Assembly (NCBI RefSeq): GCF_035594765.1 | Contig: NC_085845.1 | Coordinates: 48,540,024-48,604,023, forward strand | DNA: 64,000 nucleotides | Direction of reading: 5' to 3' | DNA from: Anolis carolinensis | Taxonomy: Eukaryota | In this document: piece after piece, positions 1-64,000 of the stretch | Layout: every line of letters starts with the position of its first letter | Numbering within the stretch: position 1 is the first letter of the stretch | Program-made: the position numbers and the translations under genes | The notes under the pieces: generated by a model | Told to the model about the DNA's origin: nothing | Databases searched by the model: none | What the model saw: the letters and a program-made list of their open reading frames with translations, nothing else

Positions 1-1859
1 CTGACAATCTTTTCCCATGGGTGTGCAATGTTAACTGAGTGCTTGAAATATCCTTGTTCCTAAAGCTGACTATCTTTTCCACTTGACTGTGAGAACCAAC
101 AACTTTTCAAGATGGATATACTTTATGGATTAACACTTTGAGAAAACATGAGATTCTGAAATGTAACGGGGATCAGTGAGTACTCCAGGAACAAAGACCA
201 ACTATGGCACTTCGGGTTTCAGTCAAATTATATTCTAGGATTTTGAGTCACTGCCAGTAGAGGTCGCTCTAGGATGTCTGATTTTGAACACCGTTTTCTT
301 ACAACAACACTGGAAGACTTAAAGGATGCTAGTTACAAACAGTTGTGGGAAAGAGCTAGTTTTAGATATGAATTTTAAATAACTAACTTTAAATTAAATT
401 AAATGAGAACCCTTTGATGTTAGGGGAAGACCAGCTGTTGGTTTTAAAGTTAGCTATTGGCTAACTTACAGAATTCTAGAAATGAACATGTAAGCTGGAA
501 TCAAACTACACCATACTAATCAGAATTATTTTGGCTACCATATGAAAGCAGTGGCATATATTTTGAACTATAAATTGAAAGTGACCAGGTTTAAAGGATC
601 TATTAATCCTAACAAACATTCAATTTATTTTGAATGTGAAGTTAGATAAGGTTCACTAATCATGGATCTGAAGGGGGAAAAATGAACAAATCACAACCCC
701 GTAAAACAGTTCTAAAATAATTTTAATTTTTGAGACAGAAGTTTGAATGATCCTATATATTTCTGTAAAATTATCTTCCCTTTAGCCTTTACCACATCAT
801 ACATTTCATGCAAAGAGGCCAACTATGCTTAAACCTTCCCCAAATGTGTAAAATGTATTTCTACAGTTTTAAAAAAATTAAATAAGACCCCAATTTTAAG
901 TTAATAGCAAAAAAAAAATTCCCGATCACTGCATATCTAAGTTATTAAATGTTACAGGTGATTCTCACAATACACATGTGTGTGCTTTATTTTATAATTT
1001 TACTCTAAAGGGCCCAGTTAGAATACTATATCTTTTATTCACAAGTCAAAGAAGAATTTGCATTATTAGGAGGAAATAACGTTTGAGAAAGATAACAGAC
1101 ATTTTATTTGTCTCTTCTTGTTTTTCTGGGAGCTACTTCTATAGAAGTATTTAAACACGATCAGAAAAATCAAGGAAATGGCTCCATGTAAGCCAAAAAT
1201 GCCTGAGTATATTTGTTACAGCAGCAGAGTCCCACTGAGAATTATCCTCCTCGAGGTAGCAATTCCACAGGTATCTACCTGCATTTTCATTCTGATGCTT
1301 ATTTCCATACATGCACCCAGCTGCATACACTATAACTCAACGAGATACGTTACACTTCTATTTCCTTCCCTTCCTTGGAAAGAACTGATTAGAGTTTAAA
1401 GGCAAAAGAGGAAATGGTGTTTTCTATTTTCCCTTTGCTCCTCAACCTCCTTCTCCCTAAGTTATTAGAGAAGTGTCTGGATATTAGCAAGGCCCAGGAT
1501 GAGGAAGGAAATGGCAGGGCATTCAAAGTTGCCTAAGAGCATTCTGGCTTAATTTTTTTTCTGGCTTTTATGCCTTTAAAATTATCCCCATGTTAAGAAT
1601 AAAGTATGAAATATGCACACCATTCTAATGTTAACTTATCTAAACCATAGTAATGAAACATTAGTGGACCAATTTACTTTTATAGCCTATTCTGTATTAT
1701 AAATAAATAAAGAACAATGATAACAAAAAAAATTAAAGGCTTGAAATATAAAATCATTTTTCACTTAAAAACAGCTCAATTCAAAACCAGCTAAAACTAT
1801 TTTAAATCATGTCAACTCTAACACATTTGTATACAATTAATCAGAGCCTGAAGATTTTA

Positions 1860-2250
1860 ATAAAAAACCATGTTTGCTATCAAAATAATACCAGCAGTGG
1901 CATCAATCAGATCTCTGAGGGGGATATTCCATAACTGGGGGACCAGGGCAGAAAAGTTTTTTGCCACATCCTCCCCATGTATTGCCCTTAGAATACATTG
2001 CCCTAGACACTGAGGAGGGCCCTTCCAACAGACCTCAGACATAAACATAAATGAATGATGCTCCTCGAGTATTCAGATCTCAAGCCATTTTGTGGTATTT
2101 AATATTATCTTGAATTCAGATTGGAAGCTTATGTCATTTAGTGTAATTCCTTTAAAAGTAGTATTACATGGCTTCTGTATGGTGTTCCTGTCACTCTAGC
2201 TTCCACATTATAGACTAACTGTAATTTCGGAATCATCTTTAAGGGTACTT
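1860..2250 (-). mobile_element. Old degenerate L2-like LINE 3' fragment (boundaries approximate)
   Basis: Remnant FS.LVPQLWNIPL resembles the L2 ORF2 C-terminus (FSxxAPxLWNxLP). Confidence 0.45.
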
Positions 2251-2533
2251 AGAATGTCTCACCCAAAACAAAGAAAAACACATACATAATACAAGATCAT
2301 TTATGGGGATTGCTTTCTAAAAATTCCTCTGTTGAGGAATAAAACCAGTGGATTTTATGGCTTACATAAAGAGACAGCTACATTTTAGGTGGGAAATTAT
2401 CAGTGAAGAAAGTGGTAGGACAGTTCTGCGAGTTGGAAGATGTGAAAAATGTAGGAATCCACAGAAACTGAATCATTTGTGGGATTCACTGGTAAACTTC
2501 TCTATCCGTTGTTATTCAAATTAGGGTTTTCTG

Positions 2534-5467
2534 ACCAATCTTTTAATTTAGATTTTGGGTTTTCTACTATACATATTAAATCGTCCGCAAATGCCCGTAT
2601 TTTAATTTCTTGTTTATCAATTTTAATGCCTTTTAAGTTTGGATCCTTCCTAATTGATCTTAGGAGTACCTCTATCGCCAAAATGAAAATCAGAGGGGAT
2701 AACGGGCAGCCTTGCCTGGTGCCCTTTTTTATTTCAAATTCTTCTGTTGTTTCGCCATTGATCCTTAATTTTGCTTTTTGTTGATTATAAATCGATTGTA
2801 TTCCATTTATGAATTGCATTCCAAAATCTAATTCTTTTAATAACAGTTTTACAAAGTCCCAATTAAGTTTATCGAAGGCTTTCTCCGCATCCAGCGATAG
2901 AAAGCCGACCTCTTTTTGGCAGTTCTGATCATAATATTCAATGGCATCTACAATAATTCTAACATTGTCTTTTGTGCTACGATTTGGTAAGAACCCCATC
3001 TGGTCTTCTTCAATCCATGTCTGTAGAAATTCTGTTAGTCTATTCGCTAATATTTTCGTGAAAATCTTATAGTCTGTATTTAACAGGGAGATTGGACGAT
3101 AGTTTCTTACATCCCTCGGGTCTTTCCCCTCTTTATGTATCATTATGATTTCAGCTTCCTTCCAAGTATCTGGTATGGTCTTATCAGTTAGGGCCAGGTT
3201 CATTATTTTTTTTTAAATGTTGAAGGACAACGTCCTGCTCAATTTTGTAGAAGCCTGCAATGAACCCATCGGGGCCTGGCGCTTTGTTTGCATCTAGATC
3301 CTTTATTGCCTTTTTAATTTCGTCGATATCTATTACCTTATTTAAATTTAACCTCTGTTCATCTGTAATCTTCTGTAGTTTTTGTTGGCATAGATATTCT
3401 ACTATATCATCTTGGCTAATTTGATCCTTGTCATATAGTTCTTTATAGTATTTTTTAAATTCCTCTCTTATCTCCTTATCAGTATTTATCTCTCTATCTT
3501 TTAATTTGATTTGTAATATTTGTTGCGCTTCCCTTTTTTTTCTAATTAATCTTGATAGCCATTTTCCCGGCTTATTGGCATTTTCATATCCATACTGTTT
3601 TGTCCATTTTATCTGATTTGGTAAACTAGCGGGAGTGAGTATAAATAAAGACAAAACGGTGATCCTGACAAAGAGTATTTCTTTAAAAGATCAAGAAGAA
3701 ATAAAGAGGATATCAGGCTTAGAAATAGTAAAAAAAATTAGGTACCTGGGAATTTGGATTGGAGTCAAAAATAATCAACTGTTGGAACTAAATTATAGTA
3801 AAAAATGGAAAGAAATTAAAAAAGATTTAGAAAATTGGAAGGATTTAAATCTGTCTTTATTAGGAAGAATTGCGACTGTCAAAATGAACATTTTACCTAA
3901 ATTATTTATTTCGGAATATACCTATTATTAGAAATATGAAGCTAATCAATGGCTGGAATAAGGAAATAAGTAGATTTATATGGAAAAACAAAAAACACAG
4001 AATTAAATTAGCAACAATGATCACCCCAAAATCAAAAGGTGGATTCGGCCTCCCAGATTTTAAATTATACCATGAAGCCTGTACACTAGACTGGACTATG
4101 GATTGGGTAAAATTAGAAAAAATCAAAATTTTAACACTGGAAGGTTACGACCTAAGAAAAGGTTGGCACAGCTACTTATGGTGTGACCAATTTAAAACTG
4201 AAAAAAACTTCGGAAATCACTTCATTAGATCATCCCTAATCAAAACATGGATAAAATACAAAAGATATTTTTATGGGAAAACCCCACTCTGGTTTTCACC
4301 CTTAGAAGCACATCAAAGAAGACTTCTTGGTTGGAATAACTGGCCGACATATAGGGAAATCCTAAAGAAACCCCTTAGAACAGAAGAAACACCTCAAATT
4401 GAGGAATTAAAGGAACTCCAAAAAGGATATAACAACGTATCTTGGTATCAGTATTTACAGATAAAGGAGAGTTTTAAAAAAGATAAAGAAGTAGGGTTTA
4501 ATATGTGTAATGGATTCTGGGACAACATACTTTTAAGGAAAAAAAAAGTCATAACACTACTATATAATAAATTATTAGATTGGGCAACAGAATCTGAAAT
4601 AGTCAAAGAATCAATGCTAAAATGGTCAAGGGATGTAGGTCGACCGATCTTAATGGATGAATGGGAAACAATCTGGAATAAGAAAATTAAATACTGCCTA
4701 GCAACTGATCTCAAAGAAAATTGGCTAAAAACAATACACAGGTGGTACCTAACACCAAAAAAAATAGGGTATATGTTCCAGAATATAGACAATAGATGCT
4801 GGAGATGCAAAGAACAAGTCGGCTCATACCATCATATGTGGTGGAGCTGTAAGAATATTAAAAAATATTGGAAAGTAATTAGAGAGGAATGTGGAAAAAT
4901 TTTAAAAACCAAATTTGAATGTAAGCCAGAAATATTCCTATTAGGACTATCCCCTATATTAGATAACAAGAGGAAAGATACAAAGGAAAATAGGAAGAAT
5001 GCTGAGAAAATCTTCACTTTTTTAGTAACTGCAGCTAGACTAGTAATAGCGAGATATTGGAAAGGAACAATTATCCCAACTAAAGAAATGTGGCTGGAAA
5101 AAGTAACAGAGATTAAGAATATGGATAAATTGACCTACATGGTCAAAAAGAATACCGGACGCGCCATGAAGGAAACGGATTGGTCAGACTTTGAAAAGTA
5201 CCTACAGGAAGAATTAAGAAGGTGATGAATAAACAGACTGAACAGGAAGACAGAAGAGTGGAAGTCTACCCCCCCCCTCCCTAGTTAGATAACCTTTCCC
5301 AGCTCTTTCCCTCTCCCTTCTTCCCTGACAACCCTCCCCATATCCGCCCCATCGTCTCGATGAGACTCCTATCCCCACCCAATATCCTTCCCACCCAGAT
5401 CAACCCTATTCTTTTCCTTTAGTTCCCAACTAAATGTACTAAAATTCAATAAAAAATTAAAAAAAAA
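2534..5467 (+). mobile_element. L1 LINE, 5'-truncated with 5' inversion (2534 to ~3620 minus; ~3617 to 5467 plus)
   Basis: ORF2 RT motifs on minus (KAPGPDG, YRPISLLN, GTRQGCPLSP, FADD). The continuation is on plus (FGKLAGVSINKDKT, YLGI, GGFGLPDF, CWRC...HMWWSC). AATAAA and a poly(A) tail follow. TSD AAATTAGGGTTTTCTG at 2518-2533 and 5468-5483. Frameshifts near 3210 and 3905. Confidence 0.95.
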
Positions 5468-5811
5468 AAATTAGGGTTTTCTGCTCCTCCATACCACCAT
5501 TGTAGACAGCCTCAACACCAAAGCCATACAGAGAAAGTTTTGGGGGTATATGAGGGGACACAGGAGAGAAGGAAGGGGGCATAAATTATATCAAAAACAA
5601 TGGGATATAGCATTAGTACACAGGTGATCCTAGCCAATCAATTCACTTTGAAGACTCTCAAGTACTAAACACACTATCTGTTATCAAGGGTGTTGCCTTT
5701 CACATTACAAGTCAAACTTAACAATTATTACTGTATAATAGTGTTTTAATGTCATATGTCATAGAGGACAGAGAGAAAGGGAGAGCTGAGAAAAACAATA
5801 GTTTCCCTTAC

Positions 5812-5979
5812 CATTTGCATAATCACCAATGGAATTGGTTTTGCCATTCCAGTACCACAACAGCAGTGTTGCATCCCGAGACCCTGAGATAATGTAACAA
5901 TTTCCTCCAATATAGGATTCCGAACGGGCAAGGCAGGTGACAACATCCCAGTGTCCAAACACAACTTGTATCAGCTTTC
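5812..5979 (-). CDS. LRBA: LRBA coding exon (WD40 repeat), 168 nt, phase 1-1
   Basis: Acceptor ttatag (AG=5981-5980) and donor gtaagg (GT=5811-5810). Translates (G)[55 protein letters not shown], a GH...SGSRDxT...W WD40 repeat. Confidence 0.96.
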
Positions 5980-6508
5980 CTATAATATAAAGGAATCATT
6001 TTTTAGACCTAGAGCAAACTTGTGATAAGAAAGCAAATATAACTCCCATCTCCACAGAACTGATATGATACATGGTTTCAGTTATCCAGTTTCACATATT
6101 CACTTATGAGTCTATACAGTCTTCTACAGTCTATACTCTCTTCTTGGTACCTCTGTTGTTCGTCACACTGAAAGTATAAAGTTCTCTATTATCCAGAGTT
6201 TCATGTATCCACACAAAGCCCAGGGATGTGCCCCCCACAGATATCTACTTAATTTAGAACTGTCCACTCCTTATGACAGTGTATCTTTCCCAATTCTGCT
6301 ATCTTTAAGCCTTTGAGTACAGAAATGTCTAAAAGGCCCTTTTTAGACTTGTACAACTAGTATTTTAACTGTTCTTCTCAAATTACATACCCATCCAGAA
6401 AAACTTGTCCAACTTGGCTAATATATTTTCAAAATTGCTGGCCACAAAAATGTAAAAAATACTCTTCTATTTAGTTAGTTCCATTCCATTTATTATATTC
6501 CATTCCAT

Positions 6509-6779
6509 TTATATTTTCTAACAATAGTAAAATTAGTACTCAGGAATGTAGACCAAAATTATACAAATTTCTAACTGATTTTTCAACAATGTGTAATTTA
6601 TTGGATTAAACCTAAAACCAAATAAATCATAGAATTATAGAATCATAGAATCTATGATTCTATGATTCATTTGGTTTTAGGTTTAATCCAATAAATCACA
6701 CATTGTTGAAAAATCAGAAATTCGTATAATTTTGGTCTACATTCCTGAGTACTAATTTTACTATTGTTAGAAAATATAA
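6509..6779. repeat. Long inverted duplication (foldback palindrome) centred on ATTCTATG repeats
   Basis: 6509-~6641 is the reverse complement of ~6651-6779, with a few substitutions and one 4-nt indel. Confidence 0.95.
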
Positions 6780-7148
6780 CTAGCTGCTTTATTGGCTGGG
6801 ATTCTGTTGTTTAGTCCCAGCTAAAGCAGATGCACTTAATCGATGGTAAAACAGTGAGTTGATACATAGGTAAATCCAGCTAACTCTATGGTTTTACTCT
6901 ACTTGGGACTTAACAATAAGCAGATATGGTGCTGGAGAAACTATTAAGTACTGCCTACTCAATCTCCCTTTATATTTATTTAACTACTTTCTAATAATGT
7001 CCTAAGGGTGTTTCCGTGTTTTTGTTGCTTTAATCATAAGTGCAGCTGTTTAAACCATAGTATCAATGGCCACCATATGCATTAGGATATCCTTTTTTGA
7101 CAGAACAAATTTGCTAGTTACTGTTTGATGTAACAGCTGTACTACAGA

Positions 7149-7206
<58 letters not shown>
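7149..7206 (+). repeat. (AAT)n microsatellite
   Basis: About 19 perfect units. Confidence 0.98.
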
Positions 7207-9588
7207 TGCAAGTGTCTGCCATACTGTTTTTTTTTAAATGCCTGAAAAATATCAACCACTGTGGGATGGTTTTATTGTGGGTCTGCTTTACTAGCTGTTT
7301 CAGAATGAATGATTTATGTTCAAGGTATTTCCTGTTGCAACCCAGTCACCCCCCTGCCACAAATCTAATAAGAAAAGGGTTCTTTTCTGTAAGTGCTAAA
7401 ATATAATTGAATTCAACATTTGTGAGGACTTGCCATTACCCATTACTGACCACATCATCTTCTCATGTTCATTCTACATTCCCCTATCCATATTTTTCAC
7501 TTCTGAGTGGGGATAGCCAACATAATACTACAACATTTTTGCATATTAAAAACAAAGGGGAAACACAAAAACAGAGTCAGCTTTCTATTATAATCTGAGT
7601 TGCTTATTTATATATTTATCTTGGCTTCAGGTAGATATTTCTCAATTTTTATTTAAATGAAATGAGTAAAGTAAAGATAAACTTGGTTCTCATAATGTCA
7701 TAGGATCTTAGGGATCTTTTTTTTTTTTTAGAAGCGTGACCATACTTTCCCTTTTCTTGTTCTTTCTCTAAGTAGATGCACAAACAGACATATAGATAGA
7801 TCAGTAGACAGAGTTATCCACCACAAACAAAAGAGCTCCTTCTGTTCACAGAGGGAAACTGAATTCAGTAAAGACTCCCCACTGAAAGAAAAGTGTGCTG
7901 CTGGTGATTTTCTCTGAATCCCCCTTTCCCAATGCTACCTTCAGCATTCAGGGTCCTCAGCCCACTCACTGTGTTAGAGATGATGTTAAGATATGAAGGA
8001 GTAATAGAGAAATCAGTATTCTTCTCTCTTTCTCCTAGAACTAAAACAACATCCAATCTGGATCTAGCCCATTCATTATCAGATCAGAAATACACTGAAC
8101 CCATCTGTGCAACTACAACTCCAGAGCTTCATACCTTCACTAGAATCAATAAACTAAAAAGTATTTTATGACAGTTGAGGAGATGTTTTCCTGAATGGGG
8201 TGGATCCGATACAGAAAACTGCCCTGAAGTCATAAGAGTTTCAGTGAAAAACAAACCACCAGACAAGAGTTCTGCTCACTGAACTTAGAATTCAGTCTTG
8301 CAGCTTTAATATATTGAACCTGATGCCATAAAGTTGGTTAAGAATTCACCCAATGTCCTCCATCACTATTTGCTAATCTTTTACTGATACTCACACCCAC
8401 TACATAAAAGCAAAACATCAATCTAAATAGTTCTGTTTAAAATATTAAAGGGAGAGAATGCTCAATAAACCCAGGCCTTCATTTTTTGAAAAGGGTTAAT
8501 AAAAGAAAATATATATGTTTTGTTTTTAAACACACATACGCATTATTAACATTGATTCCTGTGGAAAGAACAAAGTGATTTCTTTTTAATAACCCCCACC
8601 AGTATCCCACTTGGTTACTGGAGAGCACATGTGTCTCAGGAAGCACATTTTGAGCATTATTAAACACAAACCAGAGGTCACATTTTAATAGCAGCATTTT
8701 AATGTCCCAGATTACTATGTTCCAATACATTTTAGATTACTCTCGCCTCTCTCTTCAAGACATAGGTATGGGCTACACACGCAGCAGAATCTGGGTGGGA
8801 TGAGGGTGTACAATGGTATAACTTAACTCCATAGCTAATGCAAGCACACAGTTTTTTAAATTCCCATGTTAGCTAAAGACTAACACATCTGGGAAACAAC
8901 TACGGTTGACCAATTATCACAGATACACTGGCTTTTGAAACTTTTTTTTTAATTTGTAAGGTATTGCAAAAATATTTACATTGGAGAAAATTCTAAAAAT
9001 CTATTTCCTACTTGAATTTTGAGTAAGTCTCATAACCATGGCAGCCACTCTGATGCACATATAGACCAGGTTTAATATTATGTCCCCAAAGATGTCTCCA
9101 TAAAACTTAAAGCAAATAAACATTTTCATTTTAACTCTCAAATTCTTTTACTCTGATGTTTTATTAGCATTTCAAAGAATGGATTTATAATGCAAATTCC
9201 AATAATATTTATTGTTGTCACACATTGGGGTCTTTTCCGTTGATTCATTAAGTTAAAATATTTTTCTTTGTCAAATTGTTCCAGTAATTTACTGTGAGCT
9301 AGGTTCTTAAATAGGAACAAGGAATATTCTTGGAGATCCATTTTGTGATGAAAAAAGTTGCAAGGATCATCACTCAAAGAACAAGGATAGGAAAACATCC
9401 TGAACCATTTCTGATTTAACAGAAGGCTGCTCTTAGGTAAATGTTGTAACTCCATTAATATATATGGGGGCTATGAACAGATTAAAATAAGTGGTATAAG
9501 CTCCTGCAAAGAATTTGCGTGCATTTATTATATGCAGATCACAAACCAGCAATAGAAACAAGAAATTCAAAATAGCAAGGTTAATGCT

Positions 9589-11298
9589 GAAAAGGGAAGA
9601 ACAGGGAGACAATAGGGCCTCTGCGAGGAGAATATGGGGTGATGCTGACAGGGGATAGGGAAAAGGCAGAACTGTACTTAATGCCTTCTTTGCCTCAGTC
9701 TTCTCACAAAAAGAAAGGCGTCCTCAACCTCAGCAAAAGGATTAGGGGAAATCCAACTCCAAATATGGAAACAAGTTGTCCAGGAACACCTGGCCGCTCT
9801 AAATGAATTCAAGTCCCCAGGGCCAGATCAACTACATCCAATAGTATTGAAGGAACTAGCAGAAGTTATTTCAGAACCACTGGCAATCATCTTTGAGAGT
9901 TCTTGGAGAACGGGAGAAGTCCCAGCAGATTGGAGGAGGGCAAATGTGGTCCCTATCTTCCAGAAGGGAAAAAAGGAAGACCCAAAATAATTACCGTCCG
10001 GTCAGCCTCAGGTCGATACCAGGCAAGATTCCGGAAAAGAATGTTAAGGAAGTGATCTGCAAACACTTAGCAAGGAATGCAGTCATTGCTAATAGTCAAC
10101 ACGGATTTATCAAAAACAAGTCATGCCAGACTAATCTGATCTCCTTTTTGATAGAGTTACAAGTTGGGTAGATGCAAGGAATACCGTGAATGTAGCATAT
10201 TTGGTTTTCAGTAAGGCCTTTGACAAGGTCTCCCATGACCTTCTGGCAAATAAACGAGTCAAATGTGGACTAGGCAAAACTACTGTTAGGTGGATCTGTA
10301 ATTGGCTAAGTGAACGAACCGAAAGGGTACTCACGAATGCGTCTTCTTCATCCTGGAAAGCAGTGACACAGGGTTCCGTTCTGGACCCAGTTCTGTTCAA
10401 CATCTTTATTAATGACTTAGATGAAGGGTTAAAAGGCATGATCATCAAGTTTGCAGATGACACCAAATTGGGAGGGATAGCTAATACTCCAGAAGACAGG
10501 AGCAGAATTCAAAATGATCTTAACAGATTACAGAGATGGGTTGAAACTAACAAAATGAAGTTCAACAGGGACAAATGCAAGATACTCCACTTAGGTAGAA
10601 AAAATGAAATGCAAAGATGCAGAATGGGGGACGCCTCGCTCAACAGCAGTACGTGTGAAAAAGATCTTGGAGTCCTCGTGGACAAGTTAAACATGAGCCA
10701 ACAATGTGATGTGGTGGCTAAAAAAGTCAATGGGATTTTGGCCTGCATAAATAGGAGTCTAGTGTCTAGATCCAGGGAAGTCATGATACCCCTCTATTCG
10801 TCCCTGGAATAATGTGTCCAATTTTGGACACCGCAATTGAAAGAAGATGTTGACAAGCTAGAAGGTGTCCAATAATCAAGGGTCTGGAGAACATGCCCTA
10901 CAAGGAGTGGCTGAAAGAGCTGGGCATGTTTAACCTGCAGAAGTGAAGAGGAGAGGAGACATGATAGCTATGTATGTGAGGGGAAGTCATAGGGAGGAGG
11001 GAGCAAGTTTGTTTTCTGCTGCCCTGGCTAGGACGTGGAACAATGTCTTTAAACTACAGGAAAGGAGATTCCACCTGAACATCAGAAAGAACTTCCTCAC
11101 TGTGAGAGCTGTTCGGCAGTGGAACGCTTTGCCTTGGAGTGTGGTGAAGGCTCCTTCCTTGGAGGCTTTTAAACAGAGGCTGGAGGACCATCTGTTGGTG
11201 GTGCTTTGAATGTGATTTCCTGCTTCTTGGCAGGGGGTTGGACTGGATGGCCCATAAGGTCTCTTCCAACTCTATGATTCTATGATTCTATGATTCTA
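9589..11298 (+). mobile_element. CR1 LINE, 5'-truncated, decayed ORF2 (5' boundary approximate)
   Basis: Remnants KSPGPD, NYRPVSL, SQHGFIKNKSCQTNL, FSKAFDKV, KFADDTKLGG and EKDLGV, with frameshifts and stops. CR1 3' UTR ending in (ATTCTATG)n at ~11271-11298. Confidence 0.95.
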
Positions 11299-11833
11299 AA
11301 CAGAGAACTGAATCCATGTCCATCCTAAAGTTTAGGGGAATGGCATTTGCTAGAACTGGGGCAGCAGGGAGAGGCAGAAGGTTATATAGTCAATTAATAT
11401 TTCGCTTACAGCGAAAGTCTATCTTATGCAAGAGAACGTTTGAATGATGCTGGATCTGACCAAAAGCTCTGTTTGATTTTCTAATTGAAAGCAGAAATTT
11501 AAAGGGTGATAGAAGGAGGCATAAAGGAATGATCACTATTCTTTTCTAAGTAAATATCTTAAGAGGTTGGAAAGTTTTCATGTACAAAGATTTTGGATAG
11601 AAGTTGCACATTCTTCTCTTTCTAAAGAGGGTTAAAATAACATTATCTTTTCTCTTATTTGTTGTATGGTATGCAAGCACTCTTGTATTGTAAAGCAAAG
11701 AAAAGTGAAAAATTAAATAAAAAACAAACTAAATTAAAGACATTTAAATGAAGAGAAAAACCAGAAGAGGAACCAACACCTTACCCAAAGTTATAGAAGA
11801 CAACCAAGTAATACACTAAATTTGATAACATAC

Positions 11834-11989
11834 CTGTATCAGTAGAGTACACCCGGAAACTTTTGTCCCAGAAACCACAGACCAGAATGTATCGATTATC
11901 AGAAGTGATTACAAAACACTGGGAATGGACCTGAATACTTTGGTCTAAAAGATCTGTGATTTGCCTCCTGTGCATACTCGTATTGCTGG
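11834..11989 (-). CDS. LRBA: LRBA coding exon (first WD40 region), 156 nt, phase 1-1
   Basis: Pyrimidine-rich acceptor ccctgcag (AG=11991-11990) and donor gtatgt (GT=11833-11832). Translates (A)SNTSMHRRQITDLLDQSIQVHSQCFVITSDNRYILVCGFWDKSFRVYSTDT. Confidence 0.96.
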
Positions 11990-12964
11990 CTGCAGGGAAG
12001 AGAAGAGAGAGAAAAAACCCATAACATATTAATTTGGGATTATTTCAAATTGAGTTTTTATTTCTTGATTTTTACACAGGTAATTAAGCAATATGTCTTG
12101 CTATTGCTCCTGCCCATTTCCTCCTCACTGCTTCATTACAAGCTTTTCTATATTTGCCAGGAAGGAAATTCTACAAGATCTAGCCTATACATTCAATTAC
12201 CACCAGTGAGCAAATGCATCGCTGCAAAATATTATTTGGAATGGGATACCTGTTACATGAATAATTGTTGGGAAAATTTCATATGTCATACTGTTGCATT
12301 AACACTCAACTAACTATTAATTGTTCAGTTGAAAGAGTGACAAAAGAGTAAGCCAAACTCTACATTTGGAATTATCTTTGTTAATAAAACTTTTTCAAAT
12401 TAGGATCCTGCTAGCTTGTCTGATGGGCTAATCAGAAGTTATCATACCAACATCACTGTTTATAATGGATACATTAGAGGTAGTGAACCTTATGTAGTTT
12501 GCTGCAAAAGAGATTTCACACATGACTAAATCTTAAGAATAAAACACACCGATTTGGTAATAAGTTTTCAGGCTAATTTTTTCTTGCTCATATGTGACTT
12601 GGTGAACTGCTTTGCCATGTTCTGCTATCCTATGCCCAGTAATAGAAGGTATAAAGCAGAAGTTTTACTAGGAGGATAACTTCTTCAAGCAATCATTGAA
12701 ATAACTGAATGATTTTAGGAGTAAAAGCAGCAGGAAGAGCTTGAGGCAGAACTTTTCTGTACATAATTTGCTCTTGGTTACAAGAAATAGATGGGTTAAG
12801 GGTAGGGAAACATCTCTAGGGGGAAATCTATCAATAAATGGAACATTCTTAAACACTAGAAATTGTTAAGGGCATATAATACTGGATAAATAAGCATTGT
12901 ATTCTTCAGCAATCCTAGACTATTATCTGATAAATAATATTTCATTCTCTTTATTATGCAGGAT

Positions 12965-13121
12965 AAGCATTGGTTACTAGCTAGATGAGAGACTACCAAT
13001 GACTATCAGGTGCTGTATTTCAGAGGAAGAGATTCACTGCTAAAAATTACATCTGAATATTCCTTGGCTAAGAAAACCCTATGAAAGTTTCCATAAGTCA
13101 ACAGGGGACTTAAAGACACAA
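12965..13121 (+). mobile_element. Degenerate 5S-rRNA-derived SINE fragment
   Basis: ggttactagctagatgagagactacc resembles the 5S box C region. Body and tail are similar to the copy at 27560-27739. Confidence 0.5.
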
Positions 13122-13524
13122 ATGATAGACATCTTAATCTCATTCATTCTAATACATTTCTAGTGCTGGTATCAATGCCATGCCTCTATTCCAGAACCAA
13201 ACTACAAGGTTTCTATAAGTTACAAAATATTTATATTTGGATATTTGGTGGCAAAAGAGGTATTATTTTTAATTCAGTAATTTTATTAAGCATTGTGGCA
13301 GGGACTCCCATAAACCCGTGCTCAAAGGTTTAAACAGATAATCAAGGTAGTCAGCTATGTCTGCTCAATACATGCATATAATGAAAATCCGTTACCAATG
13401 ATCAAATTATCCATTTGAATATACTAATTATAGTGAGCTTGATATAAACTACTATTAATCAGACAAAATATTGGGTTGTTGTATGTTTTCTGGGCTGTAT
13501 GGCCATGTTCCAGAAGTATTCTCT

Positions 13525-13565
13525 CCTAACGTTTCACCCACATCTACGGCAGGCATCCTCAGAGG
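13525..13565 (-). ncRNA. Minimal type-I hammerhead-ribozyme-like motif in the Penelope pseudo-LTR (sense to LRBA)
   Basis: CCU-CUGAGGA-U-GCCUGC-(7-nt loop)-GUGGGU-GAAAC-GUU-AGG: both core boxes, helix II, a minimal helix III and a short helix I. Confidence 0.6.
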
Positions 13566-15072
13566 TTATGAGGTATGGAGAAATTAAGCAAGGAAGGTTT
13601 ATATATATCTGTAGAAAGTCCAGGGTGAGAGAACTCTTGTCAGTTGGAGGCCAATGTGAATGTTGCAGTTAATCACTTAATTAGCATTGAATAGCTTCAC
13701 CTCCTGGCTTCTTCCTGCCTGGGGGCATCCTTTGTTCAGAGTCATTAGCTGCCCCTGGTTGATTCATGTCTGGAACTCCTCTATTTTCAGAGTGTTGCTT
13801 CTTATTTACTGTTCTGATTTTTGAGTTTTTTAATACTGGTAGTCAGATTTTGTTCATTTTCATGGTTTCCTCCTTTCTGTTGAAGTTGTCCACATGCTTG
13901 TGGATTTCAATGGCTTCTCTGTGTAGTCTGACATGATATTTGTTGGAGTGGTCGAGTATTTCTGTGTTCTCCAATAATATGCTGTGTCCAGGTTGGTTCA
14001 TCAAGTGCTCTGCTATGGCTGATTTCTCTGGTTGAGTTAGTCTGCAGTGCCTTTCATGTTCTTTGACTCATGTTTGGGCGCTGCATTCGGTGGTCCCTAT
14101 CTAGACTTGTCCACATATCCATGGTATACGGTAGACTCCAGCAGAGGTGAGAGGATCTCTCTTGTCCTTTGCTGACAGTAGCATTTGTTGGATTTTCTTT
14201 GTGGGTCTGTAGATAGTTTGTAGGTTGTGTTTCTTCATCAGTTTGCCCATGCGGTCAGTGATTCCCTTGATGTATGGTAAGAACATCTTTCCTCTGGGTG
14301 GATCTTTGTCTTTACTCTCATGGTTTGTTTTTGGCCTCACAGCTCTTCTGATGTCCATAGTGGAGTATCCATTGGCCTGTAGAGCCCAGTTTAGATGGTT
14401 TAGTTCACCTTGGAGGAGGTGAGGTTCGCAGATTCTTTGTGCACGGTCTGTGAGGGCTTTGATTGTGCTTATTTTTTGACTTGGGAGATGGTTGGAGTTT
14501 TTATGAATATATCTATGCAGCTGTGGACAAGTCTACATAGGGACCACCAAACGCAGTGCCCAAACACAAGTCAAAGAACATAAAAGGCACTGCAGACTAA
14601 CTCAACCAGAGAAATCGGCCATAGCAGAGCGCTTGATGAACCAACCTGGACACAGTATATTATTTGAGAACACAGAAATGCTTGACCACTCCAACAACTA
14701 TCATGTCAAACTACACAGCCATTGAAATCCACAAGCATGTGGACAACTTCAACAAAAAGGAGGAAACCATGAAAATGAACAAAATCTGGCTACCAGTATT
14801 AAAAAAATAAAAAATCAGAACATTTTAAAATAAGCAACACGCTGAAAACAGAGGAGTTCCATACATGACTCAACCAGGGGCAGCTAATGACTCTGAACAA
14901 AGGATGCCCCCAGGCAGGAAGAAGCCAGGAGATGAAGCTATTCAGTGCTAATTAAGGTGATTAACTACAACATTCACACTGGTCTTCAAATGACAAAAGT
15001 TCTTCTCTCACCCTGGACCTTCCACAGATATATATATAAACCTTCCTTGCTTAGTTTCTCCATACCTTACTA

Positions 15073-15113
15073 CCTCTGAGGATGCCTGCCATAGATGTGG
15101 GTGAAAAGTCAGG
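15073..15113 (+). ncRNA. Second copy of the hammerhead-like motif (helix III altered)
   Basis: CCU-CUGAGGA-U-GCCUGC-CAUAGAU-GUGGGU-GAAAA-GUC-AGG. Confidence 0.55.
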
Positions 15114-15704
15114 AGAGAATACTTCTGGAACATGGCCATATAGCCTGGAAAACATACAACAACCCTGTGATCCCGGCCATGAAAGCCTTCGACAACACAG
15201 ACAAAATATTTTGTAGTAGTTCCTTTTGTCTTTGAAATAAGTACAACAATTCACTCACATTCAATAACTAGAAAAACTATACAAATTACTGATTGTGATC
15301 CAGAAGTTTACCATGTTTTGGGAAAATGAATACTAATATCTTAACACTAAAAATGGCTGAGTTGTATATTTCAACGTTGGAACTACAGTACTCTGCAATT
15401 ACACATTAATTCCCTCAGCCCGAGCAGCAGGCCTGTGAAGAAAGGATTGATCTCCCTTAATGATGGAATTCTGGCACCACACTTTTATTTTTCACAACAC
15501 AGCGCGGTTAAGAATCCCGCTGTTATTATGAAAATTTCTCTGCAAAGGAGCTCCATCGCATTACCGGTGAGCCCATTCATCATAACCATGCCTCGCTCTT
15601 GCTCATCAACAAGTCTGAGTGATGAAAAGGCCCAATATTATCCTGACAGTACTTCATGCGCATTCTCAATCACACATTATTACGGCATCCATATTAATTT
15701 TCAC

Positions 15705-15980
15705 NNNNNNNNNNNNNNNNNNNNNNNNNNNNNNNNNNNNNNNNNNNNNNNNNNNNNNNNNNNNNNNNNNNNNNNNNNNNNNNNNNNNNNNNNNNNNNNN
15801 NNNNNNNNNNNNNNNNNNNNNNNNNNNNNNNNNNNNNNNNNNNNNNNNNNNNNNNNNNNNNNNNNNNNNNNNNNNNNNNNNNNNNNNNNNNNNNNNNNNN
15901 NNNNNNNNNNNNNNNNNNNNNNNNNNNNNNNNNNNNNNNNNNNNNNNNNNNNNNNNNNNNNNNNNNNNNNNNNNNNNNNN
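15705..15980. other. Assembly gap (276 N)
   Basis: Run of N bases. Confidence 1.
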
Positions 15981-15987
15981 TGATGAG
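15981..15987 (-). CDS. LRBA: LRBA small coding exon, first 7 nt only; the remainder lies in the N gap
   Basis: Minus strand reads ccttgtgcattttag|CTCATCA then Ns. With the phase-1 G from the previous exon this gives GCT CAT CA = A-H-Q, the residues expected after HNLP in LRBA (recalled as AHQGAVQDQPYQLPVEIDPLI). Confidence 0.8.
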
Positions 15988-17807
15988 CTAAAATGCACAA
16001 GGAAGATTTTAGAACTGTGTTATTTGCAGGCATTAAAACCAAGGAAAATCCTATAAATCAAACACTACCTGCCATTGTTTCCCTGGCACAGTGGTAATTC
16101 CTTTCATTTATTAGACTCCATCGATGAAACAAAACAAAACAAAATATCCAGGCATTGCAAAGACTGCTTATTACATTTATTTCAGATTATTGCTATTCTT
16201 AATGTGTACCCGCGTCAGAGAGTCCAGAACCTGGCCATAAGCTACAGCAGATGCTTGACTGGCAGCCTCTCATGTTGCAACAAAACAAAATTAAGTGGTA
16301 AAGAGCACTGAAAACAAAATGTGACAACCATCTGCTGACTATAGCAAATATTGTTTTCCCCTTTAAAAATATTTTTGAACAGCACAGCACAAAGGATTCA
16401 TTAAAAAATCTTATTATTATTTATATAATAAAGATAAGGAATTTCTAGTCCACACAGCATTAAATATTTCATCAATTCTCTGAAAGTTGCATTGTATAAA
16501 AAAGAACTCCAAGAAACATTTCTGGATTGCAGTCTTACAAATGTGTGGAGAGTTTTTGTACCTGAAATGTATTTATTTTGATGATGCAAAAATTCAAAAT
16601 GTCAATGAACACTTCTGGGAATGGTAAGGAACATAATAAATATCATATGTGCAACATCTCACATTTTCGCATACACCTTGCAAAGCACATGCGCGACTGG
16701 GATGATTACACTATTCTTATAGAATTCATAAGCCCTGATTTACTAAAATCTGAGAAAATGATGGTGCAGTGTACGTTTCTAGCCTAGATAGAATATTGAA
16801 TTTGGGAATAAAATGCTCAGGCTGACAAATGAGCAAAACAAAATTGGTGCAAATCATATAAACAGTGCATTGGTATGCTTCATTGTTCTTTGTATATTTA
16901 TTTTGCACATCAAAAAGAATTGTAATACAAATTTAATAGCAAGCCTGGAATAATGATTGGCAAGAAATCAGTGGTAAGGAAGGGTTCATGGGCAGCAGGC
17001 AATTCAGAACAATAGCCTTCAATGAGGTGGCAAGTGGTCAAATATTCTTCCTCATTAGCTTGCTCAACACATGCTCAATACAGCAAGTTACCAAGTCATG
17101 TGTGGTCATCTGTATTACATAATGAATAGCAAGCTGATGAAAAAGCTTTGATATAAGAAACAGAAGAACAAAGAGGATTCGGAAATTTACAATATACATC
17201 TATTGAAATGCAATAGATCTATATTGTCGATCAAAGAATGCAGATGAATTTAGACATTCTGAAAATCATAAATATCAGACTGGACACAAAAAGATCCTTC
17301 TTTGCAAAAGGTCCTTCCATTCATATAAGAAGGTTTTGCAACTGATTTCTGACAGATTTCTCCAGCTGCAGTACCCCAGTGCATCCCATGTCTCAAGAAT
17401 CTTCCCGTCCCTGGAAACCTGGAACAACTTTTTGAGGCATTGCGGGAAGAAGAGGATATAACTTTCATAGAGAGAAGAGATGCAATATAACGTGCTACAC
17501 ATAAGTCACAGAACTCTGATGCACTTTCTTGATGGGACTTCCATTACAATTCACTTGTATTTTGTATGTTCCAATCCAAATATATCGAGAACTGAGGGAC
17601 TTTGGAGAAGCAATGAAAGATGAGATATAAGGTGTTCCACATATATCACAAAAATCGAATTTACCTTTTTATGTGAGTTCCACTACAATTCTACTTGTAT
17701 TTCTTAGGATTCGATCCATTAATAGCAAATAGGCTATGCACATATCTTTTATCTTCCACACACACACACAATCAACATGCAACAATTGCTAGAACAGCCA
17801 TACTCAC

Positions 17808-17985
17808 CAGGAAGATTGTGCCACTTATTCACAGCAAACAGTCGGTTAGCAGTAACTGTAATGACAGCAGGATTTGCCAGAGCAGGCTGGGTATTGGCTG
17901 CTACATGTGTTACAGGAGAGTTGGATGGAAATTTTAGGACCATGATGACATCTTGCTGAGCTTGGTCTGTGAACATCAACGGACT
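17808..17985 (-). CDS. LRBA: LRBA coding exon (BEACH-WD40 linker), 178 nt, phase 0-1; an alternative upstream acceptor extends it to 18000
   Basis: Acceptor ctgcag (AG=17987-17986) and donor gtgagt (GT=17807-17806). Translates SPLMFTDQAQQDVIMVLKFPSNSPVTHVAANTQPALANPAVITVTANRLFAVNKWHNLP plus one G. Confidence 0.95.
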
Positions 17986-18459
17986 CTGCAGGAGGAGATA
18001 CTGTTGAGTGGGTACAACAAGACCCCAAACACATGGGAAAAAGAAAAAAAGCGAAGGAGATAGGAAGGAAAGGACAGGACAAGAGAAGGAAGACCCAATT
18101 AAAATAAGCAAGAACCAAGAGCAGCTGCAAATGAATGCCAAGGCAATAATTTTTGACAGGCCCATGGAAACTATCAGTTTAGAGAACACCTTGATGTGCT
18201 TGCTTAATTGCACACAGAGTGAGAAAAGATCTAAAGGAAACATTCATAGCAGACCACTATTAAAGTGTTCCCAGTCGCCTGTATCTTGCAAATGGTTTAG
18301 CTTTCAAAGAAACCAAGGTAGATCAATAAGAAAAGCAAATCTCAACAGAGAAATAAATAAAATGCAGCCTCTCAGAGTGTCTTAAAAGCTATAGTAAAGC
18401 TCAAAGAAGAAAACCCATGGCAAATTAGAGAGGAAAAATAAATAAAATAACATATGCAG

Positions 18460-18462
<3 letters not shown>

Positions 18463-18498
<36 letters not shown>
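18463..18498 (+). repeat. (CA)n microsatellite
   Basis: Direct reading. Confidence 0.95.
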
Positions 18499-18500
<2 letters not shown>

Positions 18501-18986
18501 TATGTGTATACCTTGAGAATAAATAAGGAAATATCACTACAGAATTATTGTCATGCTTTCATCCAAAACAGAACACATTAAAATAGCTTATGCATGGAAT
18601 TGTAGTCACTGTTCAGATATATTTCAAATACTATTATTTGGGTTCCAGGATGCCTTTGGGAAATGGAGATTACATTGAAATGCGTTTCCAGGTTGCGGGG
18701 GGGGGGGGGGGGGGGGAGGGTGTATAATTCCCACTGATTCTTCCTTCTCCTTTAGACACTGTGGGGCCCATAAACTTCCAAAAGATATTATAGGAAAGCA
18801 GAAAATAATAAAGGGGAAAAGCGGGCTCATTGAAAATTGCACCCTCCATTCCACCAGAAGGGATATTCTGTTGACAGAGTTCTGCTCATGACAATTGAGG
18901 ATGCATTTTAGATTCAATTTAAAAATTTAGATTTTACAGTGGAAAAAATTAAATAAAGAGACACATTCAGCATAAAAAAGTTAATA

Positions 18987-19362
18987 CGTAATTGTTCTCG
19001 TATTTAAGTTGTGGACAGGTTTTGGACCCAAACTTATGGATTTTGATATGATCTGTGGATAACTAGAAGAACATTAGTGGAGAGCACTAATGTCAATGCA
19101 ATTTCTCCCACCTAGACATTTAAAAAGGCCAGAAAAGGCACCATGGTGGAGAGAGTTGAGAGTGGGTTGGTGCTTCTTTTAGGTTTACACAGGATGGATT
19201 CAGCTTTTGCCTTTTTCCACTTTACTCAGAGAAGAAAATGCTTTCTTTTTATATATAAGAGTTAAGGTACAGTAGTCATACTGACCTATGGGTAAGTTAA
19301 CTCAGGGTTTGGGGGTTTGATTTTTTGACCAAAATTTCTAGACTTATACATGAGTACATAGG
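18987..19362. mobile_element. Degenerate Tc1/mariner-type MITE (approximate)
   Basis: Eroded terminal inverted repeats: ...ctcgtatttaagt and acttatacatgagtacata. Confidence 0.4.
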
Positions 19363-19486
19363 ATACTTGCTTTGTCTTAAAGTCAAGGAAGGTGATTCCT
19401 AGTTTGCCCCACTCCTTTAAAGAACTCCAAATTGAAATAACCTATTCTGTCTCCACCTGGATAACACACATCTTTACAGATGATAG

Positions 19487-19607
19487 GGACCCCTTCTACA
19501 CTGGCCCTATATCCCAGGATCTGATCCCAGATTATCTGACAGCGAAAGCTCATATAATCCAGTTCAAAGCAGATAACTTGGAATATAGAGCAGTGTAGAA
19601 GGGGCCT
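19487..19607. mobile_element. Palindromic MITE, PIF/Harbinger-like
   Basis: TIRs ccccttctacactg / cagtgtagaagggg. Shares the internal catataatccagttc motif with 30502-30650. Confidence 0.65.
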
Positions 19608-21168
19608 TAAGTGCATATCATTAAAGGGCTTACAACTAATATTGAAGCACAATTCTTAAGATAAACAGGCTAGCAAATGTAATATTTATGTCATATACTC
19701 TTGACATCATATTATATTATACAATTAAATTGAAATAGTTTCTAGCTAACAAGTAGTTAGGGAAATCATTGTTTTAATGTTCACATAGTATTATTATCTG
19801 AAATTTCAATCAAATGCATACTGCTTTAAAGAAAGAAATCTTAAGATATAAATTAGCTTTGTAAACACTTCTGGTGGCATCCAATATGTAATGTAATTCC
19901 TATAAATAACCTTCATATTTTGTGATGTTTTGTTGACACAGTTATTGAGTAATATAAAGAACATCTCAAGTTTGGGTTGTGAGTGAACTTAGTTTGAACA
20001 CTGTTTGGTGAACAAGATGGATTCAAGTTTTTACATCAACATCCATTTAGTATTACATGTAACTTTATCCACAAAAAAACCCTATTTCTTAATAATGAAT
20101 TAGTATCTTAATGGAATGTGAACAGTTTCAGTCTATTTATCATCATCAGTGTAGCAATAGATGTACACACAGGTAAACGCACATAGGAAAGTATTCATTT
20201 CACATATTTTTATGCATAAATAATAAACCATTAAGTATATTTGCATTTTTATTATCTGTCCTTTTAGGAGTATTAGGAGTGTTTAGAAAAACATATTGCA
20301 CTATGAATTCCTATTTACCATCTTTGTATAAAGGTGTAAATAAAAACAACTAATAAGCTACCCAGACACCCTTTTGAGCAAGTGGCTAAAAGCCAATCAA
20401 TATTATGAGTTAATCCTCCCTGGATGCTCATTCAATTAAAGGTGTCAGTAATGCCTCATCTGATGTGGCCTCAATTAAATCCAGCTATCTGATGGTGTGA
20501 AAACACAAGGGGATACAACAGCAGCAGCCAAACCAGACAAATAGGCAGCCTTCATGTGACTGCTAATTACTACACCTGGTGCATATTATGGCTTGTGCAC
20601 TTAACACAGCCCATGGTGCCTCTCATTTCTTCTCTGCACATAACCAGGAAAAACACACTGAAAGTTTTGTTGATTAACCCAATCATTTCAGTGTAAAAAC
20701 ATTTGATTTTTGTGATGGGAAACACCAATGTGGTGATGCAATTTTTAAAAATATCTAGAAAGCTGCATCTATAAGTCTATTGTTAAAAATGTATCACCTG
20801 GTACCTGAGCTAAAAAGCAGCAATATTTTGGGACAGTAAAAATGACATCCTTCCTATAAGACTTGATCTATACATTTCTAAAGGCATTTGTAGATACAAG
20901 AGTCATTAGTGCATCTGGGTCCATGGAAAAGCTGTAAATTGCAAAGCAGTGCCCAAATCTCATCACCTGCCTATACAGCATCACACAAACACAATTTGTG
21001 TAATCTGGATATAACTTTAAACGAGTACATCATTCATCCCTTACACTTTAATTTGTAAAAACTGACCATTTGGAAGACACTTTTGTGTTGATTTCTGAAT
21101 TCTCACAGCATGTTGAAAACACATACCATCCTTATGCTACTTACTTTTGTCCTTTTATGAACATATAA

Positions 21169-21549
21169 CACTATGTAACAAAATTTGAAAGATTTTCTGT
21201 TTCTGGTTTGAAAGTGTTATTTCCTGTTTAATTGTGTGGTACTTACTTTGAAAGTAGTTGTTTTATACTCAAGGAACTTCGTTTTGTGGCTTCCACAAAC
21301 TATGTTGAATTGACTGAAACTCTATGAGATATCCATTGAAAAATGATAGCCAAATATGCTGAAGGACATCTCGCAAAAACAAAGTTTTTGCAGTTTAATA
21401 AACTTTTTCCATATTTTTATGATAGAACCAATGTGTTTGTTAAATGTTTGATATGGCCTAATCAATAAAGAGTATATGTATATGTATATGATAGAACCAA
21501 TTAGGAAATGACATTTATAACCGAGGAACAAAAACTGTGTCACATAGTG
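21169..21549. mobile_element. Non-autonomous DNA transposon, Chapaev3-like
   Basis: TIRs CACTATGTAACA / TGTCACATAGTG and a 3-bp TSD TAA (21166-21168, 21550-21552). Confidence 0.7.
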
Positions 21550-21795
21550 TAATAATAATATAATGGATAATGAATAATAATGCAAGGTGAGTAACTCAGA
21601 TCTAGGTATGGAAAAAATGTGAGCCAAGCAAAAAAAAAATTTTTTTAATGTGAGAAAATAGGGTTATGTCGAGAGCAAAGTTATCCAGCAGAATTCACCT
21701 GGTTTTTTTTTTGTTCTAAATTACACTAAAAGACTTCTGCATTGTAATGGATTTCATTCTGACCATAACACTATACTTCATAATATAGTTTAGAG

Positions 21796-22123
21796 CAGAG
21801 CTTTCCAGATATTTCATGTTGGTGACACACTTTTTAGATATGCATCATTTCGAAACAAAGTAATTCGGTTTTACTAGTAAAACAAAAGTTAAACCAACCC
21901 CTTATAAGAGATACGGACACATACAGAAATTGTAATAATTAAATGTATGGGGACACAACATATCTCATGAAAACCCTTAAATTATATTTTTAAAAGCATA
22001 TGATTTGTAAGATAATGCCATACATTTCCAAGATTTTTGTCATTTCTCATTATATTGCGGAGCACACCTATATAGTGCAGCAGACACATTAATGTGTCAT
22101 GACACACAGTTTGGAAAACTCTG
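21796..22123. mobile_element. hAT (Charlie-like) MITE
   Basis: TIRs CAGAGCTTTCCA / TGGAAAACTCTG and a perfect 8-bp TSD GTTTAGAG (21788-21795, 22124-22131). It ends ~125 nt downstream of the 22251 exon donor. Confidence 0.88.
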
Positions 22124-22250
22124 GTTTAGAGTGAAAAAATATTTTCTGCCATTTAAAATATATTGTCTTGGAAGGAGTTTCCGTATGTGCATGAAAGAGG
22201 GGGAGAAAGAAAGAGAGAGCTGTTGATGCAGAAAACATCACTTAACTTAC

Positions 22251-22340
22251 CACCTGCATCGCAGAGCTTCTTGGGGGATGTGGTTCTATGAGCAACTGGG
22301 AAGGAGTCTGGCCAAAACTTCGGATTTGAGCTTCAACAGC
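22251..22340 (-). CDS. LRBA: LRBA coding exon (end of BEACH domain), 90 nt, phase 0-0; not in the ORF track
   Basis: Acceptor ttccag (AG=22342-22341) and donor gtaagt (GT=22250-22249). Manual translation gives [30 protein letters not shown], with the BEACH-terminal FGQTPxQL motif. Confidence 0.96.
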
Positions 22341-22904
22341 CTGGAAAAGATATAGGAGGTTTGCTTGTTCAAAAGGTGCTAATTGCAGGCAATAGAACCA
22401 TCCCTGTCACCTGAAAATGTCATTCTATACGTCTGGATGTTTTTAAACCTTGGAGCTCAAGCCTGTGTGCACACTGTGGGGCTAAGAGCTTGGCACTGGT
22501 AATAAGAATGAGGTAATCTTTTTAGTACTTTAGAGGCTATTTCCATGAGAAACTGCAAAACTTCATTCTGCTCTGTGATATTAAGCAGAGACCAACTATT
22601 ACAATCAGAAAGTCTCCTTATGGATTCCGCTTGCTTTGTGTGCAGAGAGCCAAAAAAAGCTAATATTTTACAGGTACTAAAGAAAACTCATGCAAACAAT
22701 TTAAGTGCTTCACCCCAAACCCTGGGCCATTATCCAAAGTAGAAAATGGTAACAAAGGTCTTCAACCACACTTGTTTGTGTGAAAGAGAGGTCAAAATAT
22801 TCTTAGAACATGTTTAAGCTGTTATTAATAAGTATCAAAAGCAACATACAGAAATTTAACAGATAAGTTAAGTTCAAGCTAAACTGTGATCAAAACAACT
22901 GTAC

Positions 22905-23120
22905 AATATACCCTGTACAATTAATGCAGTTTAACACCACTTTAACTGCCATGGTTCAATGTTAAAGAATCATAGGAGTTCTGGTTGGGTGAGACACTAG
23001 CACTCTTTGGCAGAGAAAGCTAAAGATCTTGTAAAACTCTAACTCCCAGGATACCATTGCATTGAGTCCTGGCAGTTCAAGTGGTGTCAAACTGCATTAA
23101 TTCTACAATGTAGATGCACT
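22905..23120. mobile_element. Long-TIR palindromic MITE (family also at ~35872-36663 and, partially, ~60880-60967)
   Basis: aattaatgcagtttaacaccactttaactgcca is mirrored by tggcagttcaagtggtgtcaaactgcattaatt. Confidence 0.75.
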
Positions 23121-23404
23121 CCTAGTAAAACAGAAAGCCATCTCAATTTGGATATAGTCAAAGCAATTTCATTTCTAAACAGTGAAATAAAGGCAATCAA
23201 TGATAGCTAATTAAATTAAACATCAGTTTTAAAATGCAGAGATGGCTGATGTTCTGGTCTTTCTTGCTCGTGTTCTTGTAGTTTAAGACTGGTGTCTTGT
23301 GTATTACTTTCCTGAGATTTCAGTTTCAGTATCCCAACTGTGAGCCTAAGTGATTAAAAAGAAAAGAAAAGAACTGAAATGTTCTACAATTTCAATATTT
23401 CACC

Positions 23405-23641
23405 ATGTTTTCGAAGGCTTTCATGGCTACAATCACAGGGTTGTTGTGTGTTTTCCAGGCTGTATGGCCATGTTCTAGAAGCTTACCATGTTGTAAGCCG
23501 CCCTGAGTCCCTTCGGGTGAGAAGGGTGGGATATAAACGTGAGAAATAAATAATAAAATAAAAATAAATAATAAAATAAAAATAATAAATAAGCATTCTC
23601 TCCTGACATTTAAACCACATCTATGGCAGGCATCCTCAGAG
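23405..23641 (-). mobile_element. Penelope 3'-end fragment interrupted by a short plus-strand L2-type 3' end (~23483-23590)
   Basis: Matches the reverse complement of 15075-15197. The insert is tgtaagccgccctgagtcccttcggg...gatataaa followed by an (A/T)-rich taaa tail. Confidence 0.8.
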
Positions 23642-25934
23642 CAAACTTCCCATGACAATTTAGTTTTGAATGTAATGTGTAACTGCAGTCTCTAAACCTT
23701 TTTAATAATCCAGTACTGATTTGTTTACACAGAAAGGTGTGCTTGGAGGGCTGCCTAACAGCCATGCCAATGAACTTAAACTTCCTCTCTTTAGTGCTGA
23801 ATATGTTGGGGCAATATTCAGCTACTCATCCAAGAACTCTGCACATGCTCAGGAGCAATTTTTAAATTGTTTCAAATGTCCCAGGATTGAAGCCTAGTAT
23901 TTGAAAAACGGCGACTAGAGCTGATCCCTGGCACAAATTAATCTCTGCTCTGTTTTAACTGTGAAAAAAGTTAATTCAACAATATGCAGTACCCACCAAA
24001 TAGGGCTGTAAATTTCTCCAGGAGACGTGTATTAGAGAGTTTGAACATATGGATGCAGTTAAGGCAAAAACAGATGTTTGTTACTTTTCTTTGCAGCGCC
24101 ACTCAGAAATGAAATCAAAATTGCTTCCCCTCTATGTTTATGTCTGAAAGAACTATAAAACTGAATGAGAAGGAGGTAGAGGGGGAAGTAAAAGATAAAA
24201 TGGGAGGAAAAAAAGAATGGAATTGTGCCTTTCTTAGTACAAAAAACAAACAAACCCCAGCATGATTAAGGAATCACAAATGCAATGATCATGAATGTTA
24301 CATGTGTCCAAATTTAGCAAAATCCCTATTAAAGAAGCCACTTAAAGCTACGTATATCAACCATCACATAACTTAATTATTCATGAGTGTATCTGAGTTA
24401 AATACCTATAAAGGTTTTAGATGGTCCATAGCAACACTGCAGTTTTCTATGTAACATTATAAGTGCTGTAATGCTCTCAGTTGCAAGGAAATGAGTGCAC
24501 CAAACAAAAAAGGAAGTTCTGAAAACTCTCAAGGACAATTACTATTCAGTACATTAAAGGTTTCTCCCCCATCGTATCAGGACTCACAGGAGTTTGCCCT
24601 ACATCTTTGTTCAGTATGCAATTTGTATAAAATTGAAAGACAAATTTGGATGAAATGAAATGCTAGGCCTAAAGTAGGAGGGTGTATCCTGTCTGAGCAG
24701 GATTCAAATCTGGATCCTGTATGTGCAAGAAAAACACTGTCTATTGTACCATAATGGAACTGCTGGGAAGACAAGGGAGAGGGGCAAGTGAAACACAATG
24801 CTATTCTAAGCAAACAGATTAGCATAAGAACAAAGCGAAGGAAATGCTTAAGGTTTTCCTTGCTTTCCACCCACTCTGCTTATATTTAAATAATTGTTTC
24901 TGTTTGCTTTGAAAATAATCTGTGATTTAGCTATTCCTTTTCCTTCAGCCAGATGTTGCACACAACTGGATCACAAAACATTACGCTTCCATTCATTTGG
25001 TTCAGACGAATAACAAAGCAAGGATGTGCAGATTTCCTATCTGCAGGACCATTCACTCTCTGAGAGCGAAGGACTCATACATTTTGGGTAACAAATGGAA
25101 GTCACAGCACTTTGGTGGGAGTGTAGTCAATGCCTTCAACTAGTGATGAAAAGTATTTTTCCCTTTTTAAACAGACTAAAAAAAACCTAAAAGGAAAGAC
25201 ATGAGGTAGTGTCCTTCCATAGGACAAGCTGGCCTATATTTTCAAAATGAACCATAGAAGCCAAGTTTCTGAGTAAGTTGGCACTTGGAGTAGCAGCTTA
25301 GTTTTTCCTTTAAGAAGCTTTTCTTTAAAAGAGGAGGAGGAAGGGGGGGAGGAGGAGAAGGAAAGCCTTCAACCTTCTCATACCATCAATAAGAGGATAA
25401 ACTGATGTGTAACCCAGTTAAGACAGGAGAGGAAATTATTGATGTGGTGGCAGTGCATAACTTCCCTACTTAGGATTGCTCTTGGATGTTTAAGATTCAG
25501 ATGAACATCCAGAATTTTACAGGTCATGGTTACAAGGGGTGCAATTCTTGGCTGATTTGCCAGTTATAGCCACTCTTAGACAATGTTATAATCACTGTGA
25601 CAGGAGATCTCAAGCTGTCATTTCCCACATCACACCAATCACTCTTTCAAGAAAGGGGGGAAACCCAAATTTTATGAAGAATATTTATATGCTGTATATT
25701 TACCAATTTTCTGTCTTTATTATGTTCTGTTATTATAGTTGTCATTTCTGGTATTAGTATTGTTGTAAGTAAGCACATACCAAAATCTCAGTAATTTCAT
25801 CATTAGTTGAGAGATGTAATAATACTGTTCAGTATAAATGTTACTGCTGTGTCCAAAAGCCACACAAAACCAGCAAATTGAAAATGATATGTTAAGAAAA
25901 GTTTCAAAAGCCTTCTTATACATTCTGGAAAAGA

Positions 25935-25989
<55 letters not shown>

Positions 25990-25991
25990 AT
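25935..25991 (+). repeat. (TAAA)n microsatellite
   Basis: About 14 units. Confidence 0.97.
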
Positions 25992-26830
25992 GTATGTCTC
26001 TAAAATCCTGGAGAACATGGGTGATATAATACAAAGCTAGTCAATGCTGAATGAGAAGGGGGGGAAGAAAACCTTTTGAGTATTGGCAATCTCTTCTTAG
26101 AATTCACTCCCACGGGAAGCCCACCCGATTAGCTCTCTTCCTACCCTTAAGGCCTTTTGAGAGACTACAAATACAAAATATTAACATATGTTCAAAACAA
26201 GGCAGACACCAGTGACAAGATTCAGAGGCCATTTCTAATCCCTCTGCTTCTTGAGTAAGCTCATACATGGCCCCAGCAAATGACAACACCAAGATGTCAT
26301 TACAGAACAGTGCAAGGCAATGGTTTCCCTCAGATGACTCCAGTTTCCCTGCTTCCCATCAGGTCCCACAGAACAGCCAGAGAGAGTGTGGGAAGCAGCA
26401 GCCAACCAAATTAAAAGGCTTGTTGTTTCCTGACTGGCTGCCAGGGAAGGAGGATGACCTGAATTGAAGCACTCATCGCATGCGTTTCACTCAGATCATC
26501 CCCTGACAAATATAAGGGGACTTGGCCATGACCTACCTTTTTGATGGGTTACCATGGGTCCTGGATCCAGGAAATTAAGTTACCTATGCATCAGGCATTG
26601 GATATTATATAAAGTGGCTATTTGGGGACACAGAGAGTGCAGTGATGGAGGCGTCTAATAGTGGCCACATGTCAGAGCAACTTGCTTTGACAGGAGGCAT
26701 GTGACCACTGGGTTATGCTGCCCCCCCCATGTCATTCCATTAGTATCCAGTAGCAGACCATATAGTTGGTCTCACCAATCAACAAGTAGGTTGGTCGATG
26801 CCTGGATCCGGACCCATGTGTTGCACCAAA

Positions 26831-27172
26831 TAGTGTTCCCTCACTTATCGCATAGGTTGCGTTCCAGGACCACCCGCAATAAGTGAAAATCCGCGAAATA
26901 GGGACACTATATTGATTTCAATATTTATACATTATTTTAGTAGTTATACACTATTTTAAGTCTTTATCAACCAATCGTGTGTTGATAAATTGCCTCCTTC
27001 TCCTCCTGTTGCCACTTGGGCTCCTTTTCTCTCCCTTTGGCTTCTCCTTCCACACTTCCTTAGGCTGTAAATTGTAATTTTTTTATGATTTATAATATTC
27101 TTTTAGAGTTTATTGAAAAACCGCAAAACAGCGAATCCACAGTAAGTGAATTGTGAAGTAGTGAGGGAACAC

Positions 27173-27174
<2 letters not shown>
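26831..27174. mobile_element. Tc1/mariner-pogo (Tigger-like) MITE
   Basis: TIRs (c/t)AGTGTTCCCTCACT / AGTGAGGGAACACTG. The right end abuts a (TG)n(TA)n microsatellite. Confidence 0.8.
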
Positions 27175-27221
<47 letters not shown>

Positions 27222-27256
27222 GAGTGTCGAACAGACAGCTGCGTGTGCAACATGCC

Positions 27257-27294
<38 letters not shown>

Positions 27295-27309
27295 GGGGGG
27301 GGGAGGGAG
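27173..27309 (+). repeat. Compound (TG)n(TA)n ... (TA)n(GA)n(G)n microsatellite
   Basis: Direct reading. Confidence 0.92.
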
Positions 27310-27559
27310 AGCAGCCTCCTGTTGTCACAGCCAACACTATTTAAGAGAGTTCCTTGGCCTTGGCCCTTTGAGAAGAGGAAAGGGGACTTCAGAAGCAACT
27401 GACAGACAGTGCTGTATTCAGCTCCTACAGTTCTGGATCAAATTCAAGTCTGTTTTCCCCTCATAATAAAGCCAAATAGATAAACCTGGTAAAATATCAG
27501 GCAACACCTTAAAAGAAATGGATACAGGGAGTGAATTAAAATTAGAACTGCAATTAGAA

Positions 27560-27739
27560 GTTGCCTGTTGACTTATGGTGGGCACATTAATTTCACAGGA
27601 TTTTCTTAGGCAAAGAAATATTTGCCAATTGCTTCCTCTAACTATAGCTTATAACACCTATTATTGGTTGGTGGTCTCCCATCTGAGTACTAAGCAGGGC
27701 TGACTGCTTAGCTTCTAAAATCAGACAGGATCTGGTGCC
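27560..27739 (-). mobile_element. 5S-rRNA-derived SINE (SINE3-type)
   Basis: Minus strand GATCCTGTCTGATTTTAGAAGCTAAGCAG...TTAGTACTCAGATGGGAGACCACC matches the 5S rRNA A/IE/C box region and is followed by a non-5S body. Confidence 0.75.
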
Positions 27740-28876
27740 AAATTAGAAAAAAAAACTAGTAATAAAGGATCTTATTTCAAATAGTTAAATTATACAAGAT
27801 CATGTACGGAAACTAACAACCTTGTGCACTCCCCCCCCCCCCCAAAGCATCTAAAATGCTGCCTGGAAATTATTTGAGTGTGCGAGTGCATAGCATTACT
27901 TCATGGTGCTGCCAATTTTATTAATGCGCTCATTGAGAGGGGGGAGGCAAGTTGAAAGCAAACAACAAGTAAGACTGAAGTATAAGCTTGGATTCAACAA
28001 AACTCCGTCATACTTTAAAAATAGACTTACATGAGAAGGGAAAATGGTGCATGAAAACATACTTTTGTCCAGCTTAATTATGAGAATAGCTGTTCCATGT
28101 AATTACATTGCAGCCAATGAGTTAAAACAGAAAGGTAATTACAGTTTGCAAAAACAAGGATTTATTTCCCCCTTCAGAGGTTTGCATCTAATCTGAGCTG
28201 GTACATTCCAGGCATATTAAACTGAGGCCTAGTGTAGCTTCAATGCAATCTCAAATTCAAGCAAACTGTCCATCTACTACATTGTAATTCCAGCTGCCAA
28301 TCTGAAATAAACCAGTTAGTCAGAGCAGACACAACCTACAGAAACAAATGTCACTCAGTAATGTTCAGAGGCACTGGGTTCATGGATAATTTCAAACAGT
28401 ATATCTGTCTGGAGCATTGATGTGCTCATTGAAAACACCTAAATCTCTGGCTACTGGAAATAAGCAGATAAAGTGGAACAAGAAAAATGAGCCTGCAAAT
28501 ACTTCAAAGAGGCTAACAGAAAACAGCTAAACAATTCAAAGAAATTTAAAGGAAGAGTTGCTAGATGTAATCCATGCAAGGGTGCAAATGCTTTGGGAAA
28601 CAAACAGATATCACTGTGAGATTTGAAACCATCATACCGATGTTTTCACGGTATGATATCATCATCCAGGTTCTACTGCCACATTTCACAGCTAACAATG
28701 TTAGATAGCAGCAACAGGAAAATAACCAGTATAGAGATGCCAGGAGTTGAAGAAGACTCAAATCTCAGGGAGGCCAAAAGGGGAGCTCCACAAATTCTTG
28801 CCTTTTTCTGTAGGGAGGCCATTATGAATGCATTCTTCCTAACATTAAGCCACTTGACTTACTGGACTAACTAGAC

Positions 28877-29200
28877 CAGAGCTTTCAAGACATTTAATGT
28901 TGGGGACACATTATTAAACATGCATAATTTCACGACACAGTAAATCAGTTTTACTAGCTAACTGAAAGTTAAACCAACCCCTAATAAGAGGAAAAAAAAT
29001 GCAGACATAAATTGTAATAACGAAATGTATGGGGACACAGCACATCTCATGAAAACCTTTCATTTATATATCTATTTAAAATATAATATTTACTGTTTAT
29101 TTCACATGGAACCAGAGATTTCTCAATACATTTGCACAACTGACCTAGACACTACACTCAACACACTGACGTGTTGCAATACACAGTTTGGAAAGCCCTG
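28877..29200. mobile_element. hAT MITE, same family as 21796-22123
   Basis: Same TIRs and internal sequence; 8-bp TSD AACTAGAC / AAATAGAC. Confidence 0.85.
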
Positions 29201-30501
29201 AAATAGACCTTTGGCTTGAAGAGTCTAGTTAAATTTTATGCATAGTTATGTGCCAAAAAAATGAATCCCATTGTTCACAATACGTTGGGCTAAAGAAAGT
29301 ATCACACTTCTCTGATCTTACCTACATTAAATTATTATTGCTTAAAAGGAAACACCTGAAACTACCAGATAGAAGTGGGCAGATCAACATTAAAAATACT
29401 ACCACTACAAGAAATCAAAGTTCTTTTGTCCCTAAAGCATGCTTCCCAGGTGAAACATACTCCTATATTTTAAGTACTTACAGTTATTTCATATCCATAA
29501 CCATAACAAATAGTCCTCTGAGTATACTTATCCAAATCAAACCAATTTGTGACCAAGATGAAAGGAGTTCACATTTTTTTTAAAAAAAAATACACATATT
29601 TTCTTAAACAAATGCTGTACCTTCCTCAGTGGACCTGTTTTTCACTAAGCTTCAGAGAAAGAGATCAGAGTTCCATGCCTAGTACTGTTGACAAGCCAAA
29701 CTCCAGGTGGCCATGAAAACAATATGTTTGGTTTTGATAAGTTCTTTTTTAAAAGTCTGGCACTGTTTTATAGTATTTTAAATGCAGGTTTTCAATTAAA
29801 CCTAGACTAATCCTTAACATTTATTTAGCTTTTCACACACAGTTCCTGTGCTGTGCTGTGTCAAGCAAACCATCTGGGCAACACACTTCTGGCCAGTGAT
29901 TCTTCCAATATAATTTGTTTCTAAATTCAGAATTTTGTGTAAATGCATTCTTCTCTCTATTTTATTCACAATTCAAAACTATTCTCATTTTTCTGTAGCA
30001 CCACTTCATTCCTAAGGTATGTAGCAAACACTGTACTGGGCTGATAACTTTGAAGTATTAATAATTTAGACCACACGATAGAGATCGTGTTTAGATTTTC
30101 TGAATGATTCACTGACCCGACTTTATCTGATTTAGAGCTGAAATACCTTGCTCCCATTCTCTTTTTGATAGAACAGTATATCTACTTACACTGCCATTAA
30201 ATTAGGGTGGTATAAACTAAGCATTGCTGAGGCTGGTAAAAAGCGAAAAGGGCATGAAGTTTGTTTACTATTCAGCAAAAACTTGTGTAGGGCCTATCCA
30301 CAAATCTTGTGAAGCTTGAGTAACTTCATGTTTGTACTATTTTATTTAAACAATGATATGCACTTAATAAAAGTATATTTAAACTATGTATTTTTATGCA
30401 AATAGATTGTTTCTGATGGCTACAATTAATGATATGATTTCAAAATCTTAAGCCAATATTATCCAGCATCCACATATTTCTGACACCATAAGAGGGTCTC
30501 A

Positions 30502-30650
30502 GACTGGATCTCCAGTGCCATATAATGCAGTTTCAGTATGCAGACTACTGCATTGAACTGGATTATATAGCAGTGTAGACTCATATAATCCAGTTCGATG
30601 CCGTTAATCTGCATTCCGAAACTGCATTATATAGCAGTGGAGATCCAGCA
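30502..30650. mobile_element. Near-fully palindromic MITE, PIF/Harbinger-like
   Basis: Arms ctggatctcca.tgc.atataatgcagtttc / gaaactgcattatatagcagtggagatccag and a 3-bp TSD TCA (30499-30501, 30651-30653). Confidence 0.8.
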
Positions 30651-33426
30651 TCAGTGAAGTTTCTAAGATCTATAAATCACATGCATGCATGCACAACAGC
30701 ATGAAACAACTCACTGTGAAAACAATAGGTATCTTATCTTTTTCCAAAATAGAATATACCACCTTAAAAAAGTCAGATAAACTTCTGTCAGACAATTTAT
30801 CGGAATAGAAAGTACTGTTCTGACAAATTCTGATTGTTACTTGGGTTTTTGTTTGTGTTGTTTTTCCAGTGATGTCCGATTAAGGATAAAAATCTTTTTT
30901 GTTCCTCACTCTTGTAAGCAGGAATAAATAATTCCTCTTCCTTGCTAATTCTTGTGTGATGTTTTGAGTTATCTGCACAGCAGAAAGGGATGGGATGCAG
31001 ATCTGGGCTGTGTTTCTCTCTGGACCTTCCACTGGTTTGCCTTGTGTTTTGGGGGCCATCAATCAAATTCTGGATGCAAAAATTCTTGCTGTCAAATACA
31101 GCCCCTTCTTCTCTAATGATGTGCTCTTTCCCTATATCACCTTCCTCTGCTCAGTGAGGCCCATCCATCTCCAAGAGACTTCCATGCCTCTCAGGATGTT
31201 GGTCTCTAAGGGTGTTCTCCCTTGTGAAGCAGTTTGCACATGCAAAGGTGGCCATAAGCATCACACTTGTAGGTGGTAAGTAGGTAAGAAGGCCTCTCTG
31301 GAGCATTTCCTGGAAGACTGTTGCCCTGTCGTCTATCCTCCCTTCTCTGAAAAGCCAAAGCTGTTTGTGATGAGCAATAATGTGTGGTCTTTGCTGCGCT
31401 GAGATGTTTTACATTTTATACACACACACACACACATACACACGTACACATACATTTTGTATCAGTCTGAGACTGGTGATAATTATTAAAAAGTGAAAGA
31501 TCAATAAAAGGGTGTATTCCCCCCCCCCCACTCCAGAAATGCAGTACATGTGGTTTTACTGTGGAAATATATTCTGCACAGAATACACTTTGCATCTGTG
31601 AAAGATATAATTGTTAGCAACCCATTCAATAATTACCACGTTCTAAGTCTGAAATTAATTTGTACAGGTCACTGCATATACCATGATCAAAAGTCTCCCC
31701 GCAAACCTGCAACATTCTTAATCTCTGACAAAGAGAAGTTCATAATTTCACAATAAAATCTGTCATGTTTTTTAAAATTTGCGCAAACATTTTCCTAGTG
31801 GTTTTTGTTTACAATTGAAATAAAGGAACTGACAATTTGCTTTAAGCCACTACACACAAATCCAATGAGATGTATCACACCTTACATATCTTGTTCTTGA
31901 TATTTCCAGCAATATGTTATGTTTAAAATCTATTGGTGTCATATTCCCTAGTGTCACATAATTGTAAAGTTTAAAAATGCCAGGAGACCTCAAACTTCTC
32001 CAAAGAAACCAAGCTACTTTTCTGTATTAATAGTGCATGTCTGAATTTTGACCATGCTGCTTTTCCTGACTGATAGCTCTGAAAGAAGGATGGAGCAGAT
32101 TGTGGGGAGCTTATTTTCTCGGAGAAAAATGGTGGTCAAATGAAGCTGCTCTGAATTTTGGAATGTTAGAATAAGTCCTTGAAGAGATGGATTAACAGAC
32201 CGAGAGATGATGAGGCTGTCAGAGGATGCATGACAAATTCATTTATCACATGGACCAGCAATTTATCACATGCATATCAGAATGATTACACAGAGATATG
32301 CACATGACCTGATTTCATATTACTTTTACCTTCACATGGCGAAAAGCAGAATAATTCAACCACGGTTGATGGTGGCGTCAAATCTTTTGAGCTTCCTTCA
32401 AGATATATATAATATATCAGAATAAATCAGTCACAATTTTAAAATATACACACATTTTCCACTGTAGCAATGGAATATGATGGTGAAGGATGTAGTCACA
32501 TCCTACCTTTTACATGTCAGTGGTCAGGATATTATTATGAACTTCTCACATTACAACACTGGAAAAAATTGAAAATCTCCACAGAAGCTCATTCAGAAAA
32601 GCAATTTCTTACAAAACTTTTGAATCTAGAAGCTAATGCCTTTATACATTTACATAAAGTTGCACATGCCAAGTACTGAGTAAGTCTATCTGGACTTTTC
32701 AACACATTATCTCTAAAAATATACTCATCTGAAACCTTATTTCAAAATTGCTTGCTCTTTGCATATATTTTAAACAGAGTTTTGATACACTGAATGTGTA
32801 TTTTACACTTTAATATACAAATGTATTCACTACTACAAAAGAAAACCATAAAGAAAATGAGTTAATTCTAGACATTTCAATTTTAACAAAATAATAAAAA
32901 AATTAGCTCCAGCTGTGATGCTAACTTTTGACTAGATTTTATAGTATTGCCAATCCTAGCAGTTTTTTAACTCTAAAAAAAGGAGCAGAAAATAATGCAC
33001 AAGTAACAGGCTATATGACATTTAAATAGCAGATACAAGGAGTTACTTTTCAAACACTGTAAAGAGTAACAAAATTAGTTACTTTTTACTTTTAAAACTC
33101 ATTTTCCAAACTAGGGGAGATGCATATTGGTTGAGGTGAGGCATCTTGTGACTTCAAATCTTGGTCTTTGTGATAAGGGGGGATTTAATGCTAAGAGGTC
33201 AAGGAAGGAAGGATTGAGTATGCTGTTATATAATTAAAGTTTATGGGATGCAGTCACATTTCCTCGGGAAAAGAATCTGATATAGATTTAGGCACCGTAA
33301 TAGCACTTTAATGGAAGGTTTAGATTTTGTCCTTCCTGTTTGTTGATGTAGAATTTTGTCATGATTTAAAAAATTAATTCTTTATTTTAGCTATGAGAGT
33401 CTCTCTTATCTCAAATATTAAAATTG

Positions 33427-33538
33427 CAGGTGTTTTTGGCCTTCAACTCCCAGAAACCCTAACAGCTAGTAAACTGCCTGGGATTTCTGGGAGTTGTAGG
33501 CCAAAAACATCTGGGGACCCCAGACTGAGAACCGCTGC
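33427..33538. mobile_element. Partial hAT MITE with internal palindrome
   Basis: tgtttttggccttcaactcccagaaa is mirrored by tttctgggagttgtaggccaaaaaca. Ends gagaaccgctg followed by ctctagg. Confidence 0.7.
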
Positions 33539-33974
33539 TCTAGGTAATGCTGGGCAGCACAACTCTTGCTATGGCCTCTTCCTTTTAGGTGGGAATAGAT
33601 CTGGTTTTCTCTTTACAGCTGGGTATCTCTTCTATTATTGCTTTATCACGTCCTAGGTTCATTTATATGTTGTGTCCCCCCCCCCCAAACTAGGATTTGT
33701 TCCTATCAGAGTTCTTTTGAAATGATGCTGCTACAATTGTATGGACTTTACTGCACTATCTTTTTCCTTTTTTCATTCTCCATCCTAGTACATTTCGCAG
33801 AGGTAGATCACTTGGTTATAACTGTAAGTTCTAAGGAATCCACCTGAATGTTGTGTCAGATGCAATTATCACTGTTGGTGGAGTCTTCCTCCAAATATCC
33901 TCCTCACCCAACCTGTTTCTTTGCCTTTTTTATATCTTTTTCCCTTGTGTATGTGTCTTCAAGTAATTCCCAAC

Positions 33975-34518
33975 TTATGGAGATCCTATTGCAATTATAT
34001 CATCAGGCTTTCTTAGCAAATTTGTTCAGAGAGGGTTTGCATTCCCTTCTTTTGATGTTGAAAAACAATGATTGCCCAAGAGTGCCCAGTGGGCAAAGGC
34101 GGTTCAACCACTAGGTCAACTAGGCAGTTGCCTTTGGCGCCATCTTGTTGGGGGCGCCATCGAGGCAACTCCAGTCTCCTGCAGCCTGCCTCCGCAATGT
34201 ATTGAACTGCTTTTTCTGTTGATTTGTTGTAAAACATGATGTTTTAGTGCTTAATTTGTAAAATCTTAATGTAATTTGATGTTTAATAGGCTTTTCCTTA
34301 ATCCCTCCTTATTATCAAACATTTTCGCTTATCCAATGCTTTTATTTTTCAGTAATTGGTCTGGGGGGGGGGGGGTGCCAAAATTCTGTTCGCCTACACT
34401 TGAAAAATACCTAGGGCCGGCTCTGCCAGTGGGTTTCCATGGCCAAGAAAGGATTTGAACCCTGGATTTGCAGAGGACTCTCCCAGAGTCTAACACTCAA
34501 ACTATAATATTATGCTGG
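33975..34518 (-). mobile_element. Degenerate tRNA-derived SINE split by a hAT MITE (boundaries approximate)
   Basis: Minus-strand head gccagcataatattatagtttgagtgttagac with a B-box-like ggttcaaatcc. The body is continuous across the MITE TSD. Confidence 0.55.
34094..34425. mobile_element. hAT MITE
   Basis: Perfect 8-bp TSD CCAGTGGG (34086-34093, 34426-34433). Near-identical to 36245-36534 over the right ~220 bp. Confidence 0.88.
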
Positions 34519-35933
34519 CGGCCCCCACCACCCTTTGCAAAACTGTTTTTGGCATTCATAAAGACAAATAACTGAACCATTAGTCTTCAAATCCTAACTC
34601 AATACATGCCATTCTAGAACACATACTTTCAGCTGTTTCTGTTTCAAGAATACCCACATATACTGACATTGCCTACAAATACACAAACCTTTCATGATTA
34701 TGAAACAATAATGTCTTCTTTGTCATCTGTATAGTCAAAGATGTTTGAAAATCGAAAAATGAAAAGTACCACTCTGATGGTGCATATCTAAACAAGTGTG
34801 ACAGGTAAAGCAAATACGCATGGAACTACTTGCTAGATGTATTTGTAATGTAATGAAGAAGACTTTAATCTTGTTCTTTTCATAATACCCATCATTCTAT
34901 TTGTCCTTTCCCCCTGCTCTTGAGCTGTACTGCAAAATACGGGGGAAACTTAAATCCAAGAGAATAAATGCTCTTATAAGGGTAGGTGCAAGCAGCATAG
35001 ATTGTAGAGGACCAACAGAAGGATGACATCTCTATTTAACTTATATCTTTTTTCCTCTTCTTTTCCACTAATGAACACTTGTCTGTGGCCAAAGCACAAG
35101 TGAGCTTGCCTCTCACTTTTATTGGTAATACAGCTGTTTTGGAACAATTAAAAACTACATAAAAGTTTAATGTGCTCAGGCTGTTATGCTGATTACATAA
35201 TGGAAATAGTAAAGTAGGTAATAAAATCTCTTTATTCAGAAATTACACTGATGCTAGTCTGCCACGTGTGTTAAATATCTGGGAAATTATCATAGAAAAA
35301 AATAATTTTGGTTGTGGGCTTTTTAAGTATTCAAGACTTCTTTGTGAAAAAGACAAAGGTAGCATTCTGTTTTTTATAATGAAAACATTCAGGCATATTC
35401 ACAATCTTTACATCTTTGTTATCTAACAGCCTAAGTAGGCATTGTAAGAGGTATGCTCTCAACCCATATCTATCCACATATCTACCCAACAAAAACATGT
35501 AAAATAAACCCATGATAAGATATCAATACATTTAACATTCCCCTACTTGTTTCCAATTACCTGCTGCTTGAAAGGGGTGGGAAACATATGGCGTGATGAC
35601 CTAATGTATATTTTTTTAAAAACGCTTGACATTATCAAGGGCATGTGAATCAGCAGCAGCGACATAGTTCTGAAATGTCTAATTATGTAGAAGATATGCA
35701 TACCTTATTGAAGGCATATCTCAAATTGTGCCATAGGAAAACAACATGGCAGCATAAACAAATCTTAAAATGAATTACTTCTTAGTTTGTTTTTGCTTGT
35801 AAAAACTGCAGACAAAACCATGGTTCCTAGCACTAGATTTCAAGACAAAAAGTTGTACAGCATCAAAGGTTATATCTATACTGTAAAATGAATGCAGTTT
35901 CATACTACTTTAACTGCCATGGTTCAGTGCTAT

Positions 35934-36215
35934 TTATTTATTGTATCAGAAGCAATTTGAGAATACAGTTATAATGTACAGAAAAACCACAAGCAAAGTT
36001 AAAAACTTGGCATTATATTAAATTTACTTTGACCGGAAGCTGGCCACTTCGAGTGCCTCTGGTGTCGCTATAAGAAGATCCTCCATTGTGCGTGTGGCAG
36101 GGCTAAGACTACATTGTAGTAGGTGGTCTGTGGTTTGTTCTTCTCCACACTAGCATGTTGTGGACTCAACTTTGTAGCCCCATTTCTTAAGGTTAGCTTG
36201 CATCTCGTTGTGCCA
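35934..36215 (-). mobile_element. Vingi-like LINE 3' fragment
   Basis: Minus strand translates ...NLKKWGYKVESTTC*CGEEQTTDHLLQCSLSPATRTMEDLLIATPEALEVA, the CxC...H...C C-terminus of Ingi/Vingi elements. Has a (TAAA)n tail and an imperfect ~16-bp TSD ccatg(g)ytcagtgctat. Confidence 0.8.
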
Positions 36216-36244
36216 CCATGCTCAGTGCTATGGAATCATGGAAG

Positions 36245-36534
36245 CAGAGCTGGTCCAACAATGAGGTGAATTAAGCGGTCGCTTCGGGCGCAAAACATAC
36301 GGGGGCGCAGTCGAGACTGCTTTTTCTGTTGATTTGTTGTAAAACATGATGTTTTGGTGCTTAATTTGTAAAATCTTAATGTAATTTGATGTTTAATAGG
36401 CTTTTCCTTAATCCCTCCTTATTATCCAACATTTTCGCTTATCCAATGCTTTTATTTTTCAGTGATTGGTTTGTGGGGGGGGGGCGCCAAAATTCTGTTC
36501 GCCTACACTTGAAAAATACCTAGGGCCAGCTCTG
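36245..36534. mobile_element. hAT MITE
   Basis: TIRs CAGAGCTGGTCC / GGGCCAGCTCTG and a perfect 8-bp TSD CATGGAAG (36237-36244, 36535-36542). Confidence 0.9.
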
Positions 36535-37335
36535 CATGGAAGTTACAGTTTTATAAAGTCTTTAGACTGGTGCCTCACAAAACTACAACTTCCATGGTTC
36601 CATCTAACTGAGCCATGGCAGTTAAAGAGGTGTCAATCGGCATTCATTCTACAATGTAGATGCTCTTTGAGATTCAGAGCTCAAACAATGAGAAGCATAA
36701 GCATGAGTCACTGAAAATACAAAATATTTTATTCTGCACTGCTACACTGTCCTGCTTCAGAATAAGTGGTTAAAATGTGTCATGTGTTAATAATAGGGCA
36801 TAAAGTGGTCTGTGACTGGGTATTCTGAAGGAAGCAATGAGTAAAACCATAGCCCAGAAACATGTAACAGCCACCACTTTCAAAATAGTTAAAATACATT
36901 TTGATGTTCTTCCATTAGTAAAATGGTTTGTTCCACACTGAAGTTAATACGCACCTGATATTACAGACTGTATAAATAGCCTTGTACTGATAAACTTCTG
37001 ATTATTTAAAATTGTGACAAGCTGTTTGTTAGATGTTCACAAACACATATGAAAAAAAGCAACGAAGTATTTTAATAATCCGAAAGAAAACTGCACCAAT
37101 CATGAAACACTGTAGACTGTTCCCTGAAAATCTACGATGTGAAATTTGGCAGGGGCTCTGAAAACTACTTAATAAGAACCCTTTTTACAGATGGCTCTTA
37201 TGTTCACCCTAAGTATAACCATTCACTAAGCTACTTCATAATTTTATCTGTAATGGTTTATAAACAAAAGACACAATCAGAATTCTTGTTCAAATACCAA
37301 ATCATTTTTTTTTACAAAGCATTCCATAAAATAAA

Positions 37336-37336
37336 A

Positions 37337-37367
<31 letters not shown>

Positions 37368-37416
37368 GAAGGAAGGAAGGAAGGAAGGAAGGAAGGAAGG
37401 AAGGTAGGTAGGTAGG
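37336..37416 (+). repeat. (AAAG)n(GGAA)n(GGTA)n compound microsatellite
   Basis: Direct reading. Confidence 0.95.
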
Positions 37417-39056
37417 TTAGGGGAAGAGTGCTTCCAGGACCACCATCTAAGAAGCTAGCTCTGAGAACATTTTAATGAATGTACAGTGGTGTTGTTCTTT
37501 GATGTTTAGACTTTGCGCTAGCAGTTCTCCAGGAAGTATACTCATAGTTTTCCTAGAATGATTAAAATATTTTTGTGCTCTCAACAGCGCTTTGCAATCC
37601 CACCAAAGGAAAAAAGAAACCAGATGCCAGTGTTGGCCTAACAAGGCCAATTTTATTGTTACCTATTTAAAGTTTATTGGTGTGCAAGGCTAAATGGGAG
37701 GAGAAAAGTGGTTTGAGAGCGGTAGGATTGGTACGTCTACACCCAGGCCACACATACAGACATCTCCTGGGGTAAACACTTTAACCCTTGGGGGATCCCT
37801 GCAAGCCAGGGTTGCTCCCAGACCTGATACATAATCTGGAAGGCTGAACAAAGGATATAAGACCTCAAGCTATGTGATATCACCCCCCACCACCCAGCAA
37901 AGGCAAGGGCCTAAAGATCAGTTCCAAGGACAGCAAATTTATCACTATCCCCATGATACTCTGGAACAGTTCCAAATTTCCATCCTTCACCAATGTACCA
38001 GAAGATGCTGAATGACTCCTATCTCCAACAAAAACAGCAGGAAAAGGCTACAGTATTTAAAACACCTCTCCATGGCAATTTTTCAAGTCGTTCAAACTAA
38101 CAGATCAGAGTAGGCAGGGGGGGGAAAACATTAATAAGGAAGAAGCAAATCCTACTTAGTCTCAAAGTGACGAACTGTGGAAAGAGACAGGAGGATGGGC
38201 CAGCAAGATCCAAAGAGGAGGAGTAAGAGGCTGAGCTGCCCTTAATGGACTTCTAGCCACAGCACCTCGCTATATAATTCTGATACATGGTTCCAAGATG
38301 GCAAGCGCATAGGTTCCATCCTTCGGAGGCCAGCAAGACTACTCCCCCCCCCCATCCTAAGCCAAGTAAGGGAAACTGCATTAAACATAAAGTGAGAGAA
38401 GGGTAGTACATTTGCTCATACAAGGCAAAGAGCTATTGGTGTCTTACATCAGTATAACTCTACTTGATGTTATTGTTCTTGTTGTTGCTAACATTATTAT
38501 CTTTATTTCTATCCTGCCTTTCTCCCCATAGTTATGATATAAAAAGCTAATAGGTGATGGTAGCCAGAGGAAAAAGACAGCAGGCATGTGGTTACAAAGG
38601 GAGGAAAGCAATGGCGAGATAGGCTGTTCACAGCTCGTCAATTCTGTCAGTCTTTTCTTGCCAGCAATATGCGGCCCTAGAAACAGTGTGACTGCTAGCA
38701 TAGCGTACCAACAATACTAGACTCAATTACCATATGGGACTATATGCCATAAGAATTATATTTTTTATAAAGCAATGTTAAGGTCTCCTTGAGGGCAGAA
38801 AAAGCAACTGAACTAGTACTGGATCCTGAAAACTATATCATGTTACAGTGGTTGCCTAGCTTAGTAACCACAAAAAGTCAGAGAAAATGATGAGAGTAAA
38901 GTAGAATGTACAAGAGTATTATCTTACTAGTAACTTTCAAGGAAGATCTAGATAATGATGAATTAAGAAGTGTGTGCTGAAAGTACTGGGGCAAACAATT
39001 GTATCCCTGTGTTTTGCTCTAACACCATTAGGGTAGGAAAGCCCCCCCTTCTCTCA

Positions 39057-39347
<291 letters not shown>

Positions 39348-41763
39348 TTAATGCATTCCCCTAAAGTTACTTCTTGACATACTTGGGCAACAATTAAATA
39401 ATTACAAAGCTATAATTGCTTTACAGAAAAAAAATCACAAAGTTAAAAATGTTGCTCACAGTTTCTGCAGTCTGATATTTATGGTATTTGTGTGCTACTT
39501 AATGTAATGATACCTCTAAGCAGTTTGCATTAAAAACATATCTAATGTAATATAAAAGGTAATACATAACAATTTAAAACAGTTTAAAAGTAGTAATTAC
39601 AGCATATTGACAGTCAGTAGACTGTGAAACCACGATCATACAGTAGATAGGGTTTAATAACATAGCAGGATTTTACATGTTTCTCTGCAGCAGAGTTTGT
39701 CCTTGTATGAGAGAGAGAATGGGTTGGGAAGTGGAAGATGGGGACCTCCTTAAAGAAACAGTTGACACATTATTTAGCATGCCTGATTAAATCACACAGC
39801 AGAGCCTACCAGTCATAATGGTCAATAGGCAATTTACACCAAAGCTACTCAATGGGCAATTTACACTACTGCTTCCAATCTCCTACATTTCTATTTTCCA
39901 TTTTCCCCATATGTGCTACCAGTTAGCAAGGGACCAGATTGTAAGAACATAAAACAGCAGTAGTTTTGCCACTTTTGTGTAATAGAAACAGTGGTTTATA
40001 ACCAATTGTTGGTCCCCATTATTTGCTTATTCATTATTTTATAACTGGACAACCTAGACTTATGTACTGCACAGATTAAGTCCATTAAAGGTATTTTTCT
40101 GGGTCTATATCAGAAGGAACCTCTGGGGACCATGTGGACTACTTACTGAAAAATGAAACAACCCCCTGCCCACAAAAATTCACTAGTTCTCACCAATTGG
40201 TATTTTTAGTGTTCTATTCAACAATCATGCATCCTATTTAAAAGGCAAATTGTTGCTCCAAAAGATCTTTAGGAGCAAAAACTCATGTATTTTTTATGAT
40301 AAAGAAAAAGTTGATCCAGGGCTTCTGGAAATGCTGAGGGCCACCAAAAAACCCCTCATTTTGCCCACCCCAGTCTATGTAAAGGTAATGTACACCTTCT
40401 ACTTGCCAATCTATATTTGCAACCACATACACACAGCTAGAAAGAACATTTGACTATAATCTAAAGACTACAAGCCTATACATGGAAAAAGCAGCCACAA
40501 AACACATGGTGTGCATAGGAGACAATCTCATGTGCTTTAGACATCTAGTAATGTAGTTCATTCTATCTAGTTATCTAATGCAAAGTAAGTAGGCAGAATA
40601 AGGTCAATATCTGATGCAGCAAATATTAGGAGATGGGATAGAGACTGTTAAAAGAATTGGAGAATCGAGTTCTATGTGCCATGTGGCCTGATGACCTCTC
40701 AAACTATCCTGTTGTTGTAGAAGATGAAGGTCCATTGTGGCCACTGAGATAAGCTTCAATTGCCCTTCAGGTTGGTTTCTTTGTGTGGGATAAGGAAGAG
40801 GTCCTTTCCCTCTCCTCTGAAAGCACCAAAGATCTTGGTGCTAGTCCTGAGACTACTGCCTACTAAAATTTCCTCTTTATTTTTTTAAGGCAACTCTATT
40901 TTTTAATTTATATGAAACTGCTTATTTGTTTAAAACCATTTGGAAACTTCTGTATCTCCTGTGTTAAATGAACAGTATTGTCCATTCTGCAAGCTCAGTT
41001 AATCAGCATCTCAGATACTTTGCAGAACAGAAAGAAAATTGTCAAATAATACCAACAAGAAAAATTACCACCACCCCTCCCTAAAAATATAGACAATGTT
41101 CAGAATCAGGATGATAATTCAAACTTAAAACAGTAATTTGGTGATGGATCTTTTTATGAGAAATTGAATTGTCTTTTTGAAAAAACAGAAGAGGAAGGAT
41201 TTTTTTTAATAACTTAGAGATCTGAAGCATGATTTCCTTTTCAAAGATATGCCTAATTTCAATTGGGAAATGTACCCAGACCCTGAGAAAACACTCTGCA
41301 GTGTGCATACAGAAATGATTGGTTAGTTTCATTAACTGATGCCTGAAGAAACATTTAAATTGACACATAAAAAACAGCAATTGTCTTAATTTGTGTGGTG
41401 CACTCCACACAAAAGCCCTAAATATGTTCAAATTAGAGCAAGCTGCTTGATTGTCATTGCAGTCTCATGTCATGTTAATGCATGACAAACATTAAACCAT
41501 ACACTTAAATGGCAATTTATATCATTTAAATGTTTACTGCCTGAGCAACCCATCACTCATTTAAATGTGATTTTCTGACAGCTAATTTCAGTTAATTTTC
41601 CTCTATTCACTTAATTAGAACTTTCAATCAAGAAAAGGCCTATCCATATCTTCATGTTCTATCATTTTTTCATTTAAAAACTCAGTTAGTGAATTGCTGT
41701 ATGCATCCTTTATAATAGATGACTACACAGTATATCAAGGCACTCTTCTTTTCTGCCTAGCAA

Positions 41764-41765
<2 letters not shown>

Positions 41766-41833
<68 letters not shown>
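41766..41833 (+). repeat. (CT)n(AT)n microsatellite
   Basis: Direct reading. Confidence 0.95.
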
Positions 41834-41837
<4 letters not shown>

Positions 41838-42637
41838 GACTCTTCCAGATCATATAGCAACCATTTAACCCATTTCTATTTATGTAAGCAATGCTCTGGT
41901 TGGTACTCTAACATTTAAAAAAAAAACCTTCATAAACACCCTCACAATTAAAACTATAAAAAGCAGCCGATCCAATTAAATATTAATGATTTCAAAATTG
42001 TTTAATAAGTTAAAAACCATGAGAATCCTCCTGAGTGTTCCCATAGCACTCTACTTTGTGGCTATAAAATTCCATAATGCTCAGCCAATGACAATCATGT
42101 GGATTTATTTTGCCACTGTTTTCTTTCCAAAAACAATTTATTTTGCATCTACATCATCTAAAAGAAAAAAGCAGAAGAGGTATGAAAAGGGGAAGGTTTT
42201 TTTTAATGTTGAAAATACAAAACAAAGGCTTTGTTCTTGTCTAACATCTATACAGTACACCAAATTCTCATCGGAAATGTCATAAAGCCAATGAGTTTAA
42301 ATCACAAATTTAATCTCAATTTTAATAGTCATCTATGTTTAACAACCATCCATAAGAGAGGTATGGGGGAACCATGAAATCTTCAGCATTCATTCAGAAT
42401 TGTGTTGTTGTTTATTTCTTTTTCATCTTACAAAATTTGGATAACAAGGTACTTTGGGTATAAATTCCTATATATACTGCTATTAGAATTAAGTCCTATT
42501 GACCAGTGGGTCTTATTCAAAAGTCTATTAAGTGTACACAGGATTATGATTCCATATCTATAAATAAATATAGGAAAGTTATAGTCAAATAGCCATGACT
42601 TTTTTAACATATTTTTCATATGTCAAGATATTTTTGT

Positions 42638-42724
42638 CATAGAACCATAGAGTTGGAAGAGACCTTGTGGGCCATCCAGTCCAACCCCCTGCCAAGAAGC
42701 AGGAAAATCGCATTCAAAGCACCC
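42638..42724 (-). mobile_element. CR1 extreme 3'-end fragment
   Basis: Reverse complement of the CR1 3' UTR at ~11199-11285, including the tail repeat. Confidence 0.9.
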
Positions 42725-44039
42725 TTTTTCATCATTGCATTAAAAAGTGATAATTAATTTCCGGCATGTGAATGTGATAGCTAAATAAAGAATAACTAAC
42801 AATATTCAGAAGTGGGGGTGGACAATGTTTTTTAAAGCCACATTTGGGTAGAAATAATTCAGATTGTTTATATTTCATATTTAATTTGGTTAATCATTAT
42901 AAATACATCAATAAATTATTGTCTAAGTAGATTACAGGAATTTAAGGTGAAATTATTATCTTAAATTAATTAATAATCCAAGACTATAGAAGTGAGTTTA
43001 TTCTTCACGTTCAAGAAATCCAATTTTCTGAAACAAAAGAAAACAAGTACAGAACCCCTAACATTTCCTATTTCTCAAAGCTTCTGAGACTGACTGCTCA
43101 TTAAGGCTAAAGTTAAATACGATGTGCATCATGGGAATATGTACTAACGCCCTTCCCCCTTGCTGCTCTTAAACCTGGCCCAATCAATTGTTAGTGCTCT
43201 CACAGTAGACAGGTTACATCATTTACCCTTTCCATGTGCTCTGATAAAATTTTGTAAAAAAGAAAACCCACTAAAGCATCCAACACGGAACAACAATATT
43301 CAACTGCACTGAGTTATTGTAAAATAAATCAAAGACTAATGTCCAATTGTTAAGGATCAAATACAACCACGAGAGGACTGTCGTGGAAAGCAGCACACAA
43401 ATTGTCAATTTGGTCTTGTGGGACTCATATTAGCTTTGACAAACTGTCTTGGGGCTGATATCTATTTTTTTAATGAGATCTATTAGACTAGGACTAAAAC
43501 ACTTGAGATATACTAAAACGTACAATATACAGATGTCTAACACCAACATCTATTAGCAACTTTCATTTAGTCATTAACAAGGGGGCTGAAAGACTTCCCC
43601 AATCATCTTGAAACTGTAACTACGATGCTACAAAGGCAAACAAAAAATTCTGAGAGCTATGCATTTTTATCAGGCACTATTGCAATTTCTTCCCCAAATA
43701 TAATAAAACTGGTAAGGTATTTTAATAGCCTCAGGGCTCAGTCTTCTGTTCTAGAAGCAACTAAAAAGCACTGCTTATATATGAACAGATTGCTGTAAAC
43801 CTAAACAGTATTGTATGAATATGGTTCCATAAAGTTAACTGTGAACTTTGCTTAAAATTAAGCTTTAGCAGAATTAGAACTTTAACAGCACCAGAATCAG
43901 TTTGTTAGTTCTCTATTTGTGCATGAAATTTCAAGGAAGCTTGGCTTATTGTGTGTCAAGATAATCATAAAGAAAATATATATTTGTGAGTTTTAAAAAG
44001 ATTTATATGCAAAATATTTGCATATATTTGCATATAAAA

Positions 44040-44333
44040 AGTGATTTTGTATGAAGAAAAGTATTTACAATAGGACTGGTCAGTGAAAGATTTATGGATA
44101 TATGTAGCATAGGTTGTAATTGAGGAAAGTTAAAAACAGATAAGTATACTTAAGGTGTGCTTGATTCTTTTTTTTACTGTTGATTTCTATAAAATATGAT
44201 ATACTCTTTTGTCTAAGATATTGTAAAAAGGGTAAATGATGTATATACATTTTGATTGATAAATCTATAAAAAAAATTAAGTAGTGATTTTGTATGAACA
44301 AAAGTATTTACAATAGGACTGTTCAGTGAAAGA
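44040..44333 (+). repeat. 51-bp direct repeats flanking a 192-bp AT-rich insert
   Basis: 44040-44090 matches 44283-44333 with 2 mismatches. The insert ends in an A-run. Confidence 0.85.
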
Positions 44334-45342
44334 ATTTTAATTCCCACCTACCGTCTCCTTTCTGATGAATTAAACAAGCAGAAATAAAGCAAAAATATTG
44401 GCAAGTGATAATCTAATGACTGTGAATGGTGTCACAATCCATTAGATTAGCCTGTATGGCTCCCTGTATAAATTAGAGGATTTTTAACTGGCTCAAAATT
44501 GTAAGAAAAAACTAAACTACTTTAGTTCAGTTATAGAATTTTTTTTAAATGTAAAATTTTGATTTCTTAAAAATAGTTTATAACAATTTAAAGCCAAATA
44601 TTTGTGAAAAAACTTGAATAGGAAAAGAAAACCAAGCACTTTTGACCTACAATTATATCCTTTCATTTTCCATGTATGTTTTGCCTAAAGGCTACATAGG
44701 TTTTCACAATTACCTGATACTATAGCTAACAAACAATTTTTTTAAAAATCAAGCAGCCTGTTATGTTTGCATATGCTGGATTTGAAACACTAGCAGTAAT
44801 GTTTCCTTAACATTGATGTATGACCTTTCTAATTTACAATGATGAAGGCTGTTTTTTTCGGCCTAATTAGAACCATTTCAAACTTTCCTGTTAAATATAT
44901 GATAAAAAGTCCTTTCAACTTAAAGGGGGGGAAAAAAGAATCTGGAGTTTCTTTCTATGTCAGCTTTGTTCCAATCAAAATATACTTTGAATTAAATGAT
45001 TTTGATTGAATGGGTGGATCACATTCCCTTCTAAGATTTAAAGTCCAAACGGAAAAGTTTAGTCTGTTCAAACAAAGCAAAAGCAACCATTTTGCAGAAA
45101 GCTACTCACATTTACAAAGAGTGACAAATTGTTTGTGTGCACCATTGGGTCTAGGCTCTTCAATAGTTACCAGATTTCCTCTCTTCCAAATCAGAAATTA
45201 ACTCTTAACATACTGGCCTTGTTTTGATACAGCTCTAAAAGTAAATCCTCAGGAGAGATTTGTATCACAAAAAGACAATACAGAACATTAGCATCCTAGC
45301 TGTGATGATTCGCTTGTCCTAAAATACAGACAGTTCCATTCT

Positions 45343-46450
45343 GTGTTAGATGGGGTCACAGTCCCCCTAAAAACACTAGTTTATAGGTAAACCTGGATAC
45401 AATCCTCAGCTTGAGTGCCCAGATTTCAGTGGTGACCAGGAGTGCACTTACACAGTTAAAGCTAGTGCACCAACTATGCCATTTCCTGGAGACAGGGCTG
45501 TAGCGGGGGGAGGGGGGGAGTTAGTGGCTCAACCCCCCCCCCTCAAAATTTGTCAGGTTTTTTTTTTAAAAAAAAACAACAACCTAGTTTTAATCATGAA
45601 TTTTAACTGATTAACCAAATCCCCATGAGTGTCCATTGAAGTTTATCTGTCTTGAGTGTCCACTGAAGTTTATCGATGGAGCCTGATTTCTAAATTATTT
45701 TGCGTTATGGAACTAGTCTTCATGACTCGCTTTAAAAAAGTTTCAAAACACCCCCCCCCCCCCATTTTTTTCTGGCTTTCGCCCTGCCTGGAGATGCCAG
45801 ATCTAGGCACAGCAACAAGAGGCCTGGGTACATTGCATCTGGGTTACTGTAATGCTCTCTACATGGGACTTCCTTAGAAAAATGTTCAGAAACTTTGACT
45901 GATCCAAAACATGGCAGCCAGATTGCTAACTGGGACTGTCTACAGAGAGTATATATCCCTTCCTGCAATAGCTCAACTGGCTGCCAGTTCATTTGCAGGC
46001 ACAATTCAGAGTACTGGTACTATAAAACCCTATATGATTTGGCTCCAGGTTATTTGAAGGCCCATATCTTTTTTTATGAGCCCATTAGAGCTTTAAGAGC
46101 TTTTGGAGAGGCCCATCTCTCTGTTGCACCACTTTCTCAGGTTCACTTAGTGGATAAAATGGAGATGGCATCGTCGGTGGCTGCTCTCCATCTTTGCAAC
46201 TCGCTTCCTAAGGAGGCCAGGATGGTTTCCTCTTTGCCTTCCATACATCACCAACTGAAAACATTCTTGTGCCACCAAGCTTCTAGAAACTGAACAGGAT
46301 GGGCTTTTAATGATGTGTTGCACTGCATTCTGGTTTGAATAGTCATCAAATGGATTTTAATGTTTAATGCTGTCACTCTCTAAATTGTTTAACTGTTTTC
46401 TGTTTTTATTTGTAGTTTTTGTATAGTTTTTAACCTATATTATTTTAAAA
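45343..46450 (+). mobile_element. Decayed L2 LINE 3' portion, interrupted by a hAT MITE (boundaries approximate)
   Basis: Remnants L(D)YCNALYMGLP, YKTLYDLAPGYLK and SVAALHLCNSLP...LKTFL, followed by a T-rich 3' UTR. Confidence 0.8.
45493..45786. mobile_element. hAT MITE inserted in L2
   Basis: Termini CAGGGC / GCCCTG and a perfect 8-bp TSD CCTGGAGA (45485-45492, 45787-45794). Confidence 0.88.
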
Positions 46451-46599
46451 TATGTAGTTATAGTCCCATTGTTGGATTAAAAATGAATAAACAACAGCAA
46501 CTCTTGATTGGTTTCTTTGACTTTCAACATAGAAGCAAGAAAAGAATGAATTCTAGTCTGATGAGGGCCACTGTAAAAGCTAAAGTGGTATTCATCTTC

Positions 46600-47570
46600 T
46601 GTCACGACCCAGGTTGCAAAGGCACCAATAACCAAACACAGAGGCCAGAATCTAACTAATATCTTTATTGAAGGAATATATAAAGTTAATAAAAGCAAGT
46701 ATATGAAATAGTCCAAAAGCAGACCTTTCAGGAAAGGTCTAAATTAGTCCAAAAAAGCGATGTCCAATATGAAATATTAAGGTCCAAAGTTGTAATCCAA
46801 TAACCGAAACACTCACTTTGCCAGGCAAAGTGAGGGGAGATGACAAGTCCTTTAGTCCATAAACTTGAGCAAGGCTAGGAAATAACTTGATACTTGAACA
46901 AGGCTTAAAACGTGGAACAAGGTAACTAGGAACAAGAACAAGGTCCGTGGAATAACTTGGTAAAATCCGTGATACAAGGCAAGGATTGGTCCTGGGCAAC
47001 AAGGCGAAGTCCGTTGGTAAACAAGGCTGGGAAGCAAGGCGAAGGCTGGAAAGCAGGGCAAGGCTTGAGCAGGAGCGAGGCTTGAATCGGAGCGCGCTGT
47101 CCAGACACAACTCGCTCCGTAGGCTGACGAATTGACTCCGCGAAGTTACTACGCGGGTAAAACACCTAAATAGAGTCTAACTTTCCCGCCGAAGCAGTTC
47201 TCTGGGAATCAGAACCGAAAGCTAAACTCCGAGACCAGATGTGAGACTCCCCAAAGATTCTCACGAGAAGCAGTCTTAATTGGCCACATTCTTAGCTGCA
47301 ATCCTCGCACTCCTGCGCGAAGCTGATTCCAAACTTCTCTGTTGTTTACAAAACTCCCGGCGCAAGAACACGGGAGAAGTAGGCTCTGGGGTTGTTTGAC
47401 ATACTTCTGGGAGACAACTTTCTTGCAGGTGCAAGGTTTCCAGATCTGCCTGGGAAAGATCTGGCTGAGGGGAATCCAGTTCTGACTGGGAAGGTAAAAA
47501 ACCCAAGTTTTCCTCCTCATCAGGAATTACAATGTCCTGAGCAGGACTACAAGGCCCATGGGTCATCACA
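46600..47570 (-). repeat. 3' LTR (971 bp)
   Basis: Begins TGTGATG and ends GTGACA on the minus strand. AATAAA on the minus strand at 46669-46664. Confidence 0.97.
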
Positions 47571-50500
47571 CTATCCCCCTCCTCAAGGCCCCTCCCAAAC
47601 TGGGGCCCTCTCCCCGAGGCGCGAGGTCGCGGCTTGGCGGGATAGGTTTGATGAAAGCGGCGGGTTAGATCAGGAGCATGGACTGTGGAGGCGTCTTCCC
47701 AAGAGCGTTCCTCAGGGCCAAAACCCACCCAGTCAATGAGATATTGTAGGCGGCGGCGATGAAAGCGAGAATCCAAAATGTCCTCAACCTCGAACTCCTC
47801 CTCCCCATTCATCAAAACAGGAGGGGGGGCCGGTTGGTCTGTATCAGGACGCACACCATCCGCCGGAAGGAGCAGGGAACGGTGAAACACTGGGTGAATG
47901 CGCATTGAACGCGGAAGTTGGAGTTTGAAAGTCACGGGGTTTAATTGCGCCACCACTGGATAGGGGCCAATGAAACGGGCATCTAACTTCCGGCAAGGGC
48001 GGTGGGAGGGCAGAAAGCGAGTGGACAGAAAAACCCGTTCTCCTACCTTGATTTCAGGGCCCGGCTGGCGGTGTTTGTCAGCGTGGCGTTTATAGTCCTC
48101 CTTGGCTTGGTCCAGTTGCTGGAGCAAAAGTTGTTGCACCGCTGTGAGTTCCTGCAGCCAATCCTCTGCTGCGGGAACTTCTGAAGTTTCAATGACAGGG
48201 GGAAAGAAACGTGGATGGAAGCCGTAGTTTGCAAAGAACGGCGTTTCTTTTGTAGAAGCTTGAACTCCATTGTTGTAGGCAAACTCTGACAGTGGTAACA
48301 GAGAAGCCCAATTGTCCTGTTGGTAATTTACATAACAGCGAAGATACTGCTCTAAAGTGGCATTGGTGCGCTCCGTTTGCCCATCTGTTTGGGGATGATG
48401 AGCTGAAGATAAGCGAGAGTCTATGCCCAATAGTTTTTGTAGTGCCTTCCAAAAACGAGAGGTGAATTGAGATCCACGGTCTGTGACTAAACTCTTGGGC
48501 AATCCATGTAGTCTGAAAACATGTTGAAGGAATAGATCTGCGGTCTCTTTGGCCGTGGGGAGGCCTTCGCAGGGAATGAAATGGGCTAACTTGGTGAAAA
48601 GGTCCACCACCACTAAGATCGTGGTGAATCCACAGGAAGGTGGTAGGTCAGTGATGAAATCCGCAGAAATTATTTCCCATGGGCGAGATGGGGTAGGAAG
48701 GGGGTGTAAAAGCCCTGAGGGCTTCTCCCTTCTTATCTTGGAGCGCTGACATACTGGGCAGGTGTTGACATATTTTTCCACATCCTTGCGGATCTTGGGC
48801 CACCAAAAATCCCTTAGGATCAGATGCATGGTTTTAAATAGTCCGAAGTGTCCTGCTGGTTTGCAGTCATGACACAGACGAAGCGCTTTTTCCCTGCCCG
48901 GTCCGGGTGGGATATAAACATGATTTCTATAGCAAAGCAGCCCATCTTTAAGCGAAAAGGGAAAATGCAGACCTTGGCGAAGTTGGTCCTGCGCCCAGGC
49001 ATCTGCTTGCTGACTAGCCCTGATTTCTTGAGCACAGATGGGTCCTGGAGTAGAGGAAGTTGAACCAATGGAAATGGATTTGGTGTTCCCCACTGTTAGC
49101 GTGGCAAAGTTCTCGGGTTGTAATAGTTGGGATTCAAAGGTCTCCTTACGTCCTGCAGCGTATTCCGGTTTACGTGACAGGGCGTCTGCTTGCTTGGTCT
49201 GGGCTGGGGTCACGTAATGAATCTGGAAGTTGAAACGTTCGAAGAATAAAGCCCAACGTTGCTGCCTCTGATTCAGTTTGCGGGCAGTTCTTAGATGTTC
49301 TAGATTACGATGATCAGTATGGACTTCAATGGGAAATTTGGCCCCTTCTAGCCAATGTCTCCAAGTTTCAAAGGCTGCCTTTATGGCCAGTAGTTCTTTT
49401 TCCCAAATGGTGTAATTCCTCTCTGGTGTGGTTAGTTGACGAGAGTAAAAGGCACAGGGATGGAGGTGATCTCCCACCGGTTGTAAGAGTACAGCCCCAA
49501 TTGCCACATCGGAGGCGTCCGCTTGCACAACAAAAGGGGTTCCAGGATTTGGGTGCTGTAGAATTGGCTGGGAGGTGAATAGTTTCTTTAGTTGCTGGAA
49601 CCCTTTCTCTGCTTGATCAGTCCAGCGGAAAGGCTGCTTTCCACGGATGCAGCTAGTGATGGGGTCGGACCAGCGGGCAAAATCTGGAATGAACTTGCGG
49701 TAATAGTTCGCGAACCCCAAGAAACGCTGCACCTCTTTCTTGTTAGTTGGCGCCCGCCATTCCAATACTGCTGAAACCTTGGCTGGATCCATGGAAAGCC
49801 CTAGAGGCGAGATGCGGTAACCAAGGAAATCTACCTCTTGTAGATCAAAGGCGCATTTTTCCAGCTTGGCATAAAGTCCATGATCCCGCAGTCGTTGTAA
49901 CACCATTTTGACGTGGTTCTCATGTTCTGATTGTGATCTAGAAAACACCAAAAAATCGTCCAGGTAGATTATCAAGAACCTGTCTAGATAGTCCTGAAAA
50001 ATGTCATTGACAAAATGCTGGAACGTTGCGGGAGCTCCGCATAAACCGAAATTCATAACTCGGGACTCGAATAATCCGAATTTGGTCTGGAAGGCGGTCT
50101 TCCACTCGTCCCCTTCCCTGATGCGAACTAAGTTGTAAGCCCCCCGAAGATCCAGCTTGGTGTAAACCTTGGCTCCTCGAAGCCGATCCAGTAGATCCGA
50201 GATTAAGGGCAGGGGATAGCTGTTCCGCTTGGTGATATTGTTCAATGCTCTGTAGTCCACCACCAAGCGTAGTTCCCCTGACTTCTTCTTCACAAACATC
50301 ACTGGGGAGGCGGCTGGGGATTGAGAGGGTCTGATGAATCCCTTGCGAAGGTTTGTCTCTATGAATTCCCTGAGAGCTTCTTGCTCTGGTTCGGTCAGGG
50401 AGTAGAGATGCCCTCGCGGGATCGGGGCCCCCTCCACCAAGTCAATGGCACAGTCATAAGGTCTATGTGGGGGTAATTTTTCGGCTTCTTTCTCATTGAA

Positions 50501-51040
50501 TACATCCCAATACTCGGAGTACTTCTTTGGCAAGGTGATGATGGGCTCGGTGTCTGTGGCATGGCAGACCTTGGCTACGAGGCAATGGTTTTGGCAATAC
50601 GGTGAAGCAAACTGCAGTTCTCTGTTGGACCAGGAGATGTTAGGGTCGTGGAGAGTCAGCCATGGGATTCCCAAAATCACAGGGAAATGGGGAACCTCGG
50701 TAACAAAGAAGGAAATCTCTTCCATATGTTCCCTTATCCACATCCTGGTGGGTTCCGACCACTGACTTACGGGGCCCGTCTTGAGGGGGCGGCCGTCTAT
50801 GGCTTGCACCACACGGGCATTCTTGAAATCATGATATTGTAATCCCAGAGAGTCGGCATACTCTCTATCAATGAAATTGTTGGTAGCTCCAGAGTCTATC
50901 ATGGCGTGGATCATGACGGGTCCCCTTTTTGCTGACCATAATGTGACCACGAGAAGGAACAGGACCCCGGTTGGCGGCTCTTGGATAGATTTTTTGACCG
51001 GGTTGGCGAGCCTCTCTACACCCGGTCGTTGGCTTCCCCC
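47276..51040 (-). CDS. pol: Pol (protease, RT, RNase H, integrase, chromodomain) in the -1 frame relative to gag; the true start is probably the frameshift site near 51040, not the annotated codon at 50950
   Basis: Motifs: IDSGAT (protease), YLDD (RT), DASD..E..D (RNase H), HHCC plus D-D-E and GPY (integrase), FEVEDILDSR...YLIDWVGFGPEERSWE (chromodomain). The frame is open from just after a TGA near 51061 to the stop at 47276. Confidence 0.95.
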   Translation of the reverse strand, partial: GGSQRPGVERLANPVKKSIQEPPTGVLFLLVVTLWSAKRGPVMIHAMIDSGATNNFIDREYADSLGLQYHDFKNARVVQAIDGRPLKTGPVSQWSEPTRMWIREHMEEISFFVTEVPHFPVILGIPWLTLHDPNISWSNRELQFASPYCQNHCLVAKVCHATDTEPIITLPKKYSEYWDVFNEKEAEKLPPHRPYDCAIDLVEGAPIPRGHLYSLTEPEQEALREFIETNLRKGFIRPSQSPAASPVMFVKKKSGELRLVVDYRALNNITKRNSYPLPLISDLLDRLRGAKVYTKLDLRGAYNLVRIREGDEWKTAFQTKFGLFESRVMNFGLCGAPATFQHFVNDIFQDYLDRFLIIYLDDFLVFSRSQSEHENHVKMVLQRLRDHGLYAKLEKCAFDLQEVDFLGYRISPLGLSMDPAKVSAVLEWRAPTNKKEVQRFLGFANYYRKFIPDFARWSDPITSCIRGKQPFRWTDQAEKGFQQLKKLFTSQPILQHPNPGTPFVVQADASDVAIGAVLLQPVGDHLHPCAFYSRQLTTPERNYTIWEKELLAIKAAFETWRHWLEGAKFPIEVHTDHRNLEHLRTARKLNQRQQRWALFFERFNFQIHYVTPAQTKQADALSRKPEYAAGRKETFESQLLQPENFATLTVGNTKSISIGSTSSTPGPICAQEIRASQQADAWAQDQLRQGLHFPFSLKDGLLCYRNHVYIPPGPGREKALRLCHDCKPAGHFGLFKTMHLILRDFWWPKIRKDVEKYVNTCPVCQRSKIRREKPSGLLHPLPTPSRPWEIISADFITDLPPSCGFTTILVVVDLFTKLAHFIPCEGLPTAKETADLFLQHVFRLHGLPKSLVTDRGSQFTSRFWKALQKLLGIDSRLSSAHHPQTDGQTERTNATLEQYLRCYVNYQQDNWASLLPLSEFAYNNGVQASTKETPFFANYGFHPRFFPPVIETSEVPAAEDWLQELTAVQQLLLQQLDQAKEDYKRHADKHRQPGPEIKVGERVFLSTRFLPSHRPCRKLDARFIGPYPVVAQLNPVTFKLQLPRSMRIHPVFHRSLLLPADGVRPDTDQPAPPPVLMNGEEEFEVEDILDSRFHRRRLQYLIDWVGFGPEERSWEDASTVHAPDLTRRFHQTYPAKPRPRASGRGPQFGRGLEEGDSVMTHGPCSPAQDIVIPDEEENLGFLPSQSELDSPQPDLSQADLETLHLQESCLPEVCQTTPEPTSPVFLRREFCKQQRSLESASRRSARIAAKNVAN
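47571..47584 (-). promoter_or_regulatory. Polypurine tract
   Basis: GAGGAGGGGGATAG on the minus strand, immediately 5' of the 3' LTR TG. Confidence 0.9.
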
Positions 51041-52002
51041 GCCGGCTGTGTGCCAGTCGGCTCAGACGCCTTCGTCTCCGTGGAGGACGCCGCCGCAAGA
51101 CGGGCGGCAGGCTTCCCTTTGGCTGGGCACTCTCTGGCGAAGTGGCCCCCATTCCCGCAGTACCAACAGAGGTTAAAGCGTTGACGACGGGCCTTCTCGG
51201 CGGCATCCAGTCTGGGACGCACATTGCCCAACTGCATCGGCACCTCCTCGCCTCCTCTGGGGTATGGGGTTGGCGGTGGGGGTCTCCACACTGGACGTGG
51301 CTGAACGCTGGTGGGAGCGGGGGGTTTTGCCCCGGCTCTACTGCCCTGGCCTCGAACCCACTGTTTCCTGTTGGCAATCATGACTTCAGCCCGTAAACAT
51401 TGATCAATGAGTGCCTCGAGGGTCTGGGGAGGATCCACCTTGGAGATTTCTTCCAGCATTTCAATGTTGAGACCCTCCCGGAATTGTCCTCTGAGGGCTA
51501 CATCGTTCCAGCCGGTGTTGTGGGCCAGCACTCGGAACTCGGCTATATACTGAGACATTGGTCTGTCTCCTTGGAATAGGCGACGGAGTTTGTGACCGGC
51601 TGCCTCCAAATTGTCCTCGATTCCCCAAGTCTCCTTGAGGTGGTCCAAGAAGTGTTGCGCTGATCTTAGGTGTGGAGAGGCTTGGTCGAACAGTGCCGTC
51701 GCCCAATTGGCCGCTGGCCCGTCTAGAAGACTGTAAACCCACGCCACTTTGATGTCTTCTTGGGGAAACTCGGCATCACGGGCCTCTAGATAAGCTTGAC
51801 ATTGGCGACGGAAAACATGAACCTTAGAAGCTTCTCCAGTAAACTTGGTAGGCAACGCCATGGCCGGGAGGCGGATTCCGCGCTCCCGCAAGCCCTTTAT
51901 TTCTCCATCCTGGGCGTTGAGTCTGTCGCGGATGCGATCCACCTCATCCTTGTCGATGGTGTAGGTAAGCGGCTGCCCACCCGGCACGGTTCCGGTAGAC
52001 AT
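51016..52002 (-). CDS. gag: Gag (capsid plus CCHC nucleocapsid) of the chromovirus, 328 aa
   Basis: PTKFTG...F..QC..YL capsid start typical of sushi/PEG10 Gag, an MHR-like LFQGDRPMSQYIAEFR segment, and the zinc knuckle CWYCGNGGHFAREC. The ATG is 44 nt downstream of the 5' LTR. Confidence 0.95.
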   Translation of the reverse strand: MSTGTVPGGQPLTYTIDKDEVDRIRDRLNAQDGEIKGLRERGIRLPAMALPTKFTGEASKVHVFRRQCQAYLEARDAEFPQEDIKVAWVYSLLDGPAANWATALFDQASPHLRSAQHFLDHLKETWGIEDNLEAAGHKLRRLFQGDRPMSQYIAEFRVLAHNTGWNDVALRGQFREGLNIEMLEEISKVDPPQTLEALIDQCLRAEVMIANRKQWVRGQGSRAGAKPPAPTSVQPRPVWRPPPPTPYPRGGEEVPMQLGNVRPRLDAAEKARRQRFNLCWYCGNGGHFARECPAKGKPAARLAAASSTETKASEPTGTQPAGEANDRV

Positions 52003-52033
52003 TCTGGCCTTGGTTAATTGGTGCTTATGGGTG

Positions 52034-52043
52034 GCGGAGTCAA
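52034..52043 (-). promoter_or_regulatory. Primer-binding site of the self-priming type (TTGACTCCGC)
   Basis: Starts 2 nt after the 5' LTR, has no TGG to pair with a tRNA CCA end, and is perfectly complementary to GCGGAGTCAA at 52587-52578 inside the LTR. Confidence 0.85.
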
Positions 52044-52045
52044 AC

Positions 52046-53016
52046 TGTCACGACCCAGGTTGCAAAGGCACCAATAACCAAACACAGAGGCCAGAATCTA
52101 ACTAATATCTTTATTGAAGGAATATATAAAGTTAATAAAAGCAAGTATATGAAATAGTCCAAAAGCAGACCTTTCAGGAAAGGTCTAAATTAGTCCAAAA
52201 AAGCGATGTCCAATATGAAATATTAAGGTCCAAAGTTGTAATCCAATAACCGAAACACTCACTTTGCCAGGCAAAGTGAGGGGAGATGACAAGTCCTTTA
52301 GTCCATAAACTTGAGCAAGGCTAGGAAATAACTTGATACTTGAACAAGGCTTAAAACGTGGAACAAGGTAACTAGGAACAAGAACAAGGTCCGTGGAATA
52401 ACTTGGTAAAATCCGTGATACAAGGCAAGGATTGGTCCTGGGCAACAAGGCGAAGTCCGTTGGTAAACAAGGCTGGGAAGCAAGGCGAAGGCTGGAAAGC
52501 AGGGCAAGGCTTGAGCAGGAGCGAGGCTTGAATCGGAGCGCGCTGTCCAGACACAACTCGCTCCGTAGGCTGACGAATTGACTCCGCGAAGTTACTACGC
52601 GGGTAAAACACCTAAATAGAGTCTAACCTTCCCGCCGAAGCAGTTCTCTGGGAATCAGAACCGAAAGCTAAACTCCGAGACCAGATGTGAGACTCCCCAA
52701 AGATTCTCACGAGAAGCAGTCTTAATTGGCCACATTCTTAGCTGCAATCCTCGCACTCCTGCGCGAAGCTGATTCCAAACTTCTCTGTTGTTTACAAAAC
52801 TCCCGGCGCAAGAACACGGGAGAAGTAGGCTCTGGGGTTGTTTGACATACTTCTGGGAGACAACTTTCTTGCAGGTGCAAGGTTTCCAGATCTGCCTGGG
52901 AAAGATCTGGCTGAGGGGAATCCAGTTCTGACTGGGAAGGTAAAAAACCCAAGTTTTCCTCCTCATCAGGAATTACAATGTCCTGAGCAGGACTACAAGG
53001 CCCATGGGTCATCACA
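52046..53016 (-). repeat. 5' LTR (971 bp)
   Basis: Direct repeat of 46600-47570 at offset 5446. One mismatch seen by eye (C52628 vs T47182). The fully LTR-internal ORFs in the track are identical between the two copies. Confidence 0.97.
52578..52618 (-). promoter_or_regulatory. LTR core promoter: TATA-like TATTTA and predicted +1 / self-primer
   Basis: TATTTA at 52618-52613. The PBS-complementary 10-mer starts at 52587, 31 nt downstream, which is canonical TATA-to-TSS spacing. Confidence 0.75.
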
Positions 53017-54242
53017 TCTTCCTATCTACACCTTACTTCCGATAAACTCTTTCACAACCCAATCTAGTGTCTACTAATTTTGTTTATCTCTTAAATGTTC
53101 TATGAAAATGGATTGGCCTTCTGATCCCCTCCCAAGCACATATATTTCTTTAACTAGATTTAACTAGGAACATCTACTCTTGTGATTACTGAAGAAACTC
53201 AGTTTTTCACCCATGTAAAGTTTACTGTTCTAACAATACTCTAGGGCTTAAAGCCAGATCTCCCACTGCCGGAGAACCCATAATGACCCAACTACTACTT
53301 TGACATGTGAAAAAGATTATACACAATGTAAATTATAACTGCTGCAGTTATCAATTGCCATCAAGTAGCCTTTGACCTCAAGTAGCCTATGAATGACTTC
53401 CAAGGCACTGTTATCAAAAGCTCTGCTCAGGTTTTGCAAATTCAGGATGTTCACATCATTGTTTATATTCACCTGTTACATGGTCCCATTCTCCCGTTCT
53501 TTTCCTACTGTCTTCGGTTTACTAAGTACTACTATCTATATTTACAGATAATTTTTTTAAGCCAACAAAAATTCTGACTTAATCACAATTTTCCATTTGT
53601 GGAAAAAGCTATAAGTTAATAAATATACATGGATGCTATCATGGGGTTTGTGCCTCTGCCTAGACCAACAAAAGGACAGTTAAATAACATGTCTCCTGTG
53701 TCCCGGTGTGAGCTAAAAGAAGACAGCAAGGCAAGAGTTAATTTGAACTAAAGAGGAAAGGAGGAGTGTTGTCTGGGGAGGAAGGCTAACGGAGAGTTAA
53801 TCAGGGATCACATCCAAAGCCAGGCATGGATAAGCCTCACTAATGAGGCTCAAGTACCCTGCCGTGGCTTTCAAACCTAACTGGCTTCAAACGATGCCAC
53901 CCCATGACAGAATGCAGCTAGCCATATGAAGAGTGTGATTAGAATAAATGACTACAGTAATTAACTTTGATTTGAAGCCACCTGACTGGAAAGAGAAGCT
54001 AGGAGCTGTTTAGCTGAACTCTTCCCTCCTCGAAAAGGGAAGCTTCTCTTTACTCTAGTGTTTGTATGTGTGAGGAGAGCTTTTTCTTTCAAAGACGGAT
54101 TGGGTAGAACTAATGAAAAGCAGCTTTCATTGAATAGCCTCCCCATTCATTCTGAAAGGAGGGAAGAAGAAAAGCTTCAAAGGGCGACTAATTTACTTCA
54201 TCCCAATCACCTTTGGAGAGTTTAGAGTTTGCATTGCCACTT

Positions 54243-54288
<46 letters not shown>
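54243..54288 (+). repeat. (CT)n(CA)n microsatellite
   Basis: Direct reading. Confidence 0.95.
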
Positions 54289-57275
54289 TACATTATTTTA
54301 ATAAAGTATCATATTTACATGTTTAATGGACATCAATTTTATTTTTTAAGAAAGCAAACAACTTCTAGTTAAATACAATTTTCAGGTTATTTTCCTTAAT
54401 GTCCAGCTTTCTTTCTAACCCAGCATCTATTACATTTAGTGAGATCCTCTATTGTGAAAAAAGATAACATTAAAAAGTAAGTTCACTGTTGCCCTGCATG
54501 GTGAAGGTGCAGAAACTGTGACTTAATCTAATCCCTTACTACCAACTATAATTAGCAATCACAGTACTAGTGTTGTCGTATACCTGCTGACTAAATGTTT
54601 ACCAGATAGTTTTGCCAAGTAGTATCTATGGTATACCAGTCAGAGCAATTTACCAAACATTTATGCAAAGACTCTGATTTATTTGACAGCTTTACACCTT
54701 CAAGGCGCACTATAATTAAATGTTTTGACAGCTAAACAAAAATTGTATAAATTTCAAATTTGTTTAAATGGATAGTGTATCTAAAATGAAAATTGCATGT
54801 GGAGTACCCTGTTTCAAAAATATCCCTTTAGCAGCATTATAAATAGATTACTGCTGTTTTCTCATCCACATATGAAAGATTTTGCTGTGATTTTCAGTTC
54901 TGACATTGTTCCTTTTGTACTCAAATGAAATGGCTCTTGTGACCCTTTCCAATTCTGAGACAAAACGGTTTGGTATCATCTTACTTTTAAAGCCTTAAAA
55001 AGTATCAGAATGCAATCATGTTCAAATTAAAATAGTAATACGCCAAATATGAACTAGTTTACTTCAATGCTCTAAGGCTATTTCATGTGAGGGACTGTTT
55101 TTTTTCCTAACATGCCAGGGACTGGAAAGATATGCCCATTGACTACAATTGTTTACTTTTTTTCCTCTTAAAAGAACACACTGTCCAATGTTAATCCAGT
55201 TGCCACCATTATGAATAGCACTGGCTTACAGTATTCTCTTTCTGATGTCTCAGTCTCTATTGTGTGCATGTGTTGCTTTTTGTTATGGCCTTGGGCCCGT
55301 ACAATAAACTATTTTAATTGATTGCAAAAAAACAAAAAAAATAACAAATTAAATCTAGGTTTATAAATATGTGCTAGCAGTCCGTATAGTTTCCAGTCAG
55401 ATTCCATTTCTAGTCTCAAATAATTATAATATATATATTATATTGTATGTGAATGTACATGCGAACATTCACGTACAATATGTCATATAATTGGCTCACT
55501 TATGACCTTCTCAGACGGGGTTTATTTTGGCGGCATATGCCTGTTCTGCGATATTTAGCCATGGAGCCCTCTGGCTTCCATCCCATGACATAATACTACT
55601 TCTGGCAGGGCTTCATGGCTAAACTATCATGGAATCAGCATTTGTTGCCACAGCAGCAACACACCAGAAACAATGGAGGAGGGAGCCAGGCAATCGACAC
55701 TTCCGCTTGTGGGATAGGGGCTATTGGTGAGTCAGGTGATGCAGAGCATGGTGTGAAAGGTTCCCCATGCCCAACAGGCACCGTCAGATTCGCCACAATC
55801 CATGGTGATTCCGGCATCCTATATGATAAGGTCAGTAGATTTATACCATTCACATTGATGGGAAGCAGCCTTCTGAGACAGAGGTATCTCCCAACCTTAT
55901 CTGCAAAGCAACACTTTGTCACTAAACTATCTTCTTTTGCTCACAACTCATCTGGTCTAAATGAGAACAAAACTTCTTATGAAGAGTTGACTGGCATGAA
56001 GATTTAAAAAGGGACAACTTCTGTCTTAAGTGAACATCTAAAGACAGCCATAGACCGGACATATGCAATATAACGGTGGGGAAAACCAAAGCTGTGTAAG
56101 AAAAAGACAAAATTAAAACTAACTCATTAAATCATGTTGGTGAACGCTGAGACTTGTCCCTTTATGGGCAATTTTTCTTTGACCTCTGGTCATTAAGATA
56201 TTATGTCTTAAAACAGAATGTTTAATGAATCTATAATTATATAACCATTATTTAAACACTGAAGTCTTTAAGCAAATACACCAAAACATTACTATTTAGC
56301 TCTGTAACACAGATGAAGTGCCTTACTACTTTGAGGGAAATTGTAATCCAACTAAAGGTAACAATGACCAGTTGTTTATAAAACTATTGAAATGTTTGGG
56401 AGCAAGTTCACATTCTCCTGCTATGTTTATGTTTCCATTTATCATCCATCTCCTTAAGAAGAAAGCTGAAAAGGAAGAGCAGCACAAGAAGAATTCTTGT
56501 TTAAACTACACAGAAAGACGTCAGGTTGCTTAACAAATTGAACCAATGTCACAATGCCATGTATACATCTAAAAACATTATGGCATTACTTCGTTTTCTT
56601 TGACCCTTCTCTTGCCTTTCACTCTTTTCTGCGCTTCTAAACAGTACACTTTATCCATTAATTTATCATTATTTTCCAAGTCCTTTATTTTTAACTGACA
56701 TCCAGCTCAAAACTACACTGAAGTACTACCTAACTTCCATCCAAAAGTTAAAATACGCAACATATAATTTGTATTTAGTAGCTATCAATCAAACATCATA
56801 TCTGACCTTTGTGAGTCTATTAATTAAAGATCTACGTTTGTGAAAGGTAGCATATATAGAGTGAGAAATGACACTTTTTCTCCATACATGGAGAATTACT
56901 GAAAAAAGAAAAGTATGTTGAATAAATGAGGGTTAGTTAGAAGCAATTACAAATATATTCCAAATAAAAATAATTCTTATTTCTAACCAGAAGGCATTAT
57001 AATGTATTTGATAGGAAAATCAGAAAAATAACGCAAAGAGTGACTGCTTTAACAAGTTAAATGGTATCTACAAGTTCTTTTCAAAGGTCTACTTTATCTA
57101 AATACGCAGTTCAGTTAACTTACACTTCATAGCAACAACAAAAACGGTAATGGCATCTTGAAAACTACCAAATGTAATATCTCAAAATTTAATGGACTAT
57201 AGTCTATTCATCAAAGGGATGGAGGGAACTATAATGGGCTCATGGCTGTTCCCAGCCATTGGAAATACATAACTA

Positions 57276-57485
57276 AAGCACTCTTGAGAGATGTTCATCC
57301 AACCGCTGTTTAAAGACCTTCAAAGAAGTAAAGTCCACCACCTTCCAAGGCATTCCACTCCACATCCAAAGAGCTATTATGGTCAATAAGTTATTCCTAA
57401 TGTTTAGGCAGAATCACTTTTCCAGTAATTTGAGTCCAATGGTCTATGTTCTGGTTCCTGAAGCAGAAGAAAACACCTTGCTTGT
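57276..57485 (-). mobile_element. Old CR1 3' fragment
   Basis: Diverged reverse complement of ~11000-11205 (tgtttaaagaccttcaaagaag...ttcctaatgtttagg). Confidence 0.65.
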
Positions 57486-60158
57486 ACTTCATTAGACTTA
57501 CCAAATATGTATTAGTTCCCACTTTCTAAACATGCCTGGCCCCATAATAGTTTTCTAAATGCATAAACAGGATATTCCAGGACTTGTAAAAGTTACTTTT
57601 TTTAGAATAGACCTGGACTGGGTTGGGGGGGGGGGGATTTTAGCATGTTCCAAGATATTCTGTATGTAGCCATTAATTTATAAATACATATAACATACTC
57701 ATTTTAAAAAATCTAGCTTAGGCCCTGGTATGCTTAAACTGTCTTTTCTCAATTATTAATGCAAATACTAAATTATCAAATGAAAAATTCAAGTCAAACT
57801 TGAGACCAGAAGAAATTTTGCATGTCTTAGTTGGTAAATATTATAATCTAAGTATCAGTTAGTCTCTTAAAATTAGTAATTGGTTGTCTTTTTCTCTCAG
57901 AGTGAACACATTTATGTCAAGCTATTACGAGGTAGCGTGTACGTGTATTAAACTAAAATCATGGAAATTGTTAGACCGATCCATGAAAACTTCCTTGATA
58001 TGGAAGTATATTGCAAAGGGAATCTGAACTTGTACTGGGGAAGGCAATCCAAGGAAAAGAGTGCAATCAGTTTAAATAAATATATTTTACATTCATTGGG
58101 CTGCGTTTCAACTACATTCCCACAACCCTACTCCAAAATAATTTTTCTGAATCTAAACCATTTGGACATCACTTAGCTTGCTACTGTTAATACTTGCATG
58201 CTTGCTACTGTTAATACATATTTAATGCAAATTATTCTATGGCAGAAGTAAATGCAAACTTCACTTTTGCCAGGAATGTAAAGCTATTTTCTGAATCATC
58301 AATGTTAACATTTTGAGGTTGAGATATGTACTTTGGAGTTTTTTTATGAATGTTTGTTTTATTAATAACATTTATAAAATGTTAAAAAGGAGCATTACTA
58401 GTTTTAGTACAAATATTTTAAAATGTTTGGCATAAAACTTATGTCCAAATAACGTCTACTAATATCATCAACTAACAACCCAGCTGCATTTGCTCATGTA
58501 ATGTTTCACACATGGAAACCAAGATGCAAGATTACCTCATTTATGGCAACACTCATAAACTACACAGTACACAGTAAACATGTCTACCCAGCAAATTAAA
58601 ATATCCCTGGGTTATGTAGCAGTTGAAGCTGTCCAGAACCTGTTTATAATCCAATAGAAACAGATATTTGTCTTTAATTTTAGAAAAGGACAAAATCAAA
58701 TTCCTTTAGTGCGTTGCAAACTGCTTGTCCTGGATTTTCTGCTTTACAACAAAAGACAGGCACCCACTGCTTTTCAAAGGGGTACATTATAAACAGTCTT
58801 AAAGTAACTGAATTACAACTTTAACCAAGAGTCCATTTATAATTAGCTAGGAAAGGAAACAGTTTTAAATCATTCTCCTGTGCCAATTTAAATCTGTTAG
58901 AAAAATTTCACCTGTCCCAGACATCTAAATTCCAGCATTCTTAGAAGATGAACCAAAACATATATATTAGTCTGATTTGCCTCCAGTCATCCTGCATGAC
59001 AACATAATTTATCAGTAAATTTAATGCAAATATTTTGATCTTAAAGACAATTATAAAGAAAAAGCAATCATAATAGAATTTTATTAGGAAAGAGAGGAAT
59101 ATGTTGGTAAATGTGCAGGTTTTTCTTACCCTAGTATCAATTTGGAGTAGATTAGCAGTTTTGCCTCTGATTAGGAGATAGCAATAAATAGTTTAGATCA
59201 AAAATATTTTGCAAGCCTTGCTGACAAGATTCCTCTAAAGAAGCCCCTCTTTCCAAAAAAGGAGAGATTATGTGCAGTGCAGAACTAAGAAACCATTTTG
59301 GACTATGACTCTCCAAAGTCCTAGTGGCAGCTGGTGGCTCCCATGTCAATAGGCCTGTGAATCTCCGCCAAGTTTTGTATAGCTTTAAAGGACCTCTTCA
59401 AAGTGCTGAACCTTTTTGGGGATAGAGGTTAGCACTTTGGATAGCTCCTTTAGGTTTAAAGCCTTGGAGGGATTTGCAGATCCGAGAGAAATCTTTCCTC
59501 CTTCAAAGCACCATTGCAACAAAATCAACTGGGACACAAAAGCTGAAGAAAATAAAACCTTCATTAGTTACAGTTCCATGTAAGATTGGAGAAATCAAGG
59601 CATCTCAAAACAAACTGGATGGCGGTTCCCGCCTTTCCTAGGAGCCTGCCCGAAGGTGTTTGGGCTTTTGTGAAAAAGATGGACCCCAGTGGCATGCCAA
59701 CATTTCATTACCCAATCTGCAATGCCCCCGAGCCATAAACATGGCTCCCAGTGAGCTTCCCATTTCCACTCATAAAATCCAGAAGTTGCTGGATATAAAA
59801 CCACCTATAATGATAGCGTCAGGTTGTGATCTCTGCAATTTTAGAAGGCTGCTAGTGCTACTTGTACTTGAGCTTCCTGGGCAACTTCAGCTGGACTAAA
59901 AAAAGGGATGGCTACCAAAGAGCTGGATATCCAGCTGCTTTTATACATCTCACAAACATAGCTGTAACATTAATGATAATCTTACTGCCAAGACTTAGTC
60001 TTTCACAATATAAACATAACATTAAGGTCTCTGACACTAAGACTGGAACACAGATCTTTATTTTTCGAGGAGATAGTTTTCAGATATGTTCATTAAAAGG
60101 TATAAATTGGAATAATTTATTCAACAAATATAAAATGGCCTCTAGATGATCATTTATT

Positions 60159-60801
60159 TTTTATTTTGTTTTTGCTTGTTTGTTTTGTTTTCAATTTACA
60201 TATTGATAAAAAACAGTGAAACCAATCTATATACATGTATATATGCATGAATCAATACAATACTTCATAACATCTATACAATATTCATATTTAGATATGC
60301 TCTCTCCTCCTCTTGCCCTTCACAATTTAGTGACTTCCAGTGCCTTGGGTTGGAGACATTCATATATAATTTTGTTATTCCATCCTATTACATTGTTTTC
60401 CTATTCTTCCTTCTGGCCTGATATTTATTATTTATACATTCCCTACACAGACTCTAACAGGTTAGGTTATAAAGCCTTCTAAAACATCTTTGCCTTCTTT
60501 CCTTTTTTTCTTTACAAACTTTAAAAATGGTTCCCAGTCCTTGATAAAGATTTTTTGTATTTTTTCTTTGTTCATCATTGCTAATTTGCCCATTTTTGCT
60601 ATTTTAAAGACAAAAACCATTGCAAGAAATTTTTTCATCAAAGATACAATTGGTGCCCGAACTATTTTTATTGGGAATTTCAAATAATCAAACAAAAGCA
60701 TTAAACTACAAAGTACTGCACGCTTTGATCATAGCAGCAAGAACAGTATATGCACGGTTCTGGAAGAAGGCAGACCTCCCAACAATAGAAGAGTAGAAAA
60801 A
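60159..60801 (-). mobile_element. Short older L1 3' end with 5' inversion (60159-60611 minus; 60612-60801 plus)
   Basis: Plus segment translates LQEIFSSKIQLVPELFLLGISNNQTKALNYKVLHALIIAARTVYARFWKKADLPTIEE*KN. Minus segment continues VFKIAKMGKLAMMNKEKIQKIFIKDWEPFLKF, then a 3' UTR and an A-rich tail. Candidate TSD CATTTATT at 60151-60158 and 60802-60809. Confidence 0.8.
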
Positions 60802-63567
60802 CATTTATTATTGTCATTCATTGAAATCAAACAAATTTACATCGGAACTTAGAATTCATTGCAAAAGAGTGCCTTTCCAAACTACCAGTCCCATGATTCC
60901 ATAGCATTGAGCCATGGTAGTTAAAATGCTGTCAAAGTACATTAATTCTATAGTGTAGATGCACCCATAGTCAAACCACTACACCATGTTAGTTCCCCAT
61001 TTGTACCTCCTTATTAAAATAAAATACCTTAAAAATAAGATATGCCTTTAATTTTCAACTTTTCAAGGCACTGCAAATAAATGAACTAAACATTTTGCTG
61101 ATAATTTCTCCCTTTAGAAACTGTAGTTCTTAATCTCATTCATCCCATTTTTGAGAACCTACTCCTCACAGCCCCGCCTTTTCTACTTATCTGTAACAGC
61201 TATCTACAGACACTTCAAAATCTAGATGCCCAAATGGGTGAAGATATACAGATCTCTAGCGTGATGAGCATAACCATGTATTATATGACAAACAAACCAA
61301 TTCCAGAGTAGAACACACCTCCATGTTTGCAACATTTGAACTTCTTGAGACCTGATGTTTGACACAAAATGTTGTAGTTGACTTTTTCAAGTTTTCAAAC
61401 TTAGACAAGTGTTACTGAAAAGACTTTTGATTCTAGTTAATTTATAGTGGAACACCCATCACAGGCAGAAAGCCCTTCCATCCTCATTATCTTAGAATTT
61501 ATTCCTTCTGACAATATTTGTGGCTGCTAAAATAACCACATAATACTCACCTAGTAAGACAGATAAATTGGCTGCTTAAGCTTCACACTATCATCTTTGC
61601 CTGTAGCATTACTTCCTCCCTTGGCCAATTTGTGAGGGTTCAATTCCTCCTCCTCCTGCACTGCTAAAATTCCTTGTACAGATAATTCAGATAAAGAGAT
61701 AGACTGGTGTGCTTTGCTTAAAAGACTGGTCTGCCTATTCAGCTTTCTAAATGTGTATTTATTTCCCTGCCCAACAGTGTAATGCAAATAAAAGCTCAGA
61801 AAACAAAATACCAAAGTGAACAACTCATCAATTCCCTGAAACAAAACTGTGTACAAGATTGAAATATATCTTTTTTAAAATAAAAATCAAATAACGGAAA
61901 ACTTTGCCAATGCTTAAAAACATAATTGCATTTCTTTTCTTTTTCTATTGCCTTAAATGTAAATTTTCACATAAAACTCTACATAAACACAAACACAGAA
62001 ATATCATGAACCAAAGCTCCAAACAAACAACTGTCCAGAATTGTGCTTTAAGTTTCTTTCCAAGCTCTTGAATGACATGATTTCAAAATGTAATGACTAA
62101 AAGGTCAGCACATGACAGTTGAGCACCCATGACCCCAAATTAAGGGGTATTACCCTTTATCTACTAATCAGCGAGTCACAAATGTACAACTTGCCCCAAG
62201 AACTTTCAGAATTCCTAAGATTTGTTCGCATACCATTGCCTAAAAAAACACAGTAAGATAGTGCAGGCAGAAAAGAAAAGAAACATAGTTATGCCTGTGG
62301 GATGAATGTTGAGATGAAAAGCAGTAAATGGTGGCTCTCAGTGATTTTAGGTGCAATAGAGGAAGACTAACAAGACTTACGGTAATAAATAATGAGTCAG
62401 AACTTATCTTCTGTTATACAAATATTAATAAGTTTATTAATATAAGATTTAAAAAAAATCCCCAGAGTCTGCAAAGAAAAGGGCAGAAAAGCAACCAAAT
62501 CTCATCTAGATATCTGATGTTTGAAGCAAGAGAGACACAATAAAAAAGAGTCTGCAACAATTAGCGGACGAAATTAAAAAATGCCTGCATGATGGGAAGT
62601 TCAGCTTATAAAAAAGGGGGATGGAAAAAGACAAGAAAGACTGAAAATGGAGAAAGATAGAAAACAGAAAAAATATGAATGGAAATTATAAGCACAAAAG
62701 TAACAAAATTAACAAAAAAATAATGTGTCAACAGTCAATGGCCTAACAAATAATGAAATATTAGCAGAAAAAACTGTCCTAGTGGAATTTTGTTACCGAT
62801 TTCAGTTATGTGTGTAGAATTGAATTTGCCTTTGTGGTCCCCTGATACACTCTCACTTGTGAATCTAGTTTTCCAGCCAATTGTCAAATAAGGACCTGGT
62901 TCCAAGCAGCTGGTGGTTAGATAAGGTAGCAAAAACAAAAAACAGTACAGTCACAATCTGAGTGGTAGAGGGACAAAAATAGGCAGAGAAGGCAGAAGTC
63001 TTAAAGAATAAAAACCTATAAGAAAGATGTGCTGGAGAAAATGCTATATAATATCTAGTGATTAGAGTAGTTGAAAATGGCTGGTTTAAGGAGGAGAATA
63101 CCAAAAAAGTAAATTTTGAACAACAAAAGCTCTTATAGTTGAAGGAAAGATTTCTGATTTCTGTCAATATTTTATAATTTGTTTTATGCTATTCTCTGGA
63201 ATATCTGTTTCAGTATTTGGCAAAACAAGTTTTGGACCTTTTAGGAACACACATAACTGACACTGGTTTTGAAGAATGTACCTATTATTCTGTGCAAAAT
63301 TCTTGAACTACAGCTTTTATATTTTGCTGTTTTTATTAGTAAATGTGCAAAAAGATAACACTCTCTCATTTGTACTTTCCATTAATGTTGCCCCTATTAC
63401 AAGAAAGATATATAAGATATATTGCTCTTCTCAAGGGAATTAAGCTCAAGTAGCATTTCTTCTCATGATTGAGAATATGATGAAAGCAGCAGCTTCAATC
63501 AAAGGTGTAAATAGCAGACATACTAAATGAGAGATTTTATTAAAAAGAATGCCCCCATGTATATATA

Positions 63568-63750
63568 GTAAGGTAAAGTTAAAGGTTTCCCCTGACGTTA
63601 AGTCTAATCATGTCTGACTCTGGGGGTTGGTGCTCATCTCCATTTCTAAGCCAAAGAGCCGGCGTTGTCCGTAGACACCTCCAAGGTCACGTGGCTGGCA
63701 TGACTGCATGGAGTGCCGTTACCTTCCCGCCGGAGCGGTATCTATTGATC
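63568..63750 (-). mobile_element. Sauria SINE, 3' part
   Basis: (ACCTTT)-type tail reading aaggtaaagttaaagg on plus, followed by the characteristic body gtgctcatctccatttctaagcc...gttaccttcccgccggagcggta. Confidence 0.85.
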
Positions 63751-64000
63751 CTTCCAGGAACACAACATCAGTCTCAATTGTCCCCTGCATTTAACCCCCA
63801 AAACTTCTCAGACCTGGGAACTTCTCCAAAAGAGATGCCCTTACTAAGTTAAGTAGTGTAAGTCTCCATAACTAGCAATTCTTGTATAAGAAACCCTGAT
63901 GAAATTCATGAGGTCAGTAAAAGTCAACAAACAACTTGAAGACACATGCACACACACAACCTCCATTTACTAGGTACCAGGTCAATGTAAATAAAATATC

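Follow-up and report, generated by a model that had tools for sequence, protein, structure and literature searches.

How does a retrotransposon begin reverse transcription when its primer-binding site (PBS) has no TGG to pair with the CCA end of a tRNA? This question is raised by an element on the minus strand of the window, by which we mean the whole 64,000-nt stretch of Anolis carolinensis DNA that was analyzed. The element is a young Ty3/gypsy chromovirus. Its PBS is exactly complementary to a 10-mer of its LTR, and it very probably primes itself with the start of its own RNA, released by RNase H as in Tf1.

The gag and pol frames of the element are open, and protease, RT, RNase H and integrase lie in that order between two LTRs flanked by a target-site duplication, as in Ty3/gypsy chromoviruses (Table 1). 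The integrase is followed by a Tf2-type SH3 domain and, at its C-terminus, by a chromodomain (PF00385, E 3.1e-9, above the cut-off). The catalytic motifs of pol are present, and those of RNase H are intact. Proteins labelled Anolis carolinensis match the RT region at 98% identity, in keeping with the initial annotation, which had placed the element in an amniote, and the best protein matches of the element are from squamate, frog and fish elements. Kinship with PEG10 had also been proposed, and the best solved-structure (PDB) match of Gag is indeed PEG10 7LGA (E 4.3e-11). From the position of the predicted polyadenylation signal, R is predicted to span ~500 nt and U5 to be short. As a separate observation, the pol frame enters U3 of the 3' LTR by ~295 nt (47570-47276, minus strand), giving an acidic tail after the chromodomain.

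Table 1. Features of the element and of its predicted priming structures, in window coordinates
Feature	Position	Strand	Remarks
5' LTR, TG...CA	52046..53016	-	971 bp
3' LTR	46600..47570	-	971 bp; single mismatch (52628) to the 5' LTR
Target-site duplication GAAGA	53017..53021	-	second copy at 46595-46599
TATA-like box TATTTA	52613..52618	-	first T (52618) lies 31 nt ahead of the start of the complement
Predicted self-primer, 10 nt	52578..52587	-	predicted transcript nt 1-10; exact PBS complement; covaries with the PBS
Second helix, R arm (GUCA, nt 14-17), predicted	52571..52574	-	pairs with 52050-52047
Only AATAAA/ATTAAA of the LTR	52110..52115	-	predicted polyadenylation signal
Third helix, U5 arm, predicted	52053..52097	-	
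Primer-binding site (PBS)	52034..52043	-	starts 2 nt past the LTR end
Third helix, leader arm, predicted	52001..52032	-	ends at the gag start codon
gag	51016..52002	-	328 aa; capsid and CCHC knuckle
pol, -1 frame	47276..51061	-	1261 aa stop to stop, no internal stop
Polypurine tract	47574..47584	-	3 nt before the 3' LTR

Past the LTR end (...GTGACA, 52046), the element strand reads GT (52045-52044) and then TTGACTCCGC (52043-52034), without TGG. The exact complement of the PBS, GCGGAGTCAA, is found at 52587-52578 and in the 3' LTR copy, and is absent from the rest of the window. The initial annotation had described this pair of sequences and had put the start of the complement 31 nt after TATTTA, which the coordinates bear out (52618 against 52587). 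Of 20,000 Markov-resampled LTRs, 43 contained, at whatever position, a 10-nt complement to one of five possible starts past the LTR, a figure computed before a position behind the TATA box was required. Analysis with RNAduplex returned the in-register extension that had also been described: the 10-bp helix, a 3x3 internal loop and a GUCA/UGAC helix, totalling -26.8 kcal/mol. The GUCA/UGAC helix is short, with a register that differs among subfamilies. Assembled contigs extend across U3 too, cannot show where the transcript starts, and were counted neither for nor against a start at the complement; such a start is indirectly backed by the TATA spacing and by the letters that follow the PBS (see below).

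A third helix, which was absent from the initial annotation, is predicted between U5 and the leader and encloses the PBS. Its energy is -39.5 kcal/mol (z -3.95), and none of 200 shuffles was as low. Across 30 copies of the window element's primer type (type A, described below), 94% of cells of this structure were paired, with two-sided changes at 4 of 24 pairs, against at most 56% of cells for slid control structures; the structure was drawn from these same, related sequences, so that the controls lean in its favor. The helix is clear in type A and variable in types B and C. Because the helices cross, the modelled layout is that of the 'pretzel' pseudoknot described for Tf1, and all three duplexes of the Tf1-type arrangement are predicted here. 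When the entire 590-nt 5' region is folded to minimum energy, primer nt 1-8 pair inside R, not with the PBS; this fold is unremarkable (z -1.16), and the folding program cannot form pseudoknots. An R site able to pair with primer nt 1-8 lies at 52459-52451 (minus strand), with similar words in other subfamilies, and could conceal the primer sequence of the 3' R, which has no PBS after it.

The 534-nt loop between primer and PBS and the competing hairpin in cis favor the main rival explanation, namely that a primer with the sequence of the LTR 10-mer is made otherwise: in trans from a second packaged RNA, by a host nuclease or through a small-RNA pathway. The covariation and co-inheritance results presented below would all fit any primer of that sequence. 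Against such an origin, the helix beyond the 3x3 loop and that between U5 and the leader reproduce the arrangement of three duplexes on which Tf1 depends, according to the account of Tf1 in a preprint on S. osmophilus (10.1101/2022.12.06.519325), and the intact RNase H motifs likewise count against a primer made in trans or by a host enzyme. We consider this origin unlikely and retain self-priming in cis as the working explanation.

A host tRNA fragment or another small RNA could in principle prime the element, with the LTR complement being incidental. Half-tRNA priming exists in some Ty1/copia lineages, as stated in the treatment of primers in PMC6317226, and the host tRNA set used for comparison (64 distinct genes, 31 anticodons, 17 amino acids) is incomplete, with no Glu, Trp or Tyr. 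Among these 64 genes, the longest match to the PBS region of the window was 6 nt, against a host-flank background of 5-10 nt, and the longest CCA-anchored (3') match was 2 nt; the longest match for primer type C, 8 nt, also fell within the background. No tRNA match above background was therefore found in this set. Furthermore, the four PBS sequences described next each track their own LTR, and we give a tRNA-derived or other small-RNA primer almost no weight.

In order to compare related elements of the genome, 80 of 150 gag matches were retrieved, of which 43, together with the window element, passed full-LTR-pair filters (n=44). A perfect complement of 10-14 nt beginning 1-2 nt past the LTR was present in 41 of these full-length elements, and the other three have point changes in the PBS. 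The same search in the 3' host flanks of those elements gave a complement of at most 8. Three primer types were distinguished: A (10 nt; 34 elements, including that of the window), B (11 nt; nine elements) and C (11 nt; one element), types B and C being ~60% identical to the window element in RT-RNase H. All 41 scored elements have a TATA-like word beginning 30-32 nt upstream of the primer, given a word list picked after viewing the elements and a weak match in B and C. A fourth family, type D, was reached via its SH3 domain; it has a 304-bp LTR and a single ORF, and is 46% identical to the window element. Its PBS is an unrelated 11-nt sequence at the same offset, whose complement lies ~30 nt after TATATAAA; the complement score was at least 10 at 9 of 12 loci and 7 at one, the ends being mis-called at the other two. 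In all four types, the LTR complement begins with a purine and is preceded by a pyrimidine, the usual arrangement at polymerase II starts. Four families of one genome differ in PBS sequence, and in each the LTR contains the matching complement at equal spacing; the covariation between PBS and R-start 10-mers that the initial annotation had looked to is clear across them.

Several observations were made alongside this survey. Type D (L384-L395) is a second young family, with a single ORF of ~1,600 aa and open frames in many copies, and locus L062 is a member of a further family. Type B is apparently rich in LTRs without an internal region, with 158 matches to a single LTR variant against 56 PBS-bearing copies; a PBS sought at 30 type-B LTR-variant loci (L212-L241) was found at none. 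Two of the 56 type-B PBS copies carry a PBS variant, one with a normal LTR 11-mer and one in which none was found. A search of viral contigs for further elements returned nothing. Eighty metagenome loci yielded few clean LTR pairs; three related ones (L272, L292 and L293) have an 8-nt complement at offset 2 and another locus has a 9-nt complement, all too weak to count. At the gag-pol junction of the window element (51042-50975, minus strand), pol lies in the -1 frame, and a hairpin and possible pseudoknot occur at the usual spacing. The heptamer there is non-canonical (G_GGG_GAA) in all 21 scored near copies and in every type-A copy whose gag extends to this stop, and types B and C have the canonical G_GGA_AAA; our literature search found no paper on a G_GGG_GAA heptamer in retrotransposons.

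The mechanism that we infer, in its start, folding and cleavage, would run as follows. Transcription would begin at or beside 52587, after which nt 1-10 of the RNA would pair with the PBS and nt 14-17 with the end of U5, and a third helix would join U5 to the leader, forming the pseudoknot. RNase H would cut after about nt 10 to leave a 3'-OH, RT would extend this primer into U5, and the lost 5' nucleotides would be restored from the 3' LTR. Plus-strand synthesis would then copy the primer, so that the PBS strand of each new copy would be written from the LTR 10-mer. Such copying of the primer by the plus strand follows by analogy with tRNA primers. For Tf1, one paper states in its title that the primer stays on the cDNA. 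Copying of the primer into the PBS would explain how primer and PBS drift jointly without tRNA constraint.

This last step makes the genomic copies informative. The genome contains 4,677 instances (4,574 + 103) of the exact word formed by the LTR end and PBS, and both 10-mers are unchanged in 21 of the best 22 matches to the 5' LTR and leader, counting the window, the last of the 22 lying outside the scoring anchors used. We think it probable, with clearly less assurance than for self-priming itself, that these ~4,700 copies form a fossil record in which every replication cycle renews the PBS from the 5' end of the RNA of the element itself, LTR variants enter the PBS, the letters after the PBS record the start to within 1-2 nt, and primers drift freely, at least four having arisen in this genome.

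Variants shared between LTR and PBS bear on this directly. In copy L101, the 10-mer of each LTR carries a C-to-T change, and the PBS has the corresponding G-to-A change. These variants were counted in 974 type-A elements of 440-500 nt spacing, a range that leaves the window's own subfamily (>500 nt) outside: five carried both, 16 the LTR variant only, 14 the PBS variant only and 939 neither. The five doubles compare with 0.4 expected (Fisher p 2.7e-5; collapsing a single clade of three copies gives 0.0036). Where both LTRs carried the variant, the PBS was compensated in three of five copies, as opposed to none of 14 with the variant in the 5' LTR only (p 0.010; one of the 14, L193, has a partner LTR only 74% identical and may be a false pair), and the remaining two of the 21 LTR-variant copies were compensated and had no scorable 3' LTR. 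A variant confined to the 5' LTR arose after insertion. In the reverse direction, the LTR variant was present in 7 of 37 scorable PBS-variant copies (42 found) versus 16 of 955 others. On a tree of 86 copies, the seven doubles, which include one three-copy clade, need five origins, ruling out a single one. The compensated site is a CpG on both sides and so mutates often, but independent CpG decay was rejected as the source of the doubles, since these fall where the variant is present in both LTRs; CpG mutation supplies variants and leaves their LTR-PBS coupling unexplained. The 14 PBS-only variants and two of the five both-LTR variants are uncompensated. Separately, three type-A units stand in tandem at 5,453-bp spacing with a common PBS variant (L162-L164).

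The letters that follow the PBS provide a second record. Of 136 type A-C copies examined, 132 have a C directly 3' of the PBS, and genome-wide 103 type-A copies have a purine in its place (of the 100 listed, 89 have G and 11 have A), from which all 11 listed A copies and the first 29 G copies were retrieved. A C stands just before the LTR 10-mer in 28 of the 29 G copies versus 4 of 28 copies chosen on another basis (p 6e-11, counting copies and not events); given this upstream C, a G after the PBS lengthens the complement. The G label requires at least five changes on a tree of 52 copies, and one G copy is identical to a C copy over the LTR part. The next few letters have 14 spellings in the G copies versus 4 among 19 C copies, a clustering that is biased since the C copies were mostly picked by likeness to the window. 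Six of the 11 A copies extend their own complement, and five resemble loss of the C; a mismatch to the copy's own LTR after the PBS is seen in 5 of 11 A copies, 1 of 29 G copies and one type-B copy. In one type-D copy (L392:1663-1700), the complement runs 23 nt, 12 of them into U3, and is followed by sequence unlike the normal leader. Taken together, the co-inherited variants and the PBS+G copies with an upstream C indicate that the PBS is probably written anew from LTR sequence of the same element, with the LTR 10-mer as the likely template, as self-priming predicts.

On the simplest reading, the 3' border of the PBS is the end of a nascent DNA whose template was the LTR start region, and some transcripts begin 1-2 nt early. 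Fold-back of the plus-strand end could yield the same letters, which therefore fail to map the start uniquely; they support primer copying more firmly than they map the start. Fold-back also belongs to an explanation in which the pairing is structural, serving dimerization, packaging or suppression of the 5' polyadenylation signal, a different primer is used, and the co-variation stems from fold-back of nascent DNA or from structural selection. Although fold-back can account for the extra letters, above all the 12-nt extension of L392, the plus strand ends in a PBS copy only if a PBS-complementary primer was copied, and the sole PBS-complementary sequence found is the LTR 10-mer. In addition, the helix begins 2 nt past the LTR end in four families, where the primer must end. 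A purely structural role is accordingly rated as highly improbable, and the self-priming reading of the initial annotation gains support from the four-family covariation, the tRNA comparison and the copy-level variants.

Two further ideas were set aside. A cap-templated C after the PBS was left as speculation because type D lacks the C. The primer motif is missing in 11 of 130 PBS-bearing copies, seven of which have truncated 5' LTRs that start at R positions 12, 146, 260, 282, 284, 393 and 428; these starts were considered as fossil cleavage ends, for which the one lying just past the predicted cut (L116:1772, R nt 12) is an anecdote, one in seven.

The mechanism itself is not new: it has been established in Tf1, and published work predicts it for vertebrate Tf1/sushi elements. 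The initial annotation had named both the 11-nt self-primer of Tf1 and the vertebrate proposal, and the literature agrees in its relevant passages (PMC7175516, which describes the 11-nt primer and RNase H cut, and PMC6317226). Self-primers 'from yeast and vertebrates' are mentioned for the Tf1/sushi group by Neumann et al. 2019 (PMC6317226). The preprint on S. osmophilus (10.1101/2022.12.06.519325) treats self-priming as a trait common to that group and also describes the pretzel. Both name Butler et al. 2001 as the source for self-priming and the pretzel in the vertebrate group, and PMC4600332 implicates self-priming from fungi to vertebrates. PMC10516033 uses anole metaviruses as relatives or proxies of domesticated capsid genes, and PMC4340606 contained nothing bearing on the question. 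Our literature search, which covered sources outside subscription journals, turned up nothing on self-priming in anoles and no use of copy variants as evidence, and the genomic evidence for a primer copied into the PBS appears to be new. An anole chromovirus was reportedly the subject of a 2009 paper.

Like Tf1/Tf2 of Schizosaccharomyces pombe and like Tj1, Tosmo1-3 and Tcry1, the window element has a PBS complementary to the predicted RNA 5' end, a three-duplex 'pretzel', here predicted, a chromodomain integrase and a Tf2-type SH3 domain. It differs from Tf1 in its 10-nt rather than 11-nt primer, in a CCHC-bearing gag with pol in the -1 frame where Tf1, as outlined in 10.1101/2022.12.06.519325, has a single ORF and no CCHC, and in its R of ~500 nt and ~4,700 PBS-bearing copies. 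Primer cleavage has been shown for Tf1 and is predicted for the window element. The vertebrate Tf1/sushi group (GyDB V-clade: sushi-ichi, Amn-ichi, -ni, -san) resembles it as chromoviruses with a -1 gag-pol layout, and self-priming and the pretzel are reported for that group in the accounts cited above; the window element, whose host is a lizard, is likened to the group by features, among them a PBS with no tRNA complementarity among the 64 genes and a PBS complement at the predicted RNA start. With the PEG10/SIRH-RTL genes it shares the best solved match of its Gag and a protease that follows a -1 shift, as in PEG10. Unlike these domesticated genes, it is a complete, recently inserted element with LTRs. 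To our knowledge, PEG10 lacks an RT, an integrase and an LTR priming signal.

Fission yeast has provided the demonstration of self-priming, which elsewhere has been deduced from complementarity, and the copy variants add a second, independent line of support, from an amniote. A prediction made in 2001 thus becomes testable by counting copies and, if the reading given here is true, the same count could test self-priming in any genome rich in young copies, while the letters after the PBS would amount to a genomic 5' RACE, to within 1-2 nt. For the family, it means that relatives of the elements that founded PEG10 and RTL1 likely replicate without a host tRNA.
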